Assembly: GCA_945897435.1 (NCBI GenBank)
Contig: CAMDFJ010000001.1
Location: 13,072 to 77,071 of the forward strand
DNA length: 64,000 nucleotides
DNA from: Candidatus Kuenenia stuttgartensis
GTDB taxonomy: Bacteria; Planctomycetota; Planctomycetia; Pirellulales; UBA1268
Direction: 5' to 3'
In this document: positions 1 to 64,000 of the stretch, one piece after another
Position numbering within the stretch: the first letter of the stretch is position 1
How the letters are laid out: each line of letters starts with the position of its first letter
Translations under genes and position numbers: made by a program
The notes under the pieces: generated by a model
Told to the model about the DNA's origin: nothing
Seen by the model: only the letters and a program-made list of their open reading frames with translations
Databases searched by the model: none

Positions 1-954
1 GCCGGCGAGGTGCTGCTGCCGTCGTTCACCTTCATCGCCACGGCCCATGCCTGCCTCTGGGAGGGACTCGAGCCGGTGTTCGTGGACGTCGACCGGACGA
101 CCCACACGATCGATCCCACGGCCGTCGAGGCTGGCCTCAGCGACCGCACGGCGGCGATCGTCGGCGTGCACCTCTGGGGCCGGATGTGCCCGGTCCGCGA
201 ACTCGACGCAATCGCCCGCGACCGCGGCATTCCGCTGATCTTCGACGCCGCCCATGCCGTCGGCTGCAGTTACGAGGGCCTGCCGATGGGCCGCCACGGC
301 ACCGCCTCGGTCGTCAGTTTCCACGCGACGAAGTTCGTTCAGAGCCTCGAGGGGGGCGCGATCCTCACCCCCGACCGGGATCTCGCCGACCGGCTCAGGC
401 TGCTTCGAAACTTCGGCTTCCAGGGCTACGACAACGTCGTCGCGCTCGGCACGAACGCGAAGATGAACGAGTTTTGCGCCGCCATGGGGCTCGGCAGCCT
501 GGAAGGGCTCGACGCCCTCGTCAGGACGAACATCGCCAACCGCTCCGCCTGTCGCGAATCCCTGGCCGGCCTGCCCGGCCTGCGGCTCTACGAGTATGAC
601 GAGCAGGAGCGGAACAACTTCCAGTATCTGATCGTCGAGGTCGATCCGCGGGCCTGCCCGCTCTCGCGGGACGAACTGGTGCAGGTGCTGCACGCGGAAA
701 ACGTGATCGCCCGCCGCTACTTCACCCCCGGCTGCCATCGCAGCGGGCCGTATCGCGACATGCCGCGGCGGAAGAGCGAGCGGCTGCCCGTCACCGAACA
801 GCTCTGCGACACGCTCCTCGCGCTGCCCACCGGGGCCGGCGTGACGACTGCCGAGATCGCGGCGATCGGAACGATCATTCGTACCGCGATCGAGTCGGCG
901 GATCTCGTGCGGTCGTTCCTTTCGGCCCGACGGATCACACCGGCTGCCGCCTAG
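1..954 (+). CDS. DegT/DnrJ/EryC1/StrS-family PLP-dependent sugar aminotransferase (5' end cut by window edge)
   Basis: The frame is open from base 1 (track ORF 10..954). Translation AGEVLLPSFTFIATA... and SFHATKF (PLP-lysine context) are typical of this family. It is the first gene of a glycan cluster. Confidence 0.85.
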   Translation, partial: AGEVLLPSFTFIATAHACLWEGLEPVFVDVDRTTHTIDPTAVEAGLSDRTAAIVGVHLWGRMCPVRELDAIARDRGIPLIFDAAHAVGCSYEGLPMGRHGTASVVSFHATKFVQSLEGGAILTPDRDLADRLRLLRNFGFQGYDNVVALGTNAKMNEFCAAMGLGSLEGLDALVRTNIANRSACRESLAGLPGLRLYEYDEQERNNFQYLIVEVDPRACPLSRDELVQVLHAENVIARRYFTPGCHRSGPYRDMPRRKSERLPVTEQLCDTLLALPTGAGVTTAEIAAIGTIIRTAIESADLVRSFLSARRITPAAA

Positions 955-974
955 CCACGGAGAATCCCCCGATC

Positions 975-1631
975 ATGATCATGCCCATCCGCACGACGAA
1001 ATTTCGCAGGTCGCTGGATCGACTCCTCGGCAACGCTGGTTCCGCTCGCCACGAACAGCCGCTGCGGGCGAGTGGCCTGCGTACCCGCCGGCTCCATCTG
1101 GCCTGCGGCATCGCCGGGCTCGGGCATGGCGCGAAGATCCTGCCCGGCTGGACGAACATCGATATCGAGGGAAACGGCACGACCACCTTCGCCTGGAATC
1201 TCACCGAGCCGCTGCCGCTCCCCGACAGGAGCGTCGATTGCGTCTACTCCGAACACTTCATCGAGCACCTCTCGCTGGAGGACGGCCGCCGGCTGCTGGC
1301 CGACTGCCGCCGGGTGCTCGCCCCGGGCGGCGTGGTGCGGGTGAGCACACCCGACCTCATGGCCCTGGTGCGAAAGTATCTCGAGGGGGATGTTCGGGAA
1401 TGGACTGACATGGGCTGGTCGCCGCAGACGCCCTGCGACCTGCTCAACGAGGGAATGCGAAACTGGGGCCACCTCTACGTCTACGACGAGGCGAAGCTCT
1501 CCGCGGAACTGACCTCCACCGGCTTCGCGAGCGTCCGCCGCTGCCGCTGGGGCGACTCGGCCCACGAACCGCTCCGCGGGCTTGAAACCCGCCCCGATCA
1601 CGGGGATCTGATCCTCGAGGCCCAGGCCTGA
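975..1631 (+). CDS. Class I SAM-dependent methyltransferase
   Basis: ATG at 975. LHLACG..G glycine-rich SAM loop, and VYSEHFIEHLSLEDGRRLLADCRRVLAPGGVVRVSTPD typical of Methyltransf_11/23-like enzymes. Confidence 0.75.
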   Translation: MIMPIRTTKFRRSLDRLLGNAGSARHEQPLRASGLRTRRLHLACGIAGLGHGAKILPGWTNIDIEGNGTTTFAWNLTEPLPLPDRSVDCVYSEHFIEHLSLEDGRRLLADCRRVLAPGGVVRVSTPDLMALVRKYLEGDVREWTDMGWSPQTPCDLLNEGMRNWGHLYVYDEAKLSAELTSTGFASVRRCRWGDSAHEPLRGLETRPDHGDLILEAQA

Positions 1632-1647
1632 GCGAGGCCGCTTGCAG
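1618..1647. repeat. 30-bp direct repeat, copy 1 (AGGCCCAGGCCTGAGCGAGGCCGCTTGCAG)
   Basis: Identical to 2564-2593. It spans the last codons and TGA stop (1629-1631) of the methyltransferase gene. Confidence 0.95.
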
Positions 1648-1725
1648 TTCTAGGTGTGTCGCCCGGGTCTGGTCGAGAGCTGCAGCCGGCAGCACCTGCG
1701 GCTCCCCGTAGAGCGGCACCGGCTC

Positions 1726-2103
1726 CTACCACGAAATGCGCTCAATTCCTGAGACCTCGTCAAAGTGGCCGTCGCGGGAGATGACGGGAAGCCGTCGATG
1801 CCGAGCGAGAGCCGCGATCCATGCGTCGTTGATAGGAATTGGCTTACCCGCCTGCTTGAGTTCGAGCCTTACAATCCCGTAGGCCTGAGCCACTTCCCGA
1901 TCGATCACCGCGACCTCGACACTCTGCAGATTGGCCGCGAGCCAGTCGGCATAGCGTTGGTAATATCTCGACTGGCGGATGCCGTAGCCGAACTCGCCGA
2001 GCACGATGACGGGAAGCACGATTTCAGCCGCTGATCGCATCACGGGTTCGATGGATCGATCGCCGTCGGCCCAGGCTGAAAGGGCATTGGTATCGAGGAT
2101 CAC
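1726..2103 (-). CDS. vapC: PIN-domain toxin, type II TA system (VapC)
   Basis: GTG start at 2103. The N-terminus (M)ILDTNAL carries the acidic PIN residues (D4, GEF, NDAWIA, SRDGHFD). It overlaps the upstream antitoxin stop by 4 bp (GTGA). Confidence 0.85.
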   Translation of the reverse strand: MILDTNALSAWADGDRSIEPVMRSAAEIVLPVIVLGEFGYGIRQSRYYQRYADWLAANLQSVEVAVIDREVAQAYGIVRLELKQAGKPIPINDAWIAALARHRRLPVISRDGHFDEVSGIERISW

Positions 2104-2360
2104 TTTTCCGGCTCCGCTTCGATCGACTCGAACTCCTCTTCGATCAGATCACGAATACGTGCTGTCTCCGCTGCCAGGTCGGCGAGGCCACCGAAGCCCT
2201 TCATCCAAGGCGGGTCAGTCGACTGAGCCCGCTTTCCTTCGTGCTCGAGTTGGGCTCGCAGCGTATCGGTCACGAACTGCCGGAGGCTTATGCCGCTGAG
2301 CGACGCCCTGGCCTTGGCGAGGCGGAAAAGTTCGTCGGGAATATCGATGGTCGTTTTCAT
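2100..2360 (-). CDS. vapB: VapB-type antitoxin
   Basis: ATG at 2360. MKTTIDIPDELFRLAKARA... is the usual N-terminus of VapB-family antitoxins. 86 aa with an acidic C-terminus, translationally coupled to vapC. Confidence 0.7.
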   Translation of the reverse strand: MKTTIDIPDELFRLAKARASLSGISLRQFVTDTLRAQLEHEGKRAQSTDPPWMKGFGGLADLAAETARIRDLIEEEFESIEAEPEK

Positions 2361-2371
2361 ACGAGCATCAT

Positions 2372-2408
2372 ACCCGTAAATACGGGTCCCTCAATGCCGT
2401 TATTACGG
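2372..2408. promoter_or_regulatory. Two related palindromes upstream of vapB (candidate VapB operator)
   Basis: ACCCGTAAATACGGGT (2372-2387) and CCGTTATTACGG (2397-2408). Both have the form CCGT-N3/4-TACGG and begin 12 nt upstream of the vapB ATG, in a locally AT-richer stretch. Confidence 0.4.
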
Positions 2409-2563
2409 TTTGGATTGGACTGCAAAGCGATTCACGGCGGTTTCGTCGCACCTTGGCATGGAATGCCGTCAGAGACTATGAGTGTCGATAGTGGGCAATT
2501 CGTCCGCTGACAAGGCTCAGGCAGGCGAGACGCCTATCCCACGACGGTCACCTGAGTTCGGTA

Positions 2564-2593
2564 AGGCCCAGGCCTGAGCGAGGCCGCTTGCAG
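2564..2593. repeat. 30-bp direct repeat, copy 2
   Basis: Perfect copy of 1618-1647. Together the two copies bracket the 916-bp vapBC segment. Confidence 0.95.
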
Positions 2594-2625
2594 GCGGGTG
2601 CAGCCAGACCGCGAAAGACTGCGAC

Positions 2626-3210
2626 ATGAGCTTTTATTCGAGGGACGAACTGGCGGCCATCGGCCTCGCGGCGTTCGGCGAGAACGTTCTCATCTCCCGA
2701 AAAGCCTCGATCTACAACGCCGCCCGGATCTCCATCGGCAGCCATGTAAGGATCGACGACTTCTGCGTGCTCTCCGCCGGAGCGGGCGGATTCGAGTTTG
2801 GGAGTTTCATCCATCTCGCCGTCTTCTCCTGCCTGATCGGTGCCGGCCGGATCAGCGTCGGCGACTACGCGAATTTCTCCTCGCGGGTCTCGATCTATTC
2901 GAGCAACGACGACTACAGCGGGGCTCATCTCACCAATCCGATGGTTCCCGCCGAGCTGACAGGCGTTTCGATCGCCCCGGTCTCGATCGGACGGCATGTG
3001 ATCATCGGCTCGGGATCGATCATCCTGCCGGGGGTGACGATCGCGGAGGGGGCGTCTATCGGCGCACTCTCGCTCGTAAAGCGAGACTGCGAGGGCTTCA
3101 CCATCTATGGCGGCGTGCCGGCGCGGCGGCTCGGCGACCGCAGCCGGGAACTGCTCGGGCTCGAGGCGCGGCATCGGGCCGGTGATCCCCTGAAACAAAA
3201 AGGCGGCTGA
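2626..3210 (+). CDS. Left-handed beta-helix (hexapeptide-repeat) O-acetyltransferase, WcaF/WbbJ-like
   Basis: ATG at 2626. Repeated [LIV]-G-x4 hexapeptide pattern (ISIGSHVRIDDFCVLSAGAGG..., VSIGRHVIIGSGSIILPGVTIAEGASIGALSLV). Confidence 0.8.
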   Translation: MSFYSRDELAAIGLAAFGENVLISRKASIYNAARISIGSHVRIDDFCVLSAGAGGFEFGSFIHLAVFSCLIGAGRISVGDYANFSSRVSIYSSNDDYSGAHLTNPMVPAELTGVSIAPVSIGRHVIIGSGSIILPGVTIAEGASIGALSLVKRDCEGFTIYGGVPARRLGDRSRELLGLEARHRAGDPLKQKGG

Positions 3211-3212
3211 TT

Positions 3213-4271
3213 ATGGCAGCGAAGATTTCCGTCTGCATGGCCTCCTACAACCATGCCCCGTTCATCAGGGCCGCGGTGGAGAGCGTCCTCAACCAGACGT
3301 TCGCCGACTGGGAACTCGTGATCACCGACGATGGATCGAGCGATGGCACGATCGAGGCGATCGATGGCATCCGCGACGACCGAATTCATATCGAGCGGTT
3401 CCCGGAAAACAGGTCGGCCTGCGTGGCGCTCAACCACTGCATCCGCCGGGCCCGCGGCCAGTACATCGCGGTGCTCAATTCAGACGACGCCTGGCGACCG
3501 GATAAACTGGCCCGCCAGCTGGCCGTGATGGAAGAGCAGCCGCAGACGGCGGCGGTGTTCACGCTCGTCGACGTGATCGACGAACGGGGCGGCCCGATGG
3601 AGCAGCAGCACTTCTACAAGACCGTGTTCAACGAGCCGAACCGCGACCGCCTCGCATGGCTCAGAAGGCTCGTCGTCGAGGGAAATTGCCTCTGTCACCC
3701 GAGCGTCCTCGTACGATCCGAGGTCTATCGTGAGACGGGGCTGTATGACGAGTGCATGGCCCAGATGCCCGACCTCGACATGTGGATCCGAATCAGTCTG
3801 AAGCACGACATCTGGATCATCCAGGAACCCCTCACGCTGTTCAGGGTCCTCGACCGGGAACGAAACGCGAGTGGAAACCGGCCGGAGGTGCGGATCCGCT
3901 GCCAGGCCGAACTGATGATGATCTTCTGGAAGTTGCTCGCAACGGATCCCCAGCAGATGGCGGCCATCCTGGATACGCCAGCCGGTACGGATTCGGCTGC
4001 TCCCGACCAGATCTCCGCCGACACCCTCACCAGGCTGCTCGGCAGCCAGGACATCTCGCGGCTGCAGCCGGCGATGCAGGCCGCAGCCATCCTCTGGATG
4101 CATGGTCAACTCGAGGCCGGCGACGACTGGGCCGCATGCAAACGGTTGATCGCCAAGACCGCCGAATGGGATCCATTCAACGTTCGCCGGCTCGAAAGCA
4201 TGCAGGCGAGGATCGAGGCTCGGCCCCAGAGCCGCTGGCAGCGGACCTTGTCGCGGCTCGGCTGGGCCTGA
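3213..4271 (+). CDS. Family 2 glycosyltransferase
   Basis: ISVCMASYNHAPFIRAAVESVLNQTFADWELVITDDGSSDGT plus a downstream NSDD motif, the classic GT-A/GT2 N-terminus. Starts 2 nt after the upstream stop. Confidence 0.85.
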   Translation: MAAKISVCMASYNHAPFIRAAVESVLNQTFADWELVITDDGSSDGTIEAIDGIRDDRIHIERFPENRSACVALNHCIRRARGQYIAVLNSDDAWRPDKLARQLAVMEEQPQTAAVFTLVDVIDERGGPMEQQHFYKTVFNEPNRDRLAWLRRLVVEGNCLCHPSVLVRSEVYRETGLYDECMAQMPDLDMWIRISLKHDIWIIQEPLTLFRVLDRERNASGNRPEVRIRCQAELMMIFWKLLATDPQQMAAILDTPAGTDSAAPDQISADTLTRLLGSQDISRLQPAMQAAAILWMHGQLEAGDDWAACKRLIAKTAEWDPFNVRRLESMQARIEARPQSRWQRTLSRLGWA

Positions 4272-4290
4272 TGCCCGCCCGCGCCGTGGC

Positions 4291-5055
4291 TCAGGCGTGG
4301 TCCCGGGCCGGAGTGGCCGCCAGATCGGTTTCCAGTCGCGCTCCTGCCGCCTCGTAGAGCACCCGGTCCCGGCGGACGAGTTCCTCGATCCGAGGAACCA
4401 GTTCCGAGAGTTCGCGGCCCTCGGGCCGGAGCACGTTTTCCCGGACCTGATGCTGGGCGATGTGGGTGCCGAACCGGCGATCGAAGACCTCGAACGACTC
4501 GGGCGAACGCTCCGTGATCCCGACAAAGTCGAGCCTTCCGAGCCGGGCGATGGCCCTCGAGAGCGTCGCATCGTCGATCTCGCAGTGCTCGTGCGAGTCG
4601 GTGATGCCCCGGCCCCCGAGAACCTTGGTCTGGTGATCGAGAATCTGGGAATCGACGAAATCGGTATCGCGAAGAAGTTCGGCCGGCGGCCTGCCGTAAT
4701 GTCGCTGGAAGTGCGCCAGACAGGAGAGCGAGCGCTGCAGCGGGTCCCTGACGAACGCCGCCGTGCGGTATGGGATCGGCAGCCGGTCGGCGAGTTCGGC
4801 GGCAACGTGGCCGATCAAAACCCGATGCCTGGGGAGATCATGAAAACTCCGGAGGATGTCCTGGCCCGACCGGTACCAGTTGTGCGGGAGTTTTGCCAGA
4901 TCGCGGTCGCTCGGATACATGGCTGGTTGGCCTAGCTCGTCCTGCAGCATCCTGCGGAGCGACGTTCCGGCGGTCTTCATGATGTGAATCACGAGAATCG
5001 GCGGGCCTTCCAGCCGGCCGCCATCCCGCTTCGATCCGCCGAAGGGCCAACCCAT
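4291..5055 (-). CDS. Putative sulfotransferase
   Basis: PILVIHIMKTAGTSLRRML resembles the 5'-PSB (PAPS-binding) loop hIPKTGGTS of Sulfotransfer_2-type enzymes. ATG at 5055 (the track start at 5064 is TTG). Confidence 0.55.
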   Translation of the reverse strand: MGWPFGGSKRDGGRLEGPPILVIHIMKTAGTSLRRMLQDELGQPAMYPSDRDLAKLPHNWYRSGQDILRSFHDLPRHRVLIGHVAAELADRLPIPYRTAAFVRDPLQRSLSCLAHFQRHYGRPPAELLRDTDFVDSQILDHQTKVLGGRGITDSHEHCEIDDATLSRAIARLGRLDFVGITERSPESFEVFDRRFGTHIAQHQVRENVLRPEGRELSELVPRIEELVRRDRVLYEAAGARLETDLAATPARDHA

Positions 5056-5086
5056 GGTTTTCAATCCACCGCCCCTCTGACCGGGA

Positions 5087-5944
5087 TCAGGCGGCGACGG
5101 CTCGTTGCCGCAGCAGCCGGGCCTGGTGATTGCGAATCAGGTCGGTCGGGTAATTGGTGTGCTTCTCGAGCCACTTGTAGATTCGACTGAGTCGGATGCC
5201 GTAGGGGTTCGAACTGAAGAGGTCGATTTTCACGAACGGCACACCGCTTTCGAGCATCTGCTTCCAATGGAGGTGCGTGGGATTGCTCGGTCCGCACCTG
5301 ACCGCCTGGCGATATCTCCACAATCGCTCGAAATTCATCGGCCAACGGACCATGTTGGCCAGCTGCTCGGCGATCGGGACGTCGGGAAACTGTTTGGCGT
5401 CGAACACCGAGGTGACCGGCACACCTGCCTTCACCACCTTCCCCATCCATTGGAGCTCGTAGGCCTCGATGACGTCGACCTTGTTTCGCAGGGGCCGAAC
5501 CTCCTCCCAGAGCTTCGCACCCGGCTCCGAAAGAAGAAACTCCCGGGACATCGTCATGAAGTACGACTGAAGGTGCTGGGCATGCTGGCTGGAAATGGTC
5601 ATCCCCCAGACGCCGGCGTTCCGTACAATCGACGAGGCGAGGACCCGCTCGAACGGCCAGACGGGGCCGTAGATGCTGCTGTTGGCGAAGATCACGTGAT
5701 CGAATGCATCGAGCCCCACCGCCTCGAGCCCTGCCCGCCAACTGAGAAAATCGAAGCCGACGTTGTCGCGCACGATCACGTCGTCGGCAACCGCGTCGAG
5801 ATCCGGGTTGGGAAGCTGATAGTTGGTCGACACGAAGACGATGCGGTCTACAGCGAGCCGATATTCACGCAAGGCGTGGATGACATAGGGATCGACAAAG
5901 CCGTTGACATCCCAATGCGCGTATATCAGACAGCGTCTCGTCAT
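5087..5944 (-). CDS. Rhamnan-synthesis protein F (RgpF)-family glycosyltransferase
   Basis: CLIYAHWDVNGFVDPYV...IVFVSTN...RDNVGFDFLSWRAGL...FANSSIYGP...VWGMT...HLQSYFM follows the RgpF-domain pattern as I recall it. Confidence 0.7.
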   Translation of the reverse strand: MTRRCLIYAHWDVNGFVDPYVIHALREYRLAVDRIVFVSTNYQLPNPDLDAVADDVIVRDNVGFDFLSWRAGLEAVGLDAFDHVIFANSSIYGPVWPFERVLASSIVRNAGVWGMTISSQHAQHLQSYFMTMSREFLLSEPGAKLWEEVRPLRNKVDVIEAYELQWMGKVVKAGVPVTSVFDAKQFPDVPIAEQLANMVRWPMNFERLWRYRQAVRCGPSNPTHLHWKQMLESGVPFVKIDLFSSNPYGIRLSRIYKWLEKHTNYPTDLIRNHQARLLRQRAVAA

Positions 5945-6139
5945 AATCGCGAACAGCTCGAGGTTGCGTGGTTGGCGGCGAAGTTAGGGAAACGCACGAG
6001 CCCATGTCCAGACCACTGGAGGACCGTTCCCGACCCGGCGAAACAGGCCTGAAACTCGGCTGTCGTGCGGGCGATGATTGTCATAGAGTTCCGCCCCCGC
6101 TTCCGCACCCTGTGGATTCCGGAAGGAACCGTCACGACG

Positions 6140-7996
6140 ATGAAGATTGGAACCCGGCTGGGAAATGCGGCAGGCCGTATTCTCTTCGCAGACATCGGCG
6201 TCTCCGCCTATCTGGTTCGTCGCACGCTGCGTCGCTGGCGGGGACGGCCGGCCCGCCCCGATTTCCCCCATCAGTATCGCCACTGGGTGCATCTCTTCGA
6301 CACGCCATCCAGAAGGCGGATGGCAGAGCTGCGGACATCTCTCCGGACGTTCCGGCAACGACCCCGGATCTCGCTGGTGATGCCCGTCCGCAACACGCCG
6401 CATGAGATCCTCGATGCCGCCATCGAGTCGGTCCGTGGCCAGGTCTACCCAGACTGGCAGCTTTGTATCGCCGACGACGCATCCTCCACCCCTGGGGTTC
6501 GGGATCTGCTCGAGCGACACGCCGCCGCGGACAGGCGGATTGCCCTTCGCCTCCGAACGGAATTCGGCAACATCTCGGCCGCGACCAACACCGCCCTGGA
6601 GATGGCCGACGGCGACTTCGTGGCCTGCTTCGGCCAGCACGACTTGCTGCCCGTCGATGCGCTCTACTGGGTGGCGGATGCGATCAACCGCCGGCCCGAT
6701 GCCGCCATTCTCTACACCGATGACGACCGACTCGATCAGGCAGGCAGGCGATACGAGCCATACTTCAAGGGCGACTTCAATCCCGAGCTGCTGCTGTCGC
6801 AAAACATGATCTCCCACCTGGGCGTCTACCGCCGCGACATCGTGGCGGCGATCGGCGGCTTCCGCCCGGAATTCGACGGCGCCCAGGACCACGACTTCGC
6901 CCTGCGGGCGACCGAACTGGTTCACCGCGACCAGATCCTGCACATCCCGCGGATCCTCTATCACCGGCGGGCGAACCCCGCCGGCAGCGTGGCCTCTGAG
7001 GATCCAAAGCCCGAGGCCGCTGCCGCCGGCCGCCGGGCGGTGACCGATCATCTGCGGAGAATCGGCAGCCGGGCGACCGTCGAGGCCGCGCCGGAATCAC
7101 CCGCCCATCACCGGATCCGCCACACACTGCCCGCCACGATTCCGCTTGTCTCGATCGTGATCTGCACGCGGGATCATGAGTCGCTTTTGCGGACGGCGAT
7201 CGGCTCGATTCGGTCAAGGACCAGCTACGGCAACTACGAGATCGTGGTCTGCGACAACGGCAGCGTCGACGATGGCACGAAGGCCTATTTGGCCGAGATC
7301 GCGGCACTGCCCGGGGTGACGGTCTTCCGCGACGACTCTCCCTTCAACTTCTCGCGGCTCAACAACGCCGCCGTGGCCAGATCGCGGGGCGAACTCGTCT
7401 GCCTGCTCAACGACGACATCGAGGTGCTCGCGCCGGAGTGGCTCGAGGAACTCGTCTCGTTTGCGATCCAGCCCGATGTGGGTGCGGTCGGGGCCCGGCT
7501 CTGGTATCCGGACGGCACGCTCCAGCATGGCGGCGTGATCATCGGGGTCGGCGGGGTTGCCGGCCATGCCCATCCGCGGCTCCCCAGGGGACACGCTGGC
7601 TACTTCGGCCGTGCTGCACTGCAGCAGGAGATTTCCGCCGTCACGGGCGCCTGCCTGATGGTCCGCCGGAAGGTGTTCGACGAGGTCGGCGGCCTCGACG
7701 AGCAGATCGCCGTCGCCTTCAACGACATCGATTTCTGCCTCCGCCTGCGGGCCGCCGGCTATCGCAACATCTGGACCCCCTTCGCGGAACTGATTCATCA
7801 CGAATCGGCGTCCCGCGGCTCCGAAGACAACCCTGAGAAGCTCGCCCGGTTTCGTCGCGAGATCCGCTTCATGAAGGATCGTTGGGGTGCGACGCTCGAC
7901 GGCGATCCTCACTACAACGTGAATCTCGCCATGCAGACGGGTGACTTCTCGCTCGCCGATCCCTCTTCGCGGATCGGGAAGCAGGCCGCAGCCTGA
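6140..7996 (+). CDS. Two-domain family 2 glycosyltransferase
   Basis: Two GT2 N-terminal signatures: ISLVMPVRNTPHEILDAAIESVRGQVYPDWQLCIADDASS and VSIVICTRDHESLLRTAIGSIRSRTSYGNYEIVVCDNGS. The start is uncertain: ATG 6140 is preferred, and GTG 6065 / ATG 6074 are also in frame. Confidence 0.8.
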   Translation: MKIGTRLGNAAGRILFADIGVSAYLVRRTLRRWRGRPARPDFPHQYRHWVHLFDTPSRRRMAELRTSLRTFRQRPRISLVMPVRNTPHEILDAAIESVRGQVYPDWQLCIADDASSTPGVRDLLERHAAADRRIALRLRTEFGNISAATNTALEMADGDFVACFGQHDLLPVDALYWVADAINRRPDAAILYTDDDRLDQAGRRYEPYFKGDFNPELLLSQNMISHLGVYRRDIVAAIGGFRPEFDGAQDHDFALRATELVHRDQILHIPRILYHRRANPAGSVASEDPKPEAAAAGRRAVTDHLRRIGSRATVEAAPESPAHHRIRHTLPATIPLVSIVICTRDHESLLRTAIGSIRSRTSYGNYEIVVCDNGSVDDGTKAYLAEIAALPGVTVFRDDSPFNFSRLNNAAVARSRGELVCLLNDDIEVLAPEWLEELVSFAIQPDVGAVGARLWYPDGTLQHGGVIIGVGGVAGHAHPRLPRGHAGYFGRAALQQEISAVTGACLMVRRKVFDEVGGLDEQIAVAFNDIDFCLRLRAAGYRNIWTPFAELIHHESASRGSEDNPEKLARFRREIRFMKDRWGATLDGDPHYNVNLAMQTGDFSLADPSSRIGKQAAA

Positions 7997-8180
7997 CGCT
8001 CCCCTGCGGTGGCTGGCCGACAGCCACACCATCCCGCAGTCTGCCCAGCCTGCCCCGGCATGGCGGCACTGGCCGCGGGCGTCGCCAACGGGCCGAAAAT
8101 CTGGCGAAACAGGGGCTGGTTTGCCGATGGCAGCGGTCATGCAAGCCGCTACCATCCGCCGCCCCCACCCCTGGTCTGCC

Positions 8181-9149
8181 ATGCCCGACTTCTGCAGCGC
8201 GGATTTTCCCGAGGACGCATTCCCGCCGGCGTCGGCCGCGCGGACGTCCTACCGCCGCCACTGCGACCGCGGCCGGGCCGCGATGTGCCAGATGCGGGTC
8301 GTGATCACGGGCCTCGCCCGCAACCTCGGCCAGATTCTTCCGGCGACGATCGGCCGGATCGAGCGGCTCGGCAGCCTGTTCGCCGACCATCGGGTGATCA
8401 TCTACGAGAACGATTCAACCGACTCCACCAAACTCCTGCTCCGCCACTGGGCCGGTGTCAATCGGCGGGTGACGGTCGAGATGGAGGACTGCCATGATCC
8501 CGAGAACCCGCCGACCCGCTGCCTCGCCCGGGCCGAGCGGATGGCCCGCTATCGCCAGCGCTGCCAGGAACTCGTGCTCGAACGCTTCGGCGATTTCGAC
8601 GCCGTGATCATCGCCGATCTCGATGTCAGCGGGGGCTGGAGCCTGGACGGCGTTGCCAATTCGTTCGGCCACAGCGATTGGGACTTCATCGGCTCCAACG
8701 GCCTGATCTACCGCCGCGAGGGATTCCGCATCAACGCCTCGCGGCAGTACGACATGTGGGCCCTGCGGTTCGACGATCGGCTCTCGCCGATCCCCACGGC
8801 CCGGGCACGCGACTATGTCTACTCCCGCGGCGAGCCGCTGGTGCCGGTGACCTCCTGCTTCGGCGGGATGGGCATCTATCGGATGGAGGCCTATCGCCAG
8901 GGCCGCTACGGCGCCGCCGACACCGAGCATGCCATCTTCCATCGGGAGATGATCCGCCAGGGCCATGGACGGCTGTTTCTGAATCCCAGTCAGATCCTCG
9001 TCTACGGCCGTCGCCGCCGCTTCGCTGACGGGCTCGTCGAGAGGACCCTGCAGGCCTGGAATGCTCTCCGCGGCAGGCCGGCAGAACCCTGGCTCTTCGG
9101 CCGCGAACCAGCCGTCCCGGGCCCGACCAGGCGAGCGGCAGCGGCCTGA
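8181..9149 (+). CDS. Hypothetical; possible GT-A-like glycosyltransferase (CAP59-mannosyltransferase-like pattern)
   Basis: [47 protein letters not shown] resembles the IYESGS.D.T segment of that family (from memory, weak). In-frame ATGs at 8127, 8181 and 8283 make the start uncertain. Confidence 0.4.
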
Positions 9150-9243
9150 AGCGAAGGGCGGTTGGACTCCCGACCCCGGCCTGCCATATTGTGCGTCCGC
9201 GACGGCGATCAGGTCGCGAGCCGACGGCCACGAAGGGCACACG

Positions 9244-10431
9244 ATGAAAATTCACGAGTTTCAGGCCAAGGATCTGCTGCGGGCCGCCGGCGTGCCGGTT
9301 TTGGCCGGAAAGGTTGCCCGCACTCCCGAAGAGGCTGCGGCCGCCTATACGGCGCTTGGCACACCGATCTGCGCGGTCAAGGCGCAGATCCATGCCGGAG
9401 GCCGAGGCAAGGGAACGGTCAAGGGCTCGGCCCAGCGGGGCGTAGAACTGGCGAAGTCGGCCGATGATGCGGCCCGGATCGCCAAGGGCCTGCTCGGCCA
9501 GACGCTCGTCACGATCCAGACAGGCCCCGAGGGGCAGGTCGTGCGGCAGGTGTTCGTCGAGAGCGGCTGCGGGATCGACCGGGAGCTCTACTGCGCCGTC
9601 CTCGTCGATCGTCGCGTCGGCTCGCCTGTCCTGATCGCCAGCACGGCCGGCGGCGTCGACATCGAAGAGGTCGCCGCCAAGACACCGGAATTGATTCTCT
9701 CGGAGCCGTTCGACCCCGACCGGGGTCTGGCCGCCTATCAGGCCAGGCTTCTGGCCGCGAAGCTCGGCCTGCCCACCGCGAGCTGGCGGCATGCCGAAGC
9801 CTTCTTCCGCAAGCTCTGCGCCGCCTTCGTCTCGCTCGACGCCTCGCTGCTCGAGGTCAACCCGCTCGTACTCACCAAGGATGGCACGCTCGTCGCCCTC
9901 GATGCGAAGATGACCTTCGACGACAACGCCCTCTTCCGCCACAAGGACGTGGCCGGACTGCGGGACGAGGCCGAGGAGGAGCCGGCCGAAACCCGTGCCG
10001 CCGCCGCGGGCCTCTCCTACGTCAAGCTCAACGGCACGATCGGCTGCCTCGTCAATGGGGCGGGCCTCGCCATGAGCACGATGGACCTCGTCAAGTATCA
10101 CGGCGGCGAGCCGGCCAACTTCCTCGACGTGGGCGGCGGTGCCGACGTCAACCAGGTCACCGAGGCCTTCCGGATCATCCTCTCCGACAAGAACGTCAAG
10201 GCGATCCTCGTCAACATCTTCGGCGGGATCATGCGTTGCACGACGATCGCCACGGCCCTCGTCGAGGCCTCGAAGACGGTCGGCTTCAGCGTGCCGCTCG
10301 TGGTCCGGCTCGAGGGGACCGAGGTGGAGGAGGGGAAAAAGATCCTCGCCAACAGCGGCACCAAGATCATCACCGCCGACGGGCTGACCGATGCCGCCAA
10401 GAAGGTGGTCGCCGCCGCCAACGCCGTCTAG
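9244..10431 (+). CDS. sucC: Succinyl-CoA synthetase beta subunit
   Basis: [19 protein letters not shown]... ATP-grasp N-terminus and GGIMRC motif. ATG at 9244; the track ORF start at 9061 is an upstream extension. Confidence 0.95.
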
Positions 10432-10449
10432 CACCAGGAAACCAGCGTC

Positions 10450-11328
10450 ATGAGCATTCTCGTCAACCGCGACACCCGCGTCATCTGCCAGGGCATCACC
10501 GGCAAGGTGGGCGAATTCCACACCCGCGGCTGTCTCGACTACGGCACCCGGATGGTGGGCGGCGTGACGCCCGGCAAGGCGGGCGAAACCGTCGCCGGCC
10601 TGCCCGTATTCAACACCGTGGCCGAGGCCCGCGACGCGACCGGGGCCAACGCCACGATGATCTTCGTGCCGCCCGCCTTCGCCGCCGACGCGATTCTCGA
10701 GGCGGTCGGCGCGGGCATCGAACTGGTGATCGCGATCACCGAGGGAATCCCGGTGCTCGACATGGCCCGGGTGATGCCGGTCGTGAGGGCCTCCAGAAGC
10801 CGGCTCATCGGCCCCAACTGCCCGGGCGTGATCACGCCTGGCGAGTGCAAGATCGGGATCATGCCCGGCTACATCCATACACCGGGGCACGTCGGCGTGA
10901 TGAGCCGGTCCGGCACGCTCACCTACGAGGCGGTCTGGCAGCTGACCCAGCTCGGCCACGGCCAGAGCACCTGCGTCGGCCTCGGTGGAGACCCGCTCGT
11001 CGGATCGAGCTTCATCGACATCCTCGAACTCTTCCAGAACGATCCCGACACCCACGCCATCCTGATGATGGGCGAGATCGGCGGCTCGGCCGAGGAAGAG
11101 GCCGCGGCCTACGTGAAGGCCCATGTCACGAAGCCGGTCGCCGCCTTCATCGCCGGCCAGACCGCCCCGCCGGGCAAGCGGATGGGCCATGCGGGCGCGA
11201 TCATCTCGGGCGGCAAGGGAACGGCCGAGGCCAAACTCGCCGCCCTGCGGGATGCCGGCATCGAGATCGCCGAAAGCCCGGCCGACATGGGAACGGCCAT
11301 GGCCCGGGCGATCAGCCGTCGGGCCTGA
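10450..11328 (+). CDS. sucD: Succinyl-CoA synthetase alpha subunit
   Basis: [25 protein letters not shown]..., SRSGTLTYE and GHAGAII (phosphohistidine loop). Confidence 0.95.
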
Positions 11329-11405
11329 GTCTTTCCGATCCCGCGGCAGACGCTTCGACCGACCTGCGCAGTGGCGTGGATGGGCGGGAGAACTACACTG
11401 ACCGC

Positions 11406-12128
11406 ATGAAGATCAGCCTGTTCATCCCCTGCTTCGTCGATCAGATGACGCCGCAGGTGGGCCTCGCGGTCGCGAAGGTGCTCGAGCGGCTCGGGCACAG
11501 CTGTGAGTTTCGTGCCGCCCAGACCTGCTGCGGTCAGCCGAGCTTCAACGCCGGCTACTGGGACGAGGCCCGTGCCGTCGCCACCCGCGCGATCGACGTC
11601 TTCGAGGACGCCGAGGCGGTCGTCGGCCCGAGCGGGTCGTGCGTGGCGATGATGCGGGTTTTTTATCCGCAGCTGCTCGAGGGCACGCCCCACGAGACCC
11701 GGGCCCTCGATCTGGCAGCCCGGACCTACGAGTTTGGCGAGTTTCTGGTCGACAGGCTCGCTGTCACCGATGTCGGGGCACGGTTTCCGCACCGGGTGAC
11801 CTATCACGACGGCTGCCACGGCCTGCGGGAACTCCGCATCAAGGAGGCTCCGCGGCAGCTGCTTCGGGCCGTCCGGGATCTGGAACTCGTCGAATGCGAC
11901 GAGCCGGAGAGTTGCTGCGGCTTCGGCGGCCTGTTCAGCGTGAAGTTTCCGATGATCTCGACGGCGATGGCGGAGGTGAAGGGGGGCTCGCTCGCCCGGA
12001 CCGGCTGCGACTATATCGTGTCGAGCGATCCCTCCTGCCAGCTGCAGCTCGACGGCTGGCTCTCGCGCAACGCAAGGCAGCCCCGCACGATTCACCTCGC
12101 CGAGGTGCTGGCGAGAACTCCAGGCTAA
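11406..12128 (+). CDS. lutA: Lactate-utilisation protein A (CCG-domain Fe-S oxidoreductase, YkgE-like)
   Basis: [45 protein letters not shown] and a second CCG motif (ESCCGFGG). ATG at 11406, inside the long track ORF 10236..12128. Confidence 0.85.
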
Positions 12129-12137
12129 AAATCCTGG

Positions 12138-12941
12138 CTACAAATCCTGGCTGACAGGCTCTGACGCAGAGTCTGATTCCTGGTCTGGCTCTGGCTCTGA
12201 CTCAGTATCTGACTCAGACTCTGGTGCCGGTGCTGCGGTGGCCGGGTCAGCTGGAGCTACCGTTGCCGGTGCGTCTGCTGGTGGCTCAGCCGCTGCTGGC
12301 GCTCCAGATGCTCCCGCTGGTTCGGCCGGCGGCGGCTCGCTCGGGGCCGCGGTCCAGTCGCCGGATGCATACTTCTGCAGGAGGTCGTCTCCGATCCTGG
12401 CAGCGTCGGCCGGCTGCTCCGCGAGCGAGCCCGCCACACCCCGCCTGAGCAGCCACGAGCCGGCATCGAGCCTGAGCGTGTGGCCCGTGAGCCGGGCGAC
12501 TTCCGGGACCGGCAGGATCGACATCGCCACGAGCACGGCGCCTGCAACGACCCAGCCGGCAAGGCTGCCGACGATCAGGCCGCCGACACCGTCGATCAGC
12601 GCTGGAAACCGGCCGCTCCCCTCACGGATGCCGCCGCCGATGGCGAGCCGGGTGGCGATCAAAAGGCCGAGGAAGACGAGCCCGAAGGCCGCCGGAAACG
12701 CAAACCCAGGGGGACACTGCAGGCCGACGAGCTGCTCTCTGAGCGGCCCGGCGAACCCCAGCCCCGCCACGAGCGAGAGCCAGACCCCCATCCCGGCGAG
12801 CGTTGCCAGCAGGATCCCGTTCTGCCAGCCGTAGAAGGCCATCCCGGCGACGATCGCCAGCACGACCAGATTGCCGAACGGCTGCAGCGGCGAGGCAGCG
12901 AGCAGGAGCATCTCGGTGGCAATCATCTGGCTCTCGTGCAT
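12138..12941 (-). CDS. CvpA-like polytopic membrane protein with an acidic Pro/Ala/Glu/Ser-rich tail
   Basis: About 4 hydrophobic helices (NLVVLAIVAGMAFYGWQNGILLATLAGMGVWLSLVAGLGF...) in the CvpA pattern. The low-complexity C-terminus ends ...ESESDTESEPEPDQESDSASEPVSQDL. The first ATG at 12941 lies 10 nt after the upstream stop (the track start at 12962 is TTG). ATGs at 12926 and 12911 are also possible. Confidence 0.5.
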   Translation of the reverse strand: MHESQMIATEMLLLAASPLQPFGNLVVLAIVAGMAFYGWQNGILLATLAGMGVWLSLVAGLGFAGPLREQLVGLQCPPGFAFPAAFGLVFLGLLIATRLAIGGGIREGSGRFPALIDGVGGLIVGSLAGWVVAGAVLVAMSILPVPEVARLTGHTLRLDAGSWLLRRGVAGSLAEQPADAARIGDDLLQKYASGDWTAAPSEPPPAEPAGASGAPAAAEPPADAPATVAPADPATAAPAPESESDTESEPEPDQESDSASEPVSQDL

Positions 12942-12951
12942 CTCTGCCGCC

Positions 12952-14568
12952 TCATTTTGCAACCCGGGCGCACTCGCTCAGGCTCGTGACACCCTCGACG
13001 ACCTTCATCAGCGCCGACTCCCGCAGGGTTCGCATCCCCGCCCTCCGGGCGGCAGCCCGCAGGTCTTCGATGGAGGGCCGGCCAATGAGCAGGTCGCGGA
13101 CACCCTTGTCGAACACCATCAGTTCGTAGATGCCGGTCCGGCCCCGAAACCCGGTGCCGTTGCATTCCGGGCAGCCCTTGTCATTTTCGCGGTAGAAGAC
13201 GGTCGCCCGATCGGCCGGGATGCCGTAGCGACGGAGATCCTCCGGAGCCGGCTTGTAGGCCTGCTTGCACTTCGGGCAGAGAACCCGCAGCAGCCGCTGC
13301 CCGAGCACGGCCGTGACCGCCGCCTGGATCCGGGTCGCCTCGATGCCCATGTCGAGCAGCCGGGTGACGGTCGTGGCGGTGTCGTTGGAATGCAGCGTAG
13401 AAAAGACGAAGTGGCCAGTCACGGCCGCCTCCATCGCGATCTCCGCCGTCTCCTTGTCGCGAATCTCGCCCACCAGGATCACGTCCGGATCCTGCCGCAG
13501 CACCGACCGCAGGATCTTGGCGAAGGTCAGGCCCGCTGCCGTGTTGACGGCCGTCTGGGAGATGTTTTCGAGGCGATACTCGATCGGATCCTCGATCGTG
13601 AGGATGTTTCGCGAGAGCACGTCGATCTCGCTGATCGCGGAGTAGAGCGTCGTCGTCTTGCCGGAGCCTGTCGGCCCGCAGACGATCAGCATCCCGTCGG
13701 GCTGGTTGATGATCGCCCGCAACGTCTTGAGCATCGACTCCCGCATGCCGATGCCGTCGAGTCCGGCCTTGACGATCCCGCCGTCGGAATCGAGCAGACG
13801 CAGCGACATCTTCTCGCCGAAGCTCGTCGGCCCGGAGGCGGCACGGATGTCGTACTTCCGCCCCTCGAAGAGCGCGGCGAAGGTTCCATCCTGGGGCAGC
13901 CGCCGCTCGGCGATATCCATGTCGCCGAGGACCTTCGTGGCCGAGACGACGGCCCGGCCCATCGCCCCGTTGAGTGTCGAGATCGTCTGCATGATGCCGT
14001 CGATCCGGTAGCGGATCTGCATCTCGTCGCCGGCCTTCGGCTCCATGTGGATGTCGGTGGCCCGCATCTGCAGTGCGGTGAGCAGGATGCCCTGCACCGA
14101 ACGGATCGCAGTCGATGTCTCGCGGTCGAGATCGCCCTCGTCGCGGCCGTCGTAGGGCTGGCCATTCTTCTTCAGAAGCACGATCTGCACGGCGGCCTTG
14201 GCAACGGCCGGCCGGCCGCCGATCGGCGGCAGAAAACGTTCGACATGGGCCTCGATGCCGAGGCCCCGCGCGGCCCGGCGTGCGAGCAGGTCCTCGGGGG
14301 CTGCATGGGCCTCGCGGGCGAGCAGATAGGAGACGACCGCCAGCGGCACCAGCGGCAGCAGTTCCGGCAGCCAGCCGAATCCGCCCAGACAGGTTGCGAC
14401 AAAGAAGACCACGCCGCAGAGGGTGACGATCCCCTTCCAAAACCGGCTGCGGCCGAAGATCTCGTGGGCGTCCCGCTCGACCCAGAGGCACGCGGCGGCC
14501 CATGCGGCCGCAAGCAGCGTCCACAGCGCTCCCCGGACCGCGAAATGCACGAGGGCCTCGGTCGTCAT
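12952..14568 (-). CDS. GspE/PilB-family type II/IV secretion ATPase with an N-terminal transmembrane region
   Basis: Walker A GPTGSGKTTTLYS, Asp box ILTIEDPIEY, Walker B DPDVILVGEIRD, His box STLHSND, and tetracysteine CPKC...CPEC. The first ~110 aa contain about three hydrophobic helices. ATG at 14568 (MTTEAL); GTG at 14652 is an alternative. Confidence 0.85.
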   Translation of the reverse strand: MTTEALVHFAVRGALWTLLAAAWAAACLWVERDAHEIFGRSRFWKGIVTLCGVVFFVATCLGGFGWLPELLPLVPLAVVSYLLAREAHAAPEDLLARRAARGLGIEAHVERFLPPIGGRPAVAKAAVQIVLLKKNGQPYDGRDEGDLDRETSTAIRSVQGILLTALQMRATDIHMEPKAGDEMQIRYRIDGIMQTISTLNGAMGRAVVSATKVLGDMDIAERRLPQDGTFAALFEGRKYDIRAASGPTSFGEKMSLRLLDSDGGIVKAGLDGIGMRESMLKTLRAIINQPDGMLIVCGPTGSGKTTTLYSAISEIDVLSRNILTIEDPIEYRLENISQTAVNTAAGLTFAKILRSVLRQDPDVILVGEIRDKETAEIAMEAAVTGHFVFSTLHSNDTATTVTRLLDMGIEATRIQAAVTAVLGQRLLRVLCPKCKQAYKPAPEDLRRYGIPADRATVFYRENDKGCPECNGTGFRGRTGIYELMVFDKGVRDLLIGRPSIEDLRAAARRAGMRTLRESALMKVVEGVTSLSECARVAK

Positions 14569-14718
14569 TCGTCGCTTTCCACGGGTCGGGCGACAGCGGT
14601 CGAAGGCCGCGGAGTCGAAGCCATTCCCGTTCGAAAAGGTTGTACCCTGCACCGCGATGCCGCGAAAGCCGCGGCCGATTCTCCAGCCATGCCGGCTGCC
14701 GGGCTATGATTGGGGACG

Positions 14719-16107
14719 ATGATCGCAAACGCCAAAAAACAGTTTCTGCACGACGCCGACGAGCATGTCCGCGACACGGGCCACCGGGCCTTCGTGCAGC
14801 GGGCCCTCGGTGGCTACTACACGAGCCGCGACACCCAGAAGGCCCGCTACCGCGACTGGGAGCATGCCCGCGACGCGGCCAGCCTGGCGAAGTGGTCGGC
14901 CGTCAACAGGCTCGATGAACTGCTGCCGCGGTTCGTCGCAAACTTCGAGGCCAATGGCGGCAGGGTGCACTGGGCCCGCGACGCCGAGGAGGCCCGCAGG
15001 ATCGTGCTCGACCTGCTGCGGGCCGCCAAGGCCCGGGCCGTGATCAAGAGCAAGTGCATGACGAGCGAGGAGATTCACCTCAACGCCGCGATGGAGCAGG
15101 ATGGCTACGGCGTGGTGGAGAGCGACCTCGGCGAGTTCATCCAGCAGCTCCGCGGAGAGCCCCCTTATCACTTCGTCTTTCCCTGCATGCACGTTCGTCG
15201 TGGCGAGATCAGCGATCTGTTTGGAAAGCACCTCGGCACACCGCCGACCGACAGCCCCGAGGAACTGACGATGATCGCCCGCCGGCACATGCGCCGGCTC
15301 TACGTCGATGCCGACGTGGGGATCACCGGCGCCAACTTCCTCGTCGCCGAGACCGGCCAGATCTCGATCACCGAGAACGAGGGCAACGCCCGACTGACGG
15401 CCGCGCTGCCGCGGGTGCATATCGCGATCTCGGGAATCGAGAAGGTGGTCGAGCACCTCGACGACCTCGCGGTGCTCCTGCCGATGCTGGCGACGGCCGG
15501 GGCCGGCCAGCCGATGACCTGCTACAACACCCTCTACGCGGGGCCGAGACGCGAGGGGGAATGCGACGGCCCCGAGGAGATGCACCTCGTGCTCCTCGAC
15601 AACTCGCGGACTGCGATCCTCGCAGATCCCGAGCAGCGGGACAGCCTCCACTGCATCCGCTGCGGAGCCTGCCTCAACGTCTGCCCGATCTTCAAGAACG
15701 TGGGCGGCTTCACCTACGGCACGACGTACCAGGGGCCGATCGGCTCGGTAATCACGCCGCACCTCCGCGGCCTCGCCGACTGGAATCATCTCTCCGGGGC
15801 GAGTTCGCTCTGCGGGGCCTGCACCGACGCCTGCCCGGTGCGGATCGACATCCACCACCACCTGCTCCACAACCGCCGCAACGCCGCCCGCACTGCGCCA
15901 CACTGGCTGGAGCGGATCGGGCACCGGGTGTTCGTCGCCGTCGCCAGCCGCCCCTGGCTCTTCGCCACAGGGGGCGCGGCCTTCCGGAAAACCCTCTGGC
16001 TGGCGAAGAAACTGCGTCCGCCCTTGTTGCGCGACTGGCTCGCCAGCCGCGACCTGCCCGCGGCCCCGAGCCGCAGCTTTCGCGACGAGTGGAGTAGGCG
16101 CCGATGA
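14719..16107 (+). CDS. lutB: Lactate-utilisation protein B (4Fe-4S + LUD domain, YkgF-like)
   Basis: CIRCGACLNVCPIF and CGACTDACPV ferredoxin motifs after a LUD/DUF162-like region. ATG at 14719 (the track start at 14710 is TTG). Confidence 0.85.
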   Translation: MIANAKKQFLHDADEHVRDTGHRAFVQRALGGYYTSRDTQKARYRDWEHARDAASLAKWSAVNRLDELLPRFVANFEANGGRVHWARDAEEARRIVLDLLRAAKARAVIKSKCMTSEEIHLNAAMEQDGYGVVESDLGEFIQQLRGEPPYHFVFPCMHVRRGEISDLFGKHLGTPPTDSPEELTMIARRHMRRLYVDADVGITGANFLVAETGQISITENEGNARLTAALPRVHIAISGIEKVVEHLDDLAVLLPMLATAGAGQPMTCYNTLYAGPRREGECDGPEEMHLVLLDNSRTAILADPEQRDSLHCIRCGACLNVCPIFKNVGGFTYGTTYQGPIGSVITPHLRGLADWNHLSGASSLCGACTDACPVRIDIHHHLLHNRRNAARTAPHWLERIGHRVFVAVASRPWLFATGGAAFRKTLWLAKKLRPPLLRDWLASRDLPAAPSRSFRDEWSRRR

Positions 16108-16862
16108 CCGCTCAGGGCAACCCGGCCGGCGAAATGTCGGCCCGCGACACGATCCTGGCGAGAATCCGTGAGGCCCTGCGGGTGCCGGCGCCGATGCCGC
16201 ACTTCCAGAGCCAGGAGATCGAGAAGGGACACGCGGCCGGAGCCAAAAGCAGCACCGGGCTGCCGACCCTCGCTGTTTTGCCGCTCGATGTCGCCAAGCC
16301 CTGGCTACCCGATGGCGGCGAGACGCCGGCGGAGCGACTGCGGATCCTGGCCGAAAATCTTGAAAAACTCCGGGCGATCGTCCACCGCCTGCCCGACATG
16401 ACGGCCGCGGCCGACTGCCTTTTCGCACTGGCCCGCGAACGCGACTGGAAGGTGGTCGCCTACCACGGCCATCCGCTCGTCGAACCGCTGCTCTCGGGCG
16501 TGCCCTGCAGCACGCTGCGGGTCGATGTCGACTTCGACAAGAACCGGCTCGAGGCCTGCGACGCGGGAATCACCGCCTGCGAGTCGCTCGTGGCCCAGAC
16601 CGGATCGATCCTCGTCTCGAGCGGCACCTGTGGCGGCCGGGCGCTTTCGATCCTGCCCCATGCCCACGTGGTGATCGCCACGGTCGACCAGGTCGTCTCG
16701 ACGCTCGGCGACGCGCTCCACCAAGCCCAGGCCCGCCACGCCGGCCGCCTGCCGAGCATGCTCTCGTTCATCACCGGCCCGAGCCGCACCGGCGACATCG
16801 AGCGGATTCTCGTCCTCGGAGCCCACGGCCCGAAGGAACTGATCCTGCTTCTGGTTGGATAG
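16104..16862 (+). CDS. lutC: Lactate-utilisation protein C (LUD domain, YkgG-like)
   Basis: ATGA overlap with the lutB stop. ARDTILARIREAL N-terminus and ...ITGPSRTGDIE near the C-terminus, typical of LutC. Confidence 0.8.
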   Translation: MTAQGNPAGEMSARDTILARIREALRVPAPMPHFQSQEIEKGHAAGAKSSTGLPTLAVLPLDVAKPWLPDGGETPAERLRILAENLEKLRAIVHRLPDMTAAADCLFALARERDWKVVAYHGHPLVEPLLSGVPCSTLRVDVDFDKNRLEACDAGITACESLVAQTGSILVSSGTCGGRALSILPHAHVVIATVDQVVSTLGDALHQAQARHAGRLPSMLSFITGPSRTGDIERILVLGAHGPKELILLLVG

Positions 16863-16867
16863 CGAGG

Positions 16868-16905
16868 CCTGACCACGTCCGATGTGAGACAGGCTTCAGC
16901 CTGTT
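16868..16905 (+). repeat. REP-like palindromic element, copy 1
   Basis: CCTGACCACGTCCGATGTGAGACAGGCTTCAGCCTGTT, 6 nt after the lutC stop. Hairpin GACAGGC-TTCA-GCCTGT. Confidence 0.9.
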
Positions 16906-17021
16906 CATAAGACTCCAGCTTCGGGGGCGGCAAAAGTCTCGTCGCTGTGGCCCTCGAGGACTCGGTCCAAACGCTCCTCGAGCGTTCGCCGACCCCCTCG
17001 CCTGCCCGCGTGGGATAGGAG

Positions 17022-17059
17022 CCTGACCACGTCCGATGTGGGACAGGCTTCAGCCTGTC
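17022..17059 (+). repeat. REP-like palindromic element, copy 2
   Basis: CCTGACCACGTCCGATGTGGGACAGGCTTCAGCCTGTC. Differs from copy 1 at 2 of 38 positions and lies in the same orientation. Confidence 0.9.
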
Positions 17060-17230
17060 TGGCGGCTTGAAAGGCTATCGCAACGTATTTGCCTTTCATC
17101 ATCAGACGCGCCTAGCATTCGAAGAGACGACGCGGCCCGTACAAGAGCCGCTTTTCCGGCTTGCACGATCGAGATGGCAGTGAGCCGGCCGCCCGCCTTG
17201 GCGGCCGACGAAGACGGGAGTAGAGATCGC

Positions 17231-17707
17231 ATGTTTGCGAATGTGGCACGCATCGGGCACGGCATCCGGGGTTTCGCCTCCGTCATGCCCTCCGTACGTG
17301 TGACCCACGCGCTCCTGTTTCTCGCCGCCTCGATCGTGTCGCCGGGCGTCTGCGATGCCTGCATGGCCCCATGCCATGCTTCGGGCCTCGCGTCGTCCGT
17401 CGCTGCAACCCATTGCTGCGGGTCGCCCGAAGGGGCGCTCCCAGTCTGCATGGCCGATGTCGGCGACGGCGATACGAACACCTGTGGCCAGTCTGCCGCT
17501 GGCTGTCGCTGCCAGATGGCCCCGGCAGACGCCGCGCCGATGGCGATCGGAAAACGCCTCCCGCCACCGGTGAGGGCGGGCGATCTGGCGGCTTCCCCGG
17601 CGGCGTTCGCGGCCGACCCATCGCTGCTGGTTCGCCAGGCGTTTTCCGTCTCCCGACCGCCGCCAACCCGTCCGCTGCGGGTGCTCTACGGTGTCTGGCG
17701 GAATTGA
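17231..17707 (+). CDS. Hypothetical Cys/His-containing protein with a probable N-terminal signal/anchor
   Basis: ATG at 17231, inside track ORF 17036..17707. Hydrophobic THALLFLAASIVSPGV followed by CDACMAPCH...HCCGSPEGALPVCMADVGDGDTNTCGQSAAGCRCQ. I recognise no domain. Confidence 0.35.
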   Translation: MFANVARIGHGIRGFASVMPSVRVTHALLFLAASIVSPGVCDACMAPCHASGLASSVAATHCCGSPEGALPVCMADVGDGDTNTCGQSAAGCRCQMAPADAAPMAIGKRLPPPVRAGDLAASPAAFAADPSLLVRQAFSVSRPPPTRPLRVLYGVWRN

Positions 17708-17806
17708 GCGGATCGGCCCGGCAGGTTTTTCCTGCCTGTCGATCGTGCAGGCGGGTGTTCCGCCGGCACCTGCTCGATTCTGGTTCCACATCGAAGGAGA
17801 TTCACC

Positions 17807-17953
17807 ATGTCTGCGATTTTTCTCTGGGCCCTGATGGCCCTTGCTCCGGCGGCCCAGGCCGCCTGTGACACCTGCGACTGCAACTGCTGCGGCTGCTGCG
17901 ACACAGGGACGTGCAACTGCACGACCTGCAGCTGCACCTGCTGCACGAAGTAG
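17807..17953 (+). CDS. Small cysteine-rich exported peptide (48 aa; not in the ORF track)
   Basis: AGGAG (17795-17799) lies 7 nt before ATG 17807. Translation: MSAIFLWALMALAPAAQA/ACDTCDCNCCGCCDTGTCNCTTCSCTCCTK, stop TAG 17951-17953. 41 of 48 codons end in G/C, matching genome bias. Two hairpins follow. Confidence 0.55.
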   Translation: MSAIFLWALMALAPAAQAACDTCDCNCCGCCDTGTCNCTTCSCTCCTK

Positions 17954-17966
17954 TTCGGTCCACGGT

Positions 17967-17998
17967 CGGGCACACGACGGCGACCCCGCGTGTGCCCG
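17967..17998 (+). terminator. GC-rich hairpin downstream of the small Cys-rich ORF
   Basis: CGGGCACACG / CGTGTGCCCG form a 10-bp stem (17967-17976 with 17989-17998) around a 12-nt loop. There is no U-tract, and REP copy 3 follows. Confidence 0.35.
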
Positions 17999-18016
17999 GC
18001 CGGCCTCCGAGACCAT

Positions 18017-18034
18017 GACAGGCTGAAGCCTGTC
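18017..18034 (-). repeat. REP-like palindromic element, copy 3 (core)
   Basis: GACAGGCTGAAGCCTGTC flanked by CCATG... and ...CAAGATCGG. Reverse orientation relative to copies 1 and 2. Confidence 0.85.
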
Positions 18035-18326
18035 CAAGATCGGATGGCGCCCACGGAATAACCGATACAGCCGCGTGATTTTTCCGCTGGCTGACTTTTT
18101 CGGTCCGCGAAGATCGATCTTCTGCTGTGAGTTTGCCGCTCGCGCAAACCTGGGTGGTCGCGGAACAGCGTCATGGAAGGGTTCCGCTTCCAACCCGGGG
18201 ATGTCGGCGGTGGTCTCGGCCGGGCTCACTGAGGAACGCCACCAACTGGGGATGGCGGCTCCTCGGAACGCCTGGAAATCGTGATCGCGAAACGTGTGCG
18301 TGTTCTTTTTTTCTCCGGAGGTTTCT

Positions 18327-19844
18327 GTGAAGAAGCGTTTGACATTCAGTTTCCTGCCGTGGGTTGCGGCCGCCGGCGTGTGCCTCGGCGGATCCTTCGC
18401 CCGCAGCGACGAGGGTTCGGTTCTGGTGGAGGGTGATGCCGCCGCCGCAGCGCCGGCCGCCGCCGCGTCGGAGGCTCCTGCCTCCGCCGACGCCTGCATG
18501 AAGACGGTGAAGGTGTGGAAGGTTGTCCCGGAGATCCGGGAAGTGGAGAGCACGGAGTGGACGACCGAGGTGCGTGAGCGTTCGTTCACGGTCACCAAGA
18601 AGGTGCCGCGGATCGAGGAGCGGACGCGGAACTACACGGTGATGGTCCCGGAACAGCGATCGAAGTCGGTGAACTACACCGTCAACATCAACGTTCCCGA
18701 GACCCGGACCGCGACCTACAACGTCTCGGTTCCCTACACCGAGAGCCGTGAGGAGTCCTACACGGTCTGCGTGCCGGTCAAGGAAGAGCGGACCCGGACC
18801 TGGAAGGTGAACGTCCCCTACACCGAGCAGGTCGAGCAGGCCTACACGGTGATGGTGCCGGTCACGGAGCAGCGGACGGCCAGCTACAAGGTGAACGTGC
18901 CCTACACCGAGCAGCGGACGGCCAGCTACAAGGTGAACGTGCCCTACACCGAGCAGGTCGAGCAGGCCTACACGGTGAACGTGCCCTACACCGAAGAGAT
19001 GACCGGCTATCGCACGGTTTCGAAGCGGGTGCCCGTCAAGAGCACGAAGACGGTGACCTGCCGCGGCGGCCACTGGGTGACCGAGGCCAAGGAGATTTCC
19101 GCCAACGGCAAGTATGACGCCGCCGGCAATCCCTGCTGCCCGAAGGTCGTCTGCTGCCGCAAGTGGGTTCCCACCTGCGAGACGAAGGAGATCGAGGTCA
19201 CGATGTGGAAGGTCGAGTGCGAGCAGGTTCCCTACACCTACTGCGTGAAGAAGAGCCGCTGCGAGCAGCGGACCCGCACTGTGTGTGTCCACAAGACCCG
19301 CTGCGAGGAGCGGACCCGCAACTACTGCGTGACCCTCTCCCGCTGCGAGGAACGGACCCGCAACTACTGCGTCACGAAGATGGTGCCGGAAGCCCGGACC
19401 CGGATGATCTGCGTGAACAAGTCGCGCTGCGAAGAGCGGTCGGCGACCTACTGCGTCACGAAGATGGTTCCGGAAACCCGGACCCGCACGGTCTGTGTCC
19501 GCAAGTGCCGCACCGAAACTCGCACCCGCGAGTACACGGTCAACACCTGCGTTCCCGAGACCCGGACCAAGGAGGTCTGCTACACGGTGATGGTGCCGGT
19601 CCAGAAGACCGCCAGCTACAGCGTGTGCGTCAGCGACAACGTCTCGGAGACCAAGTCCGAGTCGTATGTCGTCCGCGTGCCCAAGAAGGTCACGAAGTCG
19701 GTCTGCGTCAAGGTTCGCAAGTGCGTCGAGGAGCAGGTTCCGGCGAATGACGGTTGTGGCTGTGCCGACTCGGCCGGCGACAACGGCAACGGCGGCAACG
19801 GTGGTCTTCTCGGCCACGGCCTTCGCTGCCGCAAGGGCTGCTAG
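18327..19844 (+). CDS. YTV-repeat secreted protein with a Cys-rich C-terminal repeat half
   Basis: GGAGG lies 5-6 nt before GTG 18327, giving (M)KKRLTFSFLPWVAAAGVCLGGSFA as signal peptide. More than 15 repeats of the type R..YTV.VP / SYKVNVPYTEQ. The second half has C..RTR..CV repeats. The YTV repeat family is known from Rhodopirellula (Pfam YTV, recalled). Confidence 0.8.
   Translation: MKKRLTFSFLPWVAAAGVCLGGSFARSDEGSVLVEGDAAAAAPAAAASEAPASADACMKTVKVWKVVPEIREVESTEWTTEVRERSFTVTKKVPRIEERTRNYTVMVPEQRSKSVNYTVNINVPETRTATYNVSVPYTESREESYTVCVPVKEERTRTWKVNVPYTEQVEQAYTVMVPVTEQRTASYKVNVPYTEQRTASYKVNVPYTEQVEQAYTVNVPYTEEMTGYRTVSKRVPVKSTKTVTCRGGHWVTEAKEISANGKYDAAGNPCCPKVVCCRKWVPTCETKEIEVTMWKVECEQVPYTYCVKKSRCEQRTRTVCVHKTRCEERTRNYCVTLSRCEERTRNYCVTKMVPEARTRMICVNKSRCEERSATYCVTKMVPETRTRTVCVRKCRTETRTREYTVNTCVPETRTKEVCYTVMVPVQKTASYSVCVSDNVSETKSESYVVRVPKKVTKSVCVKVRKCVEEQVPANDGCGCADSAGDNGNGGNGGLLGHGLRCRKGC
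18867..18950 (+). repeat. Perfect 42-bp tandem duplication inside the YTV gene
   Basis: GAGCAGCGGACGGCCAGCTACAAGGTGAACGTGCCCTACACC at 18867-18908 and again at 18909-18950. It encodes EQRTASYKVNVPYT twice. Confidence 0.95.
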
Positions 19845-19880
19845 TCCGCCGGGTCCCCCTCGGGACCGCGACGGCTGAAA

Positions 19881-21275
19881 TCACGCGGGCCGGACGGGCA
19901 ACCGTCCGGCCCGCGGTCGTTTGTGGCCGGTTTCGTGCCGCAGGCGGCGGTCCATCGACTCGACCAGGCGTTCGAGTCGGCGGCGGTATGAATGGTGCTC
20001 GACCTCGAGCAGATGCCGCGGCGAGTCGATGTAGCGAATCTTTCGGCGGGGCTCGGGCCGCTGCCGTATTCGATACAGCCAGGCGCTGGCCCGGGGACTC
20101 GTGCGGCTGGCCGCCGCCATTCTGGCCACGAGGCGGGCCTGGACGTCGGTGATGCCCCACTGACCGCTGTCGGGCTGGATCAGGCCGACGACGGCGATGT
20201 CGTCGCGGGTTGGATGGAGGAGGTTCATGAACAGCCGCGGGCAGCCGCCGGCGACCCGCAGGTGCTCGTCTTCGATGAATGGATGCGTGATCCGGTAGCC
20301 GGTCGCGGCGATGACGACGTCGAAGACCTCGCGGCGACCGTCGCGAAACAGGACGCTCTCCCCCTCGAATGCGGCCACGTCGGCGGCCGGCTCGATCGCC
20401 CCCGCGTCGATCTGGCCGCAGAGATGCTCGTTGACCACCGGATGGGTCTCGAAAAGGGCGTGGTCGGGCCGCGGCAGCCCGTGCCGCCATGGCAGACCGA
20501 TCGTGCGGTCGATCGCCCGCAGGCCGACGAGCCTGCGCAGCCAGAGCGGCGCCCCCATCCTCAGCAGCCGTTCGCCCCGCAGGTCGGCGGGCCTGCCGAG
20601 CACGAACCTCGGCACGATGAAGTAGCCGCGGCGGATCGAGAGCACGGTTCGGGCCGCATGCCGGGAGCATTCGACGGCGATGTCCGAGCCCGAGTTGCCG
20701 CCGCCGATCACGAGCACCCGCCGGCCGGCGATCTCGACCGGCTGCGTGGGGGAGGCATACTCGGCCGCATGAAGCAGCCTGCCTGCGAACCGGCCCGGGA
20801 TCTCGGGCCAGCGGGGCTCGCGATTGTGGCCCGAGGCGATCACGACCCCCGCATACCGCCGCGGTTCGCGGCCGGAGGCATGCACGATCCAGCCGCCGGG
20901 GCAAGAGTCACCGGCGGCCGGCGCCGGCTCCAGTCGCTCGACCGAGATGCCCGTCGCGATCTTCGACGTGAGCCCGAAGTGCTGTGCGTAGCGACGCAGA
21001 TAGTCGAGACACTGCTGATGGTCGGGATAGGCGGGCCAATTCCGGGGCATCGGAAAGTCGGAGAACTCCGTCAGCCGCCTGGAGCTGATCAGCCGGGTCG
21101 AGGCGAAGACCCGGGATGACGGCGAGCCAAACCGCCAGTTGCCGCCGAGAGCATCCTCGCGTTCGAGACACTCTGCCTCGATTCCGACCGCGAGCAGGTT
21201 TTTCAGGGCGGTCAGCCCCGAGGGCCCTGCGCCGATGACGCACCAGCTGCCCGGAGACGAGACGGTGTCAGGCAT
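19881..21275 (-). CDS. Flavin-containing (class B) monooxygenase
   Basis: CVIGAGPSGLTA (FAD GxGxxG), FAGRLLHAAEY (FMO-type FxGxxxHxxxY) and VLVIGGGNSGSDIA (NADPH GxGxxG). ATG at 21275 overlaps the bioF stop (ATGCCTGA). Confidence 0.8.
   Translation of the reverse strand: MPDTVSSPGSWCVIGAGPSGLTALKNLLAVGIEAECLEREDALGGNWRFGSPSSRVFASTRLISSRRLTEFSDFPMPRNWPAYPDHQQCLDYLRRYAQHFGLTSKIATGISVERLEPAPAAGDSCPGGWIVHASGREPRRYAGVVIASGHNREPRWPEIPGRFAGRLLHAAEYASPTQPVEIAGRRVLVIGGGNSGSDIAVECSRHAARTVLSIRRGYFIVPRFVLGRPADLRGERLLRMGAPLWLRRLVGLRAIDRTIGLPWRHGLPRPDHALFETHPVVNEHLCGQIDAGAIEPAADVAAFEGESVLFRDGRREVFDVVIAATGYRITHPFIEDEHLRVAGGCPRLFMNLLHPTRDDIAVVGLIQPDSGQWGITDVQARLVARMAAASRTSPRASAWLYRIRQRPEPRRKIRYIDSPRHLLEVEHHSYRRRLERLVESMDRRLRHETGHKRPRAGRLPVRPA
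19885..19914 (+). terminator. 13-bp-stem hairpin downstream of the YTV gene (overlaps the 3' end of the convergent FMO gene)
   Basis: GCGGGCCGGACGG-GCAA-CCGTCCGGCCCGC followed by GGTCGTTTGT. The U-tract is weak. Confidence 0.4.
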
Positions 21276-22437
21276 GGCAGAACTCGGTGATCGCATCGGC
21301 AAGTCGCTCGAGGTCGGAAGTGGTGTGGTGCCAGGAGAGGCTCGCCCGCACGAGGCTGCCATTTTCCGGCACGCTCGGCGGTCGAATCGCAGGCACGAAG
21401 AAGCCCTGATCGGCGAGCCGGGCCGCCAGGGTCACGGCTGCCGCCGGGCTTCCGGCGGCAATCGGCACGATCTGGGCTTCGGCGGCGCCAGAGTCGATGC
21501 CGCGGCTGTGGAGCCTTTCGCGAAAGTCGGCGGCCCGGGCGAGCAGTTCGCGGCGTCGGGCTGGTTCTTCGGCGAAAAGGCCGATGGCCCGGGTTGCCGC
21601 CGCTGCGACGGCCGGCGGATGGGCCGTGGAGAAGATCCAGGCCCGCGCGGTGTGACGCAGCCAGTGGATCAACTCTGCCCCGCCGGCCACGAACCCACCG
21701 GCAGCCCCGACCGCCTTCGAGAGGGTGCCGATCCGGATCTGGACGCCGTCGGCGCAGCCCATCTCTTCGACGAGCCCGCTGCCCCGCCGGCCAAACACTC
21801 CCGTCGCATGAGCCTCGTCCACGAGCAGCATCGCGTCGTGCCGTCGGGCGAGGTCGCTGAGGCCGTTCAGGGGGGCGATCGTGCCGTCCATCGAGAACAG
21901 CGAGTCGGTCACGATCAGCCGGCGCCGGCTGTCGGCGGCCGCCGCGAGCAGGCGATCGAGGGCGGAGAGATCGCGGTGGGGATAGATGCAGACCCGGGCC
22001 CGGGAGAGCCTGCAGCCGTCGATGATGCTCGCGTGGTTGCGTGCGTCGCTGGCGATCAGGTCGTCGGGGCCGACGAGCGCGGCGATCGTGGCCGTGTTGG
22101 CGGCGAAGCCGCTGGGGAAGACGAGCGCCGCCTCGACGTCGAGCATTCCGGCGATCGCGGCCTCGAGCCGCTCGTGGGCCAGCGAGTGGCCGCTCACCAA
22201 GGGGCTCGCTCCGGCCCCGAAGCCCTCGGCACAGGCCCCCTTCGAGGCGGCCTTCGTGAGCCGCACGTCTCCGGCATAGCCGAGGTAGTCGTTGGAGCCG
22301 AAATTGAGCAGCCTGCGGCCGTCGAGCACGACCTCGCGGCCCTGCCTGCCGTCCCGCACCCGGGCGGGCCGTTCGAGGCCGGCGGTGCGGATCACCGCGA
22401 TCTCATCGTCGATCCAGCGCAGTGATCTGGGAAGCAC
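21268..22437 (-). CDS. bioF: 8-amino-7-oxononanoate synthase-type alpha-oxoamine synthase
   Basis: LLNFGSNDYLGYA, SGHSLAHERLE, LIVTDSLFSMDG, VDEAHATGVFG and GTLSKAVGAAGGF (PLP lysine). GTG start at 22437, 2 nt after the EVE-gene stop. The longer track ORF (to 22821) would overlap the EVE gene. Confidence 0.8.
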   Translation of the reverse strand: MLPRSLRWIDDEIAVIRTAGLERPARVRDGRQGREVVLDGRRLLNFGSNDYLGYAGDVRLTKAASKGACAEGFGAGASPLVSGHSLAHERLEAAIAGMLDVEAALVFPSGFAANTATIAALVGPDDLIASDARNHASIIDGCRLSRARVCIYPHRDLSALDRLLAAAADSRRRLIVTDSLFSMDGTIAPLNGLSDLARRHDAMLLVDEAHATGVFGRRGSGLVEEMGCADGVQIRIGTLSKAVGAAGGFVAGGAELIHWLRHTARAWIFSTAHPPAVAAAATRAIGLFAEEPARRRELLARAADFRERLHSRGIDSGAAEAQIVPIAAGSPAAAVTLAARLADQGFFVPAIRPPSVPENGSLVRASLSWHHTTSDLERLADAITEFCHA

Positions 22438-22439
22438 GG

Positions 22440-22901
22440 CTATGTCGCGGCGAGTTTCTGGATGGTGCGAAACTCGGCGGGCGTCACGGGGTGCACCGAG
22501 AGCCGGCTGCCGCGACGGAGCAGTTCCATTCCGGCAAGGGCCTTCAGCCCACGAAGTTCGTCGAGGGGAATCTCGCGGGGAAAAATCTCGACGAGCTTCA
22601 CGTCGACCATCGACCAGATGGGGTTGTCGGGCGAGGCCTTCGGGTCGTGGTAATCGCTCCGGGGATCCCAGGCGGCCGGATCGGGATAGGCCTCGCGAAC
22701 GATCTCGACGGTTCCCGCCACGGCGGAGGGTGTCGCATTCGAGTGATAGAAGAGGGCCAGGTCTCCCCGCTTCATCGCCCGGAGAAAGTTGCGTGCCTGG
22801 TAGTTTCGCACGCCCTCCCAATGGGTCGTCTTGCGAGGTGCCTTGGCGAGATCCCGGATCGAAAACACCTCCGGCTCGCTCTTGATCAACCAGTGCCTCA
22901 T
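22440..22901 (-). CDS. EVE (PUA-like) domain protein
   Basis: ATG at 22901: MRHWLIKSEPEVFSIRDL...WEGVRNYQARNFLRAMKRGDLALFYHSN. The track start at 22958 runs into the REP element. Confidence 0.8.
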   Translation of the reverse strand: MRHWLIKSEPEVFSIRDLAKAPRKTTHWEGVRNYQARNFLRAMKRGDLALFYHSNATPSAVAGTVEIVREAYPDPAAWDPRSDYHDPKASPDNPIWSMVDVKLVEIFPREIPLDELRGLKALAGMELLRRGSRLSVHPVTPAEFRTIQKLAAT

Positions 22902-22934
22902 GCCGTCAGGATACCATCCCGACACGGCATCCAT

Positions 22935-22952
22935 GACAGGCTGAAGCCTGTC
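22935..22952 (-). repeat. REP-like palindromic element, copy 4 (core)
   Basis: GACAGGCTGAAGCCTGTC followed by CCACATCGGGCGGCGTCAGG, the reverse complement of the extended consensus. It lies between the TamB-like stop (22968) and the EVE start. Confidence 0.9.
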
Positions 22953-22967
22953 CCACATCGGGCGGCG

Positions 22968-25900
22968 TCAGGGCGTGGCGCCGGCGGGGGGCTGGGGGTT
23001 GCCGAAGAGTTCCTCGAGGCCCCGGGAGAGGCCGTCGCCGATGATGGCCTCTGCCGTGTTCTCCACCATCCGGCCGAGAATCTTCTCGATTGCCGAGGCA
23101 TCGAACTGCGGGCGTTGGACAGTACCGCGGAGCGGGATCAAAAGCGGGGTTCGCATCAACTGGCCGATCACGGGCGTCGTGCCGGCGAGATCGCCGCGAA
23201 AGGCCACCTCCGCGGCCATCGCCAGCGAGCCGTCGGAGCCGACACTGCCGCCGGAACGGATCACGAGCTGGCCCATGTCCATCACGAGGCCCTCGTGCCA
23301 GAGCCTGCGATCGGCGAGCCGGATCCGCACCGGGTCTGGCCGCACCCGCATCAGCACCGCCTTGTCGCCAAACGCAAACCGCGGGTCGATGATCGATTGC
23401 AATTTGACGAGCAGGTTGGCGAACGGCTGCAGCATCGGCCCCGGTGCGACCTCGAGGTTTTCGAAGATCAGCTGCCCCTCCATCTCTCCGCCGAATGGAT
23501 CGGCCAGCGGCAATCGCCCGCCGGAGACATCGACGCTCATCAGTCCCTGGGTTCGGGTGGAGCGGCCGATGAGCGGCGCGACCCAGGCGATCCACTGTTC
23601 GCAGAGCCTGTTCGAGAGCGTCACCCGATCGACCACCCGGCCCGGCGGCAGAACCAGTTGAACCGGCGCCGGCAGCAGCCTGATCCAGGGGGCCCCCCGC
23701 AGTCTGCCGCCCGAGGCCGCGATCTCGAAGGGCCCGAATGCGAGCTGCCCCTCGAACAGTCGCAGCGGCATTTCGCCGGCTTCGATCTGGAAGCCGTCGA
23801 TGTCGGCAGCGGTCCAGGCCGCCGATGTGTCGATCGCCACGTTCCGCAGCCATTCGCCCGATGTCGCCGGCCGCGATCCTGGCCCGGCGACCGGCAGCGT
23901 CATCCTGACCGGCCGCTCCAGCTCCTGACCATCCCGCGAGCGCATCGCCGAAAGCCAATCATCGGGCAGCGGCACTGTCTCGGTCTTGGGAGGCGGCTGC
24001 GGGCCGTCGCGACGGACGATCCTGGCTGCGAGGCTTTGGTCGCCGACAAGTGCCGTCACGACAGCGTCGAGCGGGGCACGCACGGCGAATGGTCGAGCAT
24101 CCCCGCCCGCCATTCGCAGACGACCTCCTGTCCAGGGGCTCATGAGCCGCGAAAGCATCGACCAGTCGTAGGTCAGCGTTCCGCCGATGTCGACCAGCGG
24201 CCGCGACGACCAGCCATCGACACTCCCTGCGGCCGCCATGGTGACGGTCGAAGATTCCAGGGCGAGGCGGTCGACCGTCATCCGATCGGAGGCAGACTGG
24301 CCGGCAACCGCTGCTGGCCGCGTCACCTCGAGGACGGCCCGGGCACGCGGCTCCGCCCAGATCTCCCGGGCCGGCGTGGCCTGATCGGTGGTGGATGCCT
24401 CGGCGAGCCTGAGCTGGTTGCCGGTGGCGTCGATGAGCACGTTCATCCCGGCCGGCGTGTCGATGATCTCGAGCGTCCCCCAGGCACGGCCGTTGGCTGC
24501 AAAGCGGGCTGCCGTCGCCGGAGCGACGACCCATTTTTCAAGTCTGGCAACATCGGCCTGCCACTGGGCCCGGCCACGCAGACCGTCGAGCAGGCCAAAC
24601 AGCGGGTCGGACCGACCGCCTTCTGATGGCTGCCGCAGCACGAGCCCGCCGGTCCGCAGCGACACCGTGGCCGAGAGCATCTCCGCCGAAGAAATTTCGA
24701 TCCGGTCGTTCGCCGGGTCAAACATTCCCGCGGCGCTGGCCACCACCCGTGGCTCCGTCACCTTCCAGCCATCCGAGGCGGCCGTGAGCTTCTCGATCTC
24801 GGCTCCCGCGCGGCGAATCTGCCAGGCCGTCGCCCGACAGGCAAGTGCGGCCGAGGCCTGCACCCGGCCTCCGAAGCGGAGACCGTCGCCGCAGCCGAAG
24901 TCGCCAAGCAGAGCCATCAGCCGCGGCTGCCAGCGGCCGATGTCGCCCGCCAGTGACCAGTCGGCGGAGAGTCCTTCGGAGTCGGCGGCGGCCCGCACCC
25001 AGGGGGCAGCGACAGCGAATGCGGCCAGAGGATTGACGATCGCACCGCCGGTGAGCGTCATTTCGAGCCGGTCGTCTCCGGCGACGACGAGGCCGCGGGC
25101 CGTATCGACGACCGCGGCGCCACCGGCCAGACTGCCGGTGCTGTCGAGTTCGAGCCTGATCTCATCGTCCCTCCAGGTCGGCCGACCTGGGGCGGACCAG
25201 GAAAAGTTTGCGAGGCTCGCAGCCAGTCGGCCGGTGGAGAGCCCCGCCGTCGCGGCCGCCTTGAGCTCGCCACTCCCGCGGCAGATGCCTGCCAGCGAGT
25301 GGCCACGCAGATCGAGCAGGTCGGCGAAGGCCGGCATCAGGGCGTCGAGATCGATCGTCCATTGCACGGTCGAGGCTTCGGCCGTGCCGGCCGCCGACAC
25401 CTCGACGGCGGGCGAGGCGATCCGCGCCTCCTCGATCCGCAGCCGCTCACCGGCTGCAGCCCCGCGACGGCCCCGCAGCCAGGCCGTGAAGGGGTCGTTC
25501 CAACGCAGCTGCCGTTCTCCCTGCACCGCGGCGACATCGCGGGACGTGGCCCGCAGTTCGAGCACTCGGTCGGAACCGTCGGCATGCGCCGAAGCGGCGA
25601 TCTGGATCTGGCCGGCGGTGATCCGCACGTCGGGCCGCACCTGCAGTCCGCCCGGGATCGCCCGCGCAGCGGCGGTCAGATCGATCTCGGCCGCGACCGC
25701 GAAGTCGTCGTCGATGAGCGACTCGGCCCACTGCCAGGAACCATCGCGGGGTAGGCCGATCCGCCCGGATGCTTCGGCCTGAAACAGCGGCGACGATGCC
25801 TTGAGCGTGCGGATCAGCAGCGTGCGGCCGTCGGTCGACAGATCGAGCGGCAGCTCACAGCGGTCGACCGAAAGGATTTTGGTGAGGCTCTCGGAATCAC

Positions 25901-26894
25901 AGAGGGCGAACGTCCGGGCGGTCACCGAACCGGCGATCTGCAGCGATCCGCCTCCATTCTCGCGGCGCGGGTCTGCGGCCGGTGCTGGCGGAACGATCGC
26001 AAGGTCGAGCCGGATGTCAGCGAGGCCATCAACCAGATGGCTGCTGTCGAAGCGGGTCGCCCAGACGCTCGAGATGCCGAGCGGAACCCGGCTGCCAGCG
26101 ACGGCGACCGTGCGTGGAGCGTCGGCCGCGGGCGCCTCCGGCGAAGAGACCGACCAGCCACCGTCGCGGGCGAGCGACGCGGTGGCGGCGGCGGCGATCG
26201 TGGCCCGATCGAGCCGGTTCGACGTCGGATCGGCGACAGGCGTGGCCGGCCGGGTGATCGCCGCCATCAGGTCGCGGACCGGCTCGCCGGCATGCACCAC
26301 ACGTCCCGACACCGCCCAGCCCGAGGCAATCGAGGCATCGCGGATCGTGGTCGCGGCCACGAGTTCCGTGATCCGCCATGCATCCCGACGGGCAAGGTCG
26401 ACGAGTTCGACCGCCCCATCGACGAGTTCGAGTTCGCAGGCCAAGGGGACGGACGCCGGCTGCGACCAGGTCGCCAGCCAGGGGGCGAGAATGTCCTCCA
26501 GATTGCTGCCGCCCGGCCGCACCTCCACCAGACCCTCGCCGCCGATGAGCCGGATGGTGCCGAGGTTGCCAGGGTCGATGGCGAGCGCGGCCAGACCCCG
26601 GTCGCTGACCAGCCGCTTGATCACGATCACGGGCCTGCCGGCACGGTCGAGGAGCACGACATCCCGATACTCGATGCCGCCAAACCAGGTCCACGAGGCC
26701 GAGCGGCTCGCCACCCTGCCGTCGATCCCGGCCAACGCCGCCGTCAGCGGCCGGTCGCGGAGTTCCGTGAGCACGAGGATCGTCGGCGCAATCCAGGCCA
26801 CCGCCAGGAGCAGGGCGAGGAGCGCCGCCGAGAATACGGGCCAGCGGCCTCGCGGCCGTCCACGAGCGCCGTGTCCGGGAAAACGTGCCTTCAT
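22968..26894 (-). CDS. Large (1308 aa) N-terminally anchored envelope protein, AsmA/TamB-like
   Basis: Basic N-terminus plus a single TM (WPVFSAALLALLLAVAWIAPTILV), then a long Ala/Gly/Arg-rich, beta-rich sequence. The general layout matches AsmA/TamB-family proteins. I verified no motif. Confidence 0.45.
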   Translation of the reverse strand: MKARFPGHGARGRPRGRWPVFSAALLALLLAVAWIAPTILVLTELRDRPLTAALAGIDGRVASRSASWTWFGGIEYRDVVLLDRAGRPVIVIKRLVSDRGLAALAIDPGNLGTIRLIGGEGLVEVRPGGSNLEDILAPWLATWSQPASVPLACELELVDGAVELVDLARRDAWRITELVAATTIRDASIASGWAVSGRVVHAGEPVRDLMAAITRPATPVADPTSNRLDRATIAAAATASLARDGGWSVSSPEAPAADAPRTVAVAGSRVPLGISSVWATRFDSSHLVDGLADIRLDLAIVPPAPAADPRRENGGGSLQIAGSVTARTFALCDSESLTKILSVDRCELPLDLSTDGRTLLIRTLKASSPLFQAEASGRIGLPRDGSWQWAESLIDDDFAVAAEIDLTAAARAIPGGLQVRPDVRITAGQIQIAASAHADGSDRVLELRATSRDVAAVQGERQLRWNDPFTAWLRGRRGAAAGERLRIEEARIASPAVEVSAAGTAEASTVQWTIDLDALMPAFADLLDLRGHSLAGICRGSGELKAAATAGLSTGRLAASLANFSWSAPGRPTWRDDEIRLELDSTGSLAGGAAVVDTARGLVVAGDDRLEMTLTGGAIVNPLAAFAVAAPWVRAAADSEGLSADWSLAGDIGRWQPRLMALLGDFGCGDGLRFGGRVQASAALACRATAWQIRRAGAEIEKLTAASDGWKVTEPRVVASAAGMFDPANDRIEISSAEMLSATVSLRTGGLVLRQPSEGGRSDPLFGLLDGLRGRAQWQADVARLEKWVVAPATAARFAANGRAWGTLEIIDTPAGMNVLIDATGNQLRLAEASTTDQATPAREIWAEPRARAVLEVTRPAAVAGQSASDRMTVDRLALESSTVTMAAAGSVDGWSSRPLVDIGGTLTYDWSMLSRLMSPWTGGRLRMAGGDARPFAVRAPLDAVVTALVGDQSLAARIVRRDGPQPPPKTETVPLPDDWLSAMRSRDGQELERPVRMTLPVAGPGSRPATSGEWLRNVAIDTSAAWTAADIDGFQIEAGEMPLRLFEGQLAFGPFEIAASGGRLRGAPWIRLLPAPVQLVLPPGRVVDRVTLSNRLCEQWIAWVAPLIGRSTRTQGLMSVDVSGGRLPLADPFGGEMEGQLIFENLEVAPGPMLQPFANLLVKLQSIIDPRFAFGDKAVLMRVRPDPVRIRLADRRLWHEGLVMDMGQLVIRSGGSVGSDGSLAMAAEVAFRGDLAGTTPVIGQLMRTPLLIPLRGTVQRPQFDASAIEKILGRMVENTAEAIIGDGLSRGLEELFGNPQPPAGATP

Positions 26895-27592
26895 GATGGC
26901 GGAGTATAGGAGGCCCCCCCACCACAGCCGTAGGTCAGTTCCCTTGAAACGCGACCGAGATCCTCGGCCGTATCGACATCCAGAAACGACCTCATCTCGG
27001 GGTCGAGGGCGGCAATCTCGGCCTCGCGCACGATCCGCACCCGGCCCTGACCGGCCAACTCAGTGGCGGCGAGCAGTCCCTTGAGGTCGTGACGACCGCC
27101 CGCGAGCCAGTTTCGCATCGCCGGCAGCAGCGACGGCCGCATCACCGACAGGAGCACCTGACGATGCCCGCCGACCTCCGGCACCGTCCACTCGGCATCC
27201 GATCCGGCGGCGATGCCAACGAGCCGACCGACCACGGCCGGCAGCAGCAGCGGCAGGTCGCAGGAGACGAGCACCGCAAGGGCAGGCTCCGGCCGGCCCT
27301 CGACCCGGGCCCGCTCGACCGAGGCCTCGATCCCGTCGACGATCCCGGAGAGGGGGCCGGCGCCAGGGACGGTGTCGCGAACCACACTCACCGGCCGCGG
27401 AAGTTCCGGCAGGGGCTCGTCGGGTGCCGCCACGACCACCAGGTCCGAGACGCTCGGGGCCAGCGCCTCGACCACCCGGGCAAGGAACGTCTTGCCCTCG
27501 AGCAGAAGCCACTCCTTCCGCGGTGCCGAGGCGTCCCCCCGACGCAATCGCCGCGAGCCACCGCCGCAGAGCAGGATCGCGACGACGTCCAT
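26891..27592 (-). CDS. MobA-like nucleotidyltransferase (NTP_transf_3 type)
   Basis: MDVVAILLCGGGSRRL (LAGGxxxRMG-like loop) and C-terminal DVDTAEDL. Its stop overlaps the TamB-like start (ATGA). Confidence 0.6.
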   Translation of the reverse strand: MDVVAILLCGGGSRRLRRGDASAPRKEWLLLEGKTFLARVVEALAPSVSDLVVVAAPDEPLPELPRPVSVVRDTVPGAGPLSGIVDGIEASVERARVEGRPEPALAVLVSCDLPLLLPAVVGRLVGIAAGSDAEWTVPEVGGHRQVLLSVMRPSLLPAMRNWLAGGRHDLKGLLAATELAGQGRVRIVREAEIAALDPEMRSFLDVDTAEDLGRVSRELTYGCGGGASYTPPS

Positions 27593-27607
27593 CCGCTCAC
27601 GCCCCGC

Positions 27608-28810
27608 TCACGACGTCAGGAATCGCTCGATCCGGGCGAGGCCGTCTTTGAGCTTCTGCTCCGACGCCGCAAACGACATCCGCACGTGCCCTTCGGCGCC
27701 GAAGGCGCTGCCGGCCACGAGCGCGACATGCTCCTTCTCGAGGAGTGCCTCGCACCACTGGCTGCTCGTGCCGATGCCACGAGACTGCCCGCGGCGGAGC
27801 GCGTCCTTGATGTCGAAGAATGCATAGAACGCGCCGCCGATCTCCGGCAGCCGCAGGCCGGGCATCTTCGAGAGGCATCCGACGACCAGGTCGCGGCGGT
27901 TTTGGAATGCAGCGAGCATCTCCCCCACGCAGTCCTGCGGGCCGGTGAGGGCGGCGACCGCGGCATGCTGGCTGACGCTGCAGGGGTTGCTCGTCTGCTG
28001 GCTCTGGAGGTTGCCGATCGCCTTCGAGAGCGGTTCCGGGCAGATCGTCCAGCCGATCCGCCAGCCTGTCATCGAATAGGTCTTGCTCACGCCGGCGACG
28101 ACGACCGTCCGCTCCGCGAGCCCGGGCCGGAGCGTGGGAAACGAGGGGGACTGGCGTCCGTCGTAGACGAGCTGGTCGTAGATCTCGTCGGCGATCACCG
28201 CCAGATCGGCCTCGATCGCGATATCTGCAAGCGCCCGCAATTCATCCGGCGTGTAGACCACACCGGTCGGGTTGCTCGGGCTGCAGAGCAGGAGCATTCG
28301 CGTCCGCGGGCCGAGCGCGGCCCGCAGGGCCTCGGGCCTGAGCTTGAAGTCGTCGTCGATGCTGGTCTCGATCAGCATCGGGCGGCCGCCGCAGAGCTTG
28401 ATCAGCTCGGCGTAGCTCACCCAGTAGGGCGCCGGCACGATCACCTCGTCCCCGTCGTCGAGCAGGGCCATGAAGGCGTTGTGAAGCGAGTGCTTGGCGC
28501 CATTGGAGACAACCACCTGCGCGGGCGTCACCGTGAGCCCGCTGCGGCGGGAATAGTCGGCGGCCACCGCCTTGCGGAGATCGGGGATGCCGGCCGCCGG
28601 GGTGTACTTGGTCTTGCCGGAACGGATCGCCGCCTCCGCGGCCTGGCAGATGTGCGCCGGCGTGGGGAAGTCGGGCTCGCCGACAGAAAGATCGATGACA
28701 TCGATGCCCGAGGCCGCCATCGATGCCGCCTTGGCGGCCATCGCCAGGGTGGCCGAGGGTTCGAGGGATGCCATCCGCTTTGCGAGATGCAGACTGTTTC
28801 TCTTCTCCAT
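27608..28810 (-). CDS. Class I pyridoxal-phosphate aminotransferase (aspartate aminotransferase-like)
   Basis: LSVGEPDFPTP, YTPAAGIPDLR, NGAKHSL and SKTYSMTGWRIGW (PLP lysine). ATG at 28810 gives 400 aa; ATG 28837 is an alternative. Confidence 0.85.
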   Translation of the reverse strand: MEKRNSLHLAKRMASLEPSATLAMAAKAASMAASGIDVIDLSVGEPDFPTPAHICQAAEAAIRSGKTKYTPAAGIPDLRKAVAADYSRRSGLTVTPAQVVVSNGAKHSLHNAFMALLDDGDEVIVPAPYWVSYAELIKLCGGRPMLIETSIDDDFKLRPEALRAALGPRTRMLLLCSPSNPTGVVYTPDELRALADIAIEADLAVIADEIYDQLVYDGRQSPSFPTLRPGLAERTVVVAGVSKTYSMTGWRIGWTICPEPLSKAIGNLQSQQTSNPCSVSQHAAVAALTGPQDCVGEMLAAFQNRRDLVVGCLSKMPGLRLPEIGGAFYAFFDIKDALRRGQSRGIGTSSQWCEALLEKEHVALVAGSAFGAEGHVRMSFAASEQKLKDGLARIERFLTS

Positions 28811-28961
28811 GACCCGTTCCGTGCGTGCTCCTGACATGGTGCGGCGCGGATACAAAGTTTTCGCGCCGATGACGTGATGATACCCAGCATGAGGTTGCAA
28901 TGCGCATGCTGGAGATGGCCGATGCCGGTCGGTTCGCCATCAGCACACGGGCATCGGAGCC

Positions 28962-28999
28962 AAAAAAATCATTGATTTTTTTCCAGACTTCTCTTGACA
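28962..28999 (+). promoter_or_regulatory. AT-only palindrome plus a TTGACA -35-like hexamer
   Basis: AAAAAAATCA-T-TGATTTTTTT (28962-28982), then TTGACA at 28994-28999. No good -10 hexamer follows at 16-18 nt (TCACAA at best). Confidence 0.35.
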
Positions 29000-29182
29000 G
29001 TTTTCACCGTCATCCTTCACAACACGTTCAACGGTGCTCATCGACGTCGAATAGACGCTCGATGGCGGCGTGCAAAACAACGTTCGATACACGTCTCGAA
29101 ACGTCGGCTGATCCCTTCGAGAGAGTGCCCGGGGGATTGGTCGTTTGGTCTGTCAGGGCGCTCGTGGCAAGGAGCCATATCG

Positions 29183-29248
29183 ATGGCGAAGAAGAAGACG
29201 AAGAAGGCTGCCAAGAAGGTTGCCAAGAAGAAGAAGGGCCACGGCTAG
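29183..29248 (+). CDS. 21-codon lysine-rich small ORF (MAKKKTKKAAKKVAKKKKGHG)
   Basis: AGGAG (29170-29174) lies 8 nt before ATG 29183; stop TAG 29246-29248. A canonical intrinsic terminator lies about 95 nt downstream and an AT-rich promoter-like region about 185 nt upstream. Confidence 0.45.
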   Translation: MAKKKTKKAAKKVAKKKKGHG

Positions 29249-29341
29249 TCCTTCGCCCGGCCTCTGACCGTTGAGCCTGTCTCCACGGAAAGCTGGCCGG
29301 GTCCCGTCGACCGTACAACCGTCGACTGATCAGACGAGAAA

Positions 29342-29383
29342 GGCCGGCCCGGGCCCTTGGGCGCCCGGGCCGGCCTGATTTTT
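29342..29383 (+). terminator. Rho-independent terminator
   Basis: GGCCGGCCCGGGC (29342-29354) pairs with GCCCGGGCCGGCC (29363-29375), a 13-bp perfect stem, followed by TGATTTTT. Confidence 0.8.
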
Positions 29384-29411
29384 GCGCCGGCGGTCTGTGT
29401 AGGATCGTGGG

Positions 29412-30515
29412 GTGTCAGATCCCGCCGCGATTCGCCGTGCCGATTCCCCAGCGCCCGCCCGCAGGGGCGATTTTCTGCTGGCCGCCTGTCAGGGCGGTGC
29501 CGAGGCGGCGCTCTGCGAACGCCAGCGGCTGGTGCTTCCGAAACTTGCCAAGGGGGCCTGGCGCAGGGGCCTGGTCACATTCCGGCTGCCGCCCGACTTC
29601 GATCCCCCGGACGACTTCGCCCCCGATCTCGTGTACGCCCGGACGCTCGTCCGCTGCCTCGGTCAGGCCACTGGCTCGACGACCGCAGCGGTGGCCGGTC
29701 AGGCCGTCGAACTTCTCGGCGGGCAGTCGTGGGACTCGATCCATGTCTGGAATCGCGATCCGCGGGCCGACCACGACATCGGCGGGATCCGGGCCGCGAT
29801 CGTGACCGCTCTCGGCGCCGGCATCACGGCGGCGAAGGCGGCCGCAAAAACCAGACCGGGCGATCTCGTGCTCGACTGTGTCGTTGACACCGCCGAACGC
29901 TGGTGGGTCGGCTGGCACAGGGCGGCGACGCCGCAGAGCTGCTGGCCGGGAGGCAACTATCCTCTCGCCCTGCCGGCCGACAAGATCTCGCGGGCCTGGC
30001 TCAAGCTCGATGAGGCGATCGCGAGCTTTCCGATCCCGCTCGTCGCCGGGACTCGTGCCGTCGAACTCGGCGCCGCGCCCGGTGGCGCCTGCCAGCGGCT
30101 GTTGGAGGAGGGACTCGAGGTGGTGGGCATCGATCCGGCACTCGTCGATCAGCGGCTCGCCGGCCGGCCGAGGTTCGAACAGTGGCGGATGCGGGCTCGC
30201 GACGTGCGGCTGAAGGAGTTTCGTGGCTTCGACTGGGTCGTCTCCGACATGAACATCGACCCCAAGAGCGCCCTCGAATCGATCGGCAGGGTGGTGACGG
30301 CACCGGGGGCGGGTCCGCGCGGCATCATCGCCACGCTCAAGCTCCCCGACTGGTCGCGGGCGTCCGCCCTGCCAGGCTGGCTTGGCCAGTTTCAGTCCTG
30401 GGGCTATGCACCTCTTGCCAGGCAGCTCTCGACCGGCGGCCGCGAGGTCTGCGTGCTGGCGATCAGGAAGCGGTCGGCCCGGCGTCGCCCCGCCAGACGT
30501 CGCCCGGCTGGGTGA
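29412..30515 (+). CDS. RlmM-like (FtsJ-fold) rRNA 2'-O-ribose methyltransferase
   Basis: 367 aa. SRAWLKLDEAI...AVELGAAPGGACQRLLEEGLEVVGIDPA...WVVSDMNIDP parallels the E. coli RlmM core (SRSTLKLEEA...DLGACPGGWTYQL...MVCDMVEKP) and matches its length. GTG start at 29412. Confidence 0.6.
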   Translation: MSDPAAIRRADSPAPARRGDFLLAACQGGAEAALCERQRLVLPKLAKGAWRRGLVTFRLPPDFDPPDDFAPDLVYARTLVRCLGQATGSTTAAVAGQAVELLGGQSWDSIHVWNRDPRADHDIGGIRAAIVTALGAGITAAKAAAKTRPGDLVLDCVVDTAERWWVGWHRAATPQSCWPGGNYPLALPADKISRAWLKLDEAIASFPIPLVAGTRAVELGAAPGGACQRLLEEGLEVVGIDPALVDQRLAGRPRFEQWRMRARDVRLKEFRGFDWVVSDMNIDPKSALESIGRVVTAPGAGPRGIIATLKLPDWSRASALPGWLGQFQSWGYAPLARQLSTGGREVCVLAIRKRSARRRPARRRPAG

Positions 30516-31329
30516 GGCTGCCCGAGGCGAGGTGCATCCTGCCGGCGACTGTATCGATCACGATCGCGCCGTGACGGTCGATCCCGTGGCAGCGTCCCCG
30601 GATCGCCGGCCGGGATTCATTCAACGCCAGCGGATCGTGAGGATCACCTCCCTGATACACGGTCACGTCGCTTCCGAGCAGGCTGCAGAACGGGCGGTAG
30701 CGGCTCACGAGCAGCCCCGGATCCGCCGTGATCGCCGCGAGCAGCTGGCAGAACCGCGGCATGAAGTCGCCAAGCAGCACGGCCCGGGGGAGCGGCCGGC
30801 CGGTCCGGTCGGGAATCGTCGCCGGGCGATGTGCCAGCGATGCAGGTGCGTCGGCCGCGCTGCCTGTCGTGTTGACCCCGATGCCGATGATCGCCCGGCC
30901 TCCCGGACAGGTCTCGATCAGGATCCCGGCCAGTTTGCGGCCGCCGCTCTCGATGTCGTTGGGCCAGCGGACCCGCGGATCGACCTCCGGCACGAGTGCT
31001 GAAAGCGCCTCTGCCAGGGCGACACCGGCGGCCAGCGACCAGGTCGGCCGCGGTTCGAGAGGCTCGTCGGAAACGATGCCCGCGGAGGCGGCATCGAGCA
31101 CGATGCTGACCGCCAGACTGCCGGGCGGCTGCCACCAGCGGGCTCCCCGCCGGCCGCGGCCATGAGTCTGCAGGTCGGCGACGACGGCGGCCGGCAGTGG
31201 TGTCTCTGGGTCGGCGGCGAGTTCCCTCGCCCGGTCCATCGTCGAGGCAAGTTCGGCATGCTGCTCGAACGTCGCCAGACCGGCCCGCTTTCGCAGACTT
31301 TCAGCGTCGATCGGATCCTGGTCGGTCAT
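30463..31329 (-). CDS. birA: Biotin-[acetyl-CoA-carboxylase] ligase, catalytic-only form (no N-terminal HTH)
   Basis: VADLQTHGRGRRGARWWQPPGSLAVSIVL (the GRGRxGRxW motif). ATG at 31329. The 3' end overlaps the convergent RlmM-like gene by about 53 bp. Confidence 0.8.
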   Translation of the reverse strand: MTDQDPIDAESLRKRAGLATFEQHAELASTMDRARELAADPETPLPAAVVADLQTHGRGRRGARWWQPPGSLAVSIVLDAASAGIVSDEPLEPRPTWSLAAGVALAEALSALVPEVDPRVRWPNDIESGGRKLAGILIETCPGGRAIIGIGVNTTGSAADAPASLAHRPATIPDRTGRPLPRAVLLGDFMPRFCQLLAAITADPGLLVSRYRPFCSLLGSDVTVYQGGDPHDPLALNESRPAIRGRCHGIDRHGAIVIDTVAGRMHLASGSLTQPGDVWRGDAGPTAS

Positions 31330-31504
31330 CTGGTGGCCCAGCGGATCGGCCCGCCCGCGGAACTCGGACGTGGCTGTTCTGGAAGGCTGGTGTACCACAG
31401 CAGTCGAGGTGATTCCCGCGGCCCCCATAAGGCCGGGGGTTTGGGAACATCCCTCCCGGGCTGCGACCTTGACCCTCAGGTCGGCCGCTTGGTACCCCCC
31501 AGGT

Positions 31505-32713
31505 GTGCGCCCGTCTCTTCCATTCTTTCTGTCGCTCTGTCTCGCCGCAGCGATCGCCGTCTGCGGTCGGCCGGCCGCCGCCCAGACCGCGGCCCTTCCA
31601 TCACCGGCGGCCTCGTCGCTCGATCGGGTGATTCCCGCCCAGTATGGCGTGCCACTTTCGCCGCCACCGCCCGCCTGGGATCCCTATGCGGCACAGGCAG
31701 GGCAGGCGTTTCCAGCCACGCCACCCGCGGCCAACTGGGTGCCGGCCCAGGCCTCTTCGGCGATCGGCGGCCAGCCCGGCTATCCCGGCTACTCGACGGC
31801 ACAGCCCTCGATCATGCCGACGCAGAATCCTGCCGGGGCACCGACCTCGCTCTTTCCACCCGGCTACCCGTCGCAGAACTCGACCTTCCAGCAGACGATG
31901 CGGCTCTATCAGGGTGCCCGCGGCAGCTGGGCGTATCTCTTCGGCAGCGGCCAGGGCACGAGCGTCGCCGTCAACGAACTCGACACCACGGCGACCTTCG
32001 CCGTGCCCTTCTTCCACAACTCGCAGGCCAATCTCAACCACGCGCCGCTGTTGATCACGCCCGGCTTCGGCCTCCAGCTCTGGAACGGCCCTGAGACCAC
32101 CCCCAGCATGCAGGCCGACCTGCCGCCGAACACCTACGACGTGTTCATCGACACGGCATGGAATCCACAGTTCACACCACTCTTCGGGGCCGAGCTCGGG
32201 CTCAGAGTGGGCATCTTCACCAACTGGGACGTCTTCGTCTGGGAGAGCTGGAGACTGATGGGCCGGGCGATCGGCACGCTGCAACTGACGCCGACGATGC
32301 AGGGCAAGGCGGGCATCGTCTACCTCGACCGCAATCTGGTGAAGATCCTGCCGGCCGTGGGCGTCACCTGGACCCCCGATGCCAACAGCCGCTACGACAT
32401 CTTCTTCCCGGCGCCGAAGGCGTCGAAGAGGTTCACCACGTTCGGCAAGCACGCGGTCTGGGGATTCCTCGCCGGCGAGTACGGCGGCGGCGCCTGGACC
32501 TTTCGCCGCAGCACCGGGCAGATCTCCCCCTTCGACTACAACGACGTCCGGGTGACGCTCGGCACCGAGTTCGTGCCACAGACGCCGACGGGCCTCGCCG
32601 GCAGCTTCGAGGTCGGCTATGTCTTTGCCCGGCAGCTGTTCTTCGTCGACGGCCCGCCGCAGTATCAGAACCTCGACAACACCCTGATGCTGCGGCTCGG
32701 CCTGGCCTACTGA
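31505..32713 (+). CDS. Hypothetical exported protein, possible outer-membrane beta-barrel (paralogue A)
   Basis: GTG at 31505: (M)RPSLPFFLSLCLAAAIAVCGRPAAAQ is a signal peptide. A Pro/Gln/Ala-rich spacer is followed by an alternating beta-like sequence ending ...LMLRLGLAY (terminal aromatic). Clear paralogue of the next gene. Confidence 0.45.
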   Translation: MRPSLPFFLSLCLAAAIAVCGRPAAAQTAALPSPAASSLDRVIPAQYGVPLSPPPPAWDPYAAQAGQAFPATPPAANWVPAQASSAIGGQPGYPGYSTAQPSIMPTQNPAGAPTSLFPPGYPSQNSTFQQTMRLYQGARGSWAYLFGSGQGTSVAVNELDTTATFAVPFFHNSQANLNHAPLLITPGFGLQLWNGPETTPSMQADLPPNTYDVFIDTAWNPQFTPLFGAELGLRVGIFTNWDVFVWESWRLMGRAIGTLQLTPTMQGKAGIVYLDRNLVKILPAVGVTWTPDANSRYDIFFPAPKASKRFTTFGKHAVWGFLAGEYGGGAWTFRRSTGQISPFDYNDVRVTLGTEFVPQTPTGLAGSFEVGYVFARQLFFVDGPPQYQNLDNTLMLRLGLAY

Positions 32714-33772
32714 GTGCTGCGAAAGAGGCGATCCATGGCCGTGATCCGCCCGGCGGCAATGCTTGCACTCATCCTCGCTGCGATCGGCGGCGGAATCCTG
32801 CGGGCCGACGAGATCCTGCCGCTGCCCGAGGTGGAGCAGGGGGTCTTCGAGCGGATCCGACTGGCCGCCTTCGGCGACCCACAGGATCTCACCGAACCGC
32901 TCCTGCCCGACGACGTCGCGCCGCCGGGGCAGCCGCGTCAGGAGTTCGAGCCGCCGGCCGGCCGCAAGCTGCCGCCGGGTGCCAAGCCGGGGCCACTGCA
33001 GCAGGTCATCTTCACGACCACCGAACTGCCGCTACTCGGCTCGAACGGCCTCGGACTGACGACGCTCGACACGAGCCTCACGATCGGCCTTCCCGCGCCG
33101 ACGGTCGATTCACCCCTGCTGCTCACGCCCGGCTTCGGCACCACGTTCGTCGATGAGTCGAACGGCCCGGCCGATCCGGGGCTGCCCGCCCAGCTGACCG
33201 ACGCCTGGCTGCAGGCCCGCTGGATGCGGAAACTTGGGAAACGGCTGGGCGTCGATCTGGCCGTCGCTCCGGGATGGTACAGCGATCTGGTCAACGATAC
33301 GCCGCAGGCCTTCCGGATCACGGGCCACGGCTTCGGCGCCTGGGAGTGGAGCGACGACCTGCGGGTCGTGGCAGGTGCGATCTACCTCGACCGCTACGAC
33401 GTGAACATTCTGCCCGCAGGCGGCCTGCTCTGGACCCCGTCGGATGACCGCCGCTACGAGCTCATCTTCCCGAGGCCACGGCTCGCCTGGCGGGTGGCGG
33501 AGGGCCGAAATGCAGCCCAGTGGCTCTACCTGGCCGGCGAATTCGGCGGCAACCAGTGGGCCGTCCGCCGCGACAACGGCGACAACGACGTCGTCGTCTA
33601 CCACGACTACCGCCTGCTCGCCGGCTGGGAACGCCGTCCCGCCGACCTCGGAGTCTCGTGGAGGCTCGAGACTGGCTGGGTCTTTGGCCGACTCGTCGAG
33701 TATTACATCAGCGACACGGCCGACTATCAGCCCAACGACACGTTTCTCGTCCGGGCGGGCGTCTGGTACTAG
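32714..33772 (+). CDS. Hypothetical exported protein, possible outer-membrane beta-barrel (paralogue B)
   Basis: Starts directly after the upstream stop (GTG 32714 or ATG 32735). Signal-like AVIRPAAMLALILAAIGGG, and ends ...FLVRAGVWY. Shares the blocks YLDR..V.ILPA.G..WTP....RY...FP.P and LAGE.GG..W..RR with paralogue A. Confidence 0.45.
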   Translation: MLRKRRSMAVIRPAAMLALILAAIGGGILRADEILPLPEVEQGVFERIRLAAFGDPQDLTEPLLPDDVAPPGQPRQEFEPPAGRKLPPGAKPGPLQQVIFTTTELPLLGSNGLGLTTLDTSLTIGLPAPTVDSPLLLTPGFGTTFVDESNGPADPGLPAQLTDAWLQARWMRKLGKRLGVDLAVAPGWYSDLVNDTPQAFRITGHGFGAWEWSDDLRVVAGAIYLDRYDVNILPAGGLLWTPSDDRRYELIFPRPRLAWRVAEGRNAAQWLYLAGEFGGNQWAVRRDNGDNDVVVYHDYRLLAGWERRPADLGVSWRLETGWVFGRLVEYYISDTADYQPNDTFLVRAGVWY

Positions 33773-33794
33773 CGGGCTTCATGTGCCTGAGTGG

Positions 33795-33812
33795 GACAGG
33801 CTTCAGCCTGTC
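33795..33812 (+). repeat. REP-like palindromic element, copy 5 (core)
   Basis: GTGGGACAGGCTTCAGCCTGTCATGG, 23 nt after the stop of paralogue B. Confidence 0.9.
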
Positions 33813-33841
33813 ATGGAGAGTAACGGCGTCTCGCGTGGGTC

Positions 33842-33973
33842 GGGGTTGCCCACGCCCCGTCGCCGGACGTTCGCTGCGGCCATCCTGGCCTGCGCTCTCT
33901 CGATGCTGACTTCGCTACGGCATCCATGCCTGCGCTTGTCAGCAACGCCGGCTCTCGGGGCATGGGCAACCCC
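33842..33973. repeat. 18-bp inverted repeat pair (17/18) enclosing 96 bp
   Basis: GGGGTTGCCCACGCCCCG (33842-33859) against CGGGGCATGGGCAACCCC (33956-33973), in the intergenic gap between convergent genes. Confidence 0.85.
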
Positions 33974-34029
33974 TCGCTGAAGGAGCGGACATACATTCAG
34001 CCAAGATATGGTGGGCCGAGGCAGGCTCG

Positions 34030-35529
34030 CTAGCTCGCGGCGGGATCCTTGCCGCCGACCCAGGGGCCGGCGAGCTTTTGATACTCCTCTGCCTTGAGCG
34101 AGCTGCCGGTGTCGCCGGCGTGCCAGCCGGGAACGTGCTTCGGCTTCGCCCGTTCGTCGGAGAGTGTTTCCCAGCGCTTCGCCCAGCCCGCGTTGCCCTC
34201 GGTGTAGCTGCCGTTGGCGGCGTCGAACTGATAGACCTTGCCGTTGCGATAGCTCATCGCGCCGAGGATCACGGTCACGACCGCCGCCGCCCCGAGGTCG
34301 GGAGTGTTGTTGCAGAGTTCGGGCTTGCCGGCCTGCATCGCCTCCAGCCAGTTCTTGAAGTGGAGGTAGGTCGTGTCCGCCTTCTTCAGCTCTTCGGCCG
34401 TGAGGTCGGTCTGGATCACCTCGTCCTTGAGGTCGCTGTTGAAGGTCACCTGCGGCCGCTCGGCGACGAACTTGAAGTCGGTGAACGACTCGCCATTGCC
34501 AAACTCGAAGGCGCCGTTGTGGCCCCGGATCACCTGCTTGATCCGCGAGTTTTCATTGCACATCGTGGCCGTGATCAGGCCCTGGCAGCCCTCGTTGTAG
34601 TCGGCCACGACCGTCGCCACGTCGGGCACGTCGCGGGTGTCGAGTTCGAGGTAGATGCCCCCCGCGCCCACGACGCGGGCGGGGTAGCGAAGTCCGGTGG
34701 CCTTGAGCATCGCGGTCGTGCGGTGCACGAACAGATCGGTGAACATCCCGGAGCCGAAGGGCCAGTAGCAACGCCACTGGGCGTAGACGGCCCGGTCGAA
34801 ATCCATCTTCGGGGCGAGGCCGGCATCGACGCCGAGCCAGCGGTTCCAGTCGATCGTCTCGGGAGTCATCTGCTTGTCGAGTTTGTAATACCGCCACTGG
34901 CCGACGGCCGAGTTGCGGAAGTACTCGGTCTGGAAGCCGAGCACCTTGCCGAGTTTGCCGGCGTCGATGAGCTCGCGGGCCTGATCCCAGACCTTGAGGC
35001 TTGTCGACTGCACGCCGACCTGCATCACCCTGCCCGTCTCCCGCCAGACCTTGGCGACGTCGAGGGCCTCCTCGACCGTCTTCGTCATCGGCTTCTCGGT
35101 GTAGACGTGCTTGCCTGCCCTGAGGCTGTCGATGATCTGGCGGTGGTGCCAGTGGTCGGGCGTGCCGATGCAGACGGCGTCGACATCCTTGTCGGCCAGC
35201 ATGTCGTTGTAATCGACATATCGCTTGGCCTCGACGCCGGTCTCCTTCTTGATGAACTCGCAGACCGTGTCTTCCTGCTTCTTGTAGACCTCGCTCACCG
35301 CCACGAGGTCGATGTTGGCCCCTTCGCTCCGCAGTTTGGCGAGCGTCTTGACGTGGGCGCCGAAGCCGCGGCCTCCGGGACCGATGAAGCCGATCCGAAT
35401 CCGGCTGTTGGCATCGGCCGCCGAGGCGGCGGGCATCTGCGTGGCCGCGGCAGCGGCTGCGGCGGCCGAGGCGCCGACAAAGCCACGGCGGGAGACCTTA
35501 TCTGACGAGGAGGGCTTCTGTTCGGACAT
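34030..35529 (-). CDS. Tat-exported Gfo/Idh/MocA-family oxidoreductase
   Basis: ATG at 35529: MSEQKPSSSDKVSRRGFVGASAAAAAAAA (twin-arginine signal), then IRIGFIGPGGRG (Rossmann) and CIGTPDHWH. Confidence 0.85.
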   Translation of the reverse strand: MSEQKPSSSDKVSRRGFVGASAAAAAAAATQMPAASAADANSRIRIGFIGPGGRGFGAHVKTLAKLRSEGANIDLVAVSEVYKKQEDTVCEFIKKETGVEAKRYVDYNDMLADKDVDAVCIGTPDHWHHRQIIDSLRAGKHVYTEKPMTKTVEEALDVAKVWRETGRVMQVGVQSTSLKVWDQARELIDAGKLGKVLGFQTEYFRNSAVGQWRYYKLDKQMTPETIDWNRWLGVDAGLAPKMDFDRAVYAQWRCYWPFGSGMFTDLFVHRTTAMLKATGLRYPARVVGAGGIYLELDTRDVPDVATVVADYNEGCQGLITATMCNENSRIKQVIRGHNGAFEFGNGESFTDFKFVAERPQVTFNSDLKDEVIQTDLTAEELKKADTTYLHFKNWLEAMQAGKPELCNNTPDLGAAAVVTVILGAMSYRNGKVYQFDAANGSYTEGNAGWAKRWETLSDERAKPKHVPGWHAGDTGSSLKAEEYQKLAGPWVGGKDPAAS

Positions 35530-35540
35530 CGCAGAACTCC

Positions 35541-35573
35541 TAAATGCCAAGAATGCCAAGTAAATGCCAAGAA
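35541..35573 (-). promoter_or_regulatory. Direct repeats TTCTTGGCATTTA x2 (plus a third TTGGCA) immediately upstream of the oxidoreductase RBS; weak sigma54-like match
   Basis: The minus strand reads TTCTTGGCATTTACTTGGCATTCTTGGCATTTAGGAGTTCTGCGATG. TGGCATTTACTTGGCA resembles TGGCAC-N5-TTGCA with 2-3 mismatches. Confidence 0.3.
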
Positions 35574-35770
35574 TGATTGCGGAAGACGATCGGAAACCGA
35601 CGGGAACCCGCTCGCTCTATTCGATCACCCGGACCCCGCCAATTCCAGTCCCATGAGTATGCGGGACGCGGGCACGGAAGCCAAGTTCGACCCGGGTCAG
35701 CCGGCGGAAGACCAGTCCCCGTGGCGCAGACTGCAGCCAACCTTCGGCAGCGGCTCGTCGACGCTGGAAG

Positions 35771-36331
35771 TCACGGCCCCGCCGCGACGCCGGCGAGCAC
35801 CTCCACGATCGCCGCCATGAATGCGGGCAGATCGGCCGGTTTTCGGCTCGTCACATGGTGGCGGTCGACCACGACGGGCGTGTCCTCCCAGATCGCACCG
35901 GCATTCATCAGGTCATCCTTGATGCCCGGGCTGCCGGTCACCCGGACGCCCCGGTAGACCCCCGCCGAGATCGGGATCCAGCCGCCGTGGCAGATCGCGG
36001 CCACGAGTTTGCCGTGGGCCGAGAACTCGCGGACGAGGTCGAGCACCTTCTCGATCCGCCGCAGTTTGTCGGGCATCCAGCCGCCAGGGATGACGATGCC
36101 GTGAAAATCGGCCGCCTCCATCTCAGCGATCGCCGCGTCGCTCGTGCAGGGGTAGCCGTGCTTGCCGGAGTAGGTTCGGCCCTGCAGTTCTCCGGCCAGC
36201 GTGACATGGCCGCCGGCCTCCTCGAGCCGCAGCTTCGGGTACCAGAGTTCGAGGTCTTCGTAGTCGTCGCCGACGAACATGAGCGTGCGGACGCCCTCCA
36301 ACGGGCGGGTCGGCGAGGCAGGATGTGGCAT
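35771..36331 (-). CDS. DJ-1/PfpI-family protein (type 1 glutamine amidotransferase-like)
   Basis: ATG at 36331. VRTLMFVGDDYEDLELWYP...AAICHGGW (nucleophile-elbow Cys-His)...VDRHHVTSRKPADLPAF. Confidence 0.85.
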   Translation of the reverse strand: MPHPASPTRPLEGVRTLMFVGDDYEDLELWYPKLRLEEAGGHVTLAGELQGRTYSGKHGYPCTSDAAIAEMEAADFHGIVIPGGWMPDKLRRIEKVLDLVREFSAHGKLVAAICHGGWIPISAGVYRGVRVTGSPGIKDDLMNAGAIWEDTPVVVDRHHVTSRKPADLPAFMAAIVEVLAGVAAGP

Positions 36332-36533
36332 GGCTTCAAGCTCCTGGGGGGTGAAATCTCTCGGCCGGCGTCCGCTGCCCGCCGGGGGCATTGTCGCGAC
36401 CTGTCCTAGCGCTGACGAGGCCTCCACCGACAACCCCCCTTCGGTGGCAAATCTGCTATCGCCGCATGCACCGCCAGACCGGCCTGATTTGGCCGCTTTT
36501 TCGGCCACTTTTCCCCATCTGGAAATTCCCTGC

Positions 36534-36561
36534 TTGACGGCGTCACACGCCTCGCTAATAT
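36534..36561 (+). promoter_or_regulatory. Sigma70-type promoter candidate for nrdJ
   Basis: TTGACG (36534-36539), a 16-nt spacer, then TAATAT (36556-36561). It implies a ~225-nt leader before ATG 36795. Confidence 0.5.
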
Positions 36562-36794
36562 CACGCCCCGGCCATATGGAGTGGTCTGCGGGACGGCCGC
36601 CACAACATCTTGCGATAGCATGCAGAAGGAACTGCTTTCTTTGAATCGCCCGATTTTTGCCGTCCCCGTTGTTTTTCGAGGTTCCTGAACGGCTCAAGGC
36701 CGTCCGGTCCTCCGCCCGATATCGTTTGCACGATCACTATACGCAAGTATACTTTCTAGGCTCGACACTTCCCGCGATCAGGAGCACTTCTTCC

Positions 36795-39700
36795 ATGGCA
36801 GCATTCGAACCCTCCGCCGGCTTCGCCACCCAGGGCAGCACCGAGTCGTCCGTCTCCGCCGGCCAGCAGGCCGGACAGCCCGGCCGTCAGCCGCTGGCAG
36901 TGCAGCCGACTTTCTGCCCGGTCGACGTCGACAGCCCGTTCGACACCACGGAGTGGGAGCTGCGGACGGCCGCCATCAAGGGGGAGGACGGCAAGGTGCT
37001 CTTCGAGCAGCCGGCCTGCGAGATTCCCGCCGCCTGGAGCCAGCTGGCGACCAACGTCGTCGTGAGCAAGTACTTCTATGGCGAGATCCACACGCCCGAG
37101 CGGGAGCACTCGGTCAAGCAGCTCGTCCATCGCGTGGCCCGCACGATCGCCGATTGGGGCACGGCCGACGGCTATTTCAAGACCAAGCAGGACGGCGAAA
37201 ACTTCTACCGCGATCTCGCCTGGCTCTGCGTCCACCAGCACGGGGCCTTCAACTCGCCCGTCTGGTTCAACGTCGGCCTCTACAACCAGTACGGCGTCAA
37301 GGGCGCCCCCTGCAACTGGCGCTGGGACGAGGCGACCCGCGAGGTCGTCCAGCCCCAAAACCCCTACGAGTATCCGCAGGGAAGCGCCTGCTTCATCCAG
37401 AGCGTGCAGGACAACATGGAAGACATCATGGAACTCGCCCGCAGCGAGGCCATGCTCTTCAAGTTTGGCTCCGGCACCGGCACCGATCTCTCCACGCTCC
37501 GCAGCCAGCGGGAGAAGCTCGCCGGCGGCGGCAAGCCGTCGGGCCCGCTCTCGTTCATGCGGGTCTACGACCAGGTGGCCGCGGTGGTGAAGAGCGGCGG
37601 CAAGACCCGCCGGGCCGCCAAGATGCAGTCGCTCAAGGTCACGCATCCCGACATCATGGAATTCATCGAGTGCAAGAGTAAGGAGGAAAAGAAGGCCCGC
37701 GTCCTCATCGAGAAGGGTGGCTACGACTCCAACTTCAACGGCGAGGCCTACAGCTCGATCCTCTTCCAAAACGCCAACCTCTCGGTGCGGCTGACCGACG
37801 ACTTCATGCAGGCCGCCGACCGGGACGACACCTGGACCACCCGTTGGGTCACCGACCCATCGAAGGCCGGTCCGTCGTTCAAGGCCCGCGAAGTGCTCAC
37901 CAAGATGGCCGAGTGCGCCTGGCAGTGCGGTGATCCGGGGGTGCAGTACGACACCACGATCAACCGCTGGCACACCTGCCCCAACTCGGGGCGGATCAAC
38001 GCCAGCAACCCCTGCTCGGAATACATGTTCCTCGACGACACCGCCTGCAATCTGGCGAGCATCAACCTGATGAAGTTCCGCCGGGCCGACGGCACGTTCG
38101 ACGTCGACCGCTTCACGGCCGCCTGTCGGATCTTCTTCGTCGCCCAGGAGATCCTGGTCGATCATGCCAGCTACCCCACCAAGCGGATCGCGAAGAACAG
38201 CCACCTCTACCGGCCGCTGGGTCTCGGCTACTCGAACCTCGGCAGCCTCTTGATGGCCGATGGCCTGGCCTACGACAGCGATGCCGGTCGCGGCCTCTGC
38301 GGGGCGTTGACCGCGATCCTCCACGGAGCCGCCAACCGCACGAGCGCCGAGCTCGCCGCGGCGGTCGGGCCGTTCGAGGGCTTCGCAGCCAACCGGGAGC
38401 CGATGCTGAACGTGATGCAGATGCACCGCGAGTCGGTCGACAGGATCGATCCCTCCTGCCCGACCTATCTCCGCGATGCCGCCCGGAAGGTCTGGGAAGA
38501 GGTGCTCGCCGGCGGCCGCCGCCACGGCTACCGCAACGCCCAGGCGACGGTGCTCGCTCCCACGGGCACGATCTCCTTCCTGATGGACTGCGACACGACG
38601 GGCATCGAGCCCGACATCGCGCTTGTGAAGTACAAGCAGCTGGCCGGTGGCGGCATGCTCAAGATCGTCAACCAGACGGTGCCGCTGGCCCTGCGGACGC
38701 TCGGCTACGACGAGCCGACGGTCGAGGGCGTGCTGTCGTACATCGACAAGAACGACACGATCGAGGGGGCGCCGGGGCTCAAGGATCAGCACCTTGCGGT
38801 CTTCGACTGTGCCTTCAAGCCGCGGCTCGGCAAGCGTTCGATCGCCTGGGAGGCCCACGTGAAGATGATGGCGGCAGCCCAGCCGTTCATCTCGGGGGCC
38901 ATCTCGAAGACGGTGAACATGCCCCGCGAGACGACGCCGGCCGACATCGCCGGCGCCTACAGCGAGGGCTGGCGGATGGGGCTCAAGGCCCTGGCGATCT
39001 ACCGTGACGGCTCCAAGGAAAGCCAGCCGCTCAACACCGGCACCGAGGCCGACAAGACGGCGGCCAAGGCGACCGCCACCCCACGGCGGGAGCGGCTTCC
39101 TGATACCCGCCGCAGCGTGACCCACAAGTTCAACGTCGGCGGCCACGAGGGCTACATCACGGTCGGCCTCTACGACGATGGCCGGCCGGGCGAACTCTTC
39201 ATCACCATGGCCAAGGAGGGGAGCACGATCGGCGGCCTGATGGATGCCTTCGGCACCGCGGTCTCGATGAGCCTCCAGTACGGCGTGCCGCTCGAGGTGT
39301 ATGTGAAGAAGTTCTCCCACACCCGATTCGAGCCCTGGGGCTACACCAAGAACCCCGACATCCCCGTGGCCAAGAGTCTCGTCGACTATCTCTTCCGTTG
39401 GATGGGAACGGAATTCATTCCGGGCTACCGCGAGGCCAACAGGCCCGCTGGGCATGGCGGCGGCGAGGAGGCCGCCGCGGGTGACGACACGGAAAGTGAG
39501 CGCAAGCCCGCCGCCACGACGGCGAGCGGGCTGGCCGATGGGCAAGGAAAGGCCCGCACCAACGGCGAAGCGACCTCAAGCCGCGGCAAGCACCCGGGTG
39601 GCACGAACGGCCATGCCAACGGCACGGCGGCGAAGGTGGCCTCCGCCAAGTCGGCGACCGTCACCGCGTCGGCGGCGCTGCTCGAACGGGCAGGGCTGAA

Positions 39701-39860
39701 GATGGCGGTCGATCCCTCCGCCAGCCCGGCCGATCGGCAGAGCCAGTTTGCCAAGTTCCAGATCGATGCCCCGGCCTGCGACAACTGCGGGTCGATCACG
39801 GTCCGCAACGGCAACTGTTACCTCTGCCACAACTGCGGCAACAGCATGGGCTGTTCCTGA
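36795..39860 (+). CDS. nrdJ: Adenosylcobalamin-dependent (class II) ribonucleotide reductase
   Basis: AGGAG lies 10 nt before ATG 36795. NPCSEYMFLDDTACNLASINL active-site region, TVLAPTGTISF, and a C-terminal Cys cluster CDNCGS...CYLCHNCGNSMGCS. Confidence 0.95.
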   Translation: MAAFEPSAGFATQGSTESSVSAGQQAGQPGRQPLAVQPTFCPVDVDSPFDTTEWELRTAAIKGEDGKVLFEQPACEIPAAWSQLATNVVVSKYFYGEIHTPEREHSVKQLVHRVARTIADWGTADGYFKTKQDGENFYRDLAWLCVHQHGAFNSPVWFNVGLYNQYGVKGAPCNWRWDEATREVVQPQNPYEYPQGSACFIQSVQDNMEDIMELARSEAMLFKFGSGTGTDLSTLRSQREKLAGGGKPSGPLSFMRVYDQVAAVVKSGGKTRRAAKMQSLKVTHPDIMEFIECKSKEEKKARVLIEKGGYDSNFNGEAYSSILFQNANLSVRLTDDFMQAADRDDTWTTRWVTDPSKAGPSFKAREVLTKMAECAWQCGDPGVQYDTTINRWHTCPNSGRINASNPCSEYMFLDDTACNLASINLMKFRRADGTFDVDRFTAACRIFFVAQEILVDHASYPTKRIAKNSHLYRPLGLGYSNLGSLLMADGLAYDSDAGRGLCGALTAILHGAANRTSAELAAAVGPFEGFAANREPMLNVMQMHRESVDRIDPSCPTYLRDAARKVWEEVLAGGRRHGYRNAQATVLAPTGTISFLMDCDTTGIEPDIALVKYKQLAGGGMLKIVNQTVPLALRTLGYDEPTVEGVLSYIDKNDTIEGAPGLKDQHLAVFDCAFKPRLGKRSIAWEAHVKMMAAAQPFISGAISKTVNMPRETTPADIAGAYSEGWRMGLKALAIYRDGSKESQPLNTGTEADKTAAKATATPRRERLPDTRRSVTHKFNVGGHEGYITVGLYDDGRPGELFITMAKEGSTIGGLMDAFGTAVSMSLQYGVPLEVYVKKFSHTRFEPWGYTKNPDIPVAKSLVDYLFRWMGTEFIPGYREANRPAGHGGGEEAAAGDDTESERKPAATTASGLADGQGKARTNGEATSSRGKHPGGTNGHANGTAAKVASAKSATVTASAALLERAGLKMAVDPSASPADRQSQFAKFQIDAPACDNCGSITVRNGNCYLCHNCGNSMGCS

Positions 39861-39886
39861 GCAAAAGCCTGCTGGCGATCTGCGGC

Positions 39887-41197
39887 CTACGCATCCACGA
39901 CGAAGATCTGATTCGTCTTCGTCTGGGTGCCGGGCAGCGGAACGCCCGCCATGAACGCGATCCGGAGGCCGTCGGGTGAAAAGACGACGGCCTCCGGCCG
40001 TGGTCCGCTCTCGCCGCGATCCGGCGCCGTGAGCCGGCGGCTCGCGGCCGTCCGCACGTCGACCGTCATGATGCTACCGTCGCCGACGTAGGCGATCCGC
40101 TCGCCATCGGGACTCCAGGTGAAGCTGCTGGCCACATCCCAGGGGTCGCGGGTGAGCTGCACCGTCTCGCCGCCTGCGGGGCTGACCGTACACAGCTGCA
40201 CGACGCCCCGGTCGTCCCGCATCAGGCATCCGATCCGCCTGCCATCGGGACTCGACCGCAGCCAGTGCCGCGGGCCCTGGATGCCGGGATGGGGGCGGTC
40301 AGCCGTGAACGTCAGCCGCCGCTGGAGGACGCCGGCCGGGGGCCGGGGCCGCTGGAGCGGCGTGCCCGCGAGCGGGCCGTCGCCAGGAATGGCGAGGCCG
40401 GCAGGATCCTCCGGCAGATCGGCGACATACACCTCGCTGATCGTCCGCCCGGCGGCTGTGACGACATGCCCCTGAAACGCCAGCCCGTACCGCCGCCGCG
40501 AGCCGTTCGGCCCCTGATATCCGCTGCTCCCGATCCAGGCCTCCTCGAAGGCCTTCGAGATCTGGTCGCTGCCCGGCTCGGGCCGATCATGGAGCCGGGT
40601 GACGAGCACCGTGAACCCGCTGCCGTCCTGGTTTCGGGGATGGGTTTTGGGGACGACAACTGGCCGTCCGCAGATGGTCACGGCCACGCCCCGCAGATTG
40701 CGTTCGCAGGAGCGGTCGTCGGCCGCCGCCTCGAGCACGGCATCCTCGTAGGTAAAACTCACGAGCAGTCCGTCGGGGCTGAACATGTGGACGTGGCTGC
40801 CGCCCCGCAGGGCTCCGGGCGTGAAGGGGGAGAGGAGGTCGCGGGCGTCGAGCGGTTCGATCATTCCCGGCCGATCCGCGCGGACGACGATGCCCTGCCG
40901 GCGGGCCGGCCCATACGACCAGTCGGCCGTCGGCCGCTCTGGGCCAAGGATGAACACCACCCGGTCATCCAGCGGGCTGGCCGTGACGACGCCGCAGCAG
41001 GCCCCGTGCCGGGATTCGTAGAGCGTCTCGGAGCGGCGCGTCGCCAGTTCGACCCGCCCGATCCGCCTGCCGTCGAATCTGGAACCGTCGGGACCCGAGC
41101 GGGTGTCGAACAGGATCCAGGCCGAGTCGGGCGACCAGATGCCCGCATTGGTGAGCATCTGTCCGTGCGGGGCGGCGGTGATCTGGCGGGCGGGCAT
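39887..41197 (-). CDS. DUF3748 (YidR-like) beta-propeller protein
   Basis: ATG at 41197: MPARQITAAPHGQMLTNAGIWSPDSAWILFDTR...GACCGVVTASP...FILGPERP...W.Y, parallel to E. coli YidR as I recall it. C-terminal PD40-like FSPDG repeats. Confidence 0.65.
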   Translation of the reverse strand: MPARQITAAPHGQMLTNAGIWSPDSAWILFDTRSGPDGSRFDGRRIGRVELATRRSETLYESRHGACCGVVTASPLDDRVVFILGPERPTADWSYGPARRQGIVVRADRPGMIEPLDARDLLSPFTPGALRGGSHVHMFSPDGLLVSFTYEDAVLEAAADDRSCERNLRGVAVTICGRPVVVPKTHPRNQDGSGFTVLVTRLHDRPEPGSDQISKAFEEAWIGSSGYQGPNGSRRRYGLAFQGHVVTAAGRTISEVYVADLPEDPAGLAIPGDGPLAGTPLQRPRPPAGVLQRRLTFTADRPHPGIQGPRHWLRSSPDGRRIGCLMRDDRGVVQLCTVSPAGGETVQLTRDPWDVASSFTWSPDGERIAYVGDGSIMTVDVRTAASRRLTAPDRGESGPRPEAVVFSPDGLRIAFMAGVPLPGTQTKTNQIFVVDA

Positions 41198-41252
41198 GAC
41201 GACATTCCGGGCGTGACGATCGGCACCATACCCTGCTATCGTCCGCATCACG

Positions 41253-42551
41253 ATGGCAGCACCCGCCCCCGCCCCGCCGGGCAGCCCCGCCGGCCGCCGC
41301 TATGCGTGGCAGGTCGTGGCCATGCTCTGGCTGGTCTGCTTCTTCAACTATGCCGACAGGCAGGCCATCTACGCCGTCTTTCCGCTGCTCGAACGGGAGT
41401 TTGGATTCGACAAGGCCGAGCTCGGCCTGATCGGGTCGGCCTTCATGTGGGTCTACGCCGCTGGCGCGCCTCTGGCGGGCTTCATCGCCGACCGGGTGAA
41501 ACGGGTCCACCTGATCCTCGGCGGCTGCATCTTCTGGAGCGTGGTCACCGTCGCCACGGCCTGGTGCTCACGACTCTGGCACTTCGTCGCCGTCCGGGCG
41601 GCGGAGGGGCTCGGCGAGACCTTCTACTTCCCCGCCTCGATGTCGCTGACGGCCGATTACCACGGCCCGGCCACGCGCAGCCGTGCCTTCGCCCTCCACC
41701 AGTCGAGCGTCTACATCGGCACGATCCTCGGCAGCTGGCTCGGGGCCCTGCTCGCCGAGAGGTATGGCTGGCGGACGGGGTTTCTGATCTTCGGCGCAGC
41801 GGGCCTCGTGGTCGCGGCGCTGCTCTACGGATCGCTGCGCGAGCCACGGCGGGGCGCAGCCGAGAACGGCGAAGGGATCGCGGCCACGCCGCTGGGGTTC
41901 GGCGAGACGCTCCTGCATCTCGGCCGCCGTCCCGTCACGATCCTGCTGATGCTCGCCTTCCTCGGGGCCAACTTCGTGGCCACCATCTTCCTCGCCTGGA
42001 CACCGACGTTTCTGGTGGAGAAGTTCGGCTACTCGCTCGGCGCGGCAGGACTCAGCGGCACGCTCTTCATCCACCTCGCAAGCGCCGTCTCTGCGCCGCT
42101 GGCCGGAGTCGTCGCCGATCGCCTCGCCGCCAGCATGGCTGGCGGGCGGATCGTCGTGCAGGGAGTGGGGCTGCTTCTAGGCTCGATCTTCGTGGCGACC
42201 GTCGGCCTCTGCACGACGACGCCCGTGCTGCTCGCGGCGATGACGGCCTTCGGTGCCTGCAAGGGCTGTTATGACTCCGGAATCTTCGCCTCGCTCTACG
42301 ATGAGATCGAACCGCGTGCCCGGGCCACGGCAGCCGGCCTGATGAACACCGTCGGCTGGGGGGGCGGTGCGCTCGGGCCGCTGTTCGTCGGCCTGGCGAC
42401 GAAATACGGCGCCGGCAACGACGTCGAGGACATGAGCCGGGCAATCGCCATGGGTGGCGTCGTCTATCTCGCCGCGGCGGCGCTGCTTGTGGCGGCATTC
42501 CTCGCCCTGCGGCGGCGCGGCACACCCCGCGGCCGGTTGTCACGGCAGTGA
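41253..42551 (+). CDS. MFS transporter
   Basis: 12 predicted TM helices. FFNYADRQAIYAVFPLLEREFG and GFIADRVKR (MFS motif A-like). Confidence 0.85.
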   Translation: MAAPAPAPPGSPAGRRYAWQVVAMLWLVCFFNYADRQAIYAVFPLLEREFGFDKAELGLIGSAFMWVYAAGAPLAGFIADRVKRVHLILGGCIFWSVVTVATAWCSRLWHFVAVRAAEGLGETFYFPASMSLTADYHGPATRSRAFALHQSSVYIGTILGSWLGALLAERYGWRTGFLIFGAAGLVVAALLYGSLREPRRGAAENGEGIAATPLGFGETLLHLGRRPVTILLMLAFLGANFVATIFLAWTPTFLVEKFGYSLGAAGLSGTLFIHLASAVSAPLAGVVADRLAASMAGGRIVVQGVGLLLGSIFVATVGLCTTTPVLLAAMTAFGACKGCYDSGIFASLYDEIEPRARATAAGLMNTVGWGGGALGPLFVGLATKYGAGNDVEDMSRAIAMGGVVYLAAAALLVAAFLALRRRGTPRGRLSRQ

Positions 42552-42907
42552 CGGCTGTAACCCCGCCGCAGCGTGCCGCTTGAGCCGCAGCCGCCGTCCG
42601 GACGAAACAACAGGCATCGACATTCGACCTGTTTCCGCGTCCCGTCGGAGGTGCCAAACCCAACGCGTTGCCCAGGATCCTCGCAAGGCACGTGCCCGTC
42701 ACGGCCCGATCCCCGGCAGTTTCGCAATTTTCTACCCCGTTCGCAGGCGGACGACAGGCTCGATCACACCGAAGGCCGTGGCAGACCCAAGCTGCCGCGG
42801 CCTTCGCGTTTTCCCCGGGTGTGGCGCGGATTTGCGGGGGCTTCGGGCCGGAATTAGCATTTCGGCGTCGGCGGCAAGCCTTCCATCCATCCACTCCGAG
42901 GTGTCCT

Positions 42908-44044
42908 GTGCGTCGTTGGATCCGTGTTCTGTTTGTCGGTGCGCTCTCGCTGATGCTCTCGATCGACTCCGCGTCAGCGGGACGGTTTTTCCACCGTCAG
43001 CGCCGTCCCTGCCAGCGGACAAGGCAGTCTGTCGCCGCTGCCAAGCCGGCATGCCTCGCACCGACCCACTCGCCCTGCGTCGAATCCTCATGCACCGACT
43101 CCGCTGGATCGCCGGCGGATGAGATCGTCGTCATGACCCACGAGACGGCCGTTTCAGACTGCGACTGCTGCGAGTGCTGCCTCGGAGAGATCGCCACGGT
43201 CGGGCATCATGAATCGCCGATGATCGAAGATGGCGGGCCATCCCACGTCGGCCTGCATGAGCATCACTCCGAGCATGGCCACGACCAGGTGCACGGCATC
43301 CATGAGGCCACCATCGGCGAAGCGGTCGGCCAGCCGACCGAGGTCGTCGAACTTCACGATGGGGCTCCGGTCGCCAGCCAGGCTCCCGTCACGCCCGCTC
43401 TCGTCGTGGAGCCGATGCCGACGCGTGCCGAGCAGCCTGCGGGCCGTCCCGACGCCCCGGGGCCGATCGTTGAAAACACCGCCACCGCCGACGAGGTGCT
43501 GAGCGAGGAGCCGAAGGTCGCCCCGGCCTCACGCCCCGACGCCCCAGGCAGGATCGTGCCCTCAGAGGAACCGACTGTCGAAGCGACGCCAGCTGCCGAG
43601 CCTGCCGTGGAGTCGCCGGTCGTCGCCGAGCCGCCAATGAAGGCAGAGGCTCCAGTCGAGCCGGCCGCACCCGCTGAGCCGGCCCCGAAGCCCGTGCCGG
43701 CCGTCCCCATGACGCCTGCCCCGGCCGTCGAGGAAAACCTTTTCGATGAACCGGCCGACCAGCCCGAAGCGGAGCCCGAGGCCGAGAAGGATCCCTTCTC
43801 GGCAGCCGGCTCGCTTCCGATCCAGCCCGTCCGTCGTTGGATCGACGACACCGGCAGGCATGAGACGGTCGGCCGGCTCGTCGAGGTCCAGCCCGACCGG
43901 ATCCGGATCCTCAAGGCCAACGGCAGGGTCGTCGAGGTCCGCCTGTCGAGGCTCAGCAGCCACGATCAGGACCACGTCGCTGCCCAGAGCCTCGCTGCCA
44001 AGCGAGCCCCGGCGGGCAGCCTCACCCAGCTCAACGGCGGCTGA
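42908..44044 (+). CDS. Secreted protein with a Cys/His-rich segment and a C-terminal SHD1 domain
   Basis: GAGG lies 7 nt before GTG 42908. Signal peptide (M)RRWIRVLFVGALSLMLSIDSASA; SDCDCCECC; HHESPMIEDGGPSHVGLHEHHSEHGHDQVHGIHE; a Pro/Ala/Glu linker; and RRWIDDTGRHETVGRLVEVQPDRIRILKANGRVVEVRLSRLSSHDQDHV, which matches the SHD1 pattern. Confidence 0.6.
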   Translation: MRRWIRVLFVGALSLMLSIDSASAGRFFHRQRRPCQRTRQSVAAAKPACLAPTHSPCVESSCTDSAGSPADEIVVMTHETAVSDCDCCECCLGEIATVGHHESPMIEDGGPSHVGLHEHHSEHGHDQVHGIHEATIGEAVGQPTEVVELHDGAPVASQAPVTPALVVEPMPTRAEQPAGRPDAPGPIVENTATADEVLSEEPKVAPASRPDAPGRIVPSEEPTVEATPAAEPAVESPVVAEPPMKAEAPVEPAAPAEPAPKPVPAVPMTPAPAVEENLFDEPADQPEAEPEAEKDPFSAAGSLPIQPVRRWIDDTGRHETVGRLVEVQPDRIRILKANGRVVEVRLSRLSSHDQDHVAAQSLAAKRAPAGSLTQLNGG

Positions 44045-44088
44045 AAACCTGGGCGTCTCGGCGACGTGGCACTGGCAGTTCTTCGGAT

Positions 44089-44106
44089 GACAGGCTGAAG
44101 CCTGGC
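44089..44106 (-). repeat. REP-like palindromic element, copy 6 (degenerate core)
   Basis: GACAGGCTGAAGCCTGGC followed by CCACTTCGGG, between the convergent SHD1 and pgk genes. Confidence 0.75.
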
Positions 44107-44164
44107 CCACTTCGGGCAACGACAGCGAGAGTCTGGCCCACGCGGGCAGGCGGGGCCTGATTCT

Positions 44165-45367
44165 CTATTCGTCGAGCACCGCGACCGTTTCGAAGGCCTT
44201 GCCCTCGAGCATCTCCAGCGAGGCCCCGCCACCGGTCGAGACGTGGCTCACCTTGTCGGCGTAGCCCAGCTGCTCGATCGCCGCCGCCGAGTCGCCGCCG
44301 CCGATGATCGTGACTGCGCCCTTGGAGGTGGCGTCGGCCACGGCGTCGGCCACGGCCTTGGTGCCGGCGTCGAATGGCGGCATCTCGAAGACGCCCATCG
44401 GACCGTTCCAGACCACCGTGCCTGCCGAGCGGATGATGGCCGCGTACTGCCTGGCGGTCTCGGGGCCGATGTCGAGCCCCTCGAAGCCGTCGGGGATCTG
44501 GCCGGCCTTCACGACCTGCTTGTTGGCCGCCGAGGAAAAATCGTCGGCACAGTGGGTGTCGACCGGCAGCACGAGCTTCGAGCCCCCCTTGGCGAGCAGT
44601 TCCTTGGCGAGGAGGAGCTTGTCCTTCTCGACGAGCGACTTGCCGGTCTGACCGCCCTGTGCCAGCGAGAAGGTGTAGGCCATCGCGCCGCCGATCAGAA
44701 CGTGGTCGCAGATCGAAAGCAGATTCGTGATCACCGCGATTTTATCGGAGACCTTCTTGCCGCCGAGGATCGCCACGAACGGCCGCTTCGGCTGGGCGAT
44801 CGCGTCGGCGAGATACTGGATCTCCTTCTCGACGAGGAAGCCGACGACCGCCGGCCGGCCGAGCGCCTTCATCGCCACCGGCACGGCGTGCATGCTGGCC
44901 TCGGTGCGGTGGCAGGTGCCGAAGGCGTCGTTGACGTAGGCGTCGGCGAGGGCGGCGAGCCCGTCGACATAGGCCTTGTCGTCCCCCTTCTTCTCCCCCT
45001 TGTTGAAGCGGACGTTTTCGAGCAGGAGCACGCCGCCTGAGGGCAGCTCCCGGGCCTTTGCATGGGCGTCGGCACCACCTGTGTCGGCGGCGAGCGCCAC
45101 AGGCCGGCCGAGCAGTTCGCCGAGCCGCCTGGCGACCGGGGCGAGGGAAAACTCCGCCTCGAACCCCTTGCCGGACGGCCGGCCAAGGTGCGACATCAGG
45201 ATCGCCTTTCCGCCACGGTCGATGATTGACCTGATCGTGGGCAGGGCCATCCGGATCCGGCGGTCGTCGGTGATCCCGCCCGCGTCGTCCTGTGGCACGT
45301 TGAAGTCGACCCGTACGAGGACGGTCTTGCCCTTGGGATCGATGGCGGCGACGGATTTCTTCGGCAT
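44165..45367 (-). CDS. pgk: Phosphoglycerate kinase
   Basis: [31 protein letters not shown] and GGGDSAAA are hallmark Pgk motifs. 400 aa. Confidence 0.95.
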
Positions 45368-45444
45368 GGCTCTGGTGCTCCGGCTGAAAGGGGAAGGATG
45401 CGGACGAGAATGTACGGGGCCGAGGTTTTCCTTGGAACGGGCGC

Positions 45445-45462
45445 GACAGGCTGAAGCCTGAC
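45445..45462 (-). repeat. REP-like palindromic element, copy 7 (degenerate core)
   Basis: GACAGGCTGAAGCCTGAC, between the gyrB stop and the pgk start. Confidence 0.7.
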
Positions 45463-45477
45463 GTCGATCGAATCGGG

Positions 45478-48367
<2,890 letters not shown>

Positions 48368-48368
48368 G

Positions 48369-49481
48369 TCAGTCGGCGGCCAACGGCATGATCACGTAGC
48401 CGTAGCCGTCCTCGGTGCGGCAGACGCAGGCGCTCTGGGCGTCGGTGAGTTCCACCGAGACGTTCGCACCACCGTCGAGCACGCGGAGAAAATCGCTCAT
48501 GAACCGGGGGTCCATCTTGATCTTCACGTCGGCCCCATGGAGGTCGATCGGCAGTTCGATCCGGCTTTCGCCGCTCTCGGCCGACCGGCCGGAGAGCACA
48601 AGGGCACCCCGCTGAAAGGCGAAATCGACCCCCTTCGACTGCTCGCTGGTCACGATCGCCGCCTGCCGCACGGCAGCCAGCAGCGGACCGGCCACGAGGC
48701 TCACCCGGACTGCATCAGGCCGCTCTGGGAAGACATCCCGCCAACGCGGAAAGCGGCCTTCCACCAGCCGGGCCGAGATCGTCGTCGGTCCGGTCTTGAC
48801 CAGGATTTCGCTCGGCCGAACGGCCAGATGGATCGGCGTGTCGGCGTTTCCAAGGCAGCGTTCGACAAGCTGCATCGCCCGGGCTGGCACGATCGGCTGG
48901 GCATCGGCGGGCGTGCCGTTCACGGAGGCCGCCGGGCCCTCCATCTTGGCCAGCCTGCGGCCATCGGTGCCGACCGCGGTGACGGCTGTGCTCGTGAGTT
49001 CGAGCAGCACGCCGCCGAGGGCGAAACGGCTCGATTCGTTGTCGGTGGCAAAGACCGTCCGCCGAACGAGTTCCCGCATCAGCGGCGTCGATATCTCGAA
49101 GCAGGGCTCCGCCGGAAAGGTCGCCACCGAGGGAAACTCCAGCGGGTCTTCGGCGGGCAGGCGAAACTCGCTCCGCGGAGCCTTGACCACGGTCGCGGTG
49201 CCATCGGAGTGGATGTCGAAGACCGTGCCGGGACTGCTCTCGCGGACGATCGCCGAGAGCCGCCCGCTGGGGAGCAGCACGGCCCCGGGGGCGGAGGTCT
49301 CAACCCCCTCGATCTCGGTGCGGATACCCACCTCGAGGTCGGTGGCCGAGAGGACGGCCGTGCCCTGCGCGGCCTCGAGTTTCACGTTCGTGAGCACCGG
49401 CTTGGGCGACCTGGCCGGCACGACGGCCGACGCACTCTGCAGGGCCGCCAGCAGCGGCTCTCTCGTACAACGAACTTTCAT
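48369..49481 (-). CDS. dnaN: DNA polymerase III beta sliding clamp
   Basis: ATG at 49481: MKVRCTREPLLAALQSASAVVPARSPKPVLTNVKLEA... 370 aa with a three-domain clamp pattern. Its stop lies 1 nt before the DUF721 ATG. Confidence 0.9.
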   Translation of the reverse strand: MKVRCTREPLLAALQSASAVVPARSPKPVLTNVKLEAAQGTAVLSATDLEVGIRTEIEGVETSAPGAVLLPSGRLSAIVRESSPGTVFDIHSDGTATVVKAPRSEFRLPAEDPLEFPSVATFPAEPCFEISTPLMRELVRRTVFATDNESSRFALGGVLLELTSTAVTAVGTDGRRLAKMEGPAASVNGTPADAQPIVPARAMQLVERCLGNADTPIHLAVRPSEILVKTGPTTISARLVEGRFPRWRDVFPERPDAVRVSLVAGPLLAAVRQAAIVTSEQSKGVDFAFQRGALVLSGRSAESGESRIELPIDLHGADVKIKMDPRFMSDFLRVLDGGANVSVELTDAQSACVCRTEDGYGYVIMPLAAD

Positions 49482-49554
49482 CGAGGCGGATCCGTTCCGG
49501 GAAAACATCTGGGGAAACCCCTACTGTACCCGACTGGAGGCCTCCTGAAATCCC

Positions 49555-49760
49555 CTCAAATCCCGATTGTTTTCCCCGATTTTGGGCTCTGCCGTGGGTC
49601 TCTTCCCTGTCTTCTTCTTTTCTCTCTCTTTGAAAGAAATGATGAGCAGAAAGACAGGAAGAATTGCAGTAAGAGTAGGGAGTCCAGGTTTCCAACAAAT
49701 CGGGGATGACCGCCGAAAAAAACACCTATTTGAGCAGTCAATTCACTGTTGGTGGAATGT
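49555..49760. other. AT-rich island with nested inverted repeats upstream of dnaN
   Basis: By eye this is the lowest-GC stretch in the window. TCCCCGATTT (49573-49582) / AAATCGGGGA (49697-49706) is a perfect 10-bp IR, CCTGTCTT (49606-49613) / AAGACAGG (49651-49658) a perfect 8-bp IR, and TCTTTGAAAGA (49627-49637) a central palindrome. Confidence 0.8.
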
Positions 49761-49997
49761 TGGCAGAACGCCGAAAGAGGTCAGAGAAGTCGCCCTTTCC
49801 CCGTCTCCGGGGCGTGGCCCCCCGGACATCTCAGGGTCATTCCGGTCTCGCTTTGGCGCCCTCTCGCCGACGTCGAAAGCGTTGGTTGCGAATTCCCGCC
49901 AACGGCAACCCGGAGCCGACATTGGTCAGACAGCCGATGATTCCGCCTGGCGACAGCATCGGCCTTCTGGTTCTGGCGTCCTGTTCAGGATTTCGGT

Positions 49998-51920
49998 TCA
50001 GGGTTTTGGTTCAGGCTCAACGCTGCCGCCGACTGCGACTGCCTGCGAATCCTCTGATGGAGTGTCTTCCTGAGGCTTTGTGTCCGTGGCACCTGCCGGG
50101 GCGGGAAAGCTTCGTCCCGGGTCGAGACCAGCCGCTGTCGCGTGGGCCGCCAGTCTCTCCGACAGTCGGGACCAGGTCCGTAGTTTGAGTTCGTCCGGTG
50201 CCCATGCCCAGATCCGCGCTCGAACAAGCACCGGAGTCGACTCCTGCTTCATCGCGCTTTCGAAGGAGGCATCGATGATCCGCGGGAAGGGGGGCAGTTG
50301 GGCCTCTTTATTGACATACTTTGAACCGGGCACACTGGTGCCGAATCGCTTGTCATACATTCGGTGGGCCAGTTTCAGGAATCGGTTGAAGGTGTCGATG
50401 CGGCCCTTGGCGAGTCCGTCCATCATCGCCCGCTGGATCATGGCATCGAGGAACTGCCGCGTGTTCGACAGATCGATCTCCATCACTTCGCCGAGCCGCA
50501 GCGTCAGGAAGCCTTCGAGCCCCTCGGAATAGAGAGGCTGGTTGTCCTTGCCGGTGCCGGCCGCGAGTTCCCGGAGCTTCATGAAACACCCCGCAGCCTC
50601 CTCCTCGTTGCCGTAGAGGTAGGAAAAGACGATCGCCTGCTGCAGGAAAGATTCATAGCCCGTGAGGAGATCCCTCTCAGTGGCCCGGCCGAACGACCCG
50701 GCTGAGACACCCTCATCCGACTGGATGAGTTTCATGGCGTTCTGGATCCCGCGTTCGTAGCCCTCGATGAAACGCGGATCTGGGAGGATGTCGATCCGGT
50801 CGGAATAGGGATCGAACTCGATCCGGCCGGATCGCATGAGATTCTGCAGATTGCCGAGCCGGGTTCGGATGATCGTCAGTTCGTTGACGGAGTCACGCCG
50901 CAGCATATCGCGTCCGAGACGGACACCGCTTTCCGACCAGTAGATGCCGTGGGCGTGCGGATGCGCCCAGTCGAGAGGGCCGTAGGTTTCCATGAGTTCA
51001 GCCATGAAGGCCGGATCCATCCGATAGCGATCGAGAAGAACTTTTTTTTGCAGATGCGGAACGATCACGTTGAAAATCTGGTTGCTGAAGTCGGCATCTG
51101 CGGTCAGTGCGGCCACGACGTCGCGATTTGTGCCTGTTGGAAGCGCCCGGCCGGCACGCAGTTGCGTGTCGAGCGAATTCGTATAGAGAACCACCCTGCC
51201 GAGCATCCGCAGGAAGTCCTCGTCTGCCTTGACCCCAAATGTTTCCATCTTCGCGAGGGCATCACGGAGCGCCGGATCGGCGGCGGCCGAAAGATCCTCG
51301 GGGGCATCGACGATCACCCGAAACCGCCGGACCGCCTCCGCCGAAGTCCGTCCGCCCGTGGTGTCGCCGAGAATCTCGCGGAATTCCCTGGCCAGACGAG
51401 CCTTGTAATACCAGTGCTCGCGGTCGTTCTTGCCACCCACCTTGTGGAAGTAGAGCCAGCCGAGTTCCATCGGCAGGTTGGCATCCTTCGGATTGAGCGG
51501 GATTCCCTGGGAACGCAGCAGTTCGATGCCGCGGTTGACCCAGCCCCAGCGTTCCTCCGCCACCTGAGTCGAAACCGAGATGTTGTAGGCGAGATTCCAT
51601 GCCTGAAAGGCCCAGACCTTGGGAAACCGCGGCTGCAGCGAGGTGATCCACTGGCTCAGCGTCTGGGCCTCGAAAAATTCGCCCTTGTCCTGCAACGCCT
51701 CCGCCCGGGCCCAGAGCACGTCGACGGCCAGCCCGCGAAAGGTGCCGAGGGCCGCCGTGGCCAGCGCCACGTGGGGCGGCATGCCGGCCGTGCCGTCGAT
51801 CGCCATGACGAGTTGCAGATCGCGGCGCTGTGCGGCGATCGATCGCGTGGCAAAACCGGCTCCCACCAGGCATCCGACGAGCGTGATACAGGCGATCGTT
51901 TCAACGAGGCGGTCGTTCAT
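49998..51920 (-). CDS. Conserved-looking hypothetical protein, N-terminal TM anchor, helical-repeat body, acidic tail (640 aa)
   Basis: ATG at 51920; ETIACITLVGCLVGAGFA is the anchor. I recognise no motif. It is the last gene of the six-gene SPFH/ABC string, 10 bp after the permease stop. Confidence 0.5.
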   Translation of the reverse strand: MNDRLVETIACITLVGCLVGAGFATRSIAAQRRDLQLVMAIDGTAGMPPHVALATAALGTFRGLAVDVLWARAEALQDKGEFFEAQTLSQWITSLQPRFPKVWAFQAWNLAYNISVSTQVAEERWGWVNRGIELLRSQGIPLNPKDANLPMELGWLYFHKVGGKNDREHWYYKARLAREFREILGDTTGGRTSAEAVRRFRVIVDAPEDLSAAADPALRDALAKMETFGVKADEDFLRMLGRVVLYTNSLDTQLRAGRALPTGTNRDVVAALTADADFSNQIFNVIVPHLQKKVLLDRYRMDPAFMAELMETYGPLDWAHPHAHGIYWSESGVRLGRDMLRRDSVNELTIIRTRLGNLQNLMRSGRIEFDPYSDRIDILPDPRFIEGYERGIQNAMKLIQSDEGVSAGSFGRATERDLLTGYESFLQQAIVFSYLYGNEEEAAGCFMKLRELAAGTGKDNQPLYSEGLEGFLTLRLGEVMEIDLSNTRQFLDAMIQRAMMDGLAKGRIDTFNRFLKLAHRMYDKRFGTSVPGSKYVNKEAQLPPFPRIIDASFESAMKQESTPVLVRARIWAWAPDELKLRTWSRLSERLAAHATAAGLDPGRSFPAPAGATDTKPQEDTPSEDSQAVAVGGSVEPEPKP

Positions 51921-51930
51921 AAGGCAGATC

Positions 51931-53934
51931 TCACGTCGTAGATCGGATCAGGTCACGGCGATCGAAGGCCAGCCATCCCAGCAGACCGAGTGCCAGGGGA
52001 TAGATGATCCCAATCTTGAGCAGACACGAGAGCACGCTCGACGTGGGGATGACGAGGCCCGTCGCGAGATTCGACACGGCGTCATAGTCTGAAAATGCTG
52101 GAATCATCCAAAGGACGAAATCGTTGACGAAACCAAACAGCATCCTGAAGGCCTCGTAGAACCTGAACTGCACGGCATATCCGCCGGCAAGTGCCAGTCG
52201 CTTGCCGATCAGGCCCAGGGTCGATTCGGCGACGACGTTATAGAGCCCCATTCCCTCCTTGAAGAAGCCACTGCCGAGGGCCGTGAAATAGATGACGAGA
52301 CCAAGCAACGTCGCCGTGGGAAAGCCGAGGCAGGTGGCCGCCGCAACGCCCGCCGCGGCGACCATCGCGAGCTTGATCCAGAGGATTGTCAGACAGCGGA
52401 GAAAGTTGCCGTCGAATCCGCCCACCCTGTGAAAGAGCCGTAGCCCGTCGCCAAACCGGAACGTGATCGCGGTGGGCAGGGTCTCTCCGGGCGGTACGAG
52501 GTTCCGGTTGCCGATCCCGACTTTCAGCCTGCCGGCCTCGTCGATCATCGCGCTGGGAATCTCCAGCACGACCGTCGAGCCGCTCGAAACCCGCTGCTCG
52601 ACATGCTTGCCGTCCTGCATCGGCCAGGGCCTGTCATTCAGCCAGAGTGCGAAGCCCATCTCGGCGAGATCGACTTCGACGTTGTTGGCCCGTGGCTTCA
52701 GCTGGAGCTGCACGACCTGCTTCGTCCTGGCCGTCTCCTCGAGTCCCTGGAAGATGTAGGTCGAGACGGCGTCTGCCGTGACGGTGTGCCAGGCCCAGTC
52801 GTACTCCCGACGGATTCTGGCCCGCACGCCCTCAGGATTTGAGGCAAACGCATCGGGATCGTCCTTTTGAAGCCTATCGATCGCCGCCGCGATCGAGGCC
52901 TCGTAGTCCTCCGAATTTTCATGGACCGGACCGATGCCAGTTCGGGCGGTGAGCACCTGCCGATCGACGGCATCGCGATCGGCCTGATCGGTCGCGACCG
53001 TCGCCTGCAGAACCCGGACGAATGTGTAGGTGCCGGCTCCCGCCAGCCCCACCAGGAGGAGATTGAAGAGGGCGATCCCGAGCCATTTGCCGATCAGGTA
53101 TTCCCAGCGATTGAGCGGCTTCGCGAGCGTCATGTGGATCCGATAGGAGTCGATGTCGCCGCAGACGCTGCCGCAGGCGAGGAAGATCGTCATCAGGCTG
53201 AGAATCAGGCTGGCACCGCCCAGAGCCCAGTTGAGAAAGAACTGCACCCGATATTCGAGTCGTTCGGTGTGGTCGAGGACGAGAGGCATCATCGGGATCG
53301 AGACGACGAGCAGCACGAGCAGGGCAAGCGCCACCCGCATCCGGACCGCCTCTTCGATGACCGTTCGGGCAACGGCGGCGATGCCCAGCGTGCCGCCGAG
53401 AGTGAAGCGGATGGCAGCCAGACCCAGAACACACCCCAGAGCCATGCCGCCAATGCCGGTGAGTCCCGTCGCAGCGATCAGCCATCCGTGCCGCACGAGC
53501 AGCCAGATCGTCGCCGCGACACCGGCGGTCGCAATCGCAACCAGCGCCGGGGCCCGCCACTGAGGCACCCGTCGAAACAGTTTCCAGGTCCACAAGATAA
53601 TGCCGGCAAGTGTCGCGAGTTGGGCTGCGAGTCCCCAGCCAACGCCCAGGGTGCGGGCCAATCCTTCAGCGGCCGCCGATCCCCCGGCCAGCAGTCCAAG
53701 TCCGAAGAGTGTCGTCTGCCAGAGTAGATCGGGTCTGGCGAGACTGACGAGCCCGCCCAGCGCCCAGCCGGCTGAGGCGAGGAGGGTGACAAACCTGATG
53801 ACAGTCGCCAAAAGGCCGGCGTCCTGTGCGATCAGGAGCCTCGCCGCGGCCTCTCCGACCAGCATGATCCCGGCAAGCGAGCCGGCCCAGAGGGCCGCAT
53901 GACGATTGAAGATAGGCTGTTCGGGTCGCTGCAT
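51931..53934 (-). CDS. Large polytopic membrane protein, ABC-2-type permease-like with an extra N-terminal membrane domain and a ~230-aa loop
   Basis: About 5 TM helices, then RTVIEEAVRMRVALALLVLL (the N-terminal motif style of ABC-2/NosY-like permeases), a long soluble insert and a C-terminal TM bundle. 13 bp downstream of the ABC ATPase. Confidence 0.45.
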   Translation of the reverse strand: MQRPEQPIFNRHAALWAGSLAGIMLVGEAAARLLIAQDAGLLATVIRFVTLLASAGWALGGLVSLARPDLLWQTTLFGLGLLAGGSAAAEGLARTLGVGWGLAAQLATLAGIILWTWKLFRRVPQWRAPALVAIATAGVAATIWLLVRHGWLIAATGLTGIGGMALGCVLGLAAIRFTLGGTLGIAAVARTVIEEAVRMRVALALLVLLVVSIPMMPLVLDHTERLEYRVQFFLNWALGGASLILSLMTIFLACGSVCGDIDSYRIHMTLAKPLNRWEYLIGKWLGIALFNLLLVGLAGAGTYTFVRVLQATVATDQADRDAVDRQVLTARTGIGPVHENSEDYEASIAAAIDRLQKDDPDAFASNPEGVRARIRREYDWAWHTVTADAVSTYIFQGLEETARTKQVVQLQLKPRANNVEVDLAEMGFALWLNDRPWPMQDGKHVEQRVSSGSTVVLEIPSAMIDEAGRLKVGIGNRNLVPPGETLPTAITFRFGDGLRLFHRVGGFDGNFLRCLTILWIKLAMVAAAGVAAATCLGFPTATLLGLVIYFTALGSGFFKEGMGLYNVVAESTLGLIGKRLALAGGYAVQFRFYEAFRMLFGFVNDFVLWMIPAFSDYDAVSNLATGLVIPTSSVLSCLLKIGIIYPLALGLLGWLAFDRRDLIRSTT

Positions 53935-53947
53935 GAGGGGCAGAGCC

Positions 53948-55021
53948 TTATCGCTTCACGAGACTGTCGATCAGTCCGTCATCGACCTTTGGCGGGGCGG
54001 GCTGGGTTTCGCCTGCCGGAACATCGGGCTCCGGCTGCCTGGCAATTGCATCGTCCGGCCGGGTCACGTCCCGGAGGAAGTCGGGGATGTGACCGCCCGA
54101 CCGGGCCCCGCTCGTGTCGGTGCCCTCCGAGCGGGCCTTGTCGACGATTTCGAGGAACAGCGATTCGAGCCTGCGTCGGGGACGTTCGACGGCGAGATGA
54201 TCGACCCCGTGTCTGGCGAGGACGCCGCGAATCTCTTCGACGACGGCTTCAGGAATCGCGTCGGTCTGGAGGTTGGTCAGGTTTTCCTGAGACAACAGTT
54301 CGTCGCAGGTGCCCTCGGCCCGCACCTTGCCTCCGAACATGATCGCGACCCGGTCGCAAAGATCCTCGACGTCTGAAAGCTGATGCGTGCAGAGCAGCAC
54401 CGTCTTGCCGCGGCGACCGAGATCCGCGATCAGATCCTTGATCTGCCGGGCGCCGACCGGATCCATGCCGCTGGTGGGTTCGTCGAGGATCAGGAGTTGC
54501 GGATCGTTGATCAGGCTCTGGGCGAGCCCGACCCGCCGCTGCATGCCCTTGGAAAACTCCCCGACGGGCCTGTGCTCCACGGCCTGAAGGCCAACCATCT
54601 CCAGCAGCATGTCGATCCGCTCGCGCCGCATCCGGCCTGGAATCTTGAACAGCCGGCCGTAGTAGTCGAGCGTCTCGCGGGCCGAAAGGAAGCGATACAG
54701 ATAGCTCTCCTCCGGCAGGTAGCCGACATGCTTCTTGGTCGCCACGTCCCGGGGCCTGCGGCCGAGAACGGCGATTCTTCCGCTCGTCGGTGCCAGCAGT
54801 CCGAGCAGCATCTTGATCGTGGTGCTCTTCCCGGAGCCGTTTGGGCCGAGGAGCCCGTAGACTTGGCCCCTGCGAACCTCGAGATCGATCCCCTCCACGG
54901 CCCGCACTCGCGGCCGCATCCAGAAGTCACGAAAGGTCTTCGTGAGCGAGACGCACTTGATGTCGATGCCGTCGGCCGCGGTGCCGGGCGTTGCCTGGGA
55001 AGCGGATGCCGTGCTGATCAT
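53948..55021 (-). CDS. ABC transporter ATP-binding protein
   Basis: Walker A GLLGPNGSGKST, signature-like FSKGMQRRVGLA, Walker B LLILDEPTSGMD and H-loop CTHQ. It carries a C-terminal ~110-aa extension. Confidence 0.9.
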   Translation of the reverse strand: MISTASASQATPGTAADGIDIKCVSLTKTFRDFWMRPRVRAVEGIDLEVRRGQVYGLLGPNGSGKSTTIKMLLGLLAPTSGRIAVLGRRPRDVATKKHVGYLPEESYLYRFLSARETLDYYGRLFKIPGRMRRERIDMLLEMVGLQAVEHRPVGEFSKGMQRRVGLAQSLINDPQLLILDEPTSGMDPVGARQIKDLIADLGRRGKTVLLCTHQLSDVEDLCDRVAIMFGGKVRAEGTCDELLSQENLTNLQTDAIPEAVVEEIRGVLARHGVDHLAVERPRRRLESLFLEIVDKARSEGTDTSGARSGGHIPDFLRDVTRPDDAIARQPEPDVPAGETQPAPPKVDDGLIDSLVKR

Positions 55022-55086
55022 CGCGGTCTGTCCTCCCTGAGTGGATCTCTCTGCCGAGAGCCGGCTCGTCGCCGCCGGCGGCTGCG

Positions 55087-56385
55087 TCAGCGGCGAAACT
55101 TCGACTGTTCTTCCTTCAGCGAGCGGATCTGCTCCTGCTGCCGTTCCTTCTGGATCACCGGATCGCGGTTGAGTTGCAGCTGCAGCTGTCCGGGAACCGT
55201 GTAGAAGGTCTCGACGTCGCCGGTGAGGATTTTTTCCTTGGCATCCTCCCAGAGCCTGGAGAGGATGATTCGTGGGTTTTTCTCATACTGCGGCAGGAGA
55301 CGGTCGAAGGTTTCGCTGTCGGCCTTGATCCGTTCGACGACCTGCGTGCGGTAGGTCTTGGCGGTATTGATGATCCGCGCCACCTCGCCCCCGATCGGGA
55401 CCTGCCCCACGTCGAGGCTCGCCAGCGACTCGTCGATCGCCTTCTCGGCCGCATGCTGCTCGGCGGTGGTGGCGGTTTCGTTGGCTCGTTCGTAACTGTC
55501 GATCAGGGCAAGCAGCTTCTCGCTCCCCTCGCCGGCGGCCTCGCCGAGGATCCGTGCCCTGTCCTGCTGGGCGGCCACGATCCGCTGGGCACGGTCGGTT
55601 TCGGCCGTGGTCACGGCGTCAAAACTCCCCATCACGCTCACCGGCGCAGAGACCTTGTCGAGCGTGAGCTGGTCGATTGTGAGTCCCGTCGACATCTCGT
55701 CGAGCCGGCGTTGGGCGACGCCGGTCGCCGTATCGCGGTTGACGATCCCCTTGAGCAGGTCGTCGGCCGGCAGCTGGGCCACGGCCTGCACCACCCCCTG
55801 CTGCACGGCACAGCGGACGAGGTTTTCCGCGAGCGCCTTGTCGCCGACGTTGGTCACGTACGCGACGGGGTCGTTGACGCGGTAGGTGATCGTCCAGCGG
55901 GCGTGGGCGATGTTCATGTCGCCGGTGAGCAGCGAACCGTCGTAGACGGGATTGAGCGGCCGGCTCCGCGAGTTGCGGATCTGCTCCCGTGTTCGCCCCT
56001 GTTCTCCACCCCTTGTCTCGTACCAAAATTCCTTCTCGAGCGCGAGCGTCATCGGACGGGTGTCGACCTTGACCACCTGCTCAATCGGAAAGGGGGCGGC
56101 CAAATAGGTTCCGCGTTCGAGTACCCGCTCCCCCGGCGATCCGACATATTCGCCAAATCGCAGCCGCAGGGCGACCTCGTTGGAACCCACGCTGAACGTG
56201 CCGCTGAAGGCGTAGGCGACGAGCAACGCGAGCATTGCCACCTTGAGGATGCCGAACGACACCCGCAACGCCTCGGCCAGCGACTGCTGGGCCGGGTCGA
56301 GCGGGGCGGCAAGGCCCGGATCCTGCTCGATCTGCATCGGCGGGAGCTGCCTGGCGACGTCGTTCGGGGCTTCGGGAGTCGTCAT
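55087..56385 (-). CDS. SPFH/band-7 protein, HflK-like
   Basis: A single TM (ILKVAMLALLVAYAF), then an SPFH core (NEVALRLRFGEYVG...YLAAPFPIEQVVKVDTRP) and a coiled-coil tail. Confidence 0.7.
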   Translation of the reverse strand: MTTPEAPNDVARQLPPMQIEQDPGLAAPLDPAQQSLAEALRVSFGILKVAMLALLVAYAFSGTFSVGSNEVALRLRFGEYVGSPGERVLERGTYLAAPFPIEQVVKVDTRPMTLALEKEFWYETRGGEQGRTREQIRNSRSRPLNPVYDGSLLTGDMNIAHARWTITYRVNDPVAYVTNVGDKALAENLVRCAVQQGVVQAVAQLPADDLLKGIVNRDTATGVAQRRLDEMSTGLTIDQLTLDKVSAPVSVMGSFDAVTTAETDRAQRIVAAQQDRARILGEAAGEGSEKLLALIDSYERANETATTAEQHAAEKAIDESLASLDVGQVPIGGEVARIINTAKTYRTQVVERIKADSETFDRLLPQYEKNPRIILSRLWEDAKEKILTGDVETFYTVPGQLQLQLNRDPVIQKERQQEQIRSLKEEQSKFRR

Positions 56386-57344
56386 TGGGTCACGCGATCT
56401 TTCGGAATCTTTTGGGCAGCCTGACCCCCTGGGAGGCCGGCCGGGGCCGGAGCTGTCTGTCCGGGGTCACGATTGAACCAGTCGAGGATCCCGAGGCTGT
56501 CGGCCGAGAGGACGAAGGTCGTGTTGTGGTCGAGCATCTTCTTCAGGGCTTCGACCTTCCGGAGGAAGATCGCGAAATCCTCGTTGCGGGCGAAGCCCTC
56601 GTATTCCTGCGAGGCTTCCCGATCGCCCTGCGATCGGATCGCCTGGGCCCGCCTTTCGGCAAAGGCGAGGATCCGGTCGCGGGCGCTTTGGGCCTCGCTG
56701 CGGATCGCCGACGCCTGGGCCTGCCCCTCCTGAAGGGCATTTTCGGAGAGCCGCTCACGGGTCTTGATCATCGTCTCGAAGATCTTCTCCGTCGTCGATT
56801 CCGGCAGGACGATCTTATAGAGTCCGACGCTCTCCACCTTCAGTCCATAGCCCGACTGGGCGAGCGACGCCTCCAGGGCCTGCTTCGCCTCGTCCTCGAT
56901 CTGGGCGAGCTTGAGCCGGTCGCGATCGAGGTTCACCAGTTCGTCGAGGCGGTAGCGGCTGATCACGCCGCGAATCTCCCGGAGCCGGCTGGAAAGCTGA
57001 CGCGAGGCCTCGTTCGGATCCTTGAGCGTGATGTAGAAGTCGAGCGGATTCTCGATCCTCCAGGTCAGGTAGGTTCGCACGATCACGCTCTTGCCGTCGG
57101 CGGTCTGCAGTTCCTCGACCTTGTCCTCGAGCAGTTGGAGCCGCTTGGAGTAGTGGGTGATCTTGTGGATCGGCCAGGGCAGCCGCCACTTCAGTCCGGC
57201 GCTGTTCTGAACACTGCTGGCGTCGGCCTTGTCGAACGTGGTCCTCACCGCCACCTGGTCGTATCGGACCTGGTAGAGAAACATGTGCGACAGCAAAACG
57301 GCTGCAATGACCGTGCCGACGAGGATGGTGAACGAGTTCTTCAT
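56382..57344 (-). CDS. SPFH/band-7 protein, HflC-like
   Basis: MKNSFTILVGTVIAAVLLSHMFLYQVRYDQVAVRTTFDK... plus an Ala/Gln-rich coiled coil. ATGA overlap with the downstream SPFH gene. Confidence 0.75.
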   Translation of the reverse strand: MKNSFTILVGTVIAAVLLSHMFLYQVRYDQVAVRTTFDKADASSVQNSAGLKWRLPWPIHKITHYSKRLQLLEDKVEELQTADGKSVIVRTYLTWRIENPLDFYITLKDPNEASRQLSSRLREIRGVISRYRLDELVNLDRDRLKLAQIEDEAKQALEASLAQSGYGLKVESVGLYKIVLPESTTEKIFETMIKTRERLSENALQEGQAQASAIRSEAQSARDRILAFAERRAQAIRSQGDREASQEYEGFARNEDFAIFLRKVEALKKMLDHNTTFVLSADSLGILDWFNRDPGQTAPAPAGLPGGQAAQKIPKDRVTQ

Positions 57345-57415
57345 GGTGCCGATGGATGGCCTGGTGGGTGGGATCGTGGGGAGTTGGGAATTTCGTGGGA
57401 CGGGCTCTGCCGGGT

Positions 57416-59491
57416 TTACTCGCCAAGCAGGGTGTCGATGGCGGAGGCTGGATCACTGAAGTCCATCTGCAGCACGGGCAGGCCGCGCTGCTCACCGGCG
57501 ATGACAAACTTCCGTCGTTCGGCGAGGCCCTCCGAGAGCACCTCGAGAAACCGCCGCATCCGGTAGTAGTCGGGCGACTTCTCAAACGCCATCAATTCGC
57601 CGCTGAACCGCTCCTGGGCGCTCCGCTCGCCCACGGCCTTCGTCCAGCGATAGCCCTTTGCCGCATGAATCATCTCGGCCGCCTCGCCGCGGGCGTCGCC
57701 GAGCAGCGTCTGGATGTCGAGTTCCTTCTCGGCCACGAGTTGGCGGCGTGCCTCCGGGTCGGAGGGCATCTCCGTCGCCGTGCCCGACCTCAGGCCGTCG
57801 AGTTCGAGGATCGCGGCATTGATCCGGTTGCTGTGGTCCACCGAGCCGGCCACCTTGGCGAGGGTGACGACAGCGTCCCGTTGGCCCTCCTGGATCAGGG
57901 TTTCCCGCTGCTGCTGGGCTCCGATCTGCTGGTGGAACGCCCGCGACACCTTGCCCCCCGGCGGCTTGAGCGTGGTCACGGAGACCCCGACGACGTCCAT
58001 GCCGAGCCCGAGGGAATCGAGCCGATTCTGGATCTGTCGTTCGAGAATCTCGCCCCCCTCGGTGCGACCGAGCGTGAGCAAGTGATCGATGTCGTGGCTG
58101 GCGAAATAGCGGCTCGCCTCCTGCTGCGCGATGACGGTGATCGCCTCCTTCGGGCCCATCGAGCCGGCGAGGAAGTCGATCAGGTTGCGGACCCTGTACT
58201 GCACCACGACATCGGCATTCACAAGCGCCATGCCGCCGCCCGTCCCCTCGGCGGGACCGGCATGTCCGACCCTGGAATCGAGGGCGGTGGGGTAATACTC
58301 CATTCCCACCTTGGCGGCGTTGTCGTCGCCACCCGTCCAGAGGATCGCCTGCTCTTCCGCACCGCGTCCGACCGGGTCGCTCGACACCGTGATCTGCAGC
58401 ACCTTGCCCACCGGATAGGTCGAAGCCGTCTCGAGCGGCCAGGGCAGTTTCAGGTGCATTCCCGGTCCACGGGCCTCTCCCTGGATCGCCCCAAACCGCA
58501 GGATCACGCCCTGCTCGTCGGGGCCGACGATGACGAGCGTGCTCAGGGCCATCAACACCGCGCCAGCCAGGATCGCCAGCGGCGTCACGGCCCGGCCGAG
58601 CAGTTGATAGAGCCAGCTCCGCGAAACCTCGACGCCAAACTGGTAGTTGATCAGCTCGCCGACGACCTTCCCGAGCGATTCTGGGGCCGTCAGCAGGCCG
58701 AGAACCCGGCTGTCAAACGCCGGCCGGGGCATTTCGCCGGGACGCTTCGGACGGTAGGCGGCGAGCAGTGATGTGAGCAGGATCTCGACCCCGACCAGCA
58801 CCATCACGGCGGGCACGGCGACGGCGACGATCCGGAAGAAACTCGTGTCATTGAGGATCGAGGCCACGATCCCGCCGGCGAAGACGAGGGCCGCCAGCAC
58901 GAAGCAGCTCATCAGGTAGCTGGCCCCGCCGCGGAGCAGCTGCCAGGCCCGGACCCGCGTGTAGCCGCTGATCCAGCGGGCGGAGATGAAGGCCACGAAG
59001 GCGATCGCTCCGGAGACAAACATCAACGCCACTGGATTCACATCGGCCGCGATCGTCATCCCCGACGGGGTGTCGCGGCCGGCCAGCGTCGCCAGCCTCC
59101 AGAAGAGGGCCAGCCCGGCCAGGATCAGATAGCCCGCGACGAGGAAACTCACCGCCGGCAGGCCGTAGCCGATCAGGTTTGCAAGCCGCTGTCGGGCCCG
59201 CTGCAACTCATCCGAGAGGTCGCCAAAGAGCACCGACGAGGCGGCGTCCTGGGTCGCCAGCCGTTCCGATGCAAGCGTCTCCCGACGCTCCGCCTCATAC
59301 TGGTTGTAGACCAGGGCGAGGATGATCCAGATCGGCAGACCAGCGAGGAAGTGCCAGGTCGCGGCCTGCACGGCCGGGCTTTCCGTCCAGAGGCCGACGA
59401 TCCCCATGGCGACCGTCAGGGCCACCTGGATCACGAGTCCGGCGATGGCTGCCGTGGTGCCACGGCGGAATGTAAGTTGGTCGTCGTGCAC
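57416..59491 (-). CDS. Fusion protein: ~300-aa polytopic membrane domain + SPFH/band-7 (HflK-like) domain
   Basis: GTG start at 59491. About 7-8 hydrophobic helices, then VIVGPDEQGVILRFGAIQGEARGPGMHLKLPWPLE (SPFH core) and a coiled-coil C-terminus. Confidence 0.7.
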   Translation of the reverse strand: MHDDQLTFRRGTTAAIAGLVIQVALTVAMGIVGLWTESPAVQAATWHFLAGLPIWIILALVYNQYEAERRETLASERLATQDAASSVLFGDLSDELQRARQRLANLIGYGLPAVSFLVAGYLILAGLALFWRLATLAGRDTPSGMTIAADVNPVALMFVSGAIAFVAFISARWISGYTRVRAWQLLRGGASYLMSCFVLAALVFAGGIVASILNDTSFFRIVAVAVPAVMVLVGVEILLTSLLAAYRPKRPGEMPRPAFDSRVLGLLTAPESLGKVVGELINYQFGVEVSRSWLYQLLGRAVTPLAILAGAVLMALSTLVIVGPDEQGVILRFGAIQGEARGPGMHLKLPWPLETASTYPVGKVLQITVSSDPVGRGAEEQAILWTGGDDNAAKVGMEYYPTALDSRVGHAGPAEGTGGGMALVNADVVVQYRVRNLIDFLAGSMGPKEAITVIAQQEASRYFASHDIDHLLTLGRTEGGEILERQIQNRLDSLGLGMDVVGVSVTTLKPPGGKVSRAFHQQIGAQQQRETLIQEGQRDAVVTLAKVAGSVDHSNRINAAILELDGLRSGTATEMPSDPEARRQLVAEKELDIQTLLGDARGEAAEMIHAAKGYRWTKAVGERSAQERFSGELMAFEKSPDYYRMRRFLEVLSEGLAERRKFVIAGEQRGLPVLQMDFSDPASAIDTLLGE

Positions 59492-59677
59492 GTCAGAAAA
59501 CCCTTACTTTCGAGTGTAGCCTTCCAAAATCGGGCCGCAGCCGGGCGGGCGTTAGAACTTCATGAGCGATGCTGCCAATCCGGCCGCTGTCACCGATGAT
59601 GGTGATCAGAGATCTAAGGGCCCTGCTAGCGGGCCGTCTCGGCAGCCCCGAGAAAATCGCGGCCTCGGAGCACACGG

Positions 59678-60685
59678 ATGAACGTCCTCTCGATCGCCCG
59701 CAACGGATTCCTCGAATCGATCCGCCAGCCGGTGTTCGTGGTGCTTCTTTTGGGGGGGACGCTGGCAATGGTGCTGAACGTCAACCTCGCCGCCTTCACG
59801 CTCGAGGACGACAACAAACTCCTGATCGACCTCGGACTGAGCACGCTGTTCATCGCGGGTCTACTGCTCGCCGCCTTCACCGCCACGAGCGTGCTCTCGA
59901 GGGAGATCGAAAACAAGACGGTGCTCACGGTGGTGAGCAAGCCGGTCTCGCGGGCGTCGCTCGTGATCGGCAAGTATCTCGGCGTGGCGGGGGCGCTTGC
60001 GGTTGCCTACTGGGCGCTGTCCGTCGTTTTTCTGCTCGCCGTGCGTCACCGTGTCCAGTCGAGCGTGCGGATCGACGACACCTTCGACATGCCGGTGCTC
60101 GTCTTTTCGCTGCTCTTCGGCGGGCTTGCCCTTCTGGGGGCGGCCCTCGCCAACTATCTCTACCGGCGGCCATTTCCGAGCGTCTTCGCCATCAGTTATG
60201 CGATCGCGCTCACGATCGCCCTGGCGATCGTCTGCTGCGTCAGCCGTGAGTGGGCATTTCAGGATCCGCGGGTGGAGTGGAGGCCGCAGCTGATGATCGC
60301 CCTGGGGCTCGTCTTCCAGGCGATCCTGGTGCTGGCCGCGGTCGCGATCGCGGCCTCGACCCGGCTCGGGCAGGTGATGACGCTCGTCGTCTGCCTGGGG
60401 GCGTTTCTGGCGGGGCTTGTCAGTGAATACTTTCTCGGCACGCTCCTGACCGGCCCGGCCACCGAGGCAGGCGGCCCGGCTGCTTCGGGCCTGGCAAAGT
60501 CGCTGCTCTGGCCGCTCTATCTCGCCATCCCGAATCTGCAGTTTTTCTGGCCCGCCGACGCGCTCACGCAGGGCCACGAGATCACGCTCGGCTATTTCGG
60601 CAGCGTCACGCTCTACGCGGCGCTCGTGATCGGCGCTCTGATCAGCCTGGCTGTCTTGCTCTTCCAGCGTCGCGACGTGGGCTGA
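59678..60685 (+). CDS. ABC-2-type permease-like membrane protein
   Basis: MNVLSIARNGFLESIRQPVFVVLLLGG is a typical ABC-2/NosY-like N-terminus, followed by 6+ TM helices. Divergent from the SPFH operon. Confidence 0.5.
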   Translation: MNVLSIARNGFLESIRQPVFVVLLLGGTLAMVLNVNLAAFTLEDDNKLLIDLGLSTLFIAGLLLAAFTATSVLSREIENKTVLTVVSKPVSRASLVIGKYLGVAGALAVAYWALSVVFLLAVRHRVQSSVRIDDTFDMPVLVFSLLFGGLALLGAALANYLYRRPFPSVFAISYAIALTIALAIVCCVSREWAFQDPRVEWRPQLMIALGLVFQAILVLAAVAIAASTRLGQVMTLVVCLGAFLAGLVSEYFLGTLLTGPATEAGGPAASGLAKSLLWPLYLAIPNLQFFWPADALTQGHEITLGYFGSVTLYAALVIGALISLAVLLFQRRDVG

Positions 60686-60689
60686 GGCG

Positions 60690-62639
60690 ATGCGATCCGA
60701 GCCGTCCGCTTCGACCGCCGCAAACGCCTTCCTGCAGCGGCTGTTGGGGTCGCCATGGCTCGTCGGGGCGGGGTTCGCGGTGCTCGCCTTCGCGATCTTC
60801 TGGCCCTGCCTCGACGGTGGCCTGATCTGGGACGACAGCGGGACCTTCATTACCGAGAACAAACTCAATCGCGACCCGCTGGGCCTCTGGAAGATCTGGT
60901 GCTCCTTCACCGCCCCCGACTACTGGCCGCTGACCTACACGGCATTTTGGGCGGAGTGGCGGCTCTTCGGTGAGGCTCCCCGCGGGTATCACATCGTCAA
61001 CGTCCTGCTCCATGTGATCACCGCCCTGCTCGTCTGGGGCGTCCTCGAGCGGCTTTCGATCCGGCAGGCCCTGATCACTGCCCTCATCTTCCTTGCCCAT
61101 CCGCTCAACGTGGAGTGCGTCGCCTGGATCGCGCAGCAGAAGTCGTTGCTCGCGACGGCCCTGATGTTTGCGTCGGCTCTGGCCTATCTGCGTCGGGATT
61201 CCGGGTCGATTGGCGGCAAGGAGGGCAGTGCGACTGCCTGGTATGCGGCCACACTCTGCCTGTTCGTGGCGGCGCTTGCCGCCAAGACCTCTGTCGTGAC
61301 ATTCCCTCTGGCACTCCTCGGATATGAGTGGCTCTGGCGGGGAGCGGAGCGTCGGCGACCGCTGGCAACGCTCCCGTTCTTCGCGGTCGCCTTTCTGTTT
61401 GGTCTGCTCACCGTGCTCTGCAACCTGCATCACGGCACGTCCTCGGTGCACGACACAACCGCTCTGGAGAAGCTGATCAGGGCCTCATGGGCTGTCTGGT
61501 TCTATCTCTGGAAAACGGTCTGGCCGCTCGATCTCTGCTTCGTTTACCCGAAGTGGCGGGTCGATCCCTGGTCGCCAGCCGCGTGGATCCCGGGGTTTGG
61601 GCTCGTCTGCCTGCTGGGTCTGGCCTGGTGGTGCCGCGGATCCTGGGGCCGGCCGGCGCTGGCCGGACTGGGCTGGTTTCTGCTGCTGATCCTGCCGGCG
61701 TCCGGCCTCGTCGACATCTACTTCCTCAGTTTTGCCCCGGTCGCGGATCACTATGCCTACCAGTCGCTTCCAGGCCTGATCGCATGGCTGGTGCATGTCG
61801 CGACTGCCGGCATGGAAAGCCTGGCAGACCGAGTGGTGCCGCGGGCCCTCAGAATGCCCCTCATCGCAGGCCTGGCAACCCTGCTGGTTGCCGCATTCGC
61901 CTGGATCTCCCACGACGTCAGTCGCCGTTACGTTGACGAGGAGACGATCTGGCGGCATACGATCGCGCACAATCCCGAGAGTGAGGTCGCCTACAACAAT
62001 CTGGGCGCGATTGCCCGATCCCGCGGCAACGACGAAGAGGCGATCGCCTGCTTTCGGGAGGTCGTGCGGATTCAGGGCCAGGTCACCACGACGGCCCGGG
62101 GAACGGTCAACTACCGGGGCATGATTGCGCTCTCACACTATCGGGCAGGGCGGCTCGCGGAGGCGGCCCTGGAACTCGACGGCCTGCTGGCAAGCGACGC
62201 CTTTCAGAAGGGAAACCACGAGCCGAAAGGGATCGTGGGTATCGGCAATCTTCGCGGCAAGGTGGCCGAACTGCTCGGAGATTCCAGCCTCGCTGCCGCC
62301 TGCTATGCCAAGTCGTTCGACGTGCTGCAGGTCGAAAACACCGAGGCGGCGGGCTACTGTCTGCTCGCCGATGTGAGGCGGCGCTTTGGCGACCGCGGTG
62401 GGCAGGATGCCTATGCCGCCTTGTCGGACGTGACGGCCCGCTATCCAGGAACGCTCGCCGCCTCCCGGGCCCACCACGACGCCGGCCTGATCATGCTGCG
62501 GGCCGGCAGGCCGGCAGTCGCCGTGGCCCACTTTCGCAAGGCAATCGAACTCGAGCCCCGGGCCACCGATTCACGGGATCAATTGGCCGTGGCCGTCGAG
62601 GCTACCGCCAATGAGACGGAATCAGCGAACCCGAGATGA
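60690..62639 (+). CDS. TMTC/PMT-like polytopic glycosyltransferase (GT-C fold) with C-terminal TPR repeats
   Basis: IWDDSGTFITENK..., YWPLTYTAFWAEWRLFG, YHIVNVLLHVITALLVW and FLAHPLNVECVAWIAQQKSLL match the DUF1736/TMTC-type pattern. AYNNLGAIARSRGNDEEAIACFREVVRI is a TPR. Confidence 0.65.
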   Translation: MRSEPSASTAANAFLQRLLGSPWLVGAGFAVLAFAIFWPCLDGGLIWDDSGTFITENKLNRDPLGLWKIWCSFTAPDYWPLTYTAFWAEWRLFGEAPRGYHIVNVLLHVITALLVWGVLERLSIRQALITALIFLAHPLNVECVAWIAQQKSLLATALMFASALAYLRRDSGSIGGKEGSATAWYAATLCLFVAALAAKTSVVTFPLALLGYEWLWRGAERRRPLATLPFFAVAFLFGLLTVLCNLHHGTSSVHDTTALEKLIRASWAVWFYLWKTVWPLDLCFVYPKWRVDPWSPAAWIPGFGLVCLLGLAWWCRGSWGRPALAGLGWFLLLILPASGLVDIYFLSFAPVADHYAYQSLPGLIAWLVHVATAGMESLADRVVPRALRMPLIAGLATLLVAAFAWISHDVSRRYVDEETIWRHTIAHNPESEVAYNNLGAIARSRGNDEEAIACFREVVRIQGQVTTTARGTVNYRGMIALSHYRAGRLAEAALELDGLLASDAFQKGNHEPKGIVGIGNLRGKVAELLGDSSLAAACYAKSFDVLQVENTEAAGYCLLADVRRRFGDRGGQDAYAALSDVTARYPGTLAASRAHHDAGLIMLRAGRPAVAVAHFRKAIELEPRATDSRDQLAVAVEATANETESANPR

Positions 62640-64000
62640 TGCCGCGAGCCGATCGGCCTCGGCCTGCTCGATCTCCTCGCCGCAGCGGACGAGCCGGGCG
62701 GAGTTGAAGATCACGACCAGTCCGCTGGCGATGTGGAGGAAGGCCGCCGTCACGGGCGACACGTATCCCGCCCCGGCCAGCCCGAGAAAGACGACGATGA
62801 ACAGGGCCCCGATGATCATGTTCTGACGGATCACGCTGATCGTGCGGCGGGAGAGTTCGATCAGAAACGGAATCCGGTTGAGGTTGCTGTTCATCAGGGC
62901 GATGCTCGCCGAATGGATCGCCACGTCGCTGCCGGCGGCACCCATCGCGATCGAGATGTCGCCCGCGGCGAGGGCCGGGGCGTCGTTGACGCCGTCGCCG
63001 ATCACGGCCACGCGATGCCCCTTGGCCTTGAGTTCGTCAACCATTTCCAGTTTTTCGTGCGGCAGCACCTCGGCCTTGAACTCGCTGAAGTGCATCTGGT
63101 CGGCGATCCGACGGGCGACGCTTCTGCGGTCACCGGTCAGGATCACGAGCCGCTTGAGACCCAGATTCTTGAGCCGATCGACCGCCTCGGCCGCCTCGGG
63201 GCGGGCGTTGTCCTCGAGGCCGATCCAGCCGGCGAGCCGGCCATTTTTCACGACATAGAGCACGCTCATCCCGTCGGCATCGTCGCTCGACTGGATCCGC
63301 TCAACGGCGGCAACCTCGGCGTTGGAAAGGCCGGCGTCACCGGTCGTGAGCCATGAGCCGCGGCCGACCATGATCCGGTTGCCGTCGATCGTGGCGATCA
63401 CACCGCGGCCGGCGATCTCCTCGAAGGCCTCGGGGCGGGGAAGGGGGATGTTGGCCCGGCGGGCCATCTCGGTCACGGCCCGGGCCACCGGGTGGCGGCT
63501 GTCCTGCTCAGCCGTGGCCGCCAGTCGGAGGAGTTCGGCGGCCTCGACGCCCTCGACCGGGGCCAACCGGCTGACGGAGAGGATGCCGGTCGTCAGCGTG
63601 CCCGTCTTGTCGAACACGATCGCCGAGAGGTTGCGGGCCGCCTCGAGCGTGACCACGCTCTTGACGAGCACGCCGAGCCGGGCGGCGGCCGAGAGCCCGG
63701 CCACCATCGCCGTCGGCGTGGCGAGGATCAGGGCGCTCGGGCAGGCCACGACGAGCATCGCGATCGCCCGGCTGAAGGCGGTGTCGGGGTCGCTTCGCAG
63801 GGCAAAGAAGAGAACGATGCCGACGAGCATCAGCACCGTCGGCGTGTACCAGACGGCGTATTGATCGACGAGACGCATGATCGGCGTGCGGGTTCGCTCG
63901 GCCTGCAGGATCAGGTCCTTGACCCGTCCGAGGAGCGTGTCGCCGCCGGCCTTGGTGACCTCGATATCCATCACGCCGGTGAGGTTGATCGTGCCGCCGA
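62622..64000 (-). CDS. P1B-type (heavy-metal) P-type ATPase, 5' part lies beyond the window end
   Basis: VFDKTGTLT (phosphorylation site), GDGVNDAPALA and VACPSALILATPTA (a CPx-type TM6 motif, here CPS). The reading frame is still open at base 64000. Confidence 0.85.
   Translation of the reverse strand, partial: GGTINLTGVMDIEVTKAGGDTLLGRVKDLILQAERTRTPIMRLVDQYAVWYTPTVLMLVGIVLFFALRSDPDTAFSRAIAMLVVACPSALILATPTAMVAGLSAAARLGVLVKSVVTLEAARNLSAIVFDKTGTLTTGILSVSRLAPVEGVEAAELLRLAATAEQDSRHPVARAVTEMARRANIPLPRPEAFEEIAGRGVIATIDGNRIMVGRGSWLTTGDAGLSNAEVAAVERIQSSDDADGMSVLYVVKNGRLAGWIGLEDNARPEAAEAVDRLKNLGLKRLVILTGDRRSVARRIADQMHFSEFKAEVLPHEKLEMVDELKAKGHRVAVIGDGVNDAPALAAGDISIAMGAAGSDVAIHSASIALMNSNLNRIPFLIELSRRTISVIRQNMIIGALFIVVFLGLAGAGYVSPVTAAFLHIASGLVVIFNSARLVRCGEEIEQAEADRLAASSRVR

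Follow-up and report, generated by a model that had tools for sequence, protein, structure and literature searches.

A conserved two-gene cassette of Planctomycetia encodes a small cysteine-rich peptide that may buffer copper outside the cytoplasm

Introduction

Is a 48-codon reading frame whose last 30 residues are crowded with cysteine a gene, and if so what might such a peptide do? The frame, named pep here, lies in the window, that is, the whole 64-kb stretch of DNA that was analyzed. A preliminary description of this DNA took pep for an unannotated gene encoding a signal peptide followed by a metallothionein-like peptide, and offered a disulfide-knotted exported peptide or a RiPP precursor as alternatives. 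What is known of copper handling outside the bacterial cytoplasm comes largely from Proteobacteria (CusF, CueO, CopC/D, Csp1 and the bufferins), and the Planctomycetes have hardly been explored for it. Literature searches for Planctomycetes yielded no relevant work on metallothioneins of the periplasm or on Cys-rich copper peptides.

pep is a conserved protein-coding gene

Translation of the plus strand gives 48 residues and a stop (MSAIFLWALMALAPAAQAACDTCDCNCCGCCDTGTCNCTTCSCTCCTK*, i.e. MSAIFLWALMALAPAAQA-ACDTCDCNCCGCCDTGTCNCTTCSCTCCTK), exactly as the preliminary description had read it. The ribosome binding site that it placed 7 nt before ATG 17807 is present (Table 1), and pep homologues carry an AAGGAG- or AAAGGA-like motif at an equal distance before their start. 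Its count of 41/48 codons with G or C in the third position also holds, and the resulting GC3 of 0.85 compares with 0.85–0.90 in confident neighboring genes. TGC accounts for 12/13 Cys codons. The claimed Cys richness was confirmed, with 13 Cys among the last 30 residues (43%). When the window was shuffled 100 times with dinucleotides preserved, the richest stop-free run of 30 codons held 5–8 Cys versus 13 in pep, and pep is the sole ORF of such Cys density within the 64 kb.

Table 1. Coordinates of the cassette and of nearby sequence features in the window.
Feature	Position	Strand	Basis or remark
REP-like palindrome upstream of the cassette	17042..17059		Further copy at 16888-16905
Promoter-like motif TTGCCT-N18-TAGCAT (tentative)	17089..17118	+	About 110 nt before orfX; read from the sequence
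orfX, partner gene, 158 aa	17231..17707	+	P0052 is 95% identical and called at equal length
Structured orfX-pep spacer	17699..17782	+	orfX stop region pairs with GCUCGAUUC 5' of the pep Shine-Dalgarno; two hairpins enclosed
Shine-Dalgarno AGGAG	17795..17799	+	7 nt 5' of the pep ATG
pep, Cys-rich peptide gene	17807..17953	+	48 codons plus stop; translation, GC3 0.85, in-frame syntenic homologues
Signal-peptide-like hydrophobic N-terminus of pep, MSAIFLWALMALAPAAQA	17807..17860	+	Family-wide consensus; putative Sec signal
Cys-rich core of pep	17861..17950	+	13 Cys in 30 residues; alignments and per-column codon analysis
Hairpin after the pep stop	17957..18005	+	10-bp core CGGGCACACG/CGTGTGCCCG; no T-run
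REP-like palindrome GACAGGCTGAAGCCTGTC	18017..18034		Downstream of the cassette; repeat count

pep is a genuine gene from an undescribed Planctomycetia family of small peptides that are about half Cys. Each of the 12 core Cys columns is 99–100% Cys in a set of 72 distinct DNA sequences, and the codons in these columns alternate synonymously between TGC and TGT. The columns between them vary freely, with 5–14 different residues each. Frame conservation, synteny and a dN/dS below 1 had been proposed as checks, and all three were observed. The reading frame is kept among relatives, where indels are multiples of three; in-frame homologues occupy the equivalent place in the relatives' loci; and the median pairwise dN/dS is 0.39, with 97% of pairs below 1. 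The invariant Cys with synonymous changes, the dN/dS and the frame-keeping indels settle both the coding status and the strand of pep, and purifying selection acts on its cysteines. A spurious ORF, either a chance frame in a GC-rich spacer or the shadow of an opposite-strand gene, might be suspected where GC-rich DNA holds many overlapping ORFs (including 17102-18598 and 17686-18174 on the minus strand), but it is refuted by the frame-specific conservation, the synonymous Cys-codon variation, the dN/dS, the constant company of orfX described below and a GC3 that tracks the plus-strand frame.

A profile search identified 47 protein clusters with E-values of 1e-18 to 1e-6, and homologues were found at about 90 metagenomic or MAG loci, all of them in Planctomycetia. 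All 47 clusters are "hypothetical", lacking a name and a Pfam assignment. pep is indeed unannotated, as had been claimed: no identical product is on record, and its homologues are called elsewhere as "hypothetical protein". In some genomes the pep gene is left uncalled. An exhaustive phmmer search with pep gave six matches, two of which, P0004 and P0006, are true called homologues. The P0006 loci have the synteny LutABC-orfX-pep-YTV, as in the window, and on the short P0004 contig pep directly follows orfX. The other four matches (P0001-P0003 and P0005, 947–1961 aa) align in 8–12 short stretches and were treated as compositional; P0001 and P0003, the two whose sequence was inspected, are CDxxDNDCDG-repeat surface proteins. 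A word-indexed homologue search with the single peptide returned no match. Pfam at E<=10 gave no match for the window pep or for any of 38 family members, the PDB at that threshold gave none for the pep core, and neither pep nor orfX matched an entry in Pfam, NCBIfam or the PDB.

The family core reads C-x2-C-x-CC-G-CC-[DE]-[TS]-G-x-C-x-C-x2-C-x-C-x-CC, with C-x2-C-[DE]-CC as a narrower form of its start. The window pep aligns to the family over its full length with every core Cys present, and at 48 aa it is the shortest full-length member among those aligned. Most members have an additional C-terminal "...ECPTAG...GCCGSGCCxK" extension. The predicted mature peptides of the family are about 30–65 aa long with a Cys density of 43–50%. 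The core of pep contains CxC, CC and CxxC motifs and neither an aromatic residue nor His. The metallothionein-like spacing noted in the preliminary description was thus borne out, with the motif conserved family-wide. AlphaFold2 gave no confident fold for pep (pLDDT 54) and predicted no helices in the core, at low confidence.

The hydrophobic N-terminus follows the consensus M-x-x-[LF]-x-L-W-A-A-[LM]-A-L-x-P, which is kept family-wide in the alignments. Its AQA-A site is compatible with a Sec signal, with cleavage probably after AQA, but a basic n-region is absent. The h-region is short and contains prolines. The preliminary description had remarked on the missing basic residue, and the same is true of the whole family. 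An upstream ATG that would add a basic n-region was rejected, being in frame in just 31/65 sequences. No twin-arginine motif was found in the pep sequence. Taken together with its partner described below, the N-terminus suggests that the peptides of this family are probably exported. P0041, one of the homologues, carries a fused dockerin-like domain.

pep is the second gene of an obligate cassette

pep forms the second half of an obligate two-gene cassette with orfX. GC3 frame analysis had shown a weakly coding ORF between the LutC-like gene and pep. Conservation of the ORF upstream of pep begins only at ATG 17231. A longer gene model of 223 aa (17036-17707) was rejected: its first 65 codons are unconserved and begin inside a REP-like element. 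The C-terminus of orfX in the window, RPLRVLYGVWRN, is an invariant tail that ends 99 nt before pep, and the family form of this tail is RPxR[VI]LYGVWRN. The window orfX has an N-terminal signal or transmembrane helix, a low-complexity linker and the Cys/His motifs CDAC, HCCG and CRCQ. Common to orfX proteins are a basic n-region with a hydrophobic helix, a variable low-complexity linker and short Cys/His motifs (CD(R)GCC or CDAC, CC, optionally CPLC, and PCHCQ or CRCQ). The orfX family comprises at least 134 clusters from Planctomycetia/Planctomycetota or unassigned sources, none with a Pfam domain. AlphaFold2 modeled orfX with a pLDDT of 52 and was confident for the N-terminal helix only (residues 17–35); orfX is predicted to be largely disordered and has no enzyme-like domain.

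Scanning metagenomes with an orfX profile yielded 80 further loci, 73 of which had at least 350 bp of room downstream. In 73/73 of these, pep lies 86–223 nt downstream of orfX on the same strand. The functional unit is therefore orfX plus pep, since the two always co-occur where there is room and the pair recurs in unrelated genomic contexts. The window pair conforms to the family pattern, with a core motif behind a hydrophobic N-terminus and a same-strand orfX directly upstream. As far as seen, all members of the orfX-pep family come from Planctomycetia that are uncultured and mostly of freshwater origin.

In the window the cassette lies between lutC and a YTV-repeat gene with REP-like hairpins on both flanks. 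The 5' side holds a T2SS/T4P-type ATPase (12952-14652, minus strand), LutB (14710-16107) and the LutC-like gene (16104-16862). The 3' side holds the YTV-repeat protein (18294-19844; PF07639, a planctomycete family) and a flavin monooxygenase (19881-21362, minus strand). A scan for LutB, using one genome per species, gave 80 loci, mostly from freshwater Pirellulales MAGs, and the order T2SSE-LutB-LutC-[variable gap]-YTV is kept in the planctomycete loci. An in-frame pep homologue occupies the lutC-YTV site in three of them (L005, L039 and L040), and in-frame syntenic homologues also occur in L081-L087. Two relatives, L002 and L029, retain frameshifted orfX remnants at this site and pep is gone, indicating that the cassette is an accessory module that can be lost. 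The MAG CANFQO01 has no cassette at its lutC-YTV site (L025) and carries one beside CopA instead (L098), so the location in the window is one of several. A functional tie of the cassette to the YTV gene or to lutBC was rejected because many cassette contexts lack these genes.

Regulatory regions of the cassette

Within the major subfamily, the sequence GAACC-N16-CGTA(GAAT) is found about 35–45 nt before the orfX start in 56/76 distinct loci. GAACC-N16-CGTA has a background frequency of 0.043 per 500 nt. ECF-sigma promoters are typified by AAC in the -35 element and CGT in the -10 element, and the motif upstream of orfX looks like a promoter of this kind. It may place the major-subfamily cassette under stress-type regulation. 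The motif is absent upstream of the window cassette, L005 and L097, and it was not found upstream of copA. The cassette has no linked sigma factor gene. The window and L005 have in common a TTGCCT-N18-TAG(C/T)AT block, whose L005 form is TTTGCCTTT...CGCCTAGTATTCGA; a scan for consensus sigma-70 promoters gave nothing in the region of this tentative motif.

The orfX-pep spacer is structured. In the major subfamily, UGAAUCG of the orfX stop region pairs with CGAUUCA just before the pep Shine-Dalgarno sequence, and two hairpins lie within this stem, one variable and the other invariant (CCACG-N-UCAC[ACGUC]GUGA-CGUGG). Pairing is found in 98.4% of cells, and five pairs show compensatory double changes. 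None of 500 shuffles was as good (0/500), and slid controls reached 28–45%. The window spacer has another sequence than the major subfamily and an equal fold architecture, with a folding energy of -55.9 kcal/mol (z = -4.6). The spacer has no Rfam match. This structure may affect differential stability or translation of the peptide cistron.

A canonical intrinsic terminator, GGCGGCGGGGGAC-GAAC-GTCTCCCGCCGCC plus a T-run, follows pep in the major subfamily. For this reason orfX-pep is probably its own transcription unit even beside copA, and co-transcription with copA is unlikely, as the terminator lies between pep and copA.

Genes next to the cassette

ORF clustering around the cassette revealed only one strongly recurrent neighbor, a P1B ATPase. 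In 17/48 informative orfX lineages (clusters at 80% identity) it is found downstream of pep at a distance below 700 bp, and 31/48 have no adjacent ATPase. The genes upstream of the ATPase-linked cassettes fall into at least eight different contexts, which include a DEAD-box helicase, T6SS Hcp/ClpV, a 1300-aa protein and a PVC-type heme protein. The cassette-linked ATPase carries the Cu(I) signature CPC / N-x6-YN-x4-P / MxxSS together with N-terminal YHS and HMBD domains, and it scores 593 bits on the "copper-translocating" model TIGR01511, for which the cut-off is 397. An Old-Yellow-Enzyme (OYE)-type flavin oxidoreductase follows the cassette in about seven loci and a CorA-like transporter in two. 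Some cassette loci lie beside T6SS genes.

In the window there is no copper pump adjacent to the cassette, which is followed by the YTV-repeat gene and preceded by LutC. The sole P1B ATPase of the window lies at a distance of 45 kb, is cut off by the right edge and belongs to another subtype, with a CPS motif and a best match to a Cd-family model. The preliminary description had stated that no radical-SAM or lanthipeptide enzyme is adjacent to pep; none lies within ~12 kb, and a Pfam search over the same distance found no MNIO or YcaO gene.

A possible role in copper buffering

The interpretation offered in the preliminary description was supported in part. pep is a conserved coding gene, it is unlike SmtA/BmtA and it has no maturase beside it; the metallothionein idea gained indirect support from the Cu(I)-type P1B ATPase directly downstream in a good third of the lineages. 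We give about an even chance to the reading that orfX-pep buffers soft metals, above all Cu(I), outside the cytoplasm through an exported, thiolate-rich peptide resembling a metallothionein. The short hydrophobic N-terminus of pep would act as a Sec signal, and its cleavage would free a peptide of about 30 residues, 43% of them Cys, outside the cytoplasm. The mature peptide may bind soft metals through its thiolates in the fashion of a metallothionein, with copper as the putative main target, and would sequester metal that is expelled by a CopA-type pump or enters from outside. orfX, which would also bear a signal, might assist by loading, transferring or anchoring either metal or peptide. Export is proposed on the basis of the short hydrophobic starts of pep and orfX, the basic n-region of orfX and the dockerin-like fusion in P0041. 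Copper is proposed on the basis of the recurrent Cu(I)-type P1B ATPase and the CorA-like transporter in two loci. The metallothionein-like composition of the core and the ECF-type motif of the major subfamily also speak for this reading. Against the copper-buffer reading, pep has no homology to a characterized metal-binding protein, and the window cassette has neither an adjacent pump nor the ECF-type motif. The 31/48 lineages that have no ATPase beside the cassette, the terminator that parts pep from a neighboring pump, the missing basic n-region of pep and the lack of an AlphaFold2 fold for both proteins count against it as well. Closely spaced free thiols also tend to oxidize in the periplasm, which argues for disulfides or modification and keeps two other readings alive, both weakened by the evidence that follows.

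In the first, pep would be a disulfide-knotted secreted peptide (a bacteriocin, toxin or signal) without a metal role, and orfX its membrane-associated immunity or processing partner. A small secreted Cys-rich peptide encoded next to a small membrane or signal-bearing protein is a common bacteriocin/immunity layout, and the cassette resembles such a pair. Its patchy distribution, its decay in L002 and L029 and the T6SS genes that adjoin it in some loci would also suit this role. However, the 13 Cys of the window form are an odd number, and at a Cys content of 43–50% hardly any surface is left to other residues. The intervening positions are unconstrained, unlike those of receptor-binding toxins, no conserved dedicated exporter or protease accompanies the cassette, and the recurrent Cu(I)-ATPase is left unexplained. 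We consider a knotted peptide unlikely.

In the second, pep would be a RiPP precursor, its N-terminus serving as leader and signal and its cysteines modified by a distant maturase or by orfX acting as a new maturase or chaperone. Several features fit: the stretch L-W-A-A-[LM]-A-L-x-P is unusually conserved compared with a generic signal peptide, the core has a conserved [DE]-[TS]-G motif, pep has an obligate partner gene, and Cys-rich, signal-bearing RiPP precursors with a role in copper are known (PMC11626156, PMC12452194). Yet no MNIO/DUF692, DUF2063, radical-SAM, LanB/C/M or YcaO gene recurs in any context. Only L098 has a radical-SAM gene, at a distance of 4 kb, and this gene is non-recurrent. 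orfX, the sole conserved partner, has no enzyme-like domain and is predicted to be mostly disordered, and pep matches neither DUF2282 nor other precursor families. A modified peptide is likewise unlikely on these grounds.

Two further readings appear very improbable to us, and to about the same degree. One makes pep a membrane-tethered cytoplasmic metal chaperone or sink, with an uncleaved N-terminal anchor and a Cys tail inside the cell that feeds Cu(I) to CopA. The reducing cytoplasm would keep the thiols free, pep lacks a basic n-region, and the neighboring CopA has its YHS and HMBD metal-binding domains in the cytoplasm. The hydrophobic stretch, however, is short (~12–15 residues), contains proline and is followed by small residues, like cleavable signals; the acidic flank after it contradicts the positive-inside rule; and orfX, with its classical basic n-region, has an N-in/C-out look. 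The other makes pep a periplasmic thiol, redox or sulfur peptide (an oxidant sink, or a persulfide or polysulfide carrier) that does not bind metal. It draws on the very high thiol density, on the OYE-type oxidoreductase after the cassette in ~7 loci and on the CPLC motif of some orfX proteins, but genes for thioredoxin-fold proteins, Dsb proteins or sulfur transferases do not recur, and the association with the Cu(I)-ATPase is stronger.

Returning to the metal buffer, a fuller version of that proposal is tentative and seems to us somewhat doubtful. orfX-pep might constitute an unrecognized, compact copper defense of Planctomycetia: an unmodified, Sec-exported "periplasmic metallothionein" of record Cys density, handled by a disordered Cys/His partner, ECF-switched in most lineages and tuned by intergenic RNA structure. 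If this is right, pep would be the first peptide of the metallothionein type that bacteria export, and would parallel the bufferins without being a RiPP. An exported, ribosomal and apparently unmodified peptide that is about half Cys would pose the question of how free thiolates are kept functional in an oxidizing compartment. It would also raise the questions of what the obligate partner orfX does and how the ECF-type promoter and the structured spacer regulate the pair. The family spans at least 47 peptide clusters and at least 134 clusters of the partner; it is unnamed, and neither Pfam nor NCBIfam has a profile for it. It is of interest as conserved, unnamed, chemically extreme and directly testable, and pep is small enough for synthesis, which opens the family to direct biochemistry.

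Comparison with known systems

Metallothioneins (SmtA/BmtA, MymT) are, like pep, short and dominated by Cys, with CxC, CC and CxxC motifs, no aromatic residues and no predicted metal-free fold. The CC-x-CC ... C-x-CC pattern of pep resembles the alpha-domain of vertebrate metallothioneins. No HMM or BLAST similarity accompanies this likeness: BLASTP of pep against human MT2A gave E = 1.5, and pep matched no Pfam metallothionein family (PF00131 and PF02069 among them), in agreement with the earlier statement that it has no sequence kinship with SmtA/BmtA. To our knowledge, the Cys density of pep exceeds that of any known metallothionein. The known bacterial metallothioneins are cytoplasmic, whereas the N-terminus of pep is signal-like and its gene has an obligate partner.

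The bufferins BufA1 and BufA2 are MNIO-modified RiPPs that bind and buffer copper in the periplasm (PMC11626156, PMC12452194), and bufferin operons have been expressed experimentally with a plasmid-supplied sigma factor, SigF (pSigF; PMC11626156). Bufferins and pep are alike in being small Cys-bearing peptides with an N-terminal Sec-type signal, putative in pep, and in belonging to a small operon. Bufferins, however, match DUF2282 or BUF_6/12Cys and have 4–12 Cys in 80–120 aa, whereas pep has no such match and is 43–50% Cys across its family. Bufferins need an MNIO and a DUF2063 partner that convert Cys to thiooxazoles; neither gene is present within ~12 kb in the window or in any called-gene list of the homologous loci, where the sole partner is the domain-less orfX. 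Lanthipeptide and ranthipeptide (SCIFF) precursors likewise have an adjacent LanB/C/M or radical-SAM maturase, and none is near the window pep.

Csp1 (reviewed in PMC7558416) is an exported bacterial protein in which many Cys thiolates hold Cu(I) outside the cytoplasm, as those of pep may do. It differs in being a folded four-helix bundle of ~120 aa with DUF326 and Tat export; pep has no Pfam match, no twin-arginine motif and no predicted helices in its core. Proteins of the CusF, CopK, CopG and PcoE type resemble pep, whose own signal is putative, in being small, signal-bearing and genomically tied to copper export, but they have folded domains with Met, His or few Cys, whereas pep is Cys-only and has no sequence relation to them. 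In Myxococcus xanthus the ECF sigma factor CorE (ECF44) controls copA (PMC4937300). CorE thus offers a precedent for ECF control of copper defense, and the major subfamily of the cassette carries an ECF-type motif; the cassette has no linked sigma gene, and the window copy has no motif. In its working, pep would be most like a bufferin or an exported metallothionein, yet it fails the defining tests of each family compared and so defines its own.

Hairpins and repeats near the cassette

The 95 nt past the pep stop fold at -55.7 kcal/mol (z = -5.9). They include the 10-bp-stem hairpin that the preliminary description had placed after the stop, which is strong and unique in the window. It is not a canonical intrinsic terminator because it has no T-run. 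Rfam gave no match anywhere in the window. The REP hairpin reported beyond it, GACAGGCTGAAGCCTGTC, proved to be a true repeated palindrome, with seven sites in the window versus 0.07 expected.

Conserved sequences within and around the orfX–pep cassette

The spacer between pep, the Cys-rich peptide gene, and its upstream partner orfX has a conserved, multi-helix, RNA-like structure, both in the window and in homologous loci L088-L178. A CGAUUCA motif 5' of the pep Shine-Dalgarno sequence is base-paired with the orfX stop region, and compensatory changes are present in the invariant inner hairpin. No Rfam family matched the structure of this spacer.

Upstream of orfX, 56/76 distinct loci (L088-L178) possess GAACC-N16-CGTAGAAT approximately 35–45 nt 5' of the start codon. 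By its sequence, this motif looks like an ECF-sigma-type promoter. It was not found in window 17000-17230; the window subfamily has TTGCCT-N18-TAGCAT in its place.

Between pep and copA, the Cu(I)-type P1B ATPase gene adjoining the cassette in some relatives, an intrinsic terminator of canonical form is conserved, made up of GGCGGCGGGGGAC-GAAC-GTCTCCCGCCGCC and a T-run 3' of it. In the window it is replaced by a hairpin without T's after the pep stop. The window also holds 7 copies of the REP-like palindrome GACAGGCTGAAGCCTGTC, compared with 0.07 expected, and copies flank the cassette on both sides.

Features in the window and in homologous loci
Feature	Location	Strand	Remark
Structured orfX–pep spacer	window 17699-17782; spacers of L088-L178		
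TTGCCT-N18-TAGCAT	window 17089-17118		
REP-like palindrome	window 16888-16905, 17042-17059, 18017-18034, 22935-22952, 33795-33812, 44089-44106, 45445-45462		
Intrinsic terminator	L098, L101-L107, L118, L125, L134, L140, L168, L175, L176		after pep stop
Conserved block TTTTTCGGTCCGCGAAGATCGATCTTCTGCTGTGAGTTTGCCGCTCGCGCAAACC	window ~18096-18150; L081, L028		non-coding
YTV-repeat gene	window 18294-19844	+	
Zinc-ribbon-like ORF	L001 6913-7239, L002 13022-13219, L004 3887-4090, L082 10417-10614; L019, L026, L028, L029, L041		
Interrupted orfX homologues	L002 12265-13037; L029 4985-5798		frameshifts
P1B-type heavy-metal ATPase	window 62622-64000	-	cut by window edge
P0041	1015-bp contig		107 aa; family peptide fused to dockerin-like domain (PF00404)

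Neighboring genes and cassette variants

The YTV-repeat protein encoded downstream is itself Cys-rich and has a signal peptide; its C-terminal half contains repeated CVxKxRCEERTRxYCV units. Synteny of its gene with lutBC is kept across this window's clade. The block TTTTTCGGTCCGCGAAGATCGATCTTCTGCTGTGAGTTTGCCGCTCGCGCAAACC 5' of the gene is probably its leader or promoter. Many relatives carry a separate conserved ORF of 62–69 aa immediately 5' of the YTV gene, with the zinc-ribbon-like motif CPICxGETxEIRAKLxCRxCGxILETCCEGGPM; this ORF is absent from window 17954-18293.

The P1B-type ATPase at the window edge has the unusual transmembrane motif CPS rather than CPC. Its best match is the Cd-family model, and it is only 39% identical to cassette-linked CopA.

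Both loci with frameshifted orfX homologues lack pep; in some lineages, the cassette copy at lutC-YTV seems to be in decay. Variants of the pep family comprise the dockerin-like fusion, a reshuffled core (CPRCDCPQCDCQHCDCCDCCESGCCELGCCRK) and one internal deletion (P0041, L154/L155 and L172, respectively).

Follow-up and report, generated by a model that had tools for sequence, protein, structure and literature searches.

An eight-gene locus of Planctomycetota combining three SPFH genes, a P1B-type ATPase and an ABC-2 transporter, a possible membrane platform for transition-metal trafficking

The closest described counterpart of the locus analysed here is the hmtA locus of Pseudomonas aeruginosa (PA2439–PA2435), coding for PaFlo5/6/7 and the pump HmtA. 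Like its equivalents in other bacteria, it comprises three tandem SPFH genes, the first of them long and polytopic, encoded together with a P1B ATPase lacking an N-terminal metal-binding domain. The locus is induced by zinc depletion, and the PA2439 promoter is bound by Zur (PMC4542158, PMC8531726, PMC11761036). The SPFH trio of this locus is without known function; its knockout produced no phenotype in laboratory conditions (PMC13086221). A structural precedent for SPFH proteins around transporters is provided by the stomatin cages that enclose AQP1 and UT-B (PMC12407830), and in Mycobacterium tuberculosis PacL organises P-ATPase "effluxosomes" (PMC9374683, PMC13043812). The system proposed below would resemble these two in its logic, with transporters enclosed or clustered by a scaffold and P1B pumps working in organised membrane platforms, but its composition is not homologous to either: stomatin is homo-oligomeric and faces the cytoplasm, and PacL is not an SPFH protein.

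The planctomycete locus was found in a 64,000-nt stretch of Candidatus Kuenenia stuttgartensis contig CAMDFJ010000001.1 (hereafter, the window). The following features are located there:

g1, 57416..59491, minus strand: long HflK-type SPFH protein, 691 aa, GTG start
g2, 56382..57344, minus strand: HflC-like SPFH protein, 320 aa
g3, 55087..56385, minus strand: HflK-like SPFH protein, 432 aa
g4, 53948..55021, minus strand: ABC-2-type ATPase, 357 aa
g5, 51931..53934, minus strand: atypical ABC-2-like permease, 667 aa
g6, 49998..51920, minus strand: anchored TPR-like alpha-solenoid protein, 640 aa
Divergent promoter region of u1 and g1, 59492..59677, no strand: 186 bp
u1, 59678..60685, plus strand: second ABC-2 permease, 335 aa, divergent from g1
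u2, 60690..62639, plus strand: polytopic membrane protein with C-terminal TPR repeats
Pump, 62622..64000, minus strand, cut by the window end: P1B-type heavy-metal P-type ATPase

The six minus-strand reading frames g1–g6 had been described in an earlier note, and their lengths, spacing and ATGA overlap all agree with the ORF list and the sequence. The gaps from g1 to g6 in the ORF list are, in order, 71, −4, 65, 13 and 10 nt, and the g2/g3 overlap is directly visible in the sequence. Terminator-like matches on the minus strand all fall within coding sequence, with none in the intergenic gaps. The unit itself had been drawn too narrow: it consists of eight genes, not six, because the second ABC-2 permease and the P1B heavy-metal ATPase, which runs on the minus strand from 62622 to past the window end and had been overlooked, belong to it as conserved partners. 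The u2 gene, in which a Pfam scan detects TPR families, separates u1 from the pump as a lineage-specific insertion and is outside the conserved system. A syntenic homologue was seen only in locus L003, and the pump directly abuts u1 in 18 other Pirellulales loci.

We propose that the eight genes constitute one conserved membrane platform, built of two modules and dedicated to transition-metal trafficking, and consider the chances of this proposal to be about even. Module A comprises g1, g2 and g3 and a P1B heavy-metal ATPase belonging to a subfamily of its own, and a module of the same kind is present in Proteobacteria. Module B comprises the ATPase g4, the permease g5 with a putative periplasmic jelly-roll insert, the second permease u1 and the TPR-like scaffold g6. 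In Planctomycetota the two modules are joined as an eight-gene cytoplasmic-membrane system; each of them also occurs without the other and therefore can work independently.

Band_7 domains are present in all three products of the SPFH trio according to Pfam/NCBIfam. Unlike Escherichia coli HflK and HflC, all three score under the HflK/HflC equivalog cut-offs: g1 reaches 58.7 bits for Band_7 and 107 bits for the hflK model (TIGR01933, cut-off 159.4), g3 has 116 bits for the same model (cut-off 159.4), and g2 has 116 bits for the hflC model (TIGR01932, cut-off 134.4). The adjacent C/K genes g2 and g3 are translationally coupled via the ATGA overlap and code for proteins with one N-terminal transmembrane segment followed by the SPFH domain. 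In the tree g2 sits in the HflC clade, and g3 is sister to canonical HflK (support 92/88). This position in the same clades, the membrane layout and the coupling are shared with E. coli HflK/HflC, which makes a hetero-oligomeric ring facing the periplasm plausible. The third subunit, g1, departs from both its partners and the E. coli system, since about seven hydrophobic or transmembrane segments were estimated in its polytopic N-domain of ~300 aa. The SPFH domain that follows is predicted to be on the periplasmic side. The N-domain has no match in Pfam or PDB, and its residues R172, G189, E236, S261 and G286 show no variation across Planctomycetota and Proteobacteria. The g1 gene is present in 51 of 301 genomes of the phylum, and the subtrees of g1, g2 and g3 yield identical well-supported lineage groupings.

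A bona fide hflK/hflC pair is encoded elsewhere in the genome, on contig C62, with scores of 272 and 228 bits, above the cut-offs, in agreement with the separation of the trio from the housekeeping proteins. FtsH and NfeD are missing here, as had been reported: no FtsH gene and no NfeD gene beside the SPFH genes were found on this contig, the two FtsH genes of the genome being located on contigs C179 and C24 and the only NfeD on C139. The trio could nevertheless be a specialised FtsH modulator, forming an alternative cage on one FtsH paralogue and tuning the proteolysis of neighbouring transporters. The assignment of g2 and g3 to the HflC and HflK clades and the two FtsH genes are consistent with such a role, and HflK/HflC–FtsH is, to our knowledge, the only structurally established bacterial client relationship in this SPFH subfamily. 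A zinc proteomics preprint also points to a possible connection with the zinc protease HflB (PMC11761036). However, the canonical pair is already available in this genome, the extra conserved polytopic domain of g1 is absent from HflK, and no FtsH gene was detected in any cluster examined, while a pump or an ABC transporter is nearly always there. We regard FtsH modulation as quite improbable.

The proposed platform, with the pump as a partner of the SPFH proteins, has a counterpart for its module A in four proteobacterial replicons (Paraburkholderia, Klebsiella and Rhizobium plasmids and the Raoultella chromosome), where genes for long HflK, HflC, a third SPFH protein and a P-type ATPase follow each other in that order. 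The g1 protein and the proteobacterial long HflK group together in the tree (support 99/97) and are reciprocal best hits, with an alignment reaching into the transmembrane domain. Reciprocal best hits also connect g2 with the HflC of the proteobacterial operon. The g3 protein is not an orthologue of the proteobacterial third SPFH protein, which forms a separate long branch in the tree.

The SPFH–P1B module of both phyla matches the hmtA locus by published gene order, not by comparison with P. aeruginosa sequences. At least 13 planctomycete loci have exactly this order, g1-g2-g3-pump, with the pump gene inserted between g3 and g4. The statement that the locus could not be matched to a described system thus does not apply to the SPFH trio and the P1B pump, a cross-phylum module with the gene order of PA2439–PA2435. 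The idea of a distinct membrane or transport machine holds in so far as the set is conserved and stands apart from housekeeping HflK/HflC, but part of it corresponds to the hmtA-type module. The hmtA-type operons differ in the absence of the ABC-2 ATPase, the two permeases and the TPR-like anchor joined to the module in Planctomycetota, in the non-orthologous third SPFH gene, and in the TM4 motif of the pump (CPC there, CPS here). In the window, moreover, the pump gene is ~3 kb upstream of the trio, past u1 and u2.

The full open frame of the pump codes for 661 aa and reaches the contig end (L123:694-2679). The protein contains the Pfam domains E1-E2_ATPase and Hydrolase, scores 550 bits with TIGR01525, above the cut-off, and has no N-terminal metal-binding domain. 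In the tree, those P1B pumps of both phyla that are linked to SPFH genes fall into a single clade (98/95), separate from generic pumps and from unlinked paralogues. When ranked by BLAST, generic pumps are at least as close to the pump of the window as SPFH-linked ones are. The grouping of the SPFH-linked pumps comes from the tree only, and its proteobacterial branch is long. Of the 63 loci with the trio, 32 have a pump orthologue next to u1 or in the g3–g4 interval, versus none of the 20 trio-less loci; in Phycisphaerales the pump is unlinked.

These counts derive from a synteny set of 83 related loci, each with 9.5 kb or more of sequence upstream. In 63 of them g1, g2 and g3, in this order, immediately precede g4 or a pump gene that is itself followed by g4, and the same gene order and strand are retained down to roughly 25–35% protein identity. 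A recurrence of this extent puts the arrangement far outside what chance would produce. The trio is inherited in an all-or-none manner, with a partial trio in 0 of 83 loci, and u1 accompanies it in 61 of 63. The linkage outlasts rearrangements: the pump may be at u1 or between g3 and g4, and u1 may have either orientation, being co-directional with g1 in L085, L093, L097, L101, L102, L118 and L134. Of seven extra loci, two do not show the trio upstream of g4 or pump-g4: L134 stops at a contig edge after the pump, and L133 has g1 alone. Of eight genomes that lack the trio, six also lack a g1 homologue at E ≤ 1e-10; a search for the pump in three of these genomes revealed no orthologue in two and only a 33% match in one. 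Overall, the linkage noted earlier from a single stretch of DNA is conserved in two classes of planctomycetes and in 15 or more other families sampled, and therefore is not a chance adjacency.

Contrary to what had been suggested, a "hard-wired" connection to SPFH genes is not a property of the ABC family in general, because SPFH-free paralogues exist, including one in this genome. Genes g4-g5-g6 are a planctomycete ABC-2 module, whose SPFH-free paralogues are encoded on contig C28 of this genome, in genome G303 and in many other families. SPFH-free u1-g4-g5-g6 or g4-g5-g6 loci are L026 (same genome as L127), L100, L104-109 and L112-122. Such common paralogues, together with the proteobacterial SPFH/P1B operons devoid of ABC-2 genes, could indicate that the SPFH/P1B and ABC-2/TPR modules are functionally independent neighbours, co-located and perhaps co-regulated, rather than one machine. 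This is unlikely in view of the position of the trio directly upstream of g4 or pump-g4 in all 63 trio loci and five of the seven extra ones, the pump lying between g3 and g4 in some of them, and the persistence of the linkage at about 30% identity. Gaps in the window do not exceed 65 nt, save for the 71-nt g1–g2 gap, and some junctions overlap.

Module B of the proposed platform is related to ABC-2 (type V) exporters such as GldA/GldF/GldG, NosF/NosY and DrrA/DrrB. The g4 protein (ABC_tran in Pfam, 115.6 bits) is a DrrA/GldA/NodI-like ATPase with a C-terminal tail of ~100 aa; its scores of 226 bits for drrA and 200 bits for GldA (cut-off 402.6) are both below the cut-offs. The permeases match ABC2_membrane_2, the family through which the earlier comparison with GldF was checked: u1 with 37.6 bits exceeds the gathering score of 27.2, and the weaker match of g5, with 25.2 bits, falls just below it. 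No ATPase gene of its own was found alongside u1 within the window. An accessory membrane-anchored protein, g6, completes the likeness. A Gld-type exporter was considered and rejected, as g5 and g6 lack an ABC_transp_aux match, the domain typical of GldG, and g4 is below the GldA cut-off. The 667-aa and 640-aa proteins are accordingly not GldF/GldG-type or other well-known parts, a point on which the earlier note had been right, and neither has a specific Foldseek or PDB match.

The AlphaFold2 model of g5 (pLDDT 85.8, pTM 0.79) comprises six extra N-terminal transmembrane helices and an ABC-2-like core. An alpha/beta jelly-roll-like insert of ~195 aa (residues 312-506), predicted to be on the periplasmic side, is located between core TM3 and TM4, in a different loop than in the known exporters, which also lack the extra helices. 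The model of g6 (pLDDT 84.6, pTM 0.81) is a TPR-like alpha-solenoid with an N-terminal transmembrane anchor, a protein without known relatives. Foldseek returned only generic TPR superhelices for it (E above 1e-3, TM-score 0.1-0.2), and no match was found in Pfam, TPR models included, or by sequence in PDB. The g6 family, with 2,933 clusters at 50% identity, is without a Pfam model; residues ~45-185 are its best-conserved part, and g6-like proteins are present in 218 of 301 genomes of the phylum.

Typical substrates of ABC-2 (type V) transporters are glycans, lipids or drugs. The locus could thus be an envelope system in which the ABC-2 transporter exports a glycan, lipid or other component, the SPFH ring organises the export site and the pump is incidental. 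The resemblance of the g5 insert to carbohydrate-binding jelly-rolls and BcsB points in this direction, as do DrrA and GldA being the nearest subfamilies to g4. However, the Foldseek matches of the insert to CBM/BcsB-like folds are weak (E ~1e-2 over ~135 columns), no conserved glycosyltransferase or lipid-synthesis neighbour was seen among the minority of neighbouring ORFs scanned, and the pump is tied to the trio loci and shared with Proteobacteria. An envelope export function appears rather improbable.

In the metal-trafficking platform, g1, g2 and g3 would form a hetero-oligomeric ring or cage of the HflK/HflC kind at the periplasmic face of the membrane. This cage could corral the co-encoded pump and ABC-2 transporter, instead of or besides FtsH, with the polytopic domain of g1 and the g6 protein as putative docking elements. 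The whole would serve trafficking of a Zn/Cu-type transition metal across the cytoplasmic membrane. None of g1, g5 and g6 has an identified metal-binding motif. The linkage of the SPFH trio to the pump gives SPFH "cages" concrete candidate transporter partners.

A search with PADLOC anti-phage defence models found no system-specific protein, g4 having generic ABC-ATPase similarity only. The u1/g1 intergenic region is poorly conserved overall (33%). It contains, on the minus strand at 59551-59566, the motif CTCATGAAGTTCTAAC, ~30 nt upstream of a TACACT -10-like box, with one match in the window versus 0.05 expected. The exact motif is present at the same relative position in three loci only, L001, L003 and L032.

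The earlier note had read six minus-strand genes from the sequence, and the ORF list reproduced all of them at the same coordinates. They comprise three SPFH genes (g1-g3, the trio), an ABC ATPase (g4), an atypical permease (g5) and a 640-aa protein (g6), and are listed here with the neighboring genes.

Genes of the cluster and its flanks (positions in the window)
g1: 57416-59491, minus, 691 aa; Band_7, HflK-like, 107 bits against a cut-off of 159.4
g2: 56382-57344, minus, 320 aa; Band_7, HflC-like, 116 bits against a cut-off of 134.4
g3: 55087-56385, minus, 432 aa; Band_7, HflK-like, 116 bits against a cut-off of 159.4
g4: 53948-55021, minus, 357 aa; ABC_tran, nearest to DrrA/GldA/NodI
g5: 51931-53934, minus, 667 aa; ABC2_membrane_2, 25.2 bits, slightly below the gathering score
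g6: 49998-51920, minus, 640 aa; without match
u1: 59678-60685, plus; second ABC-2 permease, 37.6 bits, over the gathering score
u2: 60690-62639, plus; polytopic protein with C-terminal TPR repeats
pump: 62622-64000, minus; P-type ATPase cut by the window end (L123:694-2679 in the fetched locus)
gyrB: 45478-47970, minus; 3' of g6
dnaN: 48369-49508, minus; 3' of g6, after a gap of ~490 bp

The intergenic gaps from g1 to g6 are 71, -4, 65, 13, and 10 nt, the negative value being an ATGA overlap between g2 and g3 that is legible in the sequence. A hydropathy scan revealed about seven hydrophobic segments ahead of the SPFH domain of g1, one N-terminal hydrophobic segment each in g2, g3, and g6, and a loop of ~200 residues separating the core helices of g5. 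Other genomes do not conserve dnaN and gyrB next to the cluster. Scans for promoters and terminators gave no more hits than shuffled sequence did. In the divergent u1/g1 promoter, CTCATGAAGTTCTAAC (59551-59566, minus strand) lies ~30 nt upstream of a TACACT -10-like box, where it might serve as an operator or as part of a -35 region. Only three close relatives (loci L001, L003, and L032) have the identical motif at the corresponding position, and a conserved operator was rejected because of this shallow conservation.

The trio is not the housekeeping HflK/HflC. The genome (3.0 Mb in 205 contigs, 96% complete) encodes five Band_7 proteins, of which three form the trio and two are the products of a tandem pair on contig C62, scoring 272 bits (hflK) and 228 bits (hflC), above the equivalog cut-offs. 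The presence of this separate pair indicates that the trio is an additional, divergent set. Two FtsH genes are located on contigs C179 and C24, and NfeD is encoded on C139. A role of the trio as a specialized FtsH modulator would be in line with the placement of g2 and g3 in the HflC and HflK clades; given the existing canonical pair and clusters in which no FtsH gene was detected, we consider it unlikely.

Relatives of g6, hundreds of them annotated as "hypothetical," were surveyed with one genome per species; 293 species carried a relative, and 80 loci were fetched, with identities of 50-73% in Pirellulales and 30-35% in Phycisphaerales. Searches with tblastn and with profile HMMs built from orthologues recovered the same gene order in both classes, a divergent u1 followed by g1-g2-g3-g4-g5-g6. 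To these were added 40 g6-like neighborhoods from many families of the phylum and seven neighborhoods of g1 matches. In 83 loci the sequence reached 9.5 kb or more beyond g6 on the upstream side; g4 and g5 are adjacent in 72 of them, u1 is present in 69 and the trio in 63; these frequencies describe the retrieved loci rather than the phylum at large, since the loci were sampled via g6 and g1 matches. Throughout the 83 loci the trio is either complete or absent, always in the order g1>g2>g3, and in all 63 loci it lies directly upstream of g4 or of a pump gene preceding g4. It is accompanied by u1 in 61 of the 63 loci, and the occurrence of u1 in either orientation indicates that the linkage outlasted rearrangements. 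The same well-supported lineage groupings were recovered by the g1, g2, and g3 subtrees. The linkage, whose absence the earlier note had named as grounds for abandoning its proposal, is conserved across both classes.

Of all genes in the full system, g1 is the most diagnostic, being present in 51 of 301 genomes surveyed (40 of 238 genera, ~18 families of the phylum) and not found in that survey in the large-genome family f3 of the same class. A lone g1-type gene (locus L133, G039:C38, 11986-14238), near which neither g2, g3, and the pump nor any ABC gene was detected, is the sole exception of this kind encountered. One distant lineage has an inserted gene for a DUF4139/DUF4140 protein between u1 and g1 (L118:1664-3607) and, after the pump within the cluster, one for a Peptidase_C92 protein (YaeF/YiiX-type amidase; L118:9962-11095).

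The P-type ATPase proved to be a further partner. In several distant lineages the ~2 kb between g3 and g4 is occupied by a P-type ATPase gene of ~650 aa, its product being 46-52% identical to the window's own pump; the pump is again found between g3 and g4 in loci L128-L132, and in L134 it follows g3 before the contig ends. In 18 Pirellulales loci and several other families, a pump orthologue directly abuts u1. In the window and in L003, u2 lies between these two genes and, judged by this comparison, looks like a lineage-specific insertion. In total, a pump within reach was counted in 32 of the 63 trio loci and in none of the 20 trio-less loci. No g1 homologue was found at E<=1e-10 in six of eight trio-less genomes. 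A pump search covered three of these genomes: two lack an orthologue, and the third contains a 33% match at best. Phycisphaerales do possess a pump of the same clade, unlinked to the cluster.

TIGR01525 identifies the pump as a P1B heavy-metal ATPase (550 bits), one that lacks an N-terminal metal-binding domain. In TM4, the window's clade carries CPS where most other lineages and Proteobacteria have CPC; a few show CPG, CPT, or TPC. Across the whole SPFH-linked subfamily the motif is CP[C/S]A[L/I/F][I/V]L[A/S], which differs from the canonical CPCALGLA. Most P1B pumps are exporters, and HmtA, the P1B ATPase of Pseudomonas aeruginosa, is reportedly an importer.

The locus PA2439-PA2435 of P. 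aeruginosa comprises HflK-family, HflC, and HflC-family genes together with HmtA; it is up-regulated under zinc depletion, and its PA2439 promoter was bound by Zur in a gel-shift assay (PMC4542158, PMC8531726, PMC11761036). Its trio was named PaFlo5-7 and described as patchy in distribution and probably acquired horizontally, with a knockout lacking a phenotype, in a paper that makes no mention of the pump (PMC13086221). The likeness of our cluster to this hmtA locus is one of published gene order only.

A plasmid search with g1 revealed "HflK" genes matching better than canonical hflK. Plasmids of Paraburkholderia, Klebsiella, and Rhizobium and a Raoultella chromosome encode, in this order, a long HflK (568-672 aa), HflC, a third SPFH protein, and a P-type ATPase, with mostly overlapping gene junctions (one overlap only in Paraburkholderia). 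The long-HflK family yielded 1,717 matches at E<=1e-20, the best 120 of which are all from Enterobacterales. On the Paraburkholderia sprentiae plasmid (L125, 64-7658), a Znu-type zinc ABC importer operon ends ~4.4 kb upstream of the trio/P-type operon, and the same upstream region encodes a GTP-binding protein and a PCu(A)C copper chaperone (~0.7 kb away); by its gene content the region looks like a metal-acquisition island.

Reciprocal best hits connect g1 with the proteobacterial long HflK, in an alignment extending into the polytopic domain, and g2 with HflC of the same operon; both match this operon better than the canonical pair of their own genome. The polytopic domain of g1 shares with Proteobacteria five invariant residues, including the membrane-embedded glutamate E236, and, when probed as a possible transporter domain, gave no match in Pfam or PDB. 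A maximum likelihood tree places g1 with the long HflK (99/97), g2 within the HflC clade and g3 as sister to canonical HflK (92/88), with the proteobacterial third SPFH gene apart from g3. Thus, two of the three SPFH genes correspond across the phyla and the third does not. By BLAST rank, SPFH-linked pumps were not the best plasmid matches of the pump (36-38% identity versus 39-40% for generic P1B pumps). The pump tree unites all SPFH-linked pumps of the two phyla with the unlinked copies from Phycisphaerales (98/95), separate from generic pumps and from unlinked planctomycete paralogues with the CPCALGLA motif; support for this clade is good, not final, because the proteobacterial branch is long and outgroup sampling modest.

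The g4-g5-g6 set is a family spread across the phylum, with g6-like genes in 218 of 301 sampled genomes, usually straight after g4- and g5-like genes. Paralogous copies of this ABC module occur without SPFH genes, for example u1-g4-g5-g6 in locus L026. Such loci were rejected as a "split cluster" and are paralogues, since the same genome carries the full eight-gene cluster on another contig. An SPFH-free module is also present on contig C28 of the window's genome, comprising a g4-like ATPase (L124:5167-6267), a g5-like permease, and a g6-like protein (L082:23-1651 and L082:1621-3204); this g6-like protein, 527 aa long, shares with g6 only the N-terminal ~130 residues. Functional independence of the SPFH/P1B and ABC-2/TPR modules would suit these copies, and the constant placement of the trio upstream of g4 or its pump speaks for coupling; we regard independence as rather unlikely.

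In the model of g5 (pLDDT 85.8), six additional N-terminal helices precede an ABC-2-like core; an alpha/beta insert (residues 312-506) weakly resembles carbohydrate-binding jelly-rolls and BcsB. The confident model of g6 (pLDDT 84.6) shows an N-terminal transmembrane helix followed by a TPR-like alpha-solenoid, with generic TPR structural matches only and no sequence match in PDB. The possibility, named in the earlier note as a refutation, that g5 and g6 are GldF/GldG-type parts was rejected, as there was no ABC_transp_aux match, scores stayed below cut-offs and no specific fold match appeared; neither protein is a known transporter accessory. A role of the system in envelope export could accommodate the insert of g5, but with a pump association specific to trio loci and shared with Proteobacteria it seems improbable. 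A defense system was also rejected, none being found by PADLOC.

We read the cluster as two modules that have come together in Planctomycetota: one, of hmtA type, comprises the SPFH trio and the P1B pump, and the other is a planctomycete module of ABC-2 and TPR proteins. The distinct membrane machine suggested earlier is real and conserved, and larger than six genes; its supposed lack of any described counterpart does not fully hold, as it can partly be matched to the already listed hmtA-type locus. Most likely, g1-g3 would form an HflK/HflC-like ring organizing the pump and the ABC-2 transporter into one platform that traffics a Zn/Cu-type metal. We infer this because the trio is homologous to the HflK/HflC cage and is inherited as a whole or not at all, because a canonical pair exists elsewhere in the genome, and because stomatin cages enclosing transporters offer a precedent (PMC12407830). 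It is distinctly unlikely that the SPFH paralogues build a periplasm-facing chamber enclosing both transporters, a nanocompartment where a transition metal would meet a second exported substrate, either a ligand or a target for metal insertion. Such a chamber would be a dedicated, organelle-like site of metal handling in the planctomycete cytoplasmic membrane, and the first case of an SPFH cage serving two different transporters as clients.

To our knowledge, the roles of bacterial SPFH proteins beyond HflK/HflC-FtsH are a long-standing question. Here, co-inheritance of the trio with a distinct P1B pump subfamily extends over two phyla. In Planctomycetota, the trio is further tied to an ABC-2 transporter that includes two uncharacterized protein families, one with ~3,000 clusters at 50% identity and no Pfam model. 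This linkage nominates concrete clients for an SPFH ring, so that a "cage around a transporter" can be tested directly, and suggests that abundant freshwater planctomycetes handle metals by a widespread route that has gone unstudied. A literature search found no paper tying SPFH proteins mechanistically to P1B pumps or describing the planctomycete cluster. New here are the finding that the pump belongs to the conserved planctomycete cluster, the description of paralogous ABC modules, and the SPFH and pump phylogenies.

The family of g6 comprises 2,933 clusters at 50% identity. Residues 314-328 of g6 (~50937-50981, minus strand) carry the motif GP.DW.HP.AHG.YW, in which D317 and H324 are invariant and H320 nearly so in both classes; the solenoid could bind a metal or a ligand here. 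The positive-inside rule gave an ambiguous outcome for g6. In two MAGs the g6 frame extends to 1,245 aa (L009:10001-13738 and L017:10001-13738), which could mean that g6 has fused to the gene behind it or that its stop codon was lost.
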